A stretch of 63,949 nucleotides of DNA, counting the filler, from Choristocarpus tenellus KU-1152 (taxonomy: Eukaryota > Protista > Phaeophyceae), in NCBI GenBank assembly GCA_964200185.2. It is 9 parts of 9 records of this genome, joined end to end, with 100 filler letters (N's around TTAATTAATTAA, not from the genome) between each part and the next. Parts side by side here need not be neighbours in the genome. Positions count along the whole stretch, not along the records: positions 1 to 27,353 come from CAXNAD020000146.1; 8 more parts are not named here. One strand, written 5' to 3'. The notes under the pieces were generated by a model. It made no database searches, was not told the DNA's origin, and saw only the letters and a program-made list of their open reading frames with translations. Positions within the stretch are counted from its first letter, which is position 1. The number at the start of each line of letters is the position of its first letter. The position numbers and the translations under genes were made by a program. Shown here piece after piece: positions 1 to 63,949 of this stretch.

Positions 1-1405
1 CCTGGTGTAGAACCCCCCCCCCCTCCCAGATACTTTGGGTCTGCTCCTGTGACTATGCACCCTCTCATCTCATCATTATGCATGCGGTTGGCAATCTCTT
101 CACCCACGAAGTACATCCATTGCCATTACTATTAAAATCTACTATGTACATGCTATCACAGGAATTAGCTCCAACAGAACATTGTCATCAAGGATGACTA
201 CACACTTCCGTTAGATTTGTTTATGCACCCCATCATTAGTATAAAGGCAGAGTTGTTTTGTTACAAGGCTCTGGATACTGATTTGTGATTAATATTGACC
301 TGATAAGGCATAATATCTCTGCACCATTTAAAAGTTCTGGTGAAAAACGAAAGTAGTGTGTAGACATCATAGGTACTACAGAGGTGGATATTAGTACTAG
401 TTATGTTGGGCTAGATACAGACTGCTCTAGAATAGGGAATACAAAAACACATCTATTATTATAGTAGTACTTCCTTCTCCATAATGATTTCATGGACATT
501 GCCCGGGAAAGATGTGGGCTTCTGAATATATGTTACCGTGTATAAATGAAAATTAGGTTTGAAGTACTCCCAAGTTGGACCACAGTGCTGGTGGGGGTGA
601 GGCATATACAGGAGCATCACTACCATAGTTGGGCAGGACCATGTCCGAGATGACAATGGATAACTCCTGCTCAAGGTTTGCAACAATTAATAGTTGGAAC
701 AGAATGGTGGATGGCAGACTAAAAACAGGTAAGAACAAACAGCTACACAGACAAGCACTGGGAAAACTTACAGATTACATAGCAATTATATTATAACTAA
801 CACTACCCACAAACTTCTCAGCAATCTTTACTGTGGTGGACAGCTTTGAACGGAGAAACACCTGAAGATCAGCTGCTTCCCAAGTCAAACTATAATTGAC
901 AAACATGCCTCCCCAGGAGTGCTTTTTAAACAACATGAAATCAGGGAGGTCTTGATGGTGACAGGTGAGAGAGATTGGACCAAGGTCAGTAGCTGCCAAC
1001 AAGGAAAAATGCTGGTTGGTAGAGTATGTAATTAGTGTTCTATCATTAACAACTTCTACTCCAGCACCATTCCAGTGATTTAACAAAAAATCCCACACTC
1101 TGAAATAAACAAAGATCTACACTTTCAACAATAAAAAAATGGTTCGGCTATGAAAAATCACCATGACAAACACTGTTCTGATGCTTGACTACAATGATAA
1201 CACATAATGTGTCCAGATATACTAGAGCGACACAATGCCACATGCTACCAACGAGCACACAAGCAGTGAGGAAAAACAAATCCTATTATATTTTTCAAAT
1301 TGTATTAGCTCATCCACATCATGGGTGTGCTACTGATGTATTGGTATGCTCCTTGAAACCAATAATATTTTATTTTCTTCAAAGTCGTGCCAGTTGCCGA
1401 TACAG

Positions 1406-1457
1406 TCATTCCATGGGTGTCCCATGACTCCATTCATATTCTCGGTTCAGGGTGTAC
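1406..1457 (-). CDS. G6PD: G6PD alternative terminal exon 10b, encoding (G)[16 protein letters not shown]; in-frame readthrough extension LYRQLARL* to 1379
   Basis: Acceptor ...cgtgctgtggcag| at 1458-1459, same phase as 10a. TGA at 1408-1406 is followed by CTG TAT CGG CAA CTG GCA CGA CTT TGA. Confidence 0.8.
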
Positions 1458-4400
1458 CTGCCACAGCACGTAAGGGAGTATGTTCCACAGCAGAATTAAC
1501 ATGGTGAGGTTCATGCGTGATGGACTAGCTGGATGTTCCATGCGTCCACTTGTAGTCTCGGTTCAACATGTACCTGCCATAGCATGTCAAGGAGTATGGC
1601 CCACCATAGAAGGCTATGGTCAACATATGGGATGAATAAGACCACTCTAAAGTCACTATCAAGAAATGCTAGCATTTTCAAGGTAACTAAAGTCAAGTTA
1701 AAACCCTCTCACACCAGGAAACATTATCTAGATACAGACATGTTCCTATCTGGTAACTCAAACTACTACGTACCCCATCTTTGCTATCAGTTCATCACTC
1801 TCCGTTGGCCCCCTAGAGCCGTATGCGTATGGCAAAGTGGTTGCTTTCCCTTCCTCAATTTGTTTGAGGAGAGGAGTAAAAATCTTCCATGCTTCCAAAA
1901 GCTCATCACTGCGCACAAATGTAGCTTGTTTGCCCCGCAACACTTCCAGGATGAGGCGGGTATATGCTGCAGGGCTGTTACGGTGGGGAGAAAATAATTG
2001 CAGATACAGGAAGAATGTTGCGTGTGCGGAACAGCCTCAAAAGTACGACGAAGTGACGGGAAGGTAAGCACTGTTAGATATTCCATACTGTTATGCTCAC
2101 TTGTATGCTGTGGGGTAGCGATCGATGTATGTCAGGTCCAGGTCTGACTGCATGGGCTTGCTTTGAAGACCTGGGGCTTTGACATTGGTCTTGTAGTAAA
2201 TACTTTCATTAGGCTGCAACCGCATCACCAACTCATTACGGGGGCAAGGCTGGTCATCGAACATGAAGTTGCTCCCAGGTGTGTCCTTGAACTGGATACG
2301 GACCTGAGAAATACCATGTCAATAGTATATCAATGGCATGTCAATTACCATGTCTGAGAGAAACCTGAGTCAAAGAATCTCAGAACAAACTTCACCATTT
2401 TGTCAGATCTCCAGAATTTTCAAGCTTGACCATCCCAAAGTGACCTGTGTCTCCAAATCATAGTATAATGGAAGTTTATCATATACCTGAAATCTTTTAC
2501 AATATAGTATGCATTATGGCCCTTGTCCTCATTTCTACAATGAAGTGTAACACACCTCAGTCTTGCGCTCATTGAGGGCCTTCCCTGCTTTGAATATGAA
2601 TGGTACTCCTGCCCACCGTGGGTTGTTCACAAACAGGACACATGTTGCAAATGTGGGGCAGTTGGAGTCCTCGGGCACACCATCATCTGTCCAGAAAGAT
2701 TTGTATACAGTGGGCAACAGGGCTATAGTTTGGACAAAGTATGACAGAGTACAAAACACACCAAAACAATTGTCCATACAGCAAGATGGCACTTGAATCA
2801 ACAATGGGAGCGTACTCAAGATGTGTCACTCACCATCCTTGTATCCTGGGTGTTCACCATCCTCACTGGCCACGTACTGGCCTAATACCACATCCTCAAG
2901 GCGAACAGGAGCAGCAGCCTTGAGAACATTAACCTGCACTTGACATATTACAGCGATAAGTTCATATTTACATTTCAAGCCTGAACACGGACAAAGGACT
3001 TGACCTTGAAGGACCTAATCAGCGCAGAGATGACAAAACAAGCTTTGCCGGCTAGTCAAGTAAGGAAACCAAAGACTCCTATTAAAATTATTTTCCATCA
3101 ACATTTCATATTGCAACGAACTCGAGATTTGATCTGATTTTATTTTATTTGATACATCCCTCTTGGAGATTTCTACTATACAGAATATTTGGTTCTTGCC
3201 TGGACCAGCTTGAACCTACCCAACTTTTTTTATAGAACACAAAAAGTGAGTGCTAGTATGTGACTCTCCTTTGATGATCTAAAAATTCCCTCAAAGTCAA
3301 GAGCAGCATAGTCTAACCTTGGCATCACGGAGGAAGTCAGCAGATCCAGTGCCAGACACTCTCACTGGAGGCTCCATGGCAACCAGTGTGAAGACCTGAA
3401 TGCAAAAATTCCAAAAGCAAATAGCAAGACAAGATTAGACATAGATTCGTCTGTATTGCCAGATGTTTAACACAGGCTCGCAGAATGCAAGATTAACCCA
3501 TGGCAATACAACAAAACTTGAGTCAAATACCTGAATGAGATGGTTCTGAATAACGTCACGTATGATGCCATAATTATCAAAGTATCCACCACGTCCTTCA
3601 GTTCCAAAGTCTTCCTTGAAGGTGAACTGGACACTTTGGATAAAGTTACGGTTCCATGTGGGTTCGAACATCAAGTTTGAGAAACGCAACACCACCATGT
3701 TTTGTGTCATCTCTTTCCCCAGGTAGTGATCAATACGGTAGATGAACTTCTCCGTGAAGTACTCTCCAAGTCCGCTAGTGAGCTGACAGCAGAAAATGAT
3801 TAAGTCCGGAATACAGGTGGAAGTGAATATGTTGAGGAACAGAACTTGTTACAGACACAATTTGTTTGCATGACCAAAAAAATATCAATTGTGTTTACTT
3901 GCAGCTGTATGGTTTTGGGGAATGCCTAATAGTCTTTACTTGCCCATAATGGTCAGATAGCAAGCATCTGGTACAAGTTTTCTAGTAGTTCAGTTCACTG
4001 TCCGAGTAAAAAGACACCAATCAGATCTAACACTTAATATACCCAGAGAGCTAGAAAAACTATAAGGGTGGAAAGGGATGGTACACACCTCAAGTGCTGA
4101 ATCATAGTCATGCCCAAAGGGTTTCTCCACAATAAGGCGTGTGAAACCTGTTGAACTAATCCCTGTCTGCTTAATGGAGGATGCAGTATCCAGGAACACA
4201 TTTGGTGGAATTGCAAAATAAAACACACGATTGGCAACACCTCCAAGGCCAGACTTTTCCTCACGAATCTCGAGGTCTTTGATCATGGCCCCCATGTCCT
4301 CAGCTGAACCATAGCCGCCTGAAAGTGTTGGTTACAAGATATTTCATTTCCATGTTGTCAATTGATGAAATAGATCTCAATACCTCTGTACACGCACAGG

Positions 4401-5459
4401 TACTGGGCCTGCAAGTTCGTCCAGGCACAAATGATAATGATCTTTTTACTTTCAGATACACCAAAACAAATCCAAGGACCAATAAGAGCAATTAGTGTTG
4501 TCGATTGATCACATACCTCCAGGAAGGGTGGCAAGGGGTGGCTGTCTTATTTTAGTCTATGAAGGCAATTACCGTTCCTATCAAAGATCAAAGATAAACT
4601 ACCTGAAGTATAAACAACGCTTTGAGGGTCTACGTCGATTATTAGTGGGTAGATTTAGGTATTAAAAAGGACTCGGATCTTCATGAACACATATAAAGCG
4701 CCATAAAATATTACGGACACCGTCATACTCGAGATGATGTAGAGGTACACAGCAGCCAACTGACAAATATAAAAGTTTATAGCCCACATCTAATTACCAA
4801 CCCGCCTCTCCTTAAGTCTAAGGTCCACCTGCACGGTAGTGGACCAACTTCAAAAACTCTTCAACTTTGGGGTCAGCTTCTTTGGAGAGGTAAGGCCGGA
4901 GCTTTTCATGGAGTTGATTGTCCGTGATTTTTGATCGCGCATAGCCACAAATGATCACGTGCGGTGGAAGGAAGTCGTGGCAGAAGAGCTCAAATAGCGC
5001 AGGAAATGTCTGCAAGCAAGTGGAGGAGTCGAGCAGCAGGGTTCATAATATCATATTAGAAAATCAGGACACACAGGACATGATTGCAATCCGATACTAT
5101 TACCACTCTGAATGCCACCACCTCTACACAAAAACAACTCGCTATACCACTGTCAGGGGGTGGATCATATCAAAGCCTACATGCTCAGGTCTGTCTGTGA
5201 AATAGACTTGGGTCACGTTCAAACAATGCAAGACACCAGGCGGACAAAGCCCACCAAAAAGACCTCTATCCATAAAAGAAAGTTGCTCAGGGACCACAGA
5301 GTCAAACTGAATCAATGTATGGCGAATGTCATGACAATTGTGCGCAGAAGCAGAAGCCACCTTCTTTTTTGCCAGATCTCCACTGGCTCCAACGACTACC
5401 ACAGACAATGAACTGTGAAGGTATTCGCAGGAGTGATACTTGGATACGTTTTCAGTCAT
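1406..5459 (-). CDS. G6PD: Glucose-6-phosphate 1-dehydrogenase, cytosolic type, 10 exons with two alternative last exons
   Basis: Manual GT-AG exon model: 5459-5361, 5009-4829, 4318-4089, 3782-3531, 3395-3318, 2933-2834, 2686-2556, 2303-2101, 1974-1774, then 1573-1525 (10a) or 1457-1406 (10b). Phases are consistent. Motifs [72 protein letters not shown] and FVRSDEL..AW.IFTPLL are present. No N-terminal presequence. Confidence 0.97.
1525..1573 (-). CDS. G6PD: G6PD alternative terminal exon 10a, encoding (G)[15 protein letters not shown]
   Basis: Acceptor ...catgctatggcag| at 1574-1575, phase-compatible with the donor GG|GTACGT after 1774; stop TAG at 1527-1525. Confidence 0.8.
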
Positions 5460-6361
5460 GACCCCTTTTCTCTCAATTGCGGTTGGCTGGCCCACGTCTG
5501 CTGTTACCAGATTTCCCAGTAAGACTAACTAGTTGAGGCCTGTGAAGTACCAAGTTTTGAACTTGAGACTAAATGGCGAATTTGTCTTCTCAAGGTTGGA
5601 TTGTTGATGAAATATTGGTCGGAGTATTGTTGTGGAGTGGTTAGATGGTAGAATAATATTGTAGTAGTTGAGTACAATAATATTGTAGTAGTTGAGTACA
5701 AACCATAGTACTTTTAATCAAAACTTAGTCATTTCCACCTGATACCCTCATGCAGATACATTTTGCGGGAAATTGGAAGTATTATTATAGTAGTTATCAT
5801 TCAAAATTCTCGTTCAGATCATTTTCACGGGAAATTGTAAGTGTTTATTATAGGTTTGGTAGGGTTGCAACCCAAATTATGATTTGAAAAAAACAAAAAC
5901 ATGAACACAATATTTCCGAACCAACAGTCCGAGTCATGCATCTGGAGACTATTGCTCCGACCCATCATCAAGGATAATCTCAGCAAGTACATTTATCAAG
6001 GAGTTGCAATCAATACAGCTCAAGCGAGACACAAACACACATCATCTCCAAAATCTCGTCGACTCAAAGAAGAGCCTATAACTTATCTTCCAGGTAACTT
6101 CGCTTTTACTTTACGTCTTGGCTGGGGTGATTTCAAGATTTTCTTTGTTGTGTTATGGTATATAACAATCTGCTGCAAGAGGAGGGAATAGCTCTTTACT
6201 CATGGTGGCTTCATAAGATATCCTTGAACTCTCTTGGACACAGACAAAGGCTTGAAAGCTCAAGCAGAGGTCATGCTCATGTCCATTAGTCAGACAAAAC
6301 TAACTCAAACTTCTTCGTCAACGACGCCCTTCACGTAGGACCCAGGAGCCAGTTCAACAAG
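5460..6361. promoter_or_regulatory. Putative bidirectional promoter and 5'UTRs shared by G6PD and 6PGD
   Basis: 902 bp between divergent ATGs. Contains a tandem duplication of AATAATATTGTAGTAGTTGAGTAC (about 5652-5700) and two copies of a CGGGAAATTG.AAGT..TTATTATAG motif (about 5761-5790 and 5822-5853). Confidence 0.6.
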
Positions 6362-9300
6362 ATGGAGGCTTTGTCTGATGTTGGCTTGTATGGCCTTGCT
6401 GTCATGGGACAGAACTTTGCTCTTAACATGGCCAGCCACGGATTCCGCGTCTCCGTGTGTAATCGGTCTCCTGAGAAGGTCGATGCAACCGTTGAGCGTG
6501 CCAAGGAAGAGGGTGATCTCCCTCTTGTGGGATTCAAGGACCCTAAGGAATTTGTGATGTCCCTCTCGACTCCCCGCAAGATTATTATCCTGGTTCAGGC
6601 CGGCAAGCCTGTGGATGCCACAATCGATGTCCTGTCTGCGCACATGGAGGTGAGATATACGAGTTCTACTGCCTTGACTGTTTTCTGTACACAGGAGTTC
6701 CAATTGTCGGCATTCTGCAGCGTAGTGCAGTGGTCGAATATTGCGCTGGATTTGCCTACTTCTGCCACGATTGGGCTCCAGTATGTGTTGTCTTACAGAG
6801 GAAGGCGATGAGATGTTAATATCCAACCAATAGTACAACTCTCCTGACTATTGCTCCTTCACGGTAATGAACTATGTGCATCACTCTTCAGCCTGGTGAT
6901 GTTCTTGTAGACGGAGGTAATGAGTGGTTTCCCAACTCACAGCGCCGGGGAGAGGAACTTGAGGCCAAGTCCATCCTCTTCGTGGGCATGGGTATCTCTG
7001 GTGGGGAGGAAGGAGCCCGTAATGGCCCATCCCTCATGCCGGGTGGGCCAAAGAAAGCATTTGATCTCCTGGAGCCCATCATCACGAAGTGTGCTGCCCA
7101 GGTGTGTGTATACAATGGAATAGTGCAAGCATCCTGTCTGCCTCTGGTGAAGTTTTGTACCACTCTGTTGTTTTTCTGAATTCTTAAGAGTACATGTGGC
7201 ATGTTGGGAGGAGTGTTATTCCTTTGCGAACTTCTGATCAGTTGAATGTGTTGCACATATAAATAGGCATAAAATTTAAAAGAGTTAGCAAGCTATTTCC
7301 AAACCCTCACACAAGCACAACCCCGCTTAACAGTAAAAAGTTTCATGAATGTACTAGGTGGACGATGGACCATGCACAACATATCTTGGTTCTATTGGCT
7401 CTGGAAACTATGTGAAGATGGTCCACAATGGCATTGAATATGGCGACATGCAACTCATTGCTGAGGTGTGTACAGAAATATAAATGGTCAGGATTATGCT
7501 TGCTCATTGTGCCTTAAGATTTTTTTTTTGCAAAAATCCTTCCTCGGGAGCGAAAAAAGTGCTTTTGGCAAGAGTAGTAAGTAGTAGTACTTGTGGAGGA
7601 CATTAGTCAATTTTAGTGTTTTTAGTGCTGTACGTTTGGCAACACCTTTCCTATTTCCCTTACCTTCCAGGTTTACGATGTCTTGAAGAATGTGGCAGGG
7701 TTGTCAAACGAAGAGCTGGCGTCAACGTTTGAGAGCTGGAACACAGGAGAGCTGCAGGTAAGCTCAGGAGTGGTTCCTGCAATTAAGTATTGTCTAAAGA
7801 TGATAATGCAAAGGTCAAGAATCACTTTGACATCACAGGCACTTGAAAACAGAAATGGAGTCTTCTATTGTGGACCTAACCTCTAGCCTCTATTGGGTGA
7901 TTTGGAATGCTGCAGAGCTTCCTTGTGGAGATCACTGCATCAATTTTTGGGAAGAAAGATGACAAGACAGATGAAGGTTATGTTGTGGACAAGATCCTTG
8001 ATAAGACAGGTGAATTTGGATGCATCCAGAAGTATATTGTATGTCTGATGTGGAAAATGATTGCCGTTCCATTCAATATCTTCAATCCTGGAACAATAGC
8101 CTTCACCTACTGACACAAATCGCAGTCTACCTGCATAGGTCTGACACAAAGGTGAACATCCTTTGTAGTGGTCACAGTTGAACGACACAACATAATTCTA
8201 CTGTAATTGTAGAAGTAGAAAGATTTATGAGTTGGCTGGGTGGATTGCCTAGACATGCTCAAAGAGTTCCGATGTGCGCTTGTTGTAGGTATGAAGGGGA
8301 CAGGGCGCTGGACTGTACAGGAAGCAGCAGAGCGAAGTACTGCTGCTCCCACTATGGCAGCTGCCCTGGATGCTAGGTACCTAAGTGGTAGGAAGGACGA
8401 GAGGATCAGGGCAGCCACAGTACTTTCTGGACCCTCAGAAATTCCTGCTGTTGCCAAGGAGCAGCTGGTTACGGACCTGAAGGCTGCTCTATACTGCTCT
8501 AAAGTCTGCTCTTATGCACAGGTTTGGATAGGTATCAGCATTGCTGAGTTTGGAGTGTGGTATTTGTTATTGTTACTAAAACGAAAAGAGGGGAGGGGAG
8601 GGGGCAGCAAAGCGATTCCAGTCTGTTTTGTTCTGTTGATTGAAATGTAGAGGTCTATTCATGTCACAAAATTGCTCATTGCACTCAAGTATAAGGACTG
8701 TTGAAGAATACCACTGCTGTACAGCAAGCTGATTAGTAATTTATTTATCTAGTTCAATAATCTGCTTTGTTTTTTGTAACTGATTTTGTGTGTGACTGCA
8801 CTCTTGTTCTCTTTGCTTGGTTGACAGGGCATGTGTCTGATCAAGAGCGCATCAGAGCACTTTGAGTGGGGTGTGGACCTTGGTGAATGTGCACGTATCT
8901 GGAAGGGAGGTTGCATCATCCGGGCAGCCTTCCTTGATGACATCAAGAGGGCATACAAGATTGATTCAAGCCTATCCAATATGCTAGTCGATCCATTTTT
9001 TGCTTCCCAACTTTTGGAGCGCCAGGCTGCATGGAGGAGGGTGGTTTCCCTCTGCGTGGCAAGTGGCATTGCTGCTCCAGCCATGACAGCATCTTTGTCG
9101 TACTTTGACTCCTACCGTCGAGCTCGCCTACCAGCCAACCTGGTGCAGGTGATGAGGCCAGAGTGTTTTGTAGTGCTGATGTAAACACACAGATTTGTTG
9201 TTTGTGCATAGAGGTGTGATGTGTTGTTAAATTGGCTCTGTGATATGTGATTGGGACTGTCTACTGAAGCTCCTTCTATGCTGACCTTGACCATCTTCTG

Positions 9301-9456
9301 TTGTTCAACAATGTTTATGATTTGCAGGCCCAGCGTGACTTCTTTGGTGCGCACACCTATGAACGGATAGATATGGAGGGCACTTACCATTGCCTTTGGG
9401 ATGTCACCCACAAGGATATTGGCGATGTTTCTGGGCGCATTGCTGGGGAATTGTGA
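6362..9456 (+). CDS. PGD: 6-phosphogluconate dehydrogenase, decarboxylating (NADP+), cytosolic type, 8 exons
   Basis: Exons 6362-6649, 6892-7101, 7358-7465, 7671-7757, 7916-8009, 8289-8521, 8828-9148, 9328-9456, all GT-AG. Motifs [74 protein letters not shown] and [14 protein letters not shown]. Confidence 0.97.
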
Positions 9457-12400
9457 AGTTGACACCAGGCATGCCACATACACAAGGTTGTTTCAGTGGG
9501 GTGGGTATATGAGTATAGCGTAGTCACAAGCCCCTGCTTGCTAATAGTTCTTTCCCTTGCGTTACCATCTTACAATGGCCTTCATTCGCCACATATGTGA
9601 CAATCCAGCACCTTTTGTATACAGCTGTACCTTTTTATAGTACTGTAGCAAGTACATAGAGGTTAGGCAACCAGTCAGATATTTGACCAGCTGTACAAAT
9701 GCAGATGATATCAACAGTGAAATAGAGGTGCGGGAGAGGGTTTTCATTCAAGGTGGAAAACTGGGAAAAGGTTGACCTTGCTTTCTTCTGGTTGCAGTGT
9801 CCACTTGTTGTCTCTTCAGAATTGATTATATATGGACATGGAACATTGTTTTATTCCGCGTTTTGGGGAACCTACAGCAACCAAGCAGTTTTTGCAATTG
9901 TATGTGTGACTGGACAGACAATTACATCTAATGAGAACATTCATACTTGCAACTATGACATGTGCGAGCTATATTGAATCCAAACATTTGCAAATTTTTG
10001 TGTATGTGCTCTGCCTTTGCAATCCCCATTCGTCTAGTGTGATTTTTGTCTTGCTGATGAGTATCACGCTTCTCCTTCCCTTAACAAATGCACAGACATG
10101 GTCATCCAATCCCACCACCTATGCCATATCAAGAGTTGTCAACACTAACATTGTGCTTGAGTACTTCTACTGTAGCAAATGGGGATACTCTCTGTGATCT
10201 GCAAAAAAACATGACATGTGGTTGCTAATATGCAGGAATGTTTCTGTCAAATGTAGATAGTTATTATTACATAGTTTTTCTTGATTGCTTTCACATCACT
10301 CTGACTTGTCCCAAAACTGTAGCTAGAAGGTACAGGAAAGGCAGTGACACAGTACTTCAGAAAATATAAAACAGAAATGTCATTCTCAAGGAAATAAAAA
10401 CATAAGTAACTAAGATGAGAACCTAAGGAATAACACAACCAATGGCTGGGACAAGACTTGTCCATCTGTCCACGTCCCATGAGAAGAGGGGGAAATGAAA
10501 AGGAGAAACCAGTGTCATTGTCAGTCCATGAAATATGAACACCACTCCTCACATATCACACAAAGGAGAGAGGAACTGTGAAGAATAGTCAACCCAAAAA
10601 CGAAATTCATAAGAAGAGGTACATTCAGCAACCAGTAGGCAGTTACGAGTGCGCATATGCCCTGATCTTCTTGGGCTGCCTTACCTAGCATGATATATGT
10701 AAGTTATTTTGTCTGCTTGAAGATGTTATTTGTCAATGAAGTTCTTTATTCCATCGACTACAGATTTGTATCACTTGGATTGGTTTGTTACTACTGTATT
10801 TTGTCCCTCAAAACATCCTGAATGATCCTTTATGATATAGTACTTGGACATGACTGGGTTGGTGTAAACTCCTTCACTGGTATGCACTGTGGTGAGTGAA
10901 GATGTAGAAAATTATAGGGGTAAGAACACACCATTGATGAAGGGAAAGCCTTGGTAACTCAAACCAGACTGTACACGCTACATTGTCCAAGTGAACACAA
11001 AACCCACACTCCAACAGAACTGGCAGATGACTGATAAAATCTTCTCAGGCATGTCAAGCTGGCAAGCATATCCCGCAGGAGATTGCTGTAAACAGAATCA
11101 TATGGTTTTGATAGACCAATAGAATACATGAACAAAGAGACATGCTTTTACGTGCTTTTCCTGCCTGACCTCCTGGAGGGCATGTAGGACATAATGTTCA
11201 CTGTGGAGTGTTGAGACCAGGAATCATGGATCATTTTCCTGTTCCAGGTACAAGCATCCTCCCACTTATCATGAAACATTCAGAAGCATTTTACTGGCTT
11301 GTTCCACAAGCGGGGTAGGCAACAGGTAACAAGTACAACTAGTGATACAGCAACAATTAGCTATAGCAGTAGGTTGTATGAAGAGCGATAGTACTCTGTG
11401 ATCTTAGTGCCTCTGATCACGAGCTGGGATAGTCCCCAGACTAAAGAGAAGAATTATATTAGTAGCTATCACTAGACGTGAAGTATTGGATATTTGTGAT
11501 ATTGTCACACAAACACATACCCCTTCCCTTCTACCTATAGTCCAAAATATTGGCTCAGGATGATGTGTGTGTATTGATACTGTTGGGCAGGGCCCTGGCC
11601 TATGATGCCGTTACTAAGGTCAAATATATGCAAAGGCCCACCAGCTACACAATTACGTTTCATTCAATTATCGATTTTTCCACAGGCAGACACAGACCCC
11701 GTGACCTCCTTCCAAGGCACAGCTCATCTCTGCTACTGAGGCAGAAGACCCCCTTGTCCTTTTGGTCCTGCTGGGGGGGGCACTGCGGTTGCTTGGTGGT
11801 TCAGGTTTTCCTTTTTTCACCCCAGCACAGTCCCCACAGGTTTACCTGGGAACGGATGTCCGTTGTTTATTTTCTCCTGCGGATGCTGAGGTACAATGTC
11901 TACTGCCTCACAGATCTTCTCCTGCTCTTTTCCCCTCAGCACAGCCTACACGTGTTACCCATGCACAGTATTCCGCCCTGTAGTACCCTACTCTGGCTCC
12001 GGGCAAGAAGAAAACATCAGAAAGTACCCCTTCCTGGTCAAGGTCAGCAGTAGGCCATCACATATGTTGCTTTTTTTTTTGCTTCAGGAGGATTTTTGCT
12101 CTACAGCATTTTTGGAACAATTGATCCAATTGTGTAAAATTATCTTGGAGGGGTAGAATGGTGGAGACAATGAGTGAAGAAATATTGCGACTTGAGGTTA
12201 AAGGACCAAGTACACAAGAGGATATTATTGCAAGGGACACTTAGGAGAGAAAAAAAAGGCAACATCGCCTTGTGTTGGTCTGAGCCACAGATACAAACAC
12301 AGTCACATAAATGGAGCACAGGCCATATTCCAACCTTGGTCTGTCTGGTTGCATTGATTAGAGTGTGGATGGATCCCACAGCTCCCTATAGAGGCAAACA

Positions 12401-15047
12401 GGGACAGACTCTTAATGAACATCACCGCTAAGGAAACTGAGTACAAACCAAGCCAAATGTCCATGAGGGATACTTGCCAGCCCCTTTTGTGAAACCAGTG
12501 CAAGGAAGGGGGTCTACCTCAAAACAACTGCTATATGAATCTGTACAAACAAATATGTGCGGAAATGAAAGTTGAAGATATTGTGCAGTTCCCTGTGGTG
12601 CAATTGAGGACCCAAAGTAGATTGGAAACAACCACTACGTTCGCTGGACCGTCAAATGAAAATGGTTATGTCCACCCCATCCGGAACGGTCCCACAATTA
12701 TCTCACATGTCCTGGTCCATGTCCTGTAGGTATTAAAATATTTCATGTCCGCCATCCAGACATGGTCTAATATTATCTAACATGGCGGACCATTTTCACT
12801 GCGTACTGCACCGGTTCATGTCGGCCTGCCAGATCAGGAGCTAAACCAATCGAGAGGTAGGCAGGGTTGCATTTTAAGGATCCCAAGACAGGGCAGACAT
12901 ATGTCATCCGGTACAATTGGAGAAAGAAAGACCTTTGGTATACTTATGATGTCGCTTTTTGTGTGGAAAGGGGGAATATCATTTTTTTTTGTATATACTA
13001 TTCTGTACATAAGTAATGGAAATAGAGTGTATTGCACAGGGTAAGAAAAATTGCTCAGAAAAGCATGGGTCCAAAATTGCGATTGGTTTATTTCTAGCGT
13101 AACATTCTCTAACATATCAGGACCATGTCCACTGGATATTGTACTGGTCCGTGTCCACCGCCCAGGCAGAGGCGGGGCCTGACATCCTCTGACTTGCCCA
13201 AACCATGTCCGTTGGCCAGTTTCACTTTTATCTGCCATGTCCGGACCATGTCGACCACGTGTTGAGTTGGTCTAACTGTCGAGTTCCTTTAGCACTCCAT
13301 GCGGAAAATGGAAAGTGTATGAAACATGGAATATATACAACATATCGAAGCTTAAAATTTATGTAGTATGTGCATATAATAGCTCTCACTGTAATTCTCT
13401 TCTCTTTTCTTTCCTGATTTGAAATGATGAGCAGATATCCGTATGTGTATGCACAATGAGAATGCTCGTGGTTCCTGACATTCCCATTGTACAACTGCTA
13501 CAAATTTTGTGTGATTCTGTGGCGGTGTGGTTCACTCAGGCAAGGGTGGTGAAGAGAATCACCGGGCAAGACGGACCAAGATGAACCGTAACCAAGAGGA
13601 CACGGTTAAGGTTGGACACGTGCAAGACTACCAGGACTTGCAGCAAATTGTTGAGTGATGAGGATCTTACGAGAGGAGGGATCATCACAAAGTACTACAG
13701 TAACACTAAATAAAATTCCCTGCAACACACAAAACGAGGCCTGTGACCGAATCTGAGCAGAGTGCACAACCAAGGAGAAGCAAAAAAAGTCTATTCCCTA
13801 GATTCCTACATTAAATGGTTATTAATGGGTTGAGAGTCCTTAACTGCAGAGATTCACAACACGGCATCTTGTCTTGCTTCCTAGGAAGTATTCTACAGCT
13901 TGAAACTTTCCCCATCCAGGCATCGGAATATTTTGTCCAGGTAGCTTGACTAGTACATAGTACAGAATGTAGAATAACAAATAAGATGCATTGTTTTGGA
14001 GGATGAGGAAGAATTCATGCAAGATTATAATAGTGTAATACATTCCATCTATGCTGAAGTATATGTAAGCTATTACTTTCAAGTATGATACCCTGAACTA
14101 CTTTTCATATGTATCAACTTTGTTACCTCGTTTCAAGTGAACCACTCATTCCTTCTAGGTACATGATCTATTCAGACCCATTTTTTTTCGGTTGATTATC
14201 AAATAATCAACAAGACAGTGTGAGCATGTAGTGCGTGTAGAGCGAGTCTATCCAGATTTTTGTCTAATTTTGCCTGGGAAATCAAGATCAGGTACATTCC
14301 AACTGACATAGCTTATTGATACAGTAAATACCATCAGCAAAAGGATCTACACACAAAGCTTGATTGAATCCAGTGTAGGAGATGAGTCATCCTCAACACA
14401 CTTACTTGGTGTATAATTGCGTAAAGTAGGCATAGTCTTTGCACAGATACCTTGTTTGACTGAACAGTTGAAGATCCACCTGCAATCTTGTCTGACTAGA
14501 GCAAGTAGTCCATATTATACATTTTAAATAGGCGTAGCCCTCTATGCAGGACAAAGAAAATAACAAAGAAGAATCGGCTCTTCTACCTGGTCTTCAACTT
14601 AGGACAACATGAATCACAATTCAACCACTTCACCTTTGGCTACATTTACATTGGTCCACTTGAATGTCAACCATGGCACTCTGAATACAATATAGAATGA
14701 ATTGAATAACTTAGTACAAAGTCACAACAAATTAACTCACACGACAACATGTTATCAACACTTACAACTCATCACCAAGTGTGGTCATTAGTGTAGTTTT
14801 TATCAACAAAAATGGTGAGATGGCCCTTCTACCCAACACAACACGTGGAGTTCAACAAAAGATAGGAATAGAATGCACCTGTTTGACAATGCCCAATACA
14901 CATAACAGCAAATTCTATCACAAGGATAGACAATTGCTGCACATAAGAAAAGCATGTAACTCAAAAGGGGGCGGTGAACCAAGGGGTATGTCTACCCCGG
15001 CTCATGGGAAGCAAGTAAGGCCTGTTGTCAATAACATCTGGGAAAAG

Positions 15048-18000
15048 TTACATCCGCTGTGGTGCATCAAGCTGTCTTGGTCCACTCCCATATTGATCTA
15101 CCCATTCTCGAAGATCATGCTGGGCAAACTGTTGTGAACTAGGGAACATCTCCTCATCAGCAATGAAGCACTGAAGGATGGCAGTAATGGCTGTACCATA
15201 CACCTCTGTAAACATCTTGGAGATGAAGAAGGAAATAACCATCACCACCAAAGTTGGCCCAACCAAGGAGTACAGATCGTCTTCAATATTGGACTCCATT
15301 ATCCAGTATGTCAGTGCTCCTGTTGTAAACATCACAAAGAGCTACAGAGGGGGCAGAATGGGGCAAGGAGTAAATGTCTGAACAGATATCTCTCTGTGGT
15401 AGCTTGAACATGAATGCTTGATGCTATATTGTGTCTATAAAAGTGTACACAAAAGCACATGTAACACATGTCACGCGTGGTAAAACTCAAGTCCAAAAGA
15501 TACACAACATATAGCGAAGTATTCTCACACACATTTGGCAACGTGCAATGAAAGTGGAATCTTGTCCAAGGGGTGTAGTTCATATGGATTTTTACTGCGC
15601 ATCACTAACAATACACTGGTAGAATAACAGCGACAAAAATATCATGTTACAGTCTGTGCAACAAAACCAAAGAAGAGTTGGGAGTACAAGGGTTCTCACC
15701 CACAACACATGTACTCACCGTCATGATCACCAACAAAAACTCTGAGAGTAGGGAAACGGCTCCTACACGCGCCAAATTCCTTGCAATCAGCCAGAAAGCA
15801 TTCTTGGCTGAAGTACAGAAGCTTGTAGAGAAAATAGCTGTCTGAGGAACATCAACATCATTACAGGTGTGTCACAGAAGAGGGCAGTGTTTGGTGATTA
15901 TATAGTCCTTTCACACAAACTTGTTGACATGGCATGACATGACAAAGCATCAAGGCATTACAGGTTTCTACAAGTGACCTCGACAGGGAAGTCAGCAACC
16001 AACCTCACACGGAATACACAACAAGTGGTGTATATGGTAGTCAATGCATATACCAGTAAGTATCAAACAACAGCATGGACTTGCACCTGAACATAAGCAT
16101 TTCTGTTGATGAAGCGCATGCATTTTTCCAGGCACCAGAAGCAGCACATGCAGCAACATGATATTGCCTCCGCAACCTTATTCTGGGATGCCTTGGCCTT
16201 CTTGTTGATGTAGGACAGGACAGCTTCAATCATCTGCAAAGGTGAGTCATCCACCAGCAGAGGTACATACATAAATTGTGGTGCAAAACCCTCAGTTCCA
16301 TCAACTGACAACAATATGTAAGCAGTCAATAATCAATGCATGTGCAACTAAAGTGAAAAGTACCAGCCATAGTGTGAGTTCCTACTCCTTCTCGTAGCAC
16401 CAATGGGACCATATGCAAATGTGAAACTGCAATAAATGTCATGAATTATTTTATCCTCATGGTCCAAGGGGTGATAAAAAAGTTCTCATTAGAGAGGGAT
16501 AGTGCCACTATTACTACAACAGGAATTCTATTGATAGTACTTGCCTGTATGATGGCAATAATGAGGGCACCAAATGCAGCTGTACCCATGTGGTAGAACA
16601 AAGTGTCCTTGATCGAGCCAATCACCGTGCCAGAACCAACTGAGCTCTTGTTTCGGGTAAAGTACCACTTGCTAGAAGCCAAGGCAACAACGATTTCTCC
16701 AACAGCTCCAATGAAATTCAACGACCAAAAGAGGCAAAACAGAAGGAACCACAGACGGTACTCCACCTCTGTTGAGAAGTCAAACTCCTACAATGATTGA
16801 GGGGCAGCAACACACAAGCAGAAGATGGTGAGCACCACATAGTACATAATAGTGACCTGTACTGATGGGGATTATCACACAGCAGTAGCCACAAGTAGAG
16901 ATACACTAATGTATCAACTTATGCAAGCTTTCAGATCCTGTATGCTGAGGTTGTAGAAGCATGTACTGAATCAAGGTTCCACAACCATGCAAATGCATCT
17001 GAAAAACGAATCAATATTACCACTCATCCTGCAAGTGTTAATACCATTAATTATGATAAGGAATGTATTTACCATGCAGTATGAATAGCACTACAGAGTA
17101 TGAGCAGGTATGCACATTGTGCATCACTCTACTAATTATTTAATTCATACAAATACTTCAAAGGTAGAGTACAGAACATGAAGTTGAAGTTCTATGCATG
17201 CAACATAATCTCAAAAGTAAATTCCCATTCATACTTCAACATCCTGGATAATGAGGTATAATGGTGATACACACACCAAAGAGTCACTGTAAGGTCAGGG
17301 TTACTTTTGATCAGTGTGACATCATCAAGGTAGGGTTTGGGTCAATCACGGTCCAAAATGTTTCTTTCCATCATGATCTACCTCAAGATAAAATTTGAAA
17401 TCCTGTGCTTGAAGTCCAGCTGGATACAACACATAACATGAAAATTAGAACTACTAACTGCTAACTACTCTCTAGCACTAATAATGGGAGGGTCACCTTG
17501 TATGAAAGATCAAGTTCAGAGCCATTGAAGTCAACAGTATAATTGACAACCTCCAAATCACCCAAGCTTGCAGTGTAGGCAACATAGTATGCCCACACTA
17601 GCATGAACAGGATGAGTCCCACCAGTTGAATAACTGGCCATAGAAGAATGAGAGGCATGGCAGTGATCACACGCCCAGCCTCCTTGATGACTCCAATAGC
17701 CAGTTCCACACGTTTGCGCATGAAGCACATGAAACAGACCCACAAGAATGCCAGAACCTGCGCACCATAGGGCAAGAAATTAATAATTAATTTGGTGAGA
17801 TCTACAGTATGGATAAGAATTATTCCTTGAGCACCACACAAGTGACTTTTTTTTTGCATGTGTCATATAAATGTGATGTATCTAGTGACAAGTGCTGTAA
17901 GACACATACATTGGTCAAATCGAAAACTGAGGTGGAATATTGGAACTGTCTCAGCATCAAAGTACTGTTCCATTCCTCTTACAAAAAATGATTTTCTTTT

Positions 18001-21000
18001 CATCAGGCCTTCAACCACCATAACTTGAATTTAAAGTCACCAGTAATTGACACATTTGAAGTGGTTTGTTGGTCTTGATGAGGTACACAACAAGGCTGTG
18101 TCAACATGAAGAAATCAACATTTGAATTCCTATGCAATATCCAACTTAGTATCAACTGTGCATTGAATTGGTTGATTGCTAACCATAACAATTACAAGAC
18201 ACGTCACTCACCCAGAACAGAGCTGCAAACACATAGGCAGCAGTGACAAATGCCTAGTAGGTGGAGTAGAACATAGCAGAAAGAAAGTGGTACCCATGCA
18301 GTAAGTTGAGGAGGGAAGCGGGCAGTTGGTGTTACAGATTTGGGAAAAGGATAGGAAAAATTACATTCACGTTGAGATATGGCTATTGAAGAGGTTCAAG
18401 AGCATATATAATGAAGGAAACAGTATAGGGAGACTGGCTTGAACAATACCAACAGAAGAAGATTAAGAAGCGGAAGACGCATGAAACGAATGCACTGATG
18501 GGCTAACACTAGGGAAACTCTGCAGCATGTATTATTGTTATCCAGTAGAGTCACATGGTCCTCTTGAGTACTCGATAATCGAGAGGATCAGCAAAAATTC
18601 GATGAATAATTGATTCAAATTTGTAAACACGGTATCAACTGAGACTGTATTTCATCAAAACATTCTCTTGAAATTTCCTCAAAAGGATTTTCTCACCTGG
18701 TCTTTCACTCCCTCCTCATCCCAATCCGCAGCAACAGAATACATACCAATCCCAAGCCCCACCAATGCAACGAGCACCAGTGAGATGCAAGACCACACCA
18801 GTGCTGTCACCAGGAAAGGTAATCGCATCAAGTAGATGTAGACAAACCCAAGAACAAGGGAAACAGCAAATCCAAAACCAAAGATGTAGTCTCTGGCAGT
18901 GATCATATCGGCAATGAATTCACTTGCGTAAGATGCAAGGTCTGTATCCCTGAATTCAGACCACACAGTTGCATTCTTGAACACACAATAGTTGATGACT
19001 GCACAGAATACAAGCAACAGACACAAGCATACAAACAGCAATGGTCACAGCCAGTTAGAATCTTGGAAAGGGTCGATGGATTCAAGGCTGCTGAGATGAA
19101 AGCACAGATTGGTGAAGCTCTATAATATTTTCTAATCCTTCACAATATAAGTAAGTAGCACCTATATGAACATGTTTTTATATCCTTCTGTTTGCTTGTG
19201 CAATTAAACAGCACACTCTACACAAAACTGCACAAAAATTGAGGCTACAGGTTTAGTAACAACTCACTGTCATAGCTCTCATACTGGTACATACAGTATC
19301 CAGCAGCGACCCGCTCTTCAATGGTGAGTGTGATGTCATCATCCTCACGGCAAGCATACAGAGTGCTGAAGGAAATGAAGGATATGAAAAACAATTTGTG
19401 TCAGGTATGACTTGTGTCAGGTATGAATTGCAGAAAAATATTCAAAGTGAAGCTGGAGACTGGTAATGGTAAGCAGGGTACTAACACTACAAAAACAATT
19501 TTGTAAGTGCTCACACTCACCTTTGCTATTGATGCAAACAAGCTTGAGGGCAATGTTCTCCTTTCATGTACTATTGATAGTCACAGGTTACAATGATGTA
19601 TGTGTTCCTAACTATGGTATTGACACTTCAAAATGCCTTAAAACCTATCTAATAACATCATGTCTGCTCTGATTGTCCAATGCAAAATGGAACCTACATC
19701 AAGAAGTCATCATCTAAAAAAAAAGGGCTCTTGTCACTTGTGTCCCTACTTAGAAGGTGAAACCCATCAAAATCTGCACAGCATCCAGGTGCTAAAACCC
19801 ATTGAAATATAACAAAAAGAAAGATAACTTTAGGTATAAAAGCTCACAATAGCACAGCGCACAGATCAGGGGAGTGACCACTGTGAATACAACCCTCATT
19901 GCCATGGTTGTGATCTTGCAATCCACCAGCTCTCCTTACCACCTAACACAATACTCTGTCTCACCTCAGGTCAGTTGTATCAGGACAGCCATCCACACAC
20001 ACCCCTGAACCTCCCACATTTGCATAATACAACTGCTCAGTATTCTCAAAACCATCAGTATACCCACAAAGGTTGCCATTGTAATCAATTGGGGCAAGAA
20101 GCTTGTCAACATCACCCTGAAACAAAGGAAAGGGAGCAACAATAAAGCAAGAAAATAAGAATTAATTCATACATAGAAATCGGACAATGTGTTGAACATA
20201 CACTTCAAAGCACATAAAACCCACCCACACTCATAAAACTGTCATTGTAGACGTCGATATAGCACATGTGATGCAGTATTTGTCAGCTACTTAAATATAC
20301 TATTAATAATACAACTTAGTATCAGTCCAACACTATGCTTGCCAACTAAACGTAAAGGAAAACTGGGCAGGAGATCGTAAGTGTTGGGCACTGCGTACGC
20401 GGTTGGGTAGATATTACAAGCTAATGGAAGATCAAAATATTCCCCGCAAATATGCAGCTACTGCTTACGTTAGAGAGGAACTCCAGTCAGTGTAAGCAAT
20501 AAAAAAATGAAGCATAACTGTTCTTTGATAAATATACATTTTAGTAAGCATCCTACAATTCTGTCAATATTGTATGCAGAGTATTGGACAGTAGTGCTGC
20601 TGTTAGACACCTTTTGGTACACCCATACACATCATACAGGCAGTGAGGAAATGCAACCTGAACTAGGGGATTTCAAACTAACAATGAGCTACACACAAAA
20701 AATGCGGTCCAATACCTTGTGGAAGTTCTGGGTAACATGCAATCTATGCTTGAACAGAGCAAACAGCGCTGTGTTGTCTAGTGTAATGGATAAGCTCTGG
20801 AGTTAACATGGTGGCCCTTTATATAAACAAAATATTAATATTACCCAAAAAACAAGGATGCATTGTAGTCAGTGACACAAGGTAACCTACAATCAGCATA
20901 GCATTGATCAAAGAAATTAGATAATCCTACTACTACTACATTTACATCAAATCCCATTAAATTTGAGGGTAACACAAATGCCACCAGTCATGTATAATGC

Positions 21001-22207
21001 ATGCTTCTGGACAGGTTCTGGTTATTTGGACAAGTGAAATATTAGAGATATATTGCGCTGAAGTGGTAATATTAGAGATGAGCTTCACATCAATAAAAGT
21101 TTAGTACTCAATCTATTACTCAATCATGAAGATCAATCGGGTCCAAGACCTCCGTGTATGAGAATCTTTTCATCCACAATATTTTCAGAAGTACAGGCAC
21201 AGTATTCCTTTTAAACAGCAGTATCAGGTCACCATATATTAAAAAATATATTGTTACGGGAAATCAATATATTGTTAATATCAATATATTGTTACGGGAA
21301 ATTCAAGTTTTTTACTCGTAAGGTTTCTTCTCAGTTGGGTTGATCTGGAGTCTATGAACTGAGAAGAAACCCTCCAAGCAAGAATGTACATAGAAACAAA
21401 GCAGTTTTAGGGAAGAAATGACAAATATCAAAGAATTCTTGAATGGCCAGTGAAACACTTTTAAAGTATGTTCTAAACAAATACATGCCACAGGTACAAT
21501 ACATATCTCAGCTCAATGGCCCTGCAACATATACCTGTGTTAATGCACAATTTGGATGGGCCTCAATTTCATGGGTACAGCTAATGCAGGACAACACTCA
21601 GAATCAACACACATCAGGTCAATATGGCACCACAACTTTTTTGCTCATTGTCCACCAGGCTATTGAGAATTATGATGTGCCTATTTAATAGTTCCTAGTT
21701 CAACACAATTATTCATGCCCTACAACAATATCTTCTTGATGAACTGGTTACAAATATGAAAAATTGCATAGTGATAGCACCTTTAAAAATTATACAAAAA
21801 GATCAACTTGTGGTAGGTACTTATCTTGCGCGCTGAAAATTTCACTGTTTTACAGGGAGCATGAAATATATATATTTATGTTTGAAGATGTATGAATTGC
21901 AATTAGCAGAATGGTTGCAGAAAAAAATGGCTGCTGCGTACAAGCAACAGGGCTCAACACAAAATATGTTCTACTTACACTGTTTAAACAGTGGAGTTCA
22001 GCAACTGATCACAATAATTCTAATGAAAAAAATAATTTCTGGTCTTTGACGCATCACAAATTGGGTCACCTCTGAAATGCTGTCAGCTCCAATCCAAGTC
22101 ATTGCCACCCATAAGCACACAATAAGCACCATGAAGATAATGTCAGTACATTTTCTATTTTTTACAGGGCCATCGAAATCAGCCGGAGCTGTTAACTTCG
22201 AATCCAT
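15048..22207 (-). CDS. Choline transporter-like protein (CTL/SLC44 family), about 10 exons
   Basis: Exons about 22207-22070, 20116-19965, 19365-19269, 18999-18698, 18253-18212, 17757-17498, 16787-16545, 16233-16087, 15841-15719, 15341-15048. Motifs [89 protein letters not shown] and AILQCFIADEE. An upstream exon (donor near 22487) may add a 5'UTR or MWKA. Confidence 0.93.
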
Positions 22208-24795
22208 CGCCTACCCTCAGTCAGAAATGTGTCCTGCTTTAAGGGCAGAATTTGAGGAATGAGTGTGAAACAGTACATACATTGAAAGGCTGTGTACACA
22301 TTCCATTTGTTCATGAGAAATTGGTAGATGTGAAATGGGTGACCATTTAATTATATTTTCCATTGGTCTGCTCATACCAGCTAGTAGTATGGATCGTTGA
22401 AGGCTGGGAAGAGGCAATTTGCAAGCACTTGGTGAACTCAATATTATAGGCAGCATTGTAGACTGGGGGTTGAGACACAGCAATTACCTTCCACATGAGG
22501 GTGAAGATAAATATGCATAGGAAACAGCGTGACGCATAACTGAACTCGAAAAAACGGTGGCCAGGGTTTGAGGTGTCGCAGAGTTGGGACATGACCTGAG
22601 TCATCTACGCAAATGGACTTGAATATAAAATAAACCGTATCTCAAATCATTAAAGGGATACCTATACAATGCATTATACAACTCAACAGGTGGGCGGAAG
22701 AAGGGCCTCGAACGAATGCACGTGGGTTGCGACGATGATATCTCGTGCGATTCAACTGGTATGGCCAACAGTGCCTACAACAGGCACAACGACGAAAGCA
22801 GGTTGACAACAAGGAAACAGTATGAACGAGCAATGGAAAAGACAATCTCATGCCGAACCTACATATGAAATCCACATTGCTTCTCATGGTTCTATGATAG
22901 AGGAGTACACCACCACCAAAGGGAAAGATTACGACATGCAGGAAGGTGGGCAACAAGTATACTCCCAAAAATTACTGTTCGTTTCACAATGAATGAAACA
23001 CGACCACATGCTCAATGCCCATCAGCATCAGCCTCAACCAAAAAACCCGCCACGGTCTACACTACCATAACCCTCCCCGACTCCTTCATCTGAAACCTAA
23101 TACGCTACGACTACTAATAGATACCAAGTCCAATTATAGCGAAATGTACAACAGTCTACTACTGGAGTGTTCTTCTCAATTTGTCCGACGTCCCAGAGTA
23201 CAAATGCCCAAGAATAGGGATACTAACTCCCTAACTCCCTCGTCACATCATCATGCAAGCATACCGCCGACCATATGGACATACCTGTCTAATGTGGTGC
23301 CAATATGTGATTAATCCTATCCTCTGCTGGAATAGTAGGTAGTTTTGTGGGTTTGGTAGGTTCGCCAATTTCTCTTTTCCTTCATATTTATGTTTCTCTT
23401 CCATCAACAACAGATAACCATACTTCGAACTAAGATTTGATTGGTTGTTTCCTCATTTCCTATTTTTTTTCGGGGTTGGAGGATCATAGTTCATTGAAAG
23501 TAATAAAATGAAAATTAGAAAACTAGACTAACATTTTTTGATGGGAGGACGATTTTCAAAATTATCTGTATGTGGAATCATTTTTCTTCCCCTTCCTCCA
23601 TTACTAGAATCGAACTCATAAGCATTCCTTTCTGGTGGTATCGTGTGATCATCGTTTTCAATAGTGTTTTGTAGGTATTTATCTCACCTACTCTAATAAA
23701 TATCCTAACCTACGCATCACAGTCCACGACCCTTCTTTACTAAACTACATACAAATTATTGCACTAAAAAATTTAATGCCACTTGAACAATATCTCCTAT
23801 GAAAAAATAGGTGGGTTACACCATTCACAGCATGCCATCAAGTGGGTAGGCGTAACAATCTGTTTCTGACACTAATTCACTAGGCAGTGTGAAACATCTT
23901 TTTAGTGAGTGTGACAGGTTACCACGTTCGCAAAAGTCCCAAAATCCATGTTCTTTGAACGACCGTGACGATATGTACACTCGCTAAAAAATAGCCCAAG
24001 TGATTGAGTCTGTAGAGATGAAGTCGTATTGTAGGCATTGGTGTCAACTTGTCGTAGCAAGTCATGTTCACCTATCAGATTGTATCAACTACCACTCACG
24101 AAAGGCCTCTGGGTTTTGACCCGTTGTAGGGTTGGTTGTCCTTGAGAGTTTGCTGGCATTAAAATGTGTAACAGGGGCTGAATCTTCAAGAAGAGGGAAT
24201 CGTTGGTGTCCACCCCCCAACTCTGATTCATCCAGTCAGTGGGAGGATATCATTTTATTTAGCGAGTATACACACAGCTACTATTGTTTTGAGTAGTGTT
24301 AGTTCCACCTTGTTATGAATGTAATATAATGGCTACATACGTATACTGTGCAACATTGGAGTCGAAGGGTAATAAGAAATAAATGTAGGTTGGAACTCAA
24401 CGTTGAGGACTATTATAATAATTTATTATGGCTTTTTGAGATGCAGCAACAAAACGTTTTATGATAGAGCATGTGTATAATGAACGCACCTTGATGTAGG
24501 ACTATGTTGTGACATACTACGAAGCATTGATTAGTGTTGACTGGGGTAATACTCTTTTGTGGCTTTAAAAAAAGAATGAAAAGGCTAGTTTTGGAGTTAT
24601 GTTGGTGGTATTTCGTTCCATGGGTCTTTTTTATTCCGTCGCACCACAACGTACAGAGGTGGGAGTGACTCATTGTGTACTCCATTGAAGATGTTCATCA
24701 ACTGGAACCTGCAGAGTCAGAGTGAGAACCTATTTCTTTCATGGGTCTTTGACTTATTTCTGTCGCAAGCTAGGAAACATACATTATCACAACCT

Positions 24796-25317
24796 GAGCC
24801 AAAGTATCTTCGAGGGTAGAGCCGCGTCCATTTGGGGGTCAAAATCCAATGTTGCGGTTTTGATGTAATTTTGGTTATCGTGTTTGTTAGAAAGTGTCAA
24901 TATCTATGTTTCGGAGACACCTTTTCATAAGGTATACATTTTCCCTACTGCTAAACATTTGAGCCAAAGTATCTTAGAGGGTAGAGTCGCGTCCATTTGG
25001 GGGCCAAAATCCAATGTTGCGATTCCGATGTAATTTTGGCTATCGTATTTGTTAGGAAGTGTCAATATCCTTGTTCCGGACACATGTTTTCGTAACATAC
25101 ATATTTTACCTACTCCAGAATATTTTGGAGTAGGAAAATGTCATAAAAAATCCCGAGGGAAGCCAAGCCCCAAATGGACAAACAGGGCAAAACTCGTACC
25201 CTCTAAGATACTTTCACTCATTTTGGAGTAGGAAAGTATCATAAAACAACCCATAATAAGCCAAGTCCCAAATGGACAAACAGGACAAAACTCGTACCCT
25301 CTAAGATATTTTCACTC
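24796..25317. mobile_element. MITE family B, outer copy interrupted by the inner copy
   Basis: Same TIRs. Removing 24961-25223 restores a sequence collinear with the inner copy. Flanks are acct / ccct. Confidence 0.8.
24961..25219. mobile_element. MITE family B, inner copy
   Basis: TIRs GAGCCAAAGTATCTTAGAGGGTA / TACCCTCTAAGATACTTTCACTC; 4-bp TSD ATTT (24957-24960 and 25220-25223). Confidence 0.85.
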
Positions 25318-25439
25318 CCCTCCTCAGTAGTACTCCTACATTGTGAAGAAAAGCACACTGCATCAAGTCGTTGAGTGTGTTGAAATGATTGGAGGATAGA
25401 CTTCCCTTCCATCCCTCTGCTGAATGGAAGAGAAAGAGA

Positions 25440-25619
25440 GACTCAAACTATCTGTGGGGGGGGGGGGTCTACACCAGGGTGTCCATTCGGACCCTGACCA
25501 GGAAAATTGAACATACACATTATCCATCCAACGCATGCAACCAAATCACCCAAAAGTCGAGACATGAAAAAATGGACCCCAAATGGACAGCTGCCACCCC
25601 CCCCCAGATACTTTGACCC
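25440..25619 (+). mobile_element. MITE family A (about 175 bp, poly-G/poly-C subterminal runs)
   Basis: TIR GACTCAAACTATCTG(G)n ... (C)nCAGATACTTTGACCC; internal GTGTCCATTCGG...GCAACCAAATCAC...CCAAATGGAC; 3-bp flanks AGA/AGA. Confidence 0.85.
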
Positions 25620-27353
25620 AGATGTAAGTACCACATTTGCCCCTCTGCATGTCTGCCCAAAGTACTAACGGAGATTCTGACCATAGGAAGTGAAACGTTG
25701 GTTTGTTTTTAGCAGTTGTGGAAGTGAGGAGTGATAGACTTGTAATAAATGTGAAGGGAAAGCTTCAAATGGTAAATGTTTTTATTGGGATAGGAGGCTT
25801 TCATTGGTGTAGGAGCATACTCCGTTGATGATGGCTTTGCCAACTATTACAAATTTAGGACATTTTGTTTTAGTGAGTTATCCATGTCACCCAGAAGAGG
25901 GGTGTTTGTCGGGTATTTGGAGCCCTTGCGCCTTCTGGTGTTTGTGCATCTAGCACTCTGGAGGGCGATTTTGAGCTCACGTGGTGGTCAGGATTGGGAT
26001 GCTCGAACAGTGATACCCTCGCCCAGGCCGCTTGTGGGTGAATCTTTCCGATGAATGATCCAATTGGCAATTTTCAACCTGAAAAAAGTCTTCCAAGTCC
26101 CTGTTTTGCTTTGTTTGATCAGCATCACATACATTGTACGAATTCAAGAGAACCAGCAGATTTGGTCAAAGTGTTACAGCCCGTTCCAGAAGCTTACCTC
26201 CACAGGATGCATAGCTCCAATCCACAATCCTATAGAAGATGCTGGTGCTCATGCAAGCCTCTCAGGATACTTGAGCAGTCTGGGTAATCCAATGTATATC
26301 AGGTTAGCAGGACAGGAGTACTTCATTCTTTCAAAGTCAGTGTGTAAATGACATCAAACAAAAGAAGTGTCTTAGGAGGGCTGTTTATTAAGTAGCGCTC
26401 TTTATTTCCTTTATTATCATCTACACTTTTTTTATTTTGTCTAACAGAAGTTGAAATACGTCTGAAAACCATTGCAACATTCCCAAGTTACAGATCTTAC
26501 TCTGCAACCTTTAGCAAATCGGAGTTCATCTTTATAAGGTTCCCCACGCATGTATAAGGCTCGTGCTTGTTAGAACGTGGGAAGAAATACTTGCGCTATT
26601 CACCTCTAACAAAAGGACTTGATCTCCTTCCCGGCGTACAAAGTTGTGCTAGGTTTTTCCACTGGTGTAGTGTGCGGTTGCGCTCTGATATGTAGAGGAA
26701 CACTTGACATGGCACAAACTTACACGCAGCGCACGCTTGAGTTACACGTTTTTTCAAAAGTAGTATCTTTGTTCCTTCTGGTACAAAGAAATGCCTCTCA
26801 CCAAAATTGAGGATGGATCATACTATGGAGGATGGGTTTGACCCAAAATGGTGCGCGGAAAGTGCCGATATGTTTTTTTTTTGTAAATGTTGCGGCACTT
26901 TTTAAGGGCCCCTTTTTGAATCGGAATCCGTGCCGAAGGTGGTAGTAGGACAGAGTGTGGGGAGCGGCAATGTTTTCGTTTGATTGTCGTGCACATGTAT
27001 GCCCTGCGTTGGATTGCTTGCTTGAATAATCAATGCGGTCGGTGGAGTCGTTTGACTGTCGATGGTGAAGGTGGTAGAAAAAAATAGTACTTCGATGAGG
27101 TTTTCTTTCGGGGCGGCGTTTCATCGTCATTATGGATGGTTGACTGACAAGAAGAGAAGAAGAAGCGTTGTTTTCCCATATTATTAAATTGTTTATCAAT
27201 TATTGCTATCGCCGCCAGGTAGAAGAAGAAGCTAACACTGAGCGCATATAAGTGTTGACATTACATGATGATTGACCTCTTTGTACGAATATCTCAGTCA
27301 TGCCCGAACTATCGTTTGTTGCGATCTGCCCCCCCCCCCACCCTGTCAGATAC

Positions 27354-27453
27354 NNNNNNNNNNNNNNNNNNNNNNNNNNNNNNNNNNNNNNNNNNNNTTA
27401 ATTAATTAANNNNNNNNNNNNNNNNNNNNNNNNNNNNNNNNNNNNNNNNNNNN
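27354..27453. other. Artificial contig-joining spacer (N44-TTAATTAATTAA-N44)
   Basis: The same 100-bp spacer with a six-frame stop linker recurs at 35547, 41960, 46023, 48654, 53043, 57505 and 61327. Confidence 0.97.
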
Positions 27454-27895
27454 TGACTGGAAATCAGGGGCGAAGGGGTCGCACTACTAGTTGGTCATCA
27501 CATGGGGGGGGGGTGACTGGAAATCAGTGACGAAGAGGTCGCACTGGTTGGTCATCAAATGGGGGCGTGACTGGAAATCAGTGACGAAAGGAGTTCACAC
27601 TGGTTGGTCATTAGAGTTGGGGAGTAAATAGGAAATAAGTGGCGAAGAGGTTGCATTGGTTGGTCATCAGAGGTGGGGGGTGACTGGAATTCAGGGTCGA
27701 ATGGGTCGCACGGGTTGGTCATCTCATGGGGGGAGTGACTGGAAATCAGTGACGAAAGGGGTTGCACTGGTTGGTCATCAAATGTGTGGGGTGACTGGAA
27801 ATCAGTGATGAAAGGGGTTCGCACTGTTTGGTCATTAGAGCTGGGGAGTAAATAGGAAATAAGTGGCGAAGAGGTTGCACTGGGCTGGTCAGAAT
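27454..27895. repeat. Tandem repeat, unit about 53-55 bp, about 8 copies with two unit variants
   Basis: Recurring TGACTGGAAATCAGTGACGAA.AGG..GCACTGGTTGGTCATCA..TGGGGG; the variant GAGTAAATAGGAAATAAGTGGCGAAGAGGTTGCA occurs at about 27622 and 27846. Confidence 0.85.
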
Positions 27896-28320
27896 AGGGG
27901 ATACATTGGGAAGGAAAGGAATGAGGAAATGAGTGAATTGCAAACCAGGAATAAGTGAATAATAGTAACCCAGAATTCGTGAGCAAAACAAATTCAATAG
28001 TTTATCTATGTTGAAGATGTCAAAGGGTTTTGAAATAGTTCCAGAAATGCCTGATCATCAGAGGGTAACGTATAGCGTTGAGTGTTACGTTGTTTGAGAG
28101 AGTAAAAATACTTGAACGGAAAGAAAGCCTTTCCATGGTTGTGGGAATTTCTACCCTGCACTTACCACTTGTCGATTGGCACACTTCTTGCATGACCTTG
28201 TTGTTGTACTACTTTGTCTCCGACCCCTTTGTTGCAAGATCGGTTATGCCCCATCAAGTGTGGAGATCTATACTATAGCTATAGTCATTTGTGACAGTGA
28301 TTGATTCCGCCGAGGTGACC

Positions 28321-31300
28321 ATGGAGAACGCAGATGCTGATCGAGAAGCATTGGCTTCACCTAGAGGACATTTTACGATCCTCCAAGACAAAGCCATGCC
28401 CTGCTACCTAGCGTGCATGTGCCCCACAATGGATCTTGTCGCTACAGTTCATGCCGACGGACAGTTATCGGTTTACAGGTAGAGACCGAAGACCTAACTT
28501 CGACATCATTTCTTGTACCCGTAAGCTGTGCCATGTCACCCCTGATGCCATGTTATTAAAACGAAACCCCTGGGCCATTGGTTATCAGGACCATATCCTG
28601 GCAGCGTAGTTTTACGTTGAGCCTTGAGGATTTGGGCAATCGCACATTTTCTTGCGCGTCGTGGAGCCCAGATGGAAAGACACTTGCAGTGGGTTACACA
28701 GACGGGACCCTGCAGCTTCTTGGAGTGGAGACAGGTACAGGTTATTATCCGGCTTGGGATGCACCCTTCTTTGTTGAGTTCCTTAAACATCATACATCAT
28801 TGGAGCTCCGGTTGGTGCTCCAGCATGAACCGCCACTTGAGACCAAGACTTCCGCTGCTCTCTACGTATCATGTCTACGTACTTTTTTGTTGTTTACTGG
28901 GTGCTCGGGGCATACAATTGACCTGGTGGATAGGCATTAGATGGTCTCCTTACGGAATTTTTGAAATGGGCAATCGTACTTACCTCAACTAATTGTCAGT
29001 CGTGCTTAATTTGCAGGTACAGAAGAATGCTCCTTGAATTTCCACGAGGGCCAGTCGCTGGTGGCACTCACTTGGGTGGCACAGCAGCGTCGAGAGGACA
29101 AGAATTATACTCAGATTGACCATGAGGCTGACCAGCTCTCGGAATTAATGGATGCCTACACTGACCGTTGTGAGCACTTGCTGGGTCCATCCGATATCCT
29201 CTCAAAGGGGGCGTTTGGAGGGGGTGGAGGAAGCAGTGCGGCGAATGAGGCCTCACAGGCAGAGGATGGCTTCTCCCTCCTTAAGGTTGAGGGAAAGCTG
29301 CTCTTCTCAATTTTTCTCATACAATAATCTTCAAGCAATCATGGTATCATACAAATACACTCAACCAAAATGTGATGTTTGAAGTATCTTGGATTGCATC
29401 TATTTTTTGGTTTGCTACAGCATGTTTTAGTTGGCCCCAATATCCCATCAAGGTCTAGTTTTGACAATCTTTTATTTGTTCTTGGGTAAGTAGTTGTCAA
29501 GTTATTTCTGCGCACATGAGTTTGTGTATGTTCCCCAGATGCTTCCAAGTATAGTTGGTTCTCATATTTTTGTATCTGTTGGTGAGAGTCTGGCAGTGTA
29601 AACCCCCAACCCCCAACCTTCCTTCTGGTGGTATATACTTTGCTGCCCTCTCCAGGGCATGAAGGAACGACCTGTAAGTGTATTGGCCAGTGCTGATGCC
29701 TCAGGGTTGGTAGTACTCTCTGTCTGCGGGGTGTATCGCCTCATCACCATAGACTTAGAGGAGCACAGAAGGCCTTCAGACAAGAAAGGCAATGGAAAAG
29801 CTTCTGATGTGAACATCTACAGTCCACTTCAGAGTAGGAGATCCCAACAAGGGCAAAGGCTAGGAGGACCCGGGAGTGCTGGCAATGAAGTCAAGCGTGA
29901 GAATCAAGGTGTGCGAAGAGTTCGACCATTGCAGCTTACTCTTTCGGCTGACCTGGGCTTGCTTTCAGCGCTTGTGGAGGTTGAAGACAGCATCGAGCTC
30001 ATCCAGGTCAGAAGGAGATAGTAACTGGTAGTCTTAGGTATTGCTAATTCGTTAGTGGGAAGGGGGTTGTGTTAGAATATGGTGGGTGAGACAAGCACGA
30101 ATGTTTGACCTTCTGAATCCTAACAGCACTTCTTAATCTTTTTTTGGATGATTTTTCACAGATTTTAGCAGATGTAATGATTTGGTCCGTTAGTTGTTCT
30201 GGTTCAAATATATTTTTTTCAGGTTTGAACCAGGCACAACACTTGAGTATCTTTTTGGTCAGATTTGCTAGCTGACCTCGTTCCAGTATATGTTTTTCAG
30301 GGCTGGTCCAGGGCTCTCAAAGAGATTCAATGGGGCTGGGCTGTGGGTTGGCCCTGTACCAATATTTTTCAACATGGCCAGTGTAGGGGGTCATCAGAGA
30401 CCTCAACTGAGCCTCTGGCCATGACTTGACTCAAGACCAGGTTGTAAGACTAATTAATTAGTACCTTGCCAACTCATTCAGTGCACAGATGATACTACGT
30501 ACTATTAATTTTATGAAAACAAAGGTTGTGACTGAAGGAATTCCAAGAGAACAGTTTTTACACCCATAGATATTTGGGACAATTTGAAGTTCGACCAAAG
30601 AACATGTTTTGACTGGGCCGACTTGAACCATCTTGACCGGGCTTGTCTGGTTGCAATATCATTGAATAGGACTAGTCCATGGCTGTCAGAGATACCAACC
30701 AGGACACAGGTATGCCTGGTGTAGATACAAACGATGTATCTAAACATCTAGTATGTATGTACTTTTTGAAGGGTTGGTTCAGGGCTGTTACTAGATTTTT
30801 ATGGGGGCTGGGCTGTGAGCTGACCCAGTACATTTTTTTTTTCTACAAGGGTGATCCAGGGCTATTTGATATTTTTGTTCGGGCCAATCTGTGGGATCTG
30901 TGGCCAATCTGTGGGATCTGTGGCCGATCTGTGGGATCTGTGGCCGATCTGTGGTATGCCTGGTGTAAGACCCTACTTTGTTGCTGGTGCCCTACCCTGA
31001 CATTTGTCCTGTCATCATCAACATAGTGGATGTCATTGCTTTGGCATATATACTGTGGCACAGGTAGATCTACCCTTGTTATGGAGCCAGCGGCATGAGC
31101 TGAAGCCGCTTGCTGTCCAGTACACAGCATTCCAGGCTCTTCTCAAGAGATTGGCTGCCTTCGTGCCTCGCCTTCCATCTCTGTGGCAAAACACTCTAAG
31201 GCCTCTGGAGAGCAAACTCATGTAAGTCTTTCCAGAGGATTAATGACTTGTTGTCTAGTGTTCGTCTGATGAATGGGGTTAGGGTTACAGGGTTAGGGTT

Positions 31301-34141
31301 GTGTGTTACGCAACAGGTCTCACATTTTGCAATCCGACGATCTGTCTTCCAACAGGACAAAACAAAAAAAGAGCGCATACATTTTTTTTCCCTTTGTTTC
31401 CTATTTAAAAAAAGAAGTATATTTACATTTATCACTATTATCCCGCACCACGTGCGTACGCTCGAAAATACTTTTGTCTGCAGCGTGTCTGCTGTGAGTG
31501 TGACTTTCCCTCCGGTGGTTGCTGCATTAGGGGTGAAGCAGATGTCCCATCAGAGGCAGTGACTCTTGATGCACACACCACAATGTCAAGAAACAATTTT
31601 AGGTTTTTGTTTTTGTTTTGAGGCGAGGTCTCCTTGCCTGTTGCTGACTACCTCTCCTCTATTGTGTCAGAGCCCTCGAAGAGCTTCTATCGAGCTATGG
31701 GTACCACGAGGATATATCCACCCGAGATGAATTGCTCCACCTGGTGGGTACACGGGGGGCAAGGCGCTTTCACTTTGTTAACCTCTTTGTCACAATTTCA
31801 ACTTTCAATCTCCAAGCTTTTCATAGTGTGCATTCGACTGCTTTGTGGAGAGTGTGTACAGTATGTAGTTGTACCCTAGGAATACTTTGAAATCAAACGC
31901 TTTGAGCGAATTCAAGGTTGAACGCTGTGGTAATGGAGTGAGCTGTGTTTTGCTCAATGTGGCGTGTCCAAGTTATCTCAGTAGCAGGGAAAGACAAAGA
32001 TATGTGTTTTGTTTATGCTTGCCCATTTAGAACAAATGCTGCCAAGTGCGTGATGCACTCACCGTAGCTTAGAACCACCTTTTCAAGGTCCATCGCAGGA
32101 TATACCTTTTTTATGCATATGTATGTATGTATTTATGTATGTATGTATGTATATCTATACGCCTTTGACGGAACCAGACCTTACTCGCCTTCCTGTTTTT
32201 GTGCGAGACTACTGACACGACTTGGGCTTTGATGTTGGCCACAATGTTGTGTTCTGCATCCATTGCCATCGTGAATAATACCTTCATGTCCATGCCCATC
32301 GCATTGCCCATCACATGCTACTCGGGTAGATGTGCCCCTCTCCTCTTTCACACCACGCACTGAGTCTCTCTTAGGGTTAGGGTTAGGGTTAATAACACGC
32401 CCCTGGTGTACTCTAGCGGAGTGGGTGTTGTGGCGGTTGCTCTTGTGCCAATGACTACAACGAACTGATGAGAGGTGCCGCTTATGTCAGGTGACTTGTG
32501 GCTATGCCAGTGATGCCTTGACGCAGCTGTTCTCTAACACGCTGACAGAGGTACAACTGGTTCGCATGCAAAAGGCGATGGAGGCAGGGACAGGCCAGGT
32601 GTGGATTACGCTGTAGCCCCGGTGTAAAGTGGATGAGCATCAATGCCTCACCAGGCAATGTGCCCTCTGAGTATGTATTCGTGTGTAGGGATGACCGCAA
32701 CAGCCCTCCCTGGCGTTCCAACCCCCACTGGTGCTGTTGTAGCAGAGGGTGCAGAACGGTCCTTGCACGTTCTGCGCTGCATGCCATGTGCATGAGAAAC
32801 CCCTGCATACTTGCTTCTGCTCACTGTGGATCGATAGCAGTTTCTTCCCTCGAACTGTTCTGTACATGAAATATGTAGGTGGATTTTTTTTTTTTTCCTA
32901 GCCTTTTGTGTACTCACTTTTCGTTTGATTTAGAGGCCTCTGATTGGTCCAAATGTAGGCAGTTTTGGGAGGTGGCCTGTGCCTTCTGTAACTTATTGGA
33001 GTGATCTTTGGCAGGGAAAAGACTCGGTGTTAGTGGGACCAGGACGAAATGGTGCATTGAGGCCTAGAAAGACCAGTTCATTTTTCAAAGGTCGTCGTAT
33101 TCTGCACAGAGGATGCTTGAAAACCATCTTCGGTTCTATTTCAACTTTCTGTTTTTGTGTGTGTGGGGGGGGGGGTGGGGAAGAGAGTGTCGAGTGGGAT
33201 AACCTGACCGGAGGNNNNNNNNNNTTGTTTTGGGAAGTGGTAATTATTATATTTCCTTTTTTTTTTTTTTTGTTTTTTTTGTGGGGGGGGGGGGGGGGGG
33301 GGGGGGGGTGAGAAAGAGAGTGTCGAGTGGGATACCCTGACCAGAGGGGAAGGAAATCTTTTCTTTGAGAATGGTGTCTCAAGTATGCCAATGGAGTGTA
33401 TCAGCACTGGGTCTACCCACCCTACCCTTTTGATTGACATGGCTAAGAAGGTAGGAAACATCTTTTTTTAATTCCTGGGTGTATTTTTAGCAAGGGGAGC
33501 TGGGGCAGGATAGTGCTACTGTTGACAAGACCATGACAATGGGACTTACTCATACCCATCTTACAAAATTAGTTTTTCAAGTGGAGGTTTCTGGAGCCAT
33601 AGGATTTTTGTGAAGTTTTGTTTTGATACTTTAGTGAGCTTTTGTTTTGGTATTATAGTGAAGTTTTGTTTGGTACTTTAGTGTAGTGTACTGTGGTCTA
33701 GGGTCTCGTGATGCATACTTGGGGACTACTAGATTACTCCTGTACCCGACCCTGGGATGCAGATGTCTGTTCCCTTTCAATATTAACGTAAATACTCCGT
33801 AGACAGAATAAAAAGGAGAGTCGATATCTTTCCACTGCCCCTACTATATACCTTCCCTTCCCCTCCCTCTCCCCCTTTCCTACCCATTCCAAGCCCTAAC
33901 CCTACACCCCTTCTTCCCTCCCCCCTCTCGCTAGGTGGAGTCCATTCTCCGAGGCAATGTTTCATTCCTTGCTCGAACACTCCTTTTTCGGGCTTGCGAC
34001 CTCCCCCGCCTGTCCCTGTTGTGCAACACCCGTGAGGGTATCGATGCCGTTGGTGGGGATGGAAGTGGAAGTGGGGAGGTTGATATGGGACTTGGTGCTA
34101 TACCGGTGCAGTCCCTTCAGTTGGAATGTGAAGCCCTGTGG
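28321..34141 (+). CDS. ANAPC4: Anaphase-promoting complex subunit 4 (APC4), 5' part; 3' exons missing from this contig
   Basis: Exons 28321-28478, 28589-28734, 29017-29285, 29656-30006, 31064-31221, 31671-31743, 32491-32598, 33935-about 34141. N-terminal WD40 signature MCPTMDLVA..LSVYRTISWQR..SWSPDGKTLAVGYTDG; helical region ELLHLVTCGYASDALTQLFSNTLTE..LLFRACDL. Confidence 0.85.
30881..30955. repeat. 20-bp tandem repeat in an APC4 intron
   Basis: (GGCC[A/G]ATCTGTGGGATCTGT) about 3.5 copies. Confidence 0.85.
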
Positions 34142-34489
34142 TGAGGCGTGTAACTGCGACAGAGTGTAACTGTTTTTTCCACTCCAATCCTTTTTTGTTA
34201 CTTTGGGTTTCCACACCATATAGCTGCAGCTGGTCTACTCCTGTGTGGACATCTCCCCTCAACGGGCTAGCAGTATGTGTGTAGTATGTGCTTGAGTAGC
34301 TCTATTAGTTTGTGAAGAGAGTCCACCTTGTGTTGCTTCAGACTGCACAAGCTCGAGAAAAATAAAATAAAAATCAGTACCAATGCCGTAGATATATACA
34401 TGAAATCCTCGGTCTGGTTCTCGGAGGGGAAAATTCTTCTTTTTTCTTTGATCTTGGAAGGATTGCACAGAAGTCCAAGGTACCAATTT

Positions 34490-34775
34490 TCATATTAGTA
34501 GTACCAGGTACTGATTATCATAGTACCAGGTACCGATTATCATATTAGTAGTACCAGTTACTGATTATCATATTAATAGTACCAGGTACCGATTATCATA
34601 TTAGTAGTACCAGTTACTGATTATCATATTAGTAGTACCAGATACCGATTATCACATTAGTAGTACCAGGTACTGATTATCATATTAGTAGTGCCAGGTA
34701 CTGATTATCATATCAGTAATACCAGGTACCAACTATCATTTTAGTAGTACCTTGTACTGATTATCATTTTAGTAG
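34490..34775. repeat. 28-bp minisatellite, about 10 copies
   Basis: Unit ATTATCATATTAGTAGTACCAGGTACTG with minor variants and one shortened unit. Confidence 0.9.
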
Positions 34776-35319
34776 AACTTGCAGGTCAATTAATATGTTG
34801 TATATATATAAATTCAGTCCTTTTGTGTGCTGAAGGAGAGGGTCTTAAAGCACCCTCACATATTGTTTCTGTTGAGGAAGTGGACAAAAACAGGTATACC
34901 CATGCCATGTTGGGATAAGAAAGGTCTAACCGAAAGCAAAGTTGGATAATGATTTTTGCCCTCCATCGTGAGACCCCTGCAAAAATCGTCTTGTACCCAT
35001 TCTTGCCCCCACTCTAACAGGTTCAACACCCCTTGTCTACTGGGCAGTCAAGTGTAGCAATGATTTTGGATCACAGTTCCAATTTTTTCCCAACATACAC
35101 ATGAAAGTGGAACACCATTTTCTGGTTCGATATTTAATGCCCCATCGACTGTCTGTAACATGTCCTGTTGAGTGTAAGACATTCATGAACAGTAATATTT
35201 GAACGGGGTGGTTTTTGCAGTAGTGTAACTGTTCCTGCTTGTGCCACTGCTCTCTACCCCCTAAGTGCATACTGTCAAGAGTTTCTTGGTGCGATGTTGT
35301 ATGCTACTAATGCAAGGGA

Positions 35320-35354
<35 letters not shown>

Positions 35355-37284
35355 TGTTCACCCACTCACAGAGTCTGAATAGATCTTCCCTTCTCGCCAC
35401 ACCCAACAGGACCCTTTGTGACAATCCTTGTTCCTCTTCTTCCCCTTTGCTTGAAACTTTTATTTTTTTATTTTTATTTTTATTTTTTTGGGGGGGGGGC
35501 GGGCGCCTCCCGGGTGCACGCTTTACAGACACCGGGGGGGGTACGGNNNNNNNNNNNNNNNNNNNNNNNNNNNNNNNNNNNNNNNNNNNNTTAATTAATT
35601 AANNNNNNNNNNNNNNNNNNNNNNNNNNNNNNNNNNNNNNNNNNNNCCCCCCCCCCCCCCCCACAGATACTTTGACCCTATGTATTTACACACACGATGA
35701 TGGAGGAGGTATACCACTCCACAGTGCTTGCCACGTGGAGTTTGGATCATCGAAATGATTTCCATGTAGTAGTTGGGTGTCGATGGCGTCCTACTAACCT
35801 GGGAAATTCCTGAAGGGAACACGATTTTTAACCTTTGCACTAACTAACTGAACTACAAAATAAACAACATATGACGAGGACACCTTTGGTTAACAATGGA
35901 TGTTACAGAGCAAATGGAGTAGGGCGCTTTAAGAATACGGAGGTCGTTGAGCAATTGGCCTGATGGAAATAAATGTATGTTACTTACAGGAAACAGATCC
36001 GAGTGTTGTTGCGCTCATCGGACAAATCAAATAACATTTGTTCTTTCCTATTAATCACAAGATAGGATTTGCGGCGCATTGTTCCTTCCTGTTAAATCAC
36101 CACTACTACATAATGATTTTCTCTCGACACAATGAGTCAAATCATCTATACATACAATATGCTGGATATCGTGGTGCAATTTCTACCTCCAGGCTTCAAG
36201 TTTCACAGAAGTCGAAGGAAGAGGTTGGGCAGAGCGTACGCGCTGGTGATTGCCGCGTGTTGAGAGGGGGACTCACGCTTGATCGAGTGGACCAGCCGAT
36301 CACTATGGAACAAGAAATCAAAGAGGGGTCGCGACTACAACGGAGAGCGTGTGCTCTTGACCAAGCTTGATTGATGATGAGGGCTGGCTCGCTGGGTGCT
36401 GTCTGATGAGCTTTTAGTTATAATAGTGAGTGCAGTTACAATAACAACGAAGAGTTTAGGGTTGCACAAAGACAGATAAGAGAGATGGAGGATCACGACT
36501 CTTCTTCTCCCGTGAAAATCTCGTCGTGGGACAGGAGAAACAGCCCTCTAAGTCATATACTGGACGACGGACGGACGGACGGACGGACGGATGTCCAAGT
36601 GCGTTGAATTTATTGAGGAAAATCGCCCTCTCGCCCATCGCACCACAACCAACTCTAACCTATCGAATAATGTTAGGAGTGATTCAAGGGTCATATCAAG
36701 GTTTATTTCGACGAAAAACTCCACTCCGATCAAAAGTTAGAGCAGGACAAATTCTGTCGTAGAGGTGACTCCCAACACGATATGTGTGGAATGTTGTCAA
36801 GGATATCGGACGTTGTACACCCAATATAATGAGCGTTCTACGGTAGTGGTAACGTTGAGCGTTACGTTTTCCGAGGTGGAACAACCTAACTGACTGAACA
36901 ACCTGAAAACATGACGTGATATACGTATGTATGTCATGTAACATACAAAATATATTGCACTTGGTCAACTCCTCGGTCAGAGTTGTTAACAAACCACACT
37001 GTCCCTTCAGCTTTGGCAGCATCTTCATTAACACCGTAACACAAGAAAGGTGGAGTCTAGCCTAGACTAGCTGCTCCTCCTCCTATTCATTTTTGTACAA
37101 GTTTCAAAGTTAGGCAGAGGTGGACGATGTTGGGAAGTTTGTTTGTGAGTCTGTTTGTGAGCATGGCGGGCGCGACAAACGTTCCCCCACTTTTACCCCC
37201 CTTCCCCGTTGCTTTATTTACTTCTCTCACTCTTCAAACTTGTCTCCATTTATCTCTGTCCCTTTCTTTGCAGTTCTGTTAATA

Positions 37285-40200
37285 ATGCGGTTTGCTGTTC
37301 TTCTAGCTGGCATGGTGGCCTTACTTGTCGGGGCCTTCGGCTTTCAGGTAAAAGCCAAGTTGAAATAACTCTCTCCTCAAACTTAACTGTAGAAATTCCC
37401 ACTGTCGGTCATACTTGACTAGATGTTAGAGAGGAACGACTCATTTCTACTATCATTGGATAAGTAGATAGCCGGTTTTTCGAAGCGCGTCTATGTCGAA
37501 TTTTCTTCAAAGGATGCAACCATTGAAGGTCATCCTCATGTTGTAGATCCTCGAGCGATGAGGCCCAGTCCATGGTAGCAAGATTTCTTTACGGGGGTAA
37601 GAATTGTGTCAAGTGTGGAGCCTCTTTCATGCGTGTGGAGAAATAGCAAGAGGGACAGGGTCGAGAGTACGTTTTAGTGTACTCATCGTTAGTCACACAA
37701 TCTCGTGTCTTTCGCATACAATATTTGTGGCGATTCGTCGATGATTTCTCTCACTGCGCTTTCTTCCGATGCCCCAAATTTTCAATTCGACTGAAAATAG
37801 TGCACGAGGTCACACCACACGTAAGATAGCTAGCTCCGCAGTTGTACAATGTCCAAACATCCTAGTCCTCTCCTGGTCGTGTCTTAGTCCTTGGCGACAA
37901 AGGGGAGTATGGGGTGGGATGGGAGGTGGCGGAAGAAAGTGGGCCTATCCTTGGGAGCATGATGTAAAATCTCCAACATGTGTACCTGCAGGGAGGGGCT
38001 GGAGGGGAAGGGTAAAGAGAGAAACATATCTTTAATGGGGCAGTGGCGATTTCAGGGGCAGGAAGAGTATTAGGTAAGGCTGGTCAGCCTGTCAGGCATT
38101 GGTTGCTACACTGTGCTTGGCAAACTTTTTGCTATACCCTTACTATAGGGTGGTGCACCGCCATTATCAATCCCACACATTATTGATATTTTCAACTTCG
38201 GTCAATAAAAATATACACTCGAAGCCTTGCGTAAGTATGAGCTTGCATGGTTTTGGGGCAACTACTACAATCTCCAATCTTGGAAATATCTATATACAGT
38301 GAAGGTCAAATCTGCCCTTCAAATGAGGTACTGAGGAAGCAATTCTAAGTGTCAAGACGTTTCATGAACAAGCGTGAGATTGCAATTTTGTGCTCATTCT
38401 TGAGGTCTCTCTTCCTCCCAACCACCTACCCCCACAACTCTTTCCTGGTGCAGATACGAGTGCCACCTGCTGGTGGCCTCACTTCCTCAGCTTCTTGGGG
38501 CTCGACCACTTGGATGTCTACTGCTAGGTCCTCACCAACATTCAGCACCCGGCCCAAACGGAGACTTGGGCGATCTTGCGTATCTATGCAGTTTGGTGCG
38601 TTTTAAAAATATTGGATATACACTTAGGGTTAGGGTTAGGTTGGACTCATGACGGAGCAATACAAAGATTGAGGTATGGCAAGTGAGGAAATGTATGTAT
38701 CCAAATTGTAGAAACTTGGCCATGTCGGCTGTTGCAATTACCGGCTTTCCTATGTTAAGATTGAGGGGTGGAGTGTTGACATGTGAGGGCATCAAAAGAA
38801 AAAAGTGCTTACACACCAGGAGGATAGCCTTGATGCCCATCAAACCAAAAAGAAATGTTGCATTTTCTCGGTCCTCTTTGACGGAGGCGGTGATTTTTGC
38901 CAAGGACTTGGGGTTAGTGGATGTCCACACCAATGAAATATACCCTTTTTTGTCACCTTCGAACTGAAAACAAATAAAGTTCCTTCCCGTCACATCCTCT
39001 ACAACCCTAGTCCTGGCATTTCACAAGGGCTTGTGTGGGGGTTTTGATGTTTGTTTTGTATGGCATGGTTTGACCCGAGGGGTGTTTGTGCTTGTAGTTT
39101 AATAGAGTCAAGTTTCCATACTAGACAGTACTTGCTGAAAGCTGTATTTGGTGCAGATTTGTTTTGCTCTTTTGGACTGTCCTTTTTGTAAGATGCCATT
39201 GCTTTTTTGCAATTCTATTGTTCTCCCCTGTACGTCCATTGTCTATGCTTTCCATCTGACCAATGCACTTGACTCTTGTTCGATAAATTGTATATTTTTT
39301 ATCCCCTCCCCCTATTTTGCCCATCTGGCCCCTGTGCCCTGTTTTGCCCTGTTTCTTTTGTTTTCAACAAATTATATGTTGTTTTGCAGGTGCTCCTGTG
39401 CTTTGTACATGTTTTGCTTTGGCATCCTAGTTTCCCTCAAGATACTGGCCTCGTTTTCTTTTTCACCAGCAGAAACAGTTGCTACTGATTTTCTTATTCA
39501 CCCCTGTCTTACTTATTTTTAATTATTATGAATGTGAGCATTTCAGCAGTGATGCACGGGTGTGGATCATCGAACCATGAAGGAAGCATTACATGTATTT
39601 ATTTAATTTTTTCGCATTGCTGTTGGTTTTGTACAATATATGATCAAACCTTACAGAGTGCTTTTACTGATATCATGCAATAGTAGTCAGTCCTCATCCC
39701 TCACACACGCACGAGCAACAGACATAAAAACTAAGTTGTGTTAACTTTTTTTAATTTCACCAATGTTTTCTACAGCTGAGGGGATTATGCTGATCACTAA
39801 TAATGTAATCCTCGTTGATGGTTGATATAGTCAAGAAATGGTTATATACCATTATAACTCCCTGCCAATCACTCTGAGGAAAAGATCTACGTTCCCTTCT
39901 ACTTGTTGGGGTCTGCTGACTGGATTCCCCATGCTTCAAACCCTGGTGACTACTGCGTGCAGTGGATTTCATTGACATTTCAGGATGCAATGTCTTGAGT
40001 CAAAGTATCTTAGAGGGTAGAGCCGTGTCCATTCGGAGGCCAAAATCCAATGTTATGCCAAGATATGTTGTAGGAAAATGGCATAAAAAAAAAACTGAGG
40101 GAAGCCAAGCCCCAAATGGACAAACAGGGCAAAACTTGTACCCTCTAAGATAATTTCACTCTCTTTCTGAAGTTATCCACAACCGACATATTTTGTGTGA

Positions 40201-40976
40201 TGCCCGAGGTGATGCTCATTTAGTTTGTGATTTTATTTAAAGACTGCTGTGGATGTGATGTTTGTTTTGTTTTTGTGCAGGGGAGGACAATAGCAACCAG
40301 GGCTCCATGCCTACATTTGAAGAGGAGAAGGAGAAGGATTTCTTCAAGGTATGTGAAGGCGATGCTGTGGGGGAAGAGCTCGTGAATCCTCAAGTATATT
40401 AAAAAAGAATGCTAGGCATACATCGTCGGTAATACATTTTATTTTCTATTGTGTGGAACCGATCCTTGACAAAAATAAAATTAAACAAGAAGAAAGAGAT
40501 CCATCTCCACACCTTGACCTTTTTTGTAGTGGTAGTATGTCAGCACAATATCTACAGTTCCTGCACCCATATGTTGCCTTCATTGCTAATCACCGATGAC
40601 GTATAAAGCTCCCCTGATGGTGAGACAGGACAGGGAGATAGGGGGGATGAGTTATGCGCCAAAATGGAGATGGACAATGCGGAGGTGTTAATAAAATACT
40701 CTAAACGTATTGTGTGTGTTTGCAGTGCTCAACGCCCATAAAGGTTTTGATAAAGGTTTTGACAGTCAATCATGGAGCAACTATCTAAGAGTTTTACCTT
40801 TGTCTCTCCTCCCCCACTCCTTCTGAAATCAAAATTTCGATTGCATTTTCCAGTCTAAACTGGATAAGGCCAGCAACGAGGACAAACTCAAGGACCCAGT
40901 GCTCCTCATTGCTCTTGGATGGATTTTAGCAATTGGTGTTGCATCCGTGGGCTTCATCCTCTATGGCGTGAACTGA
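37285..40976 (+). CDS. Small (131 aa) predicted plastid-targeted protein with a C-terminal transmembrane helix, function unknown
   Basis: Exons 37285-37347, 38454-38595, 40281-40348, 40854-40976 join in frame. Signal peptide MRFAVLLAGMVALLVGAFG|F with Phe at +1 (ASAFAP-like); Ser/Thr/Arg-rich transit peptide; acidic mature N-terminus; TM helix VLLIALGWILAIGVASVGFILYGVN*. Confidence 0.8.
39997..40161. mobile_element. MITE family B, internally deleted copy (intronic)
   Basis: TIRs GAGTCAAAGTATCTTAGAGGGTA / TACCCTCTAAGATAATTTCACTC; 4-bp TSD TCTT. Confidence 0.85.
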
Positions 40977-42159
40977 GGGGTTAGGGTCAGGGCTATGTTA
41001 AAGAGTGGAGAAGGAAGCGATGCCAGAATTTAGAAGGCCCAGGAGGTGGTAGAGTGAAAGATTGACCAAGTTTGTTGTCCCACACACTAATCTAGTGGTC
41101 TAGATGTTGCTTTTTGCACCATGTCCCTCAGGAGGAGGGGGAGATTGTGTTGAGGAAGAGGTTGGTGGTGTGAATCAATGCTGTTGGTCTAAGTGATAGC
41201 AAGTATCGTACTATTTCATTTAAGGCCATGTTACTTTTTGTGTCGTCATCCTCGTACAGCAACTGCCAAATGATTGAGCTCTCTGCGTTTTTGTCCCTTG
41301 GGCCAGTAAGAAAACTTTCATCTCCCTCCCCCCTTCCTCATTCCCCCTCCCCTACCCATGAGAAAGGACATGATTGCCTTTTTCTCATTATGAAAGGATA
41401 TTAGATATCCTGTGTGAAAGAGGTATATGAATGTACTAAAAGAGGTACAGGAGATTGTCCGAGGAGAGAGGCTTGTTTGGTAGACCGCAAACCTCCTCAA
41501 AGCTCAACCTCTGCAACACACTATTCATGTTAGAGCTCAGAGTGGTTTGAGGGTTAGGGAAGGGATGCGGAACTTCGATAGACAAGGACAGGCCTATTAG
41601 GTCTCTTGGGTGCAAACCTTGGGTCCTATTGGTGCTTGATGCTTGTTTTGCTTACTGGCTATTTGATGAGTGAAGGTTACGCCAACACTGACAGGGTAGT
41701 GGTAGTTGCACAGTAAATTCATCCTACAGACTTTTAGAAAATTGTGGGACTATCCTGTTGGTGAAGCTACTCTCAGGACGTATCTCCCCTGAGTGCTAAA
41801 CTGCTGTCAATCTAACTATTTTTCATCTTGTATTGTCTGTTCAGTTCATACTCAATACTCTCGTTGAACAGTGTGTCTGTGACTTGGCTGTGAAGAGTAG
41901 ATAGGGATATAGTAGGCTATGCCAGTGTAGGTAAAATGTTTTCTTCCCCTCCCTCCCACNNNNNNNNNNNNNNNNNNNNNNNNNNNNNNNNNNNNNNNNN
42001 NNNTTAATTAATTAANNNNNNNNNNNNNNNNNNNNNNNNNNNNNNNNNNNNNNNNNNNNCGCACTCAGTTGTCCTTCACCTCCTGCCCTTGCAGTGGTAT
42101 GAGTTTGTCTCACAATTTACAGTCAGGTCCCCCTTTCAACACCTCTCCTGATCCAACAG

Positions 42160-42339
42160 GTGGACAATCAATGGGTGCCGTCCACGGTAAGGCTCTATGC
42201 ACAGATCAAGTTCATGTATAGCAAAATAGTTCCCCTCAGGAATCGCATCTACAGTCTACAGGACAGGAAGCGCTCTATTGAAAAGGAGATCACGGTGGTG
42301 CAAATAGGACAGGGAGAAGGAGGAGGGATCCCCCGCTAG
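42160..42339 (+). CDS. Possible terminal exon of an unidentified gene whose 5' part lies beyond the spacer
   Basis: Acceptor ccaacag| then 60 codons VDNQWVPSTVRLYAQIKFMYSKIVPLRNRIYSLQDRKRSIEKEITVVQIGQGEGGGIPR*, with a coiled-coil-like second half. Confidence 0.35.
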   Translation: MDNQWVPSTVRLYAQIKFMYSKIVPLRNRIYSLQDRKRSIEKEITVVQIGQGEGGGIPR

Positions 42340-45300
42340 GCACTAGTATGAGATGTACACAAGCAAAGAATGGGGAGAGGCAAGTAAACAGGCTTTCATA
42401 CACGGTCGTGTGTGAAGAATCAAGTACTCCGCACAAAAATGCGCTAAAACGGATGCCCCTCCCAGCCCCATCCTACAATAGCCTCTTCCACGAGGCAGCA
42501 TGAATTTGCAGTCAGTCTTGCTGTGAACTGGTTTGTTTGTTGCAAAAAATTAACGGCAACAAACAAACACCTAGATACTACTACGTAGAGTGGTTGCCTG
42601 CAAACTGTTGAAAAAAAAAAAATGGTCCTGAGTATGAGTAGAGTAGTTTGATCCAAAAAAAATACAGTGTGTGATACAGTGCCTTCTCCCCCTTTCCCCC
42701 CAATAACTCAAATTTGGGTATCTATTGAGAGGTACAGAGTTCCATCCCTGCTGCGGTCCCTTGAATGGATGTCTGTGTATGATTTTTTTTTTCATCCCTA
42801 GTCCCCTCGCTTCCCTCCTCTCTACCAAACACTATGTTTCCCAATATTGTCAGTGTTGGACATACACCATAGGCTGGTGCTGCTACCCCTCTTTGCAAAA
42901 GTGTTCACTTTTGCTGTGGTGCATGCCAATCAGAAGGGCAAAACACTTCCTTGTACTTACTCTGGAGTGTTGTGCTTGTCGTGGATGAGGGTGTGTGTTA
43001 ATTTCAGTACACAACCTCGACAACATCATGCCCGCAATGGGACAGCTCGAGCATTTCAGCACTTCAGGCATCGAAGAACTGTCTGGGCAGCAGTCATTTC
43101 AGACTAAATAGATGGGAGTCCAAGAATTGTCCTGAGGGCTTGAGTGTTACATGGGCGATGCAGATGCTTCCAGGAGGTGTACTGATGTTACTTCTAGCAC
43201 TGTGGCAGAATAAATATGTTAACCAAGAATGCAACAGTACTAGAGTGTCACACACAGCACTGTACACATACGAGCTCAACAAAATAGAAGGCAACGATTC
43301 CAAAATGATTCTGAGATATATGTAGATGTATGTAAAAACATCAGTGAAAACATGGCACAAGATGTTTAGTTGTTCCAAATTCAAGCAATTTGTGCGCATG
43401 TGTCAGAACTGATGATAACCCTAAAACCTTTTTCACCAAAATGTCGTGAAACCCATACGATGAATCATCTCAATGCCTGCACCTGAGTGCAACATCGTCA
43501 TCAAGCTACATGCACCCATCTGCGTTCGAACATCTTACATGGCGATGTGCCTTTTGCATTATATCTTGCAGAATGTAGGTAAGCTACTACTTACAAGATA
43601 TTTGAATGTATAAATGATATTTGAATGTATTAACCTCGTACTACGACTACTACTGCACACTGTTTAGCTGATGGCAATGTTACTCTCACACTCAGAACGT
43701 CACCTTCTTGCCTTCCAAGGTCTGAATGACAGAGCAACCAGGGGCCTTGCAGGGTCCTTCACCACCCTGCCACGTCTTGTACACACTCTCAAGGAAGCTA
43801 CCTCTGCAACCAATCTCGATGTGTTGAGGGGTTACGATCCTTGCCTCCAACTCCAATACCCATACATAATGTCATGACACATTGCAGATGTGTGTTGTCA
43901 TGGGGAGACAAGAAGCAACAATCGAGGCAGGGAGTAGTACAACACAGTAACAACCAAGTCTGTAGTGGTTACATCAATAAAAGCCTTCCAATGCAAAAAC
44001 ATGAGATCAAGGTTGCAAGCATCTGACCCCACACTCACTTGTAGAAAACTAAAATCACCTCTTACAAAAAAAAAGAAGGGAATGCTACTGTTGATGAGAT
44101 GCACTGGAGCACACAATCTAAGTCAAGAATAATCTATTAGTAGTAATTTAGTAATCGGTGCCACTAGAAAAAACAATATAATATTGAGGAATAGGAGACA
44201 TGCGACAAGCAGCAACACCTACAAACAATGAAGAATCCCATACAAACCTTTTGAAATAGCAGCACAGTTTCACCTTTTGCAATATTTCCTACCCCATCAA
44301 TATTAGTGCATGAAGCAATCATTATTATTATTATTATTATTATTTTAAGCATGTTTTCAACACTAAATTTACTACTTGTTTGAGGTGTCCGCGTGTCAAG
44401 AGGAATATCCAGTCCTCTGTTTCACAATCCTAAGCCACTTCATACACTCCAACACTAATAACAATAATAATAGTAATACTTAGGAACTGGCACAGCCATG
44501 TACACTCACCTACCATATTGGACATCGCCATACTGAGGCAGGAATTAGTTACCAAAGTGAGTACCTCACCCTACACACAGTGATGAAACCATGAATCATG
44601 GACAGACTCAGCACTCACCGGCTTAAAACACTACCTCTCTGGCTTGGCTTCTCAGAACCAGGTCAACACATCTTTACTTTTTAAGCCTCTACATCTTGCT
44701 TGCATCTGTGTTGGGAATTCTTATCTTGATAGATAGATCACACAACACCCAAGAGGTTCTACATAAATAGTTCAACTGTCTGGTACCAACCAAGCAACTC
44801 GCTTCACCCAACAAACACACCGATAATCACCTCTTTTTTTCTATTTTCAATGGTGCTGAAACAGTATTGGTATGAAGCACACGTTTTTAGATGTCAGGAA
44901 AAGGTACAATCACCCTGTACACTCCCTTGGGTTGTTAATACATAACAATGTTTTGACTGAAGCAACATGTGTAGGTAACTTTAGATGCAACTGGGGAGTG
45001 AACGAACTCCCCTCTCAAAAAAGAGAAAAACACCAGGGACAATCAGTCCCTGTAACTCCTCTATGACTATAGCATGTAGTGCACATGGAAGCTAGCTACA
45101 AAAATTTGTATTTCTGGTTCCAAACACTTTATCTTAACTGTGTTACACATCAACTCATCTTACATATGTTGAACCTGGGGCTCCTTGCGTAAAAGGCCAT
45201 TCACCTGTTACTAAATATTCGCTGCAATGCCTACTCTCAATTTCTCATGTCACTCACTCCAAATTCAAACGATCAAATCCTCATCGCTCCCCCGTCTATG

Positions 45301-45625
45301 TCTAGCAAACCTCATCTGTAGGGAGTACATTGGCTTGTCTTCAAAACAAACACACACACACACACACACGCACACACAAGCTTAACAACCCACAAAAAGA
45401 CCTCAGTACAAAAAAGGAGAACAGAACACCATCACTTGAAGGAAAAGGGTGTTACGGATGACCGGGCCAGGAAGTCAGATCGAAGGAATTGGCTAATCAA
45501 TGAAATCAAACAGAACGCCTTCCATGAAAATGAAAAATATCACAAGCTCACTGACTGCTCTTAGACTTTAACAAGTGCAGCTGTCATCCATGCTTGAATG
45601 CACACTGGTAGATTCCCCTTGACCG

Positions 45626-45815
45626 TCATTTACTCCCCCCCCCCATTGGCCTGCACACCCGAAGGTGTGCCGGTGGCAGCCCTGCCTTGTGCCTTATCCA
45701 GGCTTGAGAAAACGCCTCCTCAGCATCAAGAACCCACCTCTGGGTGTCAAAGAGTGGGCAGGTAAGCCGTCCCTTCTCAAGTCTGTCTCTAAGTCCCCGG
45801 CGCCGCTGCCCATCC
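45626..45815 (-). CDS. Last exon of an O-GlcNAc transferase / SPINDLY-like (GT41) gene, partial
   Basis: Acceptor ccttacag| then ...GLRDRLEKGRLTCPLFDTQRWVLDAEEAFSQAWIRHKAGLPPAHL, matching the GT41 C-terminal pattern LR..L...R...PLFDT......E.....W.R...G..P.H. A possible small preceding exon lies at about 45925-45879; the rest is cut by the spacer. Confidence 0.7.
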
Positions 45816-46850
45816 CTGTAAGGTTGTACAGTTGAAGACACGGAATGGGCAGGCATCGTTGGCAATCATTCATTCCACCCTTGTGGGTACATCAGCGAGG
45901 ATCTTGGAGCTCTAATGCCAACGTACTTTCAAAAATAAGAGGTTGATGTTAAGTGTGAGCAAGGGGGGGGGGGGATTTGGGAGGGGATACTATGACAATT
46001 CTGCACGCTCCTGTCATGCGGANNNNNNNNNNNNNNNNNNNNNNNNNNNNNNNNNNNNNNNNNNNNTTAATTAATTAANNNNNNNNNNNNNNNNNNNNNN
46101 NNNNNNNNNNNNNNNNNNNNNNGGATAATGTAAATGCACTTTTCCTGATTTGGGTTTAAATGGACACCCTGGTGTAGACCCCCCCCCCACCCCCCCCAGA
46201 CACTTTGGGTCATGCATTGCCAGAACTATTCATGATCTTCTCTTTCGGTGTATTAGAAACGGACAGGAGCACGCCACTTGGTCCATCAAAACCACACCTT
46301 CTCCCTCATTGAAAAGCGGTTGGTGTTTTTATATATAGCCTTGATGTACATTTGGGTTTTGTGTAGTTCTATTCAATATACACACATGATTTACTGTACA
46401 TATTCATAGATGCACATGCTATTAAAAATATTAGACCTGTATGTTTTCAGAATACATGTATTATATGCATGGTAACGATCCAATGTATGCCTGATGTGTG
46501 TCGTGTTAGATACAAACCACCTCCACCATGCATGCATGATTAAACCCACCCAATCCGATGAAGTGCACTACTGAAAGACTACCACCCACTGGGCTACAAG
46601 GGCCGCTCATTATGTGTGTAGTGTGTAACACAGAGTGCGTATTATCCCATCATTTTACATTCAACAACAATATTCACAATGCTTTGTTCTTCTCCTTTTG
46701 TGATATTGGCTTAGTAGAAGAAAACACTTTGCTCCCATCGATAGACTATGCTGCGGAGTACTACACTGTTTGACAATTATTTTCTCCTTAATACTGCCCA
46801 TATCAAAAAGATACCAATGGTGACTTGAGCAGCAGAATTTAGAAGTATTT

Positions 46851-47024
46851 GACTCAAAGTATCAGAGGGGGGGTAACGAATATCCATTTGGGTCCCATTT
46901 TTCCATGTCGCGATTTTGAGGTGATTTGGTTGCATTTCGGATGGACAATGTAAGTGCGATTTTCCTGATCACAGTCCGAATGGACACCCTGGTGTAGATT
47001 GCCCCCCCCCCAGACACTTGGGTC
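46851..47024 (-). mobile_element. MITE family A, inverted copy
   Basis: Reverse complement of the 25440 element; flanks TTT/TTT. Confidence 0.85.
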
Positions 47025-47306
47025 TTTCGCGCAAGTTTTGGTTACACATTGCTTGTATGGATCCAAATCTGTTCTGTGCCCATAACTTATTTTAACGGTA
47101 AAAAACCAACCACACAGATATAAATAAATAGACATCACACAAAAAACATGTTACCTCTGGTACCGATGGCAGTAGTAGTGACCAACAACAAAGAACACCA
47201 TCATGTTGTATGTGTGAAGTTGACCATAAAAAATTCTTACTTTGGTCATTAGTATTGTCTAATTTCGTCACTATTATTACAAGCATTCATGTGCTAACAC
47301 AGGCCA

Positions 47307-47470
47307 TATAACAGCCGATTTCAAAAATTGAGGATGGGCTTGACCCAAAATTGACTGGGATAAAGTGTCGATATGTTTTTTTTGTATTGTCATTAAAAAA
47401 AAAAATCATCTGACTTTATCGCAGTCTATTTTGGGTCAAGCCCATCCTTAATTTTTGAAATAGACTTATA
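47307..47470. mobile_element. Foldback (hairpin) MITE-like element with inverted arms of about 55 bp
   Basis: ATTTCAAAAATTGAGGATGGGCTTGACCCAAAATTGACTGGGATAAAGT ... ACTTTATCGCAGTCTATTTTGGGTCAAGCCCATCCTTAATTTTTGAAAT; one related arm at about 26802-26882. Confidence 0.75.
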
Positions 47471-48753
47471 TGTGGGAGACCGGCTACAAATGCGTAGAAC
47501 ACATTATCAATGAGGTAACATAGTTGATGTCATGCCCCACACACACAGATCCAGGGCTTTCACTAAAGTCTGCAATAGGTCCCTTGTACTTAAATCCATT
47601 CCACAGGACTGTCCTTTCTGTGTCAGACATTTATGTAATAATGTAAGTCATCCTACAATAAGCAAGACCTGTTCATCAAAGCTGAGTCACACCTTAGTAG
47701 GCTTGAGTTAAGTCCTATGGGAAGTACCGTTGAATATTCACTCAACAAGAAGAGCGAAATCGGGAAACCTCCACTCTACCGAATGGTGGTGCATACGAAA
47801 AATGTTGTCTACCACACTGACTCTTAATTTCTATCGTTTGAGACCTATTACAGGCAATACTACAAAGTTGCATGACATATATGTGCAGAGTTCTTTTTTT
47901 TTACAAATATGTGTAGGATATGTTCCGAGTTGTGTTGGAATTTTTCAACAATTAGAGAAATGAACACTCTCAAATCAAACTTAGGATCCACAGAAATATG
48001 GGTAAACTACAAAATAATGGAAAACTGGATTGAAAAGCAAAACGGTCAAATCCTGGGTACCTCTTGTTAACCTCGGTTCAAAAGCAATATTTTTAAGACG
48101 ATGCCAATTTCAGATTCTGAAGAACGTCACGTTTCTTGATGGTTGTTCTTGGTTCAAGGTAGGTCCTGAAGGAGATCTCCAACAAATAATAAAATGCTTA
48201 GATCTGTGACAACTCTGAAAAGATGGTATGAACATGTTAGCAGCAATCACAATGTTTACAAGAAAGCATCACATTTCCAATTTCACTACAATATTAGCAT
48301 AAGAGCTCATCAAGCCTACAGAATCTAGACATGGATAGCTAAAGGGGGGGCGTATATGTGAACATGGCCACTCCAAGTTTAACAGAATAATGAACATTTC
48401 CTGTCATATTAAAGAATGCTTCATGAAAAGGATCACAGGGCTGATGGTAACTTCAGTTGAAAGTTTATGACAAAACTCACATACGAACTCGCCGTTTAAG
48501 GTTTTTATTTGCCAATGCAATTGTCTTACCACTGAATCTCGACTGAAGAAACAAGTGAATCAATGTGTGTTCTCTCACCTGGAACATGTTCCCTAATTCA
48601 AATGCAAACCTTAGCTTAGCATCCACCATCCTAGTCCTTTTGACCCTCCCCCANNNNNNNNNNNNNNNNNNNNNNNNNNNNNNNNNNNNNNNNNNNNTTA
48701 ATTAATTAANNNNNNNNNNNNNNNNNNNNNNNNNNNNNNNNNNNNNNNNNNNN

Positions 48754-51700
48754 GTGCCAAGGGCAGCCCCTCAACCCCCCGTGGACTCGTGCAACAGCAA
48801 CCTAGAGGCAATGAGTTGCTCAGGGGCTGGGCCCCCCCCCCCCCCTGCCCAGAACTCCTGCGACTTCTGCGGCGTTTGACCCTACCGTAGCAGGAGGGGT
48901 TGAGGTCAAGCCGGAGTGGGTAGTAGCGGCTTTGGCGAGGTGTGGGGGGGATAGGGATCAGGCGGAGGAGTTTATCCAGTCACGGCCCCCGGACGAGATG
49001 GAGAGGATGGTGGAGGAGGACCGTAATGAGGAGAAGAAGAGAAAGGAGAGGGAGGAGAGGGAGAGGCACAGGGTGTGGTTCTGGCAGGTATTGGGTTGTG
49101 TGTGTTAAGGGACTGGTCTGGGTAGAGAGAGTAGGGTTAAGAGTAGGGTTAGAGAGTTAGGGTTAGGGTTAGAGAGGGTAGGGACTGCCGGTGGGGAAGG
49201 AGAGGGACGACTAACCAAGCCTTGAATGCGGAAAAGTGTTGTGCTTGGTTAGTCTGACGGACTTTGGGGAGAGGCGGCGTTTCTTGGTTGTGTGTGTGTT
49301 TTTTTGTTTGTTTCGTTTGCTCTCCTGTTTTTCTCGTACTGACAACACGTGCGTCTGCATGTTCTTGTGGGTTTGGTGCGCTGCTCGCCGGTGTTTCGTT
49401 TGCCCCCCCCCCCACCCCGTGCTATTTTTGTTGTTTCTTTGAAAAGGATAAAGTGCCCAATACCGACCAGTATGTGCTGGAGTGGGAATCGGAGCTGCTG
49501 ATTGAGCTGGGGAAAAGTGTTGAGGTGTGCTTCAATTATATGTTCAATGTGTGTGTGTGTTTTTTTTTCTAGGGGGGGGCGGGGAAGCACATCTGCAGAT
49601 ATTCTAGGGCTGTACAAGCGTATTTTTTTAATTTATTTACGACCAGGTTCATTTTCGCGATGCTCTGTCCATGCCGCTGTGTGCTAGTGTGTTGATTGTT
49701 TGTTTCATCCTGTTTAGTAACTTATTGATTGTGTGTTAATTGTACACTATGTAGGGTTTTTTTTTATTGCGCTACTTGTATACTTTTATTTGTTTTTATT
49801 TAGTTAACCGTGTGCTGTACCTTCTTTGTGCATTTACTGTACCTTTTTTAAGAGGTAATGGCAATTGCAATCGAGGTGAGACTAAGTCTGCGCTCCGAGC
49901 AAAGACCTAGGAATATACAATTTCACAATATCTAATCAATATCTCATCTCATATCCTGCGTCTCCTCTTTGCTACAGACTGTCATGAAGAGTCTGAGTTC
50001 CAGTGCCCTACAGGAGACTCTCAAGTACACCACTCTTGCTGCGGTGGTAACTGCTATTTCATGGCCCTTAGCATTGGTGAGAGGAGACTTGAGACCAGGG
50101 CTTCCAATATGTGTGTACATTAACAGGGGGTGGGCATTGGAGTAGGACAGTTGCTGAGCAATGTGTCTGGGGATAGAGTAGTGCTTATTAATTAGAAACA
50201 AAATGGGTTTTTGCGAGGTATCTTTGAAACCCAAAAAGATTGGGATGGAGTAGTGCATTCTTATTCTGTGTATATATGTATGTATGTATATATATATATT
50301 GACTGTTGTGGGGAATGTATTCGGTGGCCTGAGAAGGAGAATGAATAAGGAGGAATGCTTTGTGAACAGCAGTGTGGGATGTGTCGAAATTGTTTTGTGT
50401 TCTGATCTCAGGGGGAACAACCTTTGTAGCGTGTGTGGGCGTGAGGTATCGGCACTGATGCTTCTGCACTAAGAGAGGATACTCTCCCCAGGGAGAGCAA
50501 TAGTTGGCCTAGTAGACAACATTCACGTAGCAACTCTAACCCTAAGCCAAGCAGAAGAAGAGTAGTGGTGTATGCTTGACAGTACTTGAAGTTTGGAAAT
50601 AGACTTTAAAGATACTCCCACCTCTCCCGTTTGACTAGACCACACTCATGCTGTGCCGATGATGCCCTCCCCCCCACCCCACCCCCACCCCCCACCCCTT
50701 TCTTGTACCCCTACCACTTCCAGTTCAGCCTGGCAAACATGATAGACACCGACTGGACTGTGGGGAAGGAACGTGCAGACCTTGCCGGAAAGATTTTGGC
50801 TGATGTCCTTCTCAACAGAGAGCAGGTGTTTGCTTTTCTCAGGTTATTTTTATATGTTTAGGCGAGTCGGCGAATCCCCTTTGTTCTCTTTCTTGGCAGT
50901 GTTAGTTGGGTATTGACTGGGGGTTATGGACACACATATATATGTACATAAGTATGTGTATGTATGTGAATACGTGTGTGTGGTAGTACTCTGTACTTTC
51001 AAGTGTGTATGGAATTGTAATTCTTTACATAGTGGTTTAAAGTGCATTCTATGCAGTGGCCCTTGGAGCGCTTTGTAGCCCATTTGGGAAGTATGTCAAC
51101 TGCAGGTGCCCGTACATGGCTGAACCAAAATAGCAGCAAGGTCAATCCTACTGGCATAATCAAGACAATGATCTAGAAGTGGTAGCCAATGGTGTGTTGG
51201 CTGAGGTATATCACAAACCGTTATTGACTCAGCACACACTCTAGAATTTTCTTGGCATTTTCATTTCGCCTGGTGCATTTTTGTTTTTGTGGTCCTATCA
51301 CGTGATATGCACAACAGTATAAACAGATTACCCAATTTATTTTCCATCAGAGTATTAATACTGCTACTGTAGGCCTCTCGAAACCTGATGCTCGATTCGA
51401 CATTCGACTGAACCATTACTCCCATTTTTGAGAGGCTTTGTACAAAGCATTTGTGGGTAAAATCGGGCTTCTTGAAATAGAGGCAAGTCGCGAGTCTCCT
51501 CCAACTACGACTTCGGTGGTACTTTGATGTGAGAGGAAGGGGGGATAGACTGATGCTAGACTGATGCTAGACAACATGCATCGGACATTTAGGATGTCTT
51601 CTGTAAATATGGGTCAAAACGGTCAATCAGTTGTTGCCTCAAGTTGGAACGCCTAGGCAGTATTCCCACTGGGTCTTTCTACACATGAAGTAGGAGGGTT

Positions 51701-52253
51701 GTTATCAACTCCTGGGGGGACAATCAGTGTTGGAGTTGTCTCCAGGAGATGGGATGTTTTGGCCCTTGTCCAAGCATTCCATTTACTAGTGATGGCATGC
51801 TGAGGAAGAGCCCTGCCCAATCGTGAATGTGATTGCCTGAGATGTTTGGGTGAGGAACAAGAGGGTCAGAATGACTCCCATCTGTCGTGTTTATGAAATA
51901 AACGATGTAAGCCGATGTCCTTTACATTAAGTCAACACTATCGGTAGAGTTAAAAGAAAAAGTCGGTTAGAGTTGTTCTTAGGCATTTCTGGGGAGCAAG
52001 CTTTTGAGACTCGAGTTGTTTCCATGCAAAATAGGTAGAGGAACAAGGGAGTCTTTGCTCAAATTGTAGCGTGTACCTGCTGCAGAAAAACCTGAGAGTG
52101 ATGTTCAGTGTTAAGCCCCTCATCTGTCCGTGTGCTGTGAATGTTTGTCAGGGCTGTAGACCTGTCACTTTAGTGGCATCATCTGTGGGTGCCCGTTTGG
52201 TGTTTTCCTGCCTTGAGGAGATGGCTCGGAGGCATGAGCTTTGGGAAGAAATG
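48754..52253 (+). CDS. TMCO4 / DUF726 (Mil1-like) alpha/beta-hydrolase-fold protein, internal fragment
   Basis: Exons (48754)-49087, 49447-49524, 49978-50076, 50724-50825, 52152-52253 join in frame: QYVLEWESELLIELGKSV..LKYTTLAAVVTAISWPLAL..NMIDTDWTVGKERADLAGKILADVLLNREQGCRPVTLVASSVGARLVFSCLEEMA. Confidence 0.88.
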
Positions 52254-53142
52254 GTGAGGAGGAGGAGGAGGAGGAGGAGGAGGGATGCAGAATGATGATT
52301 GCGATTTGTGTATTCCCAGTCTCAGATATATTTGGAGGTCTGGGAAGCATTCCGTATTGTGATGGGAGAAGATGTCGAGACCTTGAAAACTGATGTATTG
52401 ACTCGTGCCGAATATATTTTTGTGTGAGTAGTGCAATAGTGCTTGATGTCATTGGACGTGTTGATTTGTGTGTACTATTCTGTAGTCTCTGCGAAAGGCG
52501 CCGTCAAGTTCCACCTGGGAGGGGGTGTAGTGGTGTAGTGGAAGGCTGCTTTTTGTCTTGAACCGTTTTGTCTATCTGCTTGCTGTCTTTGACCCTCTTG
52601 TTGCGCTAAAGGACAAACCTCAAAAACGTTTTTGAACTCTGTCGAACCTGTCACCTCATCTTCCGTTTTGTGTGCTTGTGGCCTCTCGCCACTGAACAAA
52701 CTTGCGGCGATTGACTCCTCAGGGGTCTCTAGAAACGCCTGCCTCAATATGTACTCCCTCTGTTTCGTAAGTCTCTTCCTTTATGCATGTACCTCTTCAG
52801 GATGACCTCCGATTTCAAGAACGGATTTTTACGTTGGATTCCTCGGAAAATTTTACGTAAGACGAGTTACATTTGAAGAGTATAGGAAAGTCTGAACTGT
52901 GCTGAAACATAGGCTACTCATCTTTTGTGCTATTGATATTATACTCCTTAGGGTTAGGGTTAGTCTGTTCCCTTACGCATGTGCCTCTTTGGGATAACCT
53001 CCGATTTAAAAACAGATTTTTGCGTTGGATTCCTTGGGGGGGNNNNNNNNNNNNNNNNNNNNNNNNNNNNNNNNNNNNNNNNNNNNTTAATTAATTAANN
53101 NNNNNNNNNNNNNNNNNNNNNNNNNNNNNNNNNNNNNNNNNN

Positions 53143-54856
53143 CACTTGCCAGTTCACCGCCATGGCCCACCAGCTTCTTCTCAAGCATGTGGATGAGGGA
53201 TTTAGGCCAGACTTTGAGCTCAGGTACATGTACAATGTCGATGCTAGCAAAAAATCCCAGGAGGGGGAACCTTGCAGGACTGGTAGTCATGCTGACAGAA
53301 TGGGGAGAATATTGTTTAAGAGGGAAGGTTCAATTGTAAATGGAGGGCGTTGGCTTCTTAATTCGTGCCTCATTCTTCAACAATAGTGATACCTGAAGCT
53401 ACGTTGATCCAGTGGAACCGCCATGATATAATCATTTCAGGATAAAACTCCCACAGAGGTTGTACCTTTTCTAGGGATTTACGAGGTTTACCTATCTGAT
53501 CCGCCGATAGAGTGAGGAAACCATTTACATCTGTCACACCAAAAACGTATGCTTACAGCTATGTTCAAGCAACACCATTGGTGAACACAATGTGTGATAT
53601 TGATATTCACCGAGATTCAAATATGCTGACATTGAAATTGCAACACCCTTCTGTGTCTTGAAATTCTTCACGGTGTTGATACCAGTAGTTCCCAACAACC
53701 CCTCAGAGGTAGATAGCTGTTCATTCATCATGATAACTAAACAATCTTGCCAACCTCGATGCTTCTTGTACAGGAAGCTTGCAGTTGAGCATATCAAAAA
53801 TAATGAGGAGGAATTTAAGGCGTTCTTGGGGAACTGCAATGCAAAAACCAGGGCCCAGAAAAAGGTGGGCATACCATTGCAAGGCACAGCACAACACTGT
53901 CCTCTTCCATCTTGTACGTTCTCCAGACTTTGGAGGAGGAGATATGAAGACTGCAGGGTAGTTGGTGGATGACAGAGTCCCTTCTAGGTTGATAAGGTTT
54001 TGATTCAAGGCCTAAGGGGAAGGACGGGAGCGTGGGTGATGGGACTCATGGGCACTAGCTCCACACATGATCTGGGAAAAATATTGTGTATGATATCCTT
54101 GCTCTTCCCTTCCCGTTGCCCCTACTAATCTCCGTGCCTGTGCTTGATTGTCTAAACCTTGTCACACTAAAGCACGGGTATCTTCTACAGAGGGGTACAC
54201 CAAACCACTTTTCCACCTCCACTCGTTTGACCTGCAGAAAAACGGAAATAGGAAAGGGATAATATTGCCATGAACCAGCCCATTGGGTTGGAGAAATCTT
54301 GTAGAATTTGTCCTTGTTGAACGACACAGTGATGTACGGGGAAAAATGCAATCAACACCCACCCAAATATTTCAGACTTCGTAGGCCTCACCCACCCAGT
54401 TTGCCACCCTCTCACTTCAGTCAGTCGTCCACAAAATCTACGTCCTAACAAGTTGATGTCCCCTATATATACCTGTTCCTGTGTAATCCAGAAAGCCTTT
54501 CATCTCTGCCTCATCATATGAATATCTAAACTTGAAGCATTTTCTATTCAGTCATCCATTTCTTCAAGTCTGCCCAATCTCTCACCTCTACGCCCCTCCT
54601 ACTCCGCCCAGATACCAAATGCTCCACACATCCCTCTTTGGCCCCTCTTCTCCCTCTGTATGACCCAGTGCCCCTGCCTTTCCTCCATGTCTCTGGACCC
54701 CACTAATATATGCTGTCACTTACTCCCCTCTCACTATTTACTAATGCCTAGGTGGGTGGCACGGCAATCACTATGGATGATTTTGTGAAAAAGATGAGCT
54801 GTACTTCTACCGACGGGGATCACCTCACCTTGCAGGCATTATCCAGTATATTCAAT
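53143..54856 (+). CDS. OTU-family cysteine protease (deubiquitinase) domain, partial
   Basis: Exons 53143-53223, 53774-53864, 54752-54856: TCQFTAMAHQL (catalytic Cys motif, cf. DGNCQFRALADQL), RKLAVEHIKNNEEEFKAFL, FVKKMSCTSTDGDHLTLQALSSIFN (cf. WGDH.TLQA). A possible His exon QVYLEHDTKINGHY lies at 55290-55330. Confidence 0.78.
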
Positions 54857-57604
54857 GTGAGGGACTAAGATAGAGGGTGATGAAGGGAGGGGTAGAGACT
54901 GGCGTACCAAATAGGCGGCTTACATGCAAAACTCAAGTACATATCGCACACAAAGTCTGAAGCAAATGCAACTGAGACAAGAACAGTTCACTGACTGTGC
55001 TACAATCACAGTTAAGGGTAGTAACTCACAGGGTAGTGTAATGTACGGGGGGGAATCTGTTGGAATATTCCACACTGGACCCGTGGCTGTGTGCCTTGAT
55101 AGAGGACAATAAATGGTTTGATGTAGATACACAATATTAATGTTACAAGAGGCTTATGGCCTCGATTCAACTGACTGAACTTGTGGGTTAAGACAGGTGT
55201 AAACTGCCATTACTGTTCCCTAAATGTGGGGTTTGCAATCGTGCAAACCAATTTACTATGACTCACTTATTTACTTGTCTTTATTATAGCAAGTGTATCT
55301 TGAACATGACACGAAAATTAATGGACACTAGTGAGATAATACATACGGTATTTCTATCGCTGACTCTCTATCCTATTACCTAATCCACTAGTGGTTTCTA
55401 TAGTGTATCAGCAGCACTATCTACGAGCAGAATCCCCCACTCTTGTGAAGCAACCCCCCTGCTTACAACAACCCCCCACCCTCGACAATATAGTAGGGGC
55501 TTATGTTTGCTTCTGGTGCCTTGGACAGGTTTTCACACTCTCAGGGCACTATATTCGGTGGTTTGTTCCAGACAATCATTTGTCCTACTCCTTGTGACTG
55601 TTTTCCCACTTCTTCATCTAACTAATTTTCCCCTCTTTTTGGAATCAAAAACTCCCTAAAAAGCGAGCCATTTCCCATCTTTCATTCTCGTTTTCCCTAA
55701 TGATCGACATTGTTGAACAGTTTTTCATTTCCTTTAGGCTTTTGTGCTTCATGTTTACGACACATATCGACCATTTGATAAGCTGCTTCTGTACTTGTGA
55801 CTTCCTTGATTGTTTTTGTTAGCGAGGAGCATCATTTTAGTACAAGAGGATAGCATCAACGTTACGGCAAAAATGCCTTTCAATACGCAAAAATAGAGGC
55901 AATGTATCCTTTGATAAAAATAATGGGCGATGCAGCAATACAATTCTTAGGGTTGCTAAGGCAAATGCTGAAGATCACGATATATTTTGCTACAGGTGAT
56001 ACGTTGAATAATCCGTCGTTGCTGACGACATAGCTGCCATGCTTTGTTTTTATGTCTCAACACGTTTGGTTAAACAACCTCTACTCACTATATTTCTACT
56101 CCCACTGTTAGTAATTTTGGACTACAATATATATAGTATACACATTCCTCTAGTCTTAGCACCTCAGCCACTTCAGAGAAGGGAGTGCTTCTAGTACGAA
56201 AACAAAAGAAATGACTGCCGATCAAGTAAATACTACTTCCAGTGGCAACCATTACCAAAGAAGCTGATCATGTCATTTTCTGGTGGTGGGTTTTCAGATC
56301 ACTTATCCACATGTTAAGTGAGTATGACACAAAGAACGTTTACAAAATATCGGGAGGTTATAGTTGTTCTGACTGCTTCTGTTCATTAATACAACAAACT
56401 GCGTTCAGAAGTGTAAGAAAATATATATTAAGGTTGGAAGACTTTCTACAATGCCTTGCAGCATCTAGTATACTTTTAGAACAAGTATGATACTTCCATT
56501 TCTGTATTGATAAAGTTTGAAGCTTGTGGTGTTATTTCTTATACAGTATACTTGGAAAATTCGAGATCAATACCTTCTGTCGCAATCAATGCAATGTATG
56601 CTATCAATTCAGGCTCGTTTCTGACTCCGTAAGAATTTTGGTTAAATCATATTTGCTAGGGAGGTAATTCCTACTCTTCTTGGAAGTCTAGCTTGTAGTC
56701 CAGGAAGAAAATCAGAAGGTTTGAAGAAGACGAAAAGTCCAATATTATCCCCAAAGCGACGAGTACCATGTGGTGAGCCATCACAGTCCAATATTTGGCA
56801 AGTACACTTGTACCTCCAATTAATGGAAGTAACTCTACTTCACTATCACCAGCAGCTGTAATCGCATTCATTTCCGAACCATGCGCGATCGTTCTATCAC
56901 TCCTGACCCCGATTCAGCAACGACAAAAGCCTTCATTATTTCCAAGGTAGTGCAATTTTTGCACTAAATTGATATTCAGTAGTAGTAGGTGTCGTGCTCC
57001 TGGAGATGCATTGGAAGTGAAGTGGCACTATCTAGCATGAGTCTCTTGCGCCGTTAATGTCTAGCTCTATGTTCTATACTGAAGAGTCTAGGTCACATGG
57101 TGACCTACCTCTCCCTCGAACAACATACCAAGAGATGTTTGTAGTAAATGACGACTTCTTCCCCCGACAGAAAATGATAAGAGTGAGAAATAGGGCTATC
57201 CATATGTGGTGGGTGATATGGCCCATACGCACCTCTCAAAACGCACCTGCTAAGAATAAGAGGCAGTGAATGTGGAACATGTTTTCCCCGCCTGAACTAT
57301 GACCAGACACAATGCTATATCCACCATGACTCCAAACAACACCTTCAATGCCCCTCATTTTTTCTTCTTGTGTCACCCGTATCTTAGACCACAATTGGGG
57401 TGGTGTCCACCGCCCAGAATAGAGAGACCGCTGTAAGGATGATCAATCCCAACCCATCCACGCAGCAGACTGCGACCAGGCACAACTTGCCCAATTTAAA
57501 GCACNNNNNNNNNNNNNNNNNNNNNNNNNNNNNNNNNNNNNNNNNNNNTTAATTAATTAANNNNNNNNNNNNNNNNNNNNNNNNNNNNNNNNNNNNNNNN
57601 NNNN

Positions 57605-57741
57605 GTGCCCATCTGGGCCCTGACCAGGAGAAGTGCACTTACATTATCCATCCAACGCATGCAACCAAATTACATAAAACCCCTACATGGAAAATGAGTC
57701 CTGAATGGACAGCCACCCCCCACCCCCAGATAATTTGAGCC
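57605..57741 (+). mobile_element. MITE family A, truncated at contig start
   Basis: ...GCAACCAAAT...AATGGACAGCCACCCCC..CCCCAGATAATTTGAGCC. Other partial copies sit at 1-40, 35647-35677 and 46123-46211. Confidence 0.75.
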
Positions 57742-58029
57742 AGTAACCCAACCACACTCTAACAGCTGCAGGAAACTGATAGTATCGAGCAGCAACCAAC
57801 AATATGCAATACAAGCCAGCTTCTGGAAGTATCAGGATAGGGGGAAGAGGAAGCTTATCAGCATGAGTAGCCTTTTATTTTATATTTTTTTGAGCGAAGG
57901 CATAGCAGGAGTAGGGGAATATTTCAAACACAAATTCAATTTATATTCAAAAAAACTTCCACACATTTTTTTCTTTTACCTACTCTACTACAAGTGAAGA
58001 AGACATGAGCAAGAGCAACATGCCATAAA

Positions 58030-58203
58030 GCCTCAAAGTATCTGGGGGAGGGCTACACCATGGTGTCCATTCGGGCCCTGAACAGGAAAAGTGCACTTCC
58101 ATTATCTGACATTATCTGACGCATGCAACCAAATCACACAAAAAAAGCAACATGGAGAATGGGCCCTGAATAGACAGCCGCCACCCCCCCCAGATACTGA
58201 GCC
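58030..58203 (+). mobile_element. MITE family A copy
   Basis: Collinear with the 25440 element; flanks AAA/AAA. Confidence 0.85.
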
Positions 58204-58900
58204 AAATGCCAAAGTTAAGACACATAGAAGCAATGCTCATATTTCACTCCTACTCTCCATAAGAACATCAGATTTTGATCCACAAAGTACCCTCTATCCC
58301 TCCCTAACACAGTGGCAAAGGGCTCTCTCGCCCCCTGTCACACAGAACCTTGTCACTCTCAATGTAATTGGTTGAAAATAAGTCTACGCTTTCTTACTTA
58401 TTATAGTGGAGCATCTCACCAAGACGTCTCACATAGGCAGCAAGAACAACTTGGATTTGGTATGCACTATAATTTATAGTCTTGAGCAATCCCTTTAACA
58501 TGAACAAAAAAAGAGAGGTTAAATTTATATGTTCCACGTCACACACAGAGGGAACGTACAGAATAATAATAGTATAGTATAGTATAACAACAGAACAATA
58601 ATAATAGTAAAGTTATTTACAAACACGCAAAATAAAACTAATATATACCACAAAAAAAACTCGGAATCAAAAGAGGAAAAAAAGCCTCACATGACTGGTA
58701 CTTCACTTCACTTCCCTTCCCCTAACCTTATTTTTTCCTAAAAGGTAATAAAAATGGGGGAAAAAAGAGTCGTTTCACCTCCACCACCTTCCAATGCTTC
58801 CAGTCAGACGAATGTCAATGCAGGTGCTAACGACAAACTCCAGGCCTATCACCAAAACGCCTTTTTGTTCTTCTTCAAAAGACACATGTCTCATGCGCAC

Positions 58901-59047
58901 CTCAGTGGACTCCAAGAAGTCTGCAGCATAGTTAAGGTTGAAGAGTTCGTTGTTGTGTACACTATACAGGAAGCCATGCCCTCCGTAGAGCGATATCACC
59001 CAGTTCATCACAACTGTATCATAGCCCACAAAGTCTCTCACAAGGGT
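58901..59047 (-). CDS. Single exon of a membralin (TMEM259)-like gene, partial
   Basis: ctgcag|TLVRDFVGYDTVVMNWVISLYGGHGFLYSVHNNELFNLNYAADFLESTE|gtgcgc. Resembles the membralin segment FVGYDT.LMN....G.GYLY.....E.YNL.Y as recalled from plant homologues. Flanking exons were not found. Confidence 0.7.
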
Positions 59048-62000
59048 CTGCAGAGCAGGCATGGCATACACATCACATGTGTGATATTAACAGTAGTCAG
59101 AGATTGGTTGGGAAGAGAATGTAACTGTCAGATAAAGATCAGTTTTGGGCCGGTTTGGAGTTGGGGTGGGGGTGGGGAAGGACCCTGAACAAGGAGTTAG
59201 TGTTGTTTATTCATATTTCCTGGTACTATATTGTGTTCTTGCTCGTGCAAAATGATCTACTGTGGAATGTTGTTTTGGGAGTATTCACAGAACAGACCCG
59301 TACATCAACATGTGAATGCAAGTCAAATTTTTAATTCCTAAAATGGAAGGTGAAGGTTGCCTTCAACTTTAGCAATAGCTCTATTTGACTTGGACAACAA
59401 ACGAAAAAAGCACTTAATACACTGGTGGGGAGCAAGGGAGGAATATTTCTTCTTTTGCTGTGGCACCAACACCAACTGACAAATGACTGTACACACTGGG
59501 AGATGCAAATTCACAGAGGTGATACATCCAACTGCAGTAGAAACTTCAGGAAATAAATGTATCCTCTATTGTGGGTGTAGCTATCAATAGCTGGTGATGA
59601 GCCACTCCCTTGATCCCCACCACATTTGACATAGTGATAAGATGTTAGGTTAGACAGAGCATTTCTAGAATTGTGATCTATTACTTGTATTATAGTTTAG
59701 GGTTAGGGTTCTTTCTGCTGGCTATTGTGTTGGAACTCTCTGGCAACCCTAACCCCTACACTAGAAACCTACCGTCTCTTCTTCAATTTTACAAAAGTCA
59801 CTCCAACTCAATTCAAGGGGAAGCGATTCCTGCTTCTCCCATCTCTTCGATTCTTCAGCCCCCCTCCCCCCACCACCTTGAGACTCACAAGTTTCATTTC
59901 AAACCAAGCAGGAAAATAGGCAATGAAGGCCAAGGGCAAGGGCAAGGGCAACATAGGTAGTGTAGAGTGTATGACCAAGTAAGGCATCGAAGGCATAAAA
60001 GTTTTTTTTTTTATTGGACCTACAGTGAGCATTACCACTATTAGTAAGAGTTATCAATATTATTGTTACTATTCTTATTTGTTACAGAGTTGCAAGTCTT
60101 ACAAAGCGCAGACTATATTATACCTGTAGGCTAGACCCCCTTGTTTGAATATTTCTTGAAATTTGGTTTTGATATTACATTGATACTAGCTAGAGGCACC
60201 AGCGAATCCGATTGGTTAAAGAAGAAAAGGAATTTGTCATCCACATTGGAACCAAAGTCCAACACGCCTGCAACTTGACGTAAAACCCCAACTGTCACAA
60301 TAGAGAGTTTGCACACTCTGTCAAAGTTCATCTCTTCATGCTCTTTCCTTGATAAATCAGCACTCAAAAAACACATCATAAAACTATTGATAAAACTGCT
60401 GATACAACTATTGATAAACCTACTGTTTTCAACATTTGGCCCTGTGCACTCTCTTCCACCTCATGCACTATTTCAAGTCATCCATAAAATATCAATTTAT
60501 TAATATAAAAATAGTAACCTCACTCCCTGTTCTACAGTCCACCAATCACTCCAAATGTTCTGATATTTCAAATTCTGCTGACTTCAACTTGCTACTAATC
60601 CTGCCCGAAGTGCTCATCAAAAAGTACTTCGAATGTATGATTTCAAGTCATGCACAAGCATGAAATTTGGGACACCACCACAAAAAATGACAACAATTGC
60701 AGAGATAGAAAACATACCTTAGTCATGCACAAAGAGCTGAGTTTCGCGTCAATTTCTTCTTCTTTCTTACCTCTCGACTCTCTCAATCACGGTATGTCAC
60801 AATATGTCATGTCATAAGCCTTCTCTTCTCCTCCCCATAACTTTACATGAAATTTCCAGAAACAAGTAAAACCTTTGCCAAAAAACCCAACTTAAGTTTA
60901 TATCTTGAAAAAAGAGTTGAAAAAAAAAAATCCAACCATAGATAGAGACCAGACCTCACCTACCCCTGATAAAAAAAATACCACTACCAAACAAACATCG
61001 AAGATCCAAGGAGTATATCCAATTTTCGGATCTTTGAGATGAGGCCGTCATATTTCAGAGGCATGTATCCCAGGTCTGTAGATACTTCTTGTCTTGTTAC
61101 AACTTCCTACCACCCAACTCATTTCTGTTCAATAGTCATGTTTCAATACACACATTACAACAGAAAATTCTCGACTACAAACTCGGAAATAAAAAATAAG
61201 ACAACTAAACGCCTCTAGGCGAACAACCCCTTGAGCAACTTGAACCGCAACATTATTAAAAAAAAACATAAAAAAAGGTGTAGAGGAAATAAAGGGACTG
61301 ACCAGGGGGAGGGGGGGGTTTGAAAGNNNNNNNNNNNNNNNNNNNNNNNNNNNNNNNNNNNNNNNNNNNNTTAATTAATTAANNNNNNNNNNNNNNNNNN
61401 NNNNNNNNNNNNNNNNNNNNNNNNNNCGGTGGGGATTCCAGCATTTGTAGATTCGATGCTCAATGTTACAGGGCACCAGTTTTCCCTGTCTGTCCTTTTG
61501 GGGCTCCACTGGACACAGTTAATGAAGGACTTTATACCTTTGCTCGAAACCTTTTTTAGATATGTACAATATTGGGAAAGGAGTGTTGGTCATGTGGTTA
61601 TATTCACATATCCACAAATTAAAGAGGGCAATAATTATAGCAAAAAAGCAACATTCGAATTCGATCACACAAAATTAACGCAACCCTACCACTAACATAT
61701 TACGACCAGCACCCATGATACCAACCCTAGCCCCAAGAGAAATAAATAACCCACCACATTTTCAACACTTATCGAAATCCGCAATTTACCGATTTCACCT
61801 CGGATAAAAAATGTAGTCATAGAATAAATCGAAAGGCTCCTAGACGAAAGGGCCACTACAGTGAATTTGACCCAACCTTTTTCGATATTTGGAACATGTG
61901 TTGCTGTCACTTTCGATGGGAGTAATCAGACAATTGGTTCGAAATAGAAGGAAGATTCCACGATACAATTTCGCGCGCCATGACATCCGTCCGTCCAGGA

Positions 62001-62135
62001 TGACGTGGTAACACCTTCGATATGCGCATGTAAGGGCTCCGATACTTTTGGAACATTTCCGATAAGGTTCAAATCGGAAATATACATACACACCCCCGAA
62101 CCGTCTTGGACGTGCTACGGAATTTGATGGCCTCT

Positions 62136-62673
62136 GCCGTTGGTCAGAACACATGAAATTCATTCATTATTATCAGCCTAGTGTCACGCGCAAACCTGCG
62201 CATGATTCCTCTCCCAACATCCAATCCGGGGCAGCATGTAAATTCGTTTCATCTTCTTCTATCACTTTCTCAGTTCGACGTTATGTTTATCTGCTCGGGT
62301 TGTTACAAGTTCAAATCGACACACTCACCCTCGACCTTCTAGCCGCACTCCTTTATTTGATCGCCTTTGCCATTGGTCAGAACACAGGAAACTATTTCAG
62401 TACTATCATCCTAGTGTCACGCGCAAACCTGCGCGTGATTACTCTCCCAACATCCAATCCGGGGCAGCGCGTAACTTCGTTTCATCTTCTTCTATCATTT
62501 TCTCGGTTAGATGTTATGTTTATCTGCTCGGGTTGTTACAAGTTCAAATCGACACACACGCCCTCGACCATATAGCCGCGCTCCTTTATTTGATCGCCTT
62601 TGCCGTTGGTCAGAACACATGAAATTCATTCATTATTATCAGCCTAGTGTCAAGCGCAAACCTGTGCATGATT
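62136..62673. repeat. 233-bp tandem repeat, about 2.3 copies
   Basis: TTGGTCAGAACAC recurs at 62140, 62373 and 62606, with collinear sequence between. Confidence 0.9.
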
Positions 62674-63028
62674 GCCCCTGCTATATCTGATCTTGATCTG
62701 CGCGTAGGTTCACACCTGGTTGCGTCAGATGTTGTTACGTTTTATTGATATTCATATCCATCTCAGGGCAACCGCGTTAACAGTTTCATATTTCTTGGTA
62801 AATAGGTTCCTGGTAGGAAAGCGTTACGCCGTCCCCATTTCCATGCAATCACTACGTTCTTTCATATCTCCCTTGCTTAGCCCATTCACGGACACGAACA
62901 CCGCACTCCGTGCAGAACCCACGTCATCATTAATCACATGGTCCACCACTTTTCATATGAATATACCTCTCATGCACTCGGCTAACTGTCGCATCCACCC
63001 CTCCCTGGACATCATTGATCTTTGCTGA

Positions 63029-63949
63029 TACAATTGTCCGAACATTCCCCTCCGTCCTCACAGACAGCAGACCGGAGGCCCGAAAACTACTGAAGACCTA
63101 CGGACGACATATATCGTAACGTCCAACATCAGCGCCACCTGCATGATGGACCTTGCAACATCTGCCTACATGACACAGAGGTATAATGCTAACCTCCTGG
63201 ACACCAATCGAGTGGAGTCCATGTTCTCCAAGCTAGGGCCGGACCCAGTTGTCGCTACCAATAGGCTGGCGGCTATTCTGAGTGGACAGCCTTTTTCCAT
63301 GTGCTACAGATGGAAGACAATAAGCGACATGAAAGTCGACATGCGCAGGGCGAACGTGCCCTCTGATGTGCCTGATGGCGATCCACTTGCAACCTACATC
63401 ACCAACGGCAACCTCGACGTAGACGAGAATGGCAACGAGAGGGATATAGATGACGACGACAACCTCTTATTTTGCCTGAACGGACAACACCGCATAATGG
63501 TGCTGAGGACAATCATATGCTGTTGTCACTCACAAGAGAGGGTGAACGTTTACAACCACAATATGAGGCCAAGCGAAAAGCGCGTAAATGTTGATTGTAA
63601 CAAAACCTCCACGAAGAAGCCTTCCAAGAAGGAAAAAGGGAAGCGAAAAAGAATCCTGATTAGGAAAAGGAGGGTCAGAGAAGATTCCGAAGACGAGGGG
63701 GACGGAGCCGACAGGTCCTCTTTCACATGTCCAGAGGAACTTCCTGTGGAGGACGTGAGGGGGTCGCGAGGCAAGGACTTGGAGTCTACATCTGTCTGGA
63801 GTGAAACAGGGATGTCTCCAAACGCCCATTCAGTGGGCAGCGGCGATGATGATGCAAAGGTGCCTTGGAACATGTACGACCATGGTGTGAGGCCAAGTGA
63901 GAACCGTGAGAGTTCCACAACCCAGAGGGGCAAGCCTTCCGGGGAGGGA
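63029..63949 (+). CDS. Long open reading frame (307 codons, runs off the window) with a ParB/DGQHR-like motif LFCLNGQHRIMVL, a basic NLS-like tract and an acidic region
   Basis: No stop from 63029 to the end (missed by the ORF track for lack of a stop codon). Acceptor-like cctcacag at 63063 or first ATG at 63143; NGQHR at 63479-63493; KKPSKKEKGKRKRILIRKRRVR. Confidence 0.65.

What the first reader, a model, noticed from the sequence alone, without database searches (positions are those of the whole stretch)
1379..1457. Cryptic peroxisomal targeting signal (-ARL) hidden behind a leaky TGA-CTG stop in G6PD exon 10b
Seen: exon 10b reads ...CCC ATG GAA TGA CTG TAT CGG CAA CTG GCA CGA CTT TGA, i.e. 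...GTPME*LYRQLARL*. Established: -ARL fits the canonical PTS1 consensus [SAC][KRH][LM], and basic residues upstream favour Pex5 binding. UGA followed by CUR (best CUAG) is the known context for functional readthrough that creates peroxisomal isoforms of fungal PGK and of animal MDH1 and LDHB. Inference: a fraction of G6PD is imported into peroxisomes to regenerate NADPH there. I am not aware of this having been described for a stramenopile G6PD. A short extension, a readthrough-type context and a PTS1 exactly at the next stop are unlikely together by chance, though CUG is a weaker context than CUA.
Basis: partly seen in the sequence, partly recalled or inferred. Interest (0 to 1): 0.92.

Follow-up and report, generated by a model that had tools for sequence, protein, structure and literature searches.

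The report
Hidden peroxisome tag on brown-algal G6PD
The glucose-6-phosphate dehydrogenase gene of the brown alga Choristocarpus tenellus, like that of every other brown alga I could check, carries a peroxisome-import signal just behind a leaky UGA stop codon, which suggests that a small share of this NADPH-making enzyme enters peroxisomes, a mechanism so far shown only in fungi and animals.

Summary

- **Organism and gene.** The window is Choristocarpus tenellus, an early-branching brown alga. Its apparently single-copy G6PD gene lies on the minus strand (5459-1379).
- **Duplicated last exon.** The last exon is tandemly duplicated, and transcript contigs show exon 9 spliced to both copies. 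Exon 10a ends ...HGTSS-TAG with no signal behind it. Exon 10b (1457-1379) ends ...GTPME-TGA-CTG and continues in frame as LYRQLARL-TGA.
- **Conservation.** The other brown-algal G6PD 3' ends I read include Ectocarpus sp. 4, Ascophyllum nodosum and six unnamed types, one of them about 88% identical to the Ectocarpus end. All have a TGA stop followed by C (CTN in all but the Ectocarpus type). All have an in-frame extension of 7-13 codons that cannot be aligned between taxa yet ends in SKL or SRL at the next stop.
- **Controls.** Neither other reading frame gives such a signal. About 24 of 27 G6PDs from other protists show none, and shuffled flanks give one in 0.25-0.37% of trials.
- **Relatives.** Xanthophyte-like relatives encode -SKL directly.
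- **Context.** The genome encodes peroxins. The public protein model misses both terminal exons.

The mechanism (UGA-CU readthrough exposing a PTS1) is known from fungi and animals. I found no report of it for stramenopiles or for G6PD. Readthrough and import remain to be measured.

The parts
1379..5459 (-). G6PD gene, from the ATG at 5459-5457 to the second stop at 1381-1379; about 10 exons
   Evidence: Pfam G6PD_N and G6PD_C match the exon ORFs. tblastn of the public model P0361 against the window gives the exon series. This is the only G6PD_C locus found in the 164-Mb assembly.
1774..1974 (-). Exon 9 (...[19 protein letters not shown]...ELIAKMG), with donor GG|gtacgt at 1774|1773
   Evidence: RNA contig joints 2102|1974, 1774|1573 and 1774|1457; sequence.
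1525..1573 (-). Terminal exon 10a: (G)[15 protein letters not shown] then TAG (1527-1525). The next in-frame stop is 25 codons on, with no PTS1 before it.
   Evidence: The joint 1774->1573 has word depth 816, and that contig runs on unspliced through 1569-1429.
1458..1495 (-). Duplicated intron end and acceptor in front of 10b (its copy in front of 10a is 1574-1611; 76% identical)
   Evidence: Direct repeat of 82 nt, spacing 116; alignment; identity count.
1406..1457 (-). Coding part of terminal exon 10b: (G)[16 protein letters not shown] plus the first stop TGA (1408-1406)
   Evidence: The joint 1774->1457 has word depth 619.
1403..1408 (-). Readthrough-type stop context TGA CTG
   Evidence: Sequence. 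UGA followed by CU is the core readthrough element in fungi and human cells (PMC4207609). All brown-algal relatives have TGA followed by C, and CTN in all but the Ectocarpus type.
1382..1405 (-). In-frame extension LYRQLARL; the PTS1 tripeptide ARL is encoded at 1390-1382
   Evidence: ARL fits the (S/A/C)-(K/R/H)-(L/M) consensus and is listed for a putative peroxisomal protein of the diatom Phaeodactylum tricornutum (PMC3178647).
1379..1381 (-). Second stop (TGA), which ends the extension directly after the PTS1
408..1378 (-). Long 3' UTR shared by both isoforms (approximate lower end)
   Evidence: X3 contig of 1051 nt starts at 1458 and runs colinear past 1201. The lower end is inferred from the contig length. 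No Pfam hit on the ORFs in it and no Rfam or SECIS match.

Best explanation
The apparently single-copy G6PD gene of Choristocarpus tenellus produces two mRNAs by using either copy of a tandemly duplicated terminal exon.

Isoform A (exon 10a) stops at UAG-U and has nothing useful behind the stop, so its product stays in the cytosol. Isoform B (exon 10b) stops at UGA-CUG. On a small share of ribosomes a near-cognate tRNA reads the UGA, and translation runs on for eight codons to a second UGA. [quoted passage not shown] The PTS1 receptor Pex5 would then bring the extended enzyme into peroxisomes. Unextended subunits might be carried in with it as oligomers, as proposed for plant G6PD. Inside, the enzyme would regenerate NADPH.

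Shown here: the sequence, the use of both acceptors in RNA, the conservation of the module across brown algae, and the presence of peroxins. Inferred: that readthrough occurs, its rate, the import, and the role in NADPH supply.
For: 1. Both joints, exon 9->10a and exon 9->10b, occur in RNA-derived contigs with GT..AG ends, at word depths 816 and 619.

2. Every other brown-algal G6PD 3' end I could read has a TGA stop followed by C and an in-frame extension ending in a PTS1 at the next stop. All of these second stops are also TGA.
- L007: CTC, LSKRSKL
- L008: CTC, ...SQRSKL (13 codons)
- L010: CTG, ...WRSRL
- L011: CAG, ...GRSKL
- L012/L013: CTG, ...VYSKL
- L014-L016: CTA G, ...KQSRL
- Ectocarpus sp. 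4, L063: CAG, ...GRSKL
- Ascophyllum nodosum, L064: CTG, ...KQSRL

3. The extensions are 7-13 codons long and have no common sequence apart from the leading codon and the last three residues. Within the PTS1 codons the taxa differ synonymously or within the consensus: Ser TCA/TCC/TCG, Lys AAG/AAA, Arg AGG/CGA, Leu CTG/CTT/TTG. The two substitutions between the Ectocarpus-type extensions L011 and L063 are both synonymous.

4. Controls. There are 0 PTS1s in 14 out-of-frame readings. Shuffled flanks give 0.25-0.37%. Among 27 G6PD 3' ends of other protists from metagenomes, one has TGA CTG with ...RSKL, one has a direct -AKL, and the rest have nothing canonical.

5. Xanthophyte-like relatives L005 and L006 encode -SKL directly, and Tribonema minus ends -AKI. 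A peroxisome-targeted G6PD therefore fits this wider lineage.

6. A short tree places the unnamed sequences with Ectocarpus and Ascophyllum, with Choristocarpus as their sister.

7. The genome encodes Pex14 and Pex2/10/12-type peroxins.

8. UGA-CU is an experimentally defined readthrough core that yields PTS1 isoforms in fungi and human cells (PMC4207609).

9. There is no AG dinucleotide between the TGA and the PTS1 codons in the window, and the RNA contig is colinear there. Splicing therefore cannot bypass this stop.
Against: - There is no direct evidence of readthrough, of the extended protein or of its location. No raw RNA reads, ribosome profiling or proteome data were available.
- The window's tripeptide is ARL, whereas all other brown algae have S[KR]L, and its extension is among the shortest.
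- CUG is a weaker context than CUA(G) in the systems that have been tested, and no stimulatory RNA structure follows the stop (z = -0.82).
- The next enzymes of the pathway show no PTS1 in this genome. 6PGDH ends GEL-TGA-AGT-TGA. 6-phosphogluconolactonase ends QVL-TAG. A complete peroxisomal oxidative pentose phosphate branch is therefore not supported.
- Contig word depths are only a rough guide to isoform ratio.
- Some of the relatives are close to one another (L011 and L063 are 88% identical), so they are fewer than nine independent observations.
Confidence: 0.8

Rival explanations
1. Chance: the stretch behind the stop is ordinary 3' UTR, and the ARL before the next stop means nothing.
For: A single case has a prior of about 0.25%, and a scan of many windows will meet such cases. 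The pN/pS ratio between 10a and 10b is only suggestive (0.38, p = 0.087).
Against: All 8 other distinct brown-algal sequences have a PTS1 in the same frame at the next stop, although their extensions cannot be aligned and differ in length. None has one in the other frames. Most G6PDs from other lineages lack it.
Confidence: 0.03
2. The extension is joined to the reading frame by an alternative splice that removes the stop, as in fungal GAPDH and PGK or Candida GND1, and not by readthrough.
For: Alternative splicing does act at this very exon. Several relatives have AG dinucleotides shortly after the TGA, for example TGACAG in Ectocarpus and TGACTGCAG in L012.
Against: The window has no AG between the TGA and the ARL codons, and the transcript contig is colinear from 1458 past 1201. 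The invariant TGA followed by C (never TAA or TAG) in all brown algae is what selection for leakiness predicts, not what a splice bypass predicts. Contigs can, however, drop rare isoforms.
Confidence: 0.06
3. Readthrough happens and the extension is under selection, but for a purpose other than peroxisomal import, such as control of stability or oligomerisation.
For: No localisation data exist. 6PGDH and 6PGL lack a PTS1 in this genome.
Against: The only conserved features of the extension are its last three residues, which always fit the PTS1 consensus, and their position directly at the stop. Xanthophyte-like relatives carry -SKL as their normal end.
Confidence: 0.05
4. The UGA is decoded by rule, as selenocysteine or through a reassigned code, so the long form is the main product.
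For: The stop is UGA in every species, and the 3' UTR is about 1 kb long.
Against: No SECIS or other Rfam match was found in 1-2000. The extension itself ends at UGA in every species.
Confidence: 0.01
5. Sub-claim only: the choice between 10a and 10b is neutral splicing noise after a recent 116-bp duplication and does not regulate targeting.
For: Both acceptors are near-identical copies, and the two protein tails are similar. No other brown alga I read has an intron or a duplication at this point.
Against: The copies are 24-29% diverged yet both keep the conserved residues (Y, LNR, Y-W, HGT) and an open frame. 10a has changed to a TAG stop and lost the extension. Both forms are abundant.
Confidence: 0.4

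Closest known systems
Readthrough-derived peroxisomal isoforms at UGA-CU(A): Ustilago maydis PGK, TPI, Rpe1 and Art1; human LDHB and MDH1; Drosophila NADP-IDH (Freitag et al. 2012; Stiebler et al. 2014, PMC4207609)
   Same: A UGA stop followed by CU, a short in-frame extension, a PTS1 exactly at the next stop, phylogenetic conservation of both context and PTS1, and a cytosolic enzyme of central carbon or redox metabolism.
   Different: A different eukaryotic supergroup (stramenopiles, brown algae) and a different enzyme (G6PD). In this species the module sits in one of two alternatively used terminal exons. Nothing has been tested experimentally here.
Peroxisomal isoforms made by alternative splicing: U. 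maydis GAPDH, Aspergillus nidulans PGK, Candida albicans 6PGDH Gnd1 (reviewed in PMC3798809)
   Same: Alternative 3' exon use decides whether an mRNA can give a PTS1-bearing enzyme. A pentose phosphate pathway enzyme is involved.
   Different: In those cases the alternative exon encodes the PTS1 in the open frame. Here a UGA still stands between the frame and the PTS1, so splicing only selects the leaky or the tight terminator.
Dual cytosolic and peroxisomal G6PD of plants: Arabidopsis G6PD5/6 with the weak signal -PTL, grass isoforms with an added PTS1, and G6PD1 (PMC12125578)
   Same: Same enzyme and the same apparent need: keep most of it in the cytosol and send a little to peroxisomes. Import as dimers has been proposed.
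   Different: Plants reach the balance with a weak terminal signal or separate genes, not with a stop codon in front of a strong signal.
G6PD with a directly encoded PTS1 in related ochrophytes: xanthophyte-like contigs L005 and L006 (-SKL), Tribonema minus (-AKI), the diatom Trieres chinensis (-SKM)
   Same: Orthologous enzyme in related algae, with a PTS1-type end.
   Different: No stop codon in front of the signal, so all copies would carry it. These are sequence observations only.

Membership tests
Readthrough-derived cryptic PTS1 (Freitag/Stiebler type) | [quoted passage not shown] | tested here: met
   TGA CTG at 1408-1403. The motif definition comes from PMC4207609.
Readthrough-derived cryptic PTS1 (Freitag/Stiebler type) | Short in-frame extension ending in a PTS1 tripeptide directly at the next stop | tested here: met
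   The extension is LYRQLARL followed by TGA, and ARL fits (S/A/C)-(K/R/H)-(L/M) (consensus from PMC3178647).
Readthrough-derived cryptic PTS1 (Freitag/Stiebler type) | Phylogenetic conservation of both the stop context and the PTS1 | tested here: met
   Eight other distinct brown-algal sequences, including the named Ectocarpus sp. 4 and Ascophyllum nodosum, have TGA followed by C(T) and S[KR]L at the next stop.
Readthrough-derived cryptic PTS1 (Freitag/Stiebler type) | The mRNA carrying the module is made | tested here: met
   The exon 9->10b joint occurs in RNA-derived contigs of run X3.
Readthrough-derived cryptic PTS1 (Freitag/Stiebler type) | Measurable readthrough of the stop | not testable with these tools
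   This needs a reporter assay, ribosome profiling or mass spectrometry. Only assembled contigs of three runs were available.
Readthrough-derived cryptic PTS1 (Freitag/Stiebler type) | Pex5-dependent import of the extended form into peroxisomes | not testable with these tools
   The genome has Pex14_N and Pex2/Pex12-type genes. I did not search for Pex5 itself, and no localisation data exist.
Glucose-6-phosphate dehydrogenase | G6PD_N (NAD(P)-binding) and G6PD_C domains in order | tested here: met
   PF00479 and PF02781 score above their cut-offs on six exon ORFs. The public model P0361 matches.
PTS1 isoform made by alternative splicing alone (fungal GAPDH/PGK, Candida Gnd1 type) | The alternative exon puts the PTS1 into the open reading frame with no intervening stop | tested here: not met
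   Both isoforms exist, but in 10b the TGA at 1408-1406 precedes the PTS1, and no AG acceptor lies between them.
Selenoprotein (UGA read as Sec) | SECIS element in the 3' UTR | tested here: not met
   No Rfam match at E <= 1 in 1-2000 on either strand.

The most novel reading that the evidence does not exclude
Brown algae as a class send part of their only cytosolic G6PD into peroxisomes by programmed UGA-C(U) readthrough. This would be the first such case outside fungi and animals, and it would imply that the leaky UGA-CU context is an ancient property of eukaryotic termination that different lineages have recruited repeatedly. In Choristocarpus a lineage-specific duplication of the terminal exon adds a splicing switch between a leaky-stop-plus-PTS1 terminator and a tight terminator. 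That would let the cell regulate the peroxisomal share at the RNA level.
Probability: 0.55. Interest if true: 0.8.

Novelty: new variant of a known kind. Interest (0 to 1): 0.72.

Why it matters
**Reach of the mechanism.** Readthrough-exposed peroxisomal signals are established for a few enzymes in fungi and animals. A case conserved across a whole class of stramenopiles would show that the UGA-CU leak works, and is used, far more widely among eukaryotes.

**Brown-algal metabolism.** It would also give brown-algal peroxisomes, which are barely studied, their own source of NADPH. That bears on how they degrade unsaturated fatty acids and cope with oxidative stress.

**Annotation.** Gene predictors cannot see such isoforms, and here the public model even misses both terminal exons. 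Predicted peroxisomal proteomes of these algae are therefore incomplete. A simple scan for TGA-CT plus an in-frame PTS1 across the new brown-algal genomes should uncover more cases.

**The exon pair.** The pair of terminal exons in Choristocarpus offers a natural experiment on how the peroxisomal share of an enzyme can be tuned.

Tried and rejected
- **Selenocysteine.** A search for a SECIS element or any other RNA family in 1-2000 found nothing.
- **RNA structure.** No stimulatory structure lies behind the stop; the fold is no better than shuffles (z = -0.82).
- **6PGDH.** I looked for a second duplicated exon or cryptic PTS1 on the neighbouring 6PGDH gene. There is none: it ends GEL-TGA-AGT-TGA and has no repeat.
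- **6PGL.** The 6-phosphogluconolactonase of the same genome ends QVL-TAG and has no PTS1. The gene model is my own reading and its last exon is not verified.
- **Selection on 10a versus 10b.** pN/pS is 0.38, but with 15 codons this is not significant (p = 0.087).
- **Chrysoparadoxa australica as an outgroup.** The public model stops at a splice donor. My guess at the next exon ends LHA, so this is inconclusive.
- **RNA runs.** No run on record as RNA was offered, and only contigs could be laid. Isoform ratio, poly(A) site and rare splice forms could therefore not be measured.
- **Joined model.** I did not search or fold a joined spliced model or a protein read through the stop. Exons were searched separately by reference, and for full-length work I used the public model P0361, whose last four residues come from the intron.
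- **Complex prediction.** I did not attempt a complex with Pex5, because the extended tail has no reference and is under 30 residues.
- **Mistyped call.** One call failed on a mistyped coordinate order and was repeated.

Full report
**What is in the sequence**

The finding lies on the minus strand. Read that way, 1456-1379 is sixteen sense codons ([16 protein letters not shown]), TGA at 1408-1406, then CTG TAT CGG CAA CTG GCA CGA CTT (L Y R Q L A R L), and a second TGA at 1381-1379.

The stretch is the end of a G6PD gene that starts at ATG 5459. Six exon ORFs match Pfam G6PD_N and G6PD_C above their cut-offs. It is the only G6PD_C locus found in the 164-Mb assembly.

**Which organism**

A public protein labelled Choristocarpus tenellus (P0361, 496 aa) sits on a contig of 27,353 bases, which is the length of my piece. 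It equals my exon reading residue for residue.

That public model ends ...AKMGYVVV. The annotators ran on into the intron after 1774 and missed the true terminal exons. Transcript contigs give no support for that ending, because nothing covers 1591-1740.

**A duplicated terminal exon, both copies in use**

An 82-nt direct repeat with 116-nt spacing covers the intron end, the acceptor and the coding part.
- The upstream copy, 10a (1573-1525), reads (G)[15 protein letters not shown] and stops at TAG.
- The downstream copy, 10b (1457-1379), is the finding.

Three public runs hold the stretch. Two behave as DNA and show no differing letter; one of them may be the assembly's source. The third (X3) holds spliced contigs and so comes from RNA. 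Its contigs show:
- the exon 8/9 joint (2102|1974);
- a joint 1774->1573 (word depth 816), whose contig continues unspliced through 1569-1429;
- a joint 1774->1457 (word depth 619).

All the introns have GT..AG ends. The 54-nt junction contig matches 10b and not 10a, so it is not a repeat artefact.

The gene therefore makes two abundant mRNAs. In isoform A, exon 10b is merely part of the 3' UTR. In isoform B it is the coding end. Behind 10a's TAG the frame runs 25 codons to a stop with no targeting signal.

The two copies differ at 29% of coding positions yet keep the conserved residues. pN/pS is 0.38, which with 15 codons is only suggestive (p = 0.087).

**Is the ARL more than chance?**

For one sequence alone, shuffles of the flank give a [SAC][KRH][LM] tripeptide at the next in-frame stop in 0.25% of trials. 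The decisive evidence is comparative.

Searching with exon 9 by reference found short gene calls on genomic contigs of related algae. I fetched the DNA behind their stops and added two named genomes. Every one has TGA, then C, then a short in-frame extension ending in a canonical PTS1 at the next stop:

| Locus | Codon after TGA | Extension |
|---|---|---|
| L007 | CTC | LSKRSKL |
| L008 | CTC | 13 codons ending RSKL |
| L010 | CTG | 11 codons ending RSRL |
| L011 | CAG | 12 codons ending RSKL |
| Ectocarpus sp. 4 (L063) | CAG | 12 codons ending RSKL |
| L012/L013 | CTG | 11 codons ending YSKL |
| L014-L016 | CTA G | 12 codons ending QSRL |
| Ascophyllum nodosum (L064) | CTG | 11 codons ending QSRL |

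Three further points support selection on the translated extension.
- The extensions share no sequence beyond the leading codon and the last three residues, and their lengths range from 7 to 13 codons.
- Within the three PTS1 codons the taxa differ only synonymously or within the consensus (TCA/TCC/TCG; AAG/AAA/AGG/CGA; CTG/CTT/TTG).
- The two substitutions between the Ectocarpus-type pair are both synonymous.

The other two frames give 0 signals in 14 readings.

As a wider control I read 27 G6PD 3' ends of other protists from metagenome contigs. One has TGA CTG and an extension ending RSKL (L039). One has a direct -AKL. The rest have nothing canonical.

A tree of the C-terminal 84 columns has modest support. 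It puts the unnamed sequences with Ectocarpus and Ascophyllum, Choristocarpus as their sister (89/80), and Tribonema next. This matches the accepted position of Choristocarpus at the base of the brown algae, which I state from my own knowledge. The module therefore seems to date from before the split of the living brown-algal orders that were sampled.

**Relatives outside the brown algae**

- Two metagenome contigs whose G6PD is nearly identical to that of Tribonema minus in the compared stretch end directly in -SKL with TAA or TAG stops.
- Tribonema itself ends -AKI, and the diatom Trieres chinensis ends -SKM.
- Chrysoparadoxa was inconclusive.
- An unnamed G6PD from a Logan transcript contig, 59% identical to exon 9 (L009), has TGA AGC and no signal.

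**Mechanism**

UGA followed by CU is the experimentally defined core for efficient readthrough in Ustilago and in human cells, where it produces PTS1-bearing isoforms. An A at the next position raises the rate (PMC4207609).

The consensus (S/A/C)-(K/R/H)-(L/M) and an ARL example in a stramenopile come from work on the diatom Phaeodactylum (PMC3178647). The genome has Pex14 and Pex2/10/12-type genes.

Three alternatives can be set aside for the window.
- Splicing bypass: there is no AG between the TGA and the ARL codons, and the transcript contig is colinear there.
- Selenocysteine: there is no SECIS element.
- A structure-driven mechanism: nothing folds behind the stop.

I conclude that a small share of ribosomes on isoform B reads through the UGA and makes a G6PD with a PTS1. 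The rate is unknown. From my own knowledge of LDHB and MDH1 I would expect the low percent range. Import and the NADPH role are inferred.

One reservation is that neither the adjacent 6PGDH gene nor the 6PGL gene shows a PTS1. The peroxisome may therefore get only the first step of the pathway.

**Comparison with what is known**

The thing works like the fungal and animal readthrough isoforms, and it meets every sequence-level criterion of that group. The functional criteria could not be tested.

It is not a member of the splicing-only group, because a stop still precedes the signal.

It parallels plant G6PD5/6, where a weak signal keeps most of the enzyme cytosolic (PMC12125578).

Full-text searches found no paper combining readthrough, PTS1 and stramenopiles, diatoms, brown algae or oomycetes, and none on G6PD readthrough. 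The brown-algal genome paper that includes this species mentions neither peroxisomes nor readthrough nor G6PD. The library lacks most subscription journals, so this is absence within what could be searched.

I did not search or fold a joined spliced model or a protein read through the stop. Exons were searched separately by reference.

**Verdict**

The mechanism is of a known kind but appears in a new lineage and on a new enzyme, with an added splicing choice between a leaky and a tight terminator in this species.

Noticed in passing
window 5459-6362 (the G6PD ATG at 5459 on the minus strand, the 6PGDH ATG at 6362 on the plus strand); also L065:1-596 and 1501-6034: G6PD and 6-phosphogluconate dehydrogenase lie head to head about 900 bp apart, which suggests a shared bidirectional promoter for the two NADPH-producing steps. 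The same arrangement is seen in Chrysoparadoxa australica, so the pair seems conserved beyond the brown algae.
   Followed up: partly
window 1761-1776 (minus strand): The public protein model for this gene (P0361, Choristocarpus tenellus) ends ...GYVVV because it reads into the intron. It misses both real terminal exons 10a and 10b, and transcript contigs do not cover that intron.
   Followed up: yes
L005:6487-6885 and L006:6556-6723: Xanthophyte-like G6PD genes on two JGI metagenome contigs end directly in -SKL. Tribonema minus ends -AKI and the diatom Trieres chinensis ends -SKM. Directly encoded PTS1-type ends on G6PD may be scattered through the ochrophytes.
   Followed up: partly
L039 (match 1524-1715, stop context just downstream): A G+C-rich (60%) G6PD from a metagenome contig, with a quite different C-terminal tail, also has TGA CTG followed by LLVHRSKL and a stop. 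It may be an independent second origin of the same module in another protist lineage.
   Followed up: no
window 408-1378 (minus strand): The transcript contig runs about 1 kb beyond the second stop. This long 3' UTR holds a 107-113-codon ORF (775-1116) with no Pfam match. Whether it is UTR or a separate overlapping transcript is open.
   Followed up: partly
window 15048-19041 (minus strand): A multi-exon gene for a choline-transporter-like membrane protein (Pfam Choline_transpo on two exon ORFs).
   Followed up: no
L066 (G000:C9779:3384-5777, minus strand): The genome's 6-phosphogluconolactonase appears to end ...AAQVL-TAG, with no PTS1 and none behind the stop. A possible splice donor lies just before the end, so the last exon is not certain.
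   Followed up: partly

Follow-up and report, generated by a model that had tools for sequence, protein, structure and literature searches.

The G6PD gene of Choristocarpus tenellus ends in two tandem copies of its last splice acceptor, and both are used in the RNA analyzed here. The downstream acceptor leads to a tail (10b) with a putative PTS1 hidden behind a leaky-type stop, the upstream one to a tail (10a) that lacks it. Taken as a whole, this combination is the explanation that best fits the locus, and we consider it probable; that ribosomes pass the stop, that the product enters peroxisomes and that acceptor choice might be regulated or of selective value is what we infer from this layout. 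All positions refer to the window, that is, the whole stretch of DNA that was analyzed (63,949 nucleotides).

Gene structure and the tandem duplication

The G6PD gene occupies positions 1406..5459 on the minus strand and comprises 10 coding exons, the terminal one in two versions. Exons 1–4 lie at 5459-5361, 5009-4829, 4318-4089 and 3782-3531, exons 5–9 at 3395-3318, 2933-2834, 2686-2556, 2303-2101 and 1974-1774, and the end exon at either 1573-1525 (10a) or 1457-1406 (10b), with GT..AG introns throughout. Exon-wise comparison with Pfam matched both expected domains in order, with three matches to G6PD_N (PF00479) and four to G6PD_C (PF02781) at 34.8-88.4 bits, all above the curated cut-offs; all Pfam matches fall on one contig, and a single G6PD locus was detected in the 164-Mb genome. 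The exon lengths add up to 1524 nt with 10a and 1527 nt with 10b, each in frame, for predicted proteins of 507 and 508 aa, lengths that are arithmetic on the exons, the searches having been done with single exons. Nine of the exons are constitutive, the last of them being exon 9 (1774..1974, minus strand). Its final residues are ...LIAKMG, with the end in phase 2 (AAG ATG GG at 1774), and one donor, GTACGT at 1773, is common to both acceptors, so that intron 9 measures 200 nt when spliced to 10a (1574..1773, minus strand) and 316 nt when spliced to 10b (1458-1773, minus strand).

The duplicated unit is 116 bp long. Its upstream copy (1530..1645, minus strand) holds about 70 nt of intron, including a branch-like TTGAC and the AG, followed by the initial 46 nt of cassette 10a, and its downstream copy (1414..1529, minus strand) holds the acceptor region of 10b, with CTTAC ... 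AG at 1458, and 44 nt from the start of cassette 10b. A repeat search places the copies 116 nt apart, start to start, with 76% identity over 82 nt, and local alignment of both 116-bp units scores z = 8.9 against shuffles, none of 500 shuffles reaching as high. The acceptor sequences, CATACTCCTTGACATGCTATGGCAG and CATACTCCCTTACGTGCTGTGGCAG, are identical at 21 of 26 positions; in both, a branch-like motif (YTNAY) precedes the AG by 16-17 nt, and both are followed directly, at 1573 (10a) and 1457 (10b), by G TAC... in the same phase. The coding part of cassette 10a (1525..1573, minus strand) closes with TAG at 1527-1525, followed by TCC, and that of cassette 10b (1406..1457, minus strand) with TGA at 1408-1406. 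Minus-strand reading, repeat search and shuffles thus bear out what the initial annotation had described, namely two same-phase cassettes 116 bp apart with similar acceptors and open frames, the stop positions being corrected to those just given.

Other origins of the duplicated end were considered and rejected. A search of the 164-Mb genome returned one occurrence of the 116-bp unit, and this single match speaks against a repeat or transposon origin. An assembly artefact or collapsed alleles were dismissed, since in X1 and X2, two DNA runs of which the latter is from a second sample, Logan contigs cross both cassettes with no difference. A sequence at the start of intron 9 (GTACGTAG...) was examined as a third, degenerate copy of the cassette and discarded, since its local alignment does not rise above shuffles; such a copy would have implied intron gain via tandem duplication. 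As the duplication took in about 70 nt of intron 9, this intron predates it.

The coding parts of 10a and 10b differ at 13 of 45 nt, by five synonymous and eight non-synonymous substitutions (NG86 dN/dS 0.24), and keep nine of 15 residues in an open frame, an outcome that random substitution retains in about 4% of trials. The initial annotation had proposed selection on both copies. The dN/dS value and the residues kept agree with this, but the comparison covers 15 codons only and a Fisher test for selection on 10a gives p = 0.09, so that this very small sample hints at constraint on both cassettes and goes no further.

Use of both acceptors in RNA

The RNA evidence comes from one run (X3) in the form of contigs, which give no read-out of transcript start, transcript end or regulation. 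Three runs cover the locus, none of them registered as RNA: X1 and X2 behave as DNA, whereas the X3 contigs skip every GT..AG intron of G6PD, and on this account X3 is taken to be RNA or cDNA. The joints appear in these contigs as 1453>1770 and 1569>1770 which, with a cut offset of +4, correspond to true positions 1457/1774 and 1573/1774. Both junctions are present in this one sample, 1774>1573 (10a) at a contig depth of 816 (816.1) and 1774>1457 (10b) at 619 (618.7), and the two depths sum to approximately that of the exon-9 contigs (1152-1422). By these depths the two mRNAs look about equal, at ~57:43, a ratio that is rough as it is drawn from contig depths in one sample. The shorter side of the junction contigs measures 25-29 nt, under the 31-nt rule for junctions; this is a weakness, even though such a length is to be expected where a k = 31 de Bruijn graph forks, given that the cassettes have their first five bases in common. 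Short sides and ambiguous bases together make up k-1 = 30 in the X3 graph, and the same k-1 pattern recurs at other G6PD junctions where low-level unspliced contigs accompany the spliced ones.

The X3 contig that carries the 3' UTR (contig 10) stops exactly at 1458, which would follow from a merge of the spliced (exon 9 to 10b) and contiguous (10a onward) graph paths. The depth bin 1462-1615 stands at 572, in line with unbroken coverage of 1462-1573 at a depth of about 800, and the interval 1458-1524, which separates the stop of 10a from the acceptor of 10b, contains no AATAAA-like poly(A) signal. On the strength of the contig end, the bin depths and the lack of a poly(A)-like signal in that interval, the layout would be that of a single terminal exon with two alternative 3' splice sites rather than the "alternative last exons" first proposed, and the 10a mRNA appears to run on through 10b, positions 1458-1524 then being 3' UTR. 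Retention of intron 9 had been put forward as the source of yet another end, GYVVV*; the sequence does encode GYVVV* when translated on into the intron, but retention is not seen in X3, where the depth bin 1616-1769 is 0.

The candidate PTS1 behind the 10b stop

The 10b stop lies in the context TGA CTG (1408-1403), which corresponds to the leaky-type UGA CU. The readthrough extension behind it (1379..1405, minus strand) reads CTG TAT CGG CAA CTG GCA CGA CTT, that is, LYRQLARL, up to a second stop TGA at 1381-1379 that is followed by A. The tripeptide immediately before this second stop, ARL, fits the PTS1 pattern [SAC][KRH][LM], which ends 7 of 2162 stop-to-stop segments in the window (0.3%), and the in-frame continuation of 10a past its TAG is without PTS1. 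In Ustilago as well as in HeLa cells, UGA CU by itself is enough for the stop to be read through efficiently, and an A as the third base after the stop raises readthrough further (PMC4207609); in the window this third base is G, not A. For the stramenopile Phaeodactylum, ARL is listed as the putative PTS1 of a protein predicted to be peroxisomal (PMC3178647). Pex14 and peroxins of the Pex2/12 family are encoded in the genome.

Relatives of the gene were found with exon 9 alone, searched against a representative library and a word-indexed collection, and their tails were read from their contigs. This gave eight distinct relatives with 68-80% identity in exon 9. In all eight, the stop of the G6PD open reading frame is TGA followed by C (CTN in seven), and behind it runs an in-frame extension of 7-14 codons that ends in SKL or SRL and then TGA. 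For the clade made up of the window and these eight, the first stop is TGA with C in 9/9 and with CT in 8/9; the second stop is likewise TGA in 9/9, with C after it in only 1/9. The extensions vary in sequence and length, while frame, tripeptide and stop context are retained. As a control, the tails of 27 more distantly related G6PD genes on metagenome contigs yielded one readthrough PTS1 and one direct PTS1. Given that the layout is shared by 8/8 relatives and found in 1/27 distant genes, chance is a very unlikely source of the PTS1 of 10b, and the earlier assignment of a readthrough PTS1 to 10b only is upheld. A predicted readthrough-dependent PTS1 on G6PD is conserved in this clade, which probably consists of stramenopile algae. 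The nearest named sequences are from the stramenopiles Mucochytrium and Heterosigma, and two further relatives have a direct PTS1 (L012, -QSKL; Heterosigma P0013, -ESKL).

None of the relatives found, whether by representative search, word search or metagenome scan, has the duplication. The motif Y..N..Y.W occurs once per gene in 9/9 relatives, and in none of the nine is there an intron at the intron 9 site between ..MG and Y, the sequence reading straight through ..KMGY..; relative L060, with a single tail, has an intron two codons upstream of that site. Cassette 10b resembles the relatives in its acidic residue before W and S/H after it (compare YDWSH.. in the relatives) and in having TGA CT plus an extension, and it is contiguous with the 3' UTR; 10a terminates as soon as a stop is met, shortly after the duplication junction. 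Judged by this relative-like tail, the TGA CT with its extension and the contiguity with the 3' UTR, 10b is the ancestral end and 10a a derived, lineage-specific copy without the signal. No relative near enough to date the duplication turned up in these searches. The initial annotation had looked to the observation of both junctions and to the state of the second cassette in close relatives: both junctions are observed, but the second cassette is absent from every relative found, and because of this absence conservation of a switch cannot be claimed.

We propose the following sequence of events. A 116-bp tandem duplication that took in the 3' part of intron 9 together with 46 nt from the start of the last exon created two competing acceptors. 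Use of the downstream acceptor would yield the ancestral C-terminus with its leaky-type TGA CT, and readthrough of this stop, by adding eight residues and with them ARL, would send a small share of G6PD to peroxisomes and leave the rest cytosolic. The 10b mRNA would thus mainly produce the 508-aa cytosolic enzyme, next to a minor 517-aa form imported via the PTS1 receptor. Use of the upstream acceptor would give the near-equivalent tail of the 507-aa protein, which terminates at TAG T and lacks the signal. Piggy-back import into peroxisomes is established for other enzymes and, G6PD being oligomeric, extended subunits might carry unextended ones along. For the same reason, the description of 10a as "purely cytosolic" in the initial annotation is too strong, as its subunits could enter peroxisomes in this manner.

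Readings of the acceptor choice and known systems

The account given above leaves room for a second reading of 10a, possible but in our view unlikely, in which the duplication made a second and equal acceptor that is used at random, 10a being functionless and merely diluting 10b, whose PTS1 would still be real. The near-identity of the acceptors (21/26), the lineage-specific nature of the duplication (absent in nine relatives) and the finish of the 10a tail at the first stop past the duplication junction are all as this reading would have it, as are the weak selection signal (15 codons, p about 0.04-0.09) and an RNA record from one sample. It is harder to square with the age of the copies, which have reached ~27% coding divergence and are alignable in their upstream part only with gaps. 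Over that time 10a has still kept its AG, branch-like motif, frame and conserved Y..N..Y.W residues, and it supplies about half of the transcripts, which would be a considerable burden for a form that does harm or has no use.

More doubtful still is a regulated two-tier switch, as put forward in the initial annotation, in which light, oxidative stress or life stage would set acceptor choice and hence the amount of G6PD eligible for readthrough import. Both forms are indeed expressed in X3 and differ exactly in leaky stop and PTS1, and regulated splice-dependent targeting has a precedent in pumpkin hydroxypyruvate reductase (review PMC3798809). Against the proposal, a halved template would have a small effect at few-percent readthrough, and 10a and 10b would become less distinct if oligomers were imported piggy-back. 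That splice-site choice gates the readthrough-dependent peroxisomal signal, as a two-tier regulated NADPH-G6PD control built in one step by the 116-bp duplication, is an improbable extension of the data from one RNA sample. That the conserved in-frame TGA encodes selenocysteine, reflects a variant genetic code or is spliced out is barely credible: although selenoproteins, too, are recognized by a TGA within a frame that stays conserved downstream of it, positions 1-1800 contain no SECIS or other Rfam match, the TGA-flanking residues vary and form no redox motif, the extension ends at TGA in 9/9 and 6-phosphogluconate dehydrogenase (6PGD) ends at TGA, which marks TGA as a stop, an extension of 21-42 nt cannot house an intron, and with C at +4 and U at +5, both conserved, the context is the one known from readthrough.

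The favored reading, two acceptors in use with a readthrough PTS1 behind one of them, combines elements that are known separately. Cryptic PTS1 motifs behind UGA CU have been described for Ustilago maydis Pgk1, Tpi1, Rpe1 and Art1 and for human LDHB and MDH1 (PMC4207609, PMC4359377). The G6PD tail shares with these the UGA followed by CU, the short extension ending in a canonical PTS1 and the conservation across species, as well as the nature of the enzyme, a mainly cytosolic dehydrogenase of central metabolism. It differs from them in the enzyme concerned, in belonging to a probable stramenopile clade rather than to fungi or animals, in having G as third base and in being known here from sequence. 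Signals exposed by splicing are documented in Ustilago maydis GAPDH, Yarrowia Mdh (acceptors 4 nt apart), Candida albicans Gnd1 (PTS2) and pumpkin hydroxypyruvate reductase (PMC3798809). As in those cases, a choice between nearby splice sites at the mRNA end would decide on the capability to carry a peroxisomal signal; unlike them, splicing here would select between a leaky-stop tail with hidden PTS1 and a TAG-T tail without PTS1, such that splicing and readthrough are stacked, and the acceptors stem from a 116-bp duplication that copied the coding cassette too. With tandem-duplicated alternative exons the locus has in common that homologous cassettes of the same phase are translated one per mRNA, but in contrast to mutually exclusive internal exons these cassettes are terminal and chosen via alternative 3' splice sites, and choice of the upstream one leaves the downstream copy untranslated; nor would they be last exons with a poly(A) site for each. 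In Arabidopsis, G6PD1 reaches peroxisomes with G6PD4/Trx, and alternative splicing directs G6PD5 to the ER (PMC12125578, PMC9478949). There, too, one gene serves several compartments with peroxisomal NADPH as presumed purpose, but these plant cases use internal signals, partner proteins or N-terminal splice variants, not a C-terminal readthrough PTS1.

Readthrough-exposed and splice-exposed PTS1 are thus already known as mechanisms (PMC4207609, PMC4359377, PMC3798809). A limited literature search returned no report of a readthrough or splice-exposed PTS1 for the C-terminus of G6PD, and none of a readthrough PTS1 for stramenopiles. What appears to be new, at the level of sequence, is G6PD as a case of readthrough PTS1, with alternative acceptors from a tandem duplication stacked on top. 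The clade-wide signal would lengthen the short list of metabolic enzymes targeted by readthrough and extend it beyond fungi and animals. The two mRNAs of this one gene, which differ essentially in the reachability of the hidden signal, constitute a natural experiment, and they illustrate that a small tandem duplication can yield a new isoform in one step.

Peroxisomes require NADPH, and G6PD activity has been reported there for decades, the route by which a protein that has no obvious signal enters being mostly unclear; a hidden PTS1 offers a simple possible explanation. There is no indication that the whole oxidative pentose phosphate branch is peroxisomal, as neither 6PGD nor the 6-phosphogluconolactonase of this genome has a direct or readthrough PTS1 (the C-terminus of 6PGD reads ..IAGEL TGA AGT TGA), and therefore just the first, NADPH-yielding step would go to peroxisomes. 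The 6PGD gene (6361..9456, plus strand) lies head-to-head with G6PD, with an ATG-to-ATG gap of about 900 bp, and the same divergent arrangement is present in relative L012.

Peroxisomal targeting signals at the ends of other G6PDs

A canonical peroxisomal targeting signal (PTS1) lies directly at the C-terminus in about 7 of the 110 eukaryotic G6PD tails examined, greatly exceeding the 0.3% expected by chance, the tripeptides being SKL, SKM, ARL, SHL, AKL and SRL. C-terminal peroxisomal targeting seems to have originated repeatedly in this enzyme. Sequences ending in this way are those of metagenomic relative L012 (10575–10723), of Heterosigma (P0013), and of P0042, P0045, P0049, P0099, P0101, P0146 and L054. 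In L050 (metagenome contig Ga0073960_10021435, about 1715–1800) the stop context TGA CTG is followed by LLVHRSKL and a second stop, a device of the same type as that of end cassette 10b in the window. This G6PD is much more distant, with 61% identity in exon 9 and a different tail, and its readthrough PTS1 may have arisen independently.

Divergent G6PD and 6-phosphogluconate dehydrogenase genes

G6PD and 6-phosphogluconate dehydrogenase are arranged head to head in the window, with some 900 bp from start codon to start codon (5459–6361, both strands), a layout that suggests a bidirectional promoter common to both NADPH-producing steps. The same divergent arrangement is found in L012 (2747–2920 and 10001–10723).

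Probable unspliced RNA and the 3′ end of G6PD

Low-depth contigs from X3, a run behaving as RNA/cDNA, traverse introns 5, 3 and 2 of G6PD (contigs at 2906–3343, 3755–4118 and 4292–4857, respectively) at depths of 16–63, compared to about 1000–1900 for the exons, which points to a small portion of G6PD RNA being unspliced or intron-retaining; no such contig crosses intron 9 in X3. A 1051-nt X3 contig of depth 308 (408–1458, minus strand) runs from the 10b acceptor past position 1000 and about 590 nt beyond, implying either that the 3′ UTR is approximately 1 kb long or that the gene has multiple poly(A) sites. AATAAA occurs only about 35 nt past the 10b readthrough extension (around 1370). At the extreme edge of the genomic contig, a homopolymer of some 11 C residues (12–22; read as G on the minus strand) is probably the reason that the assembly ends there.
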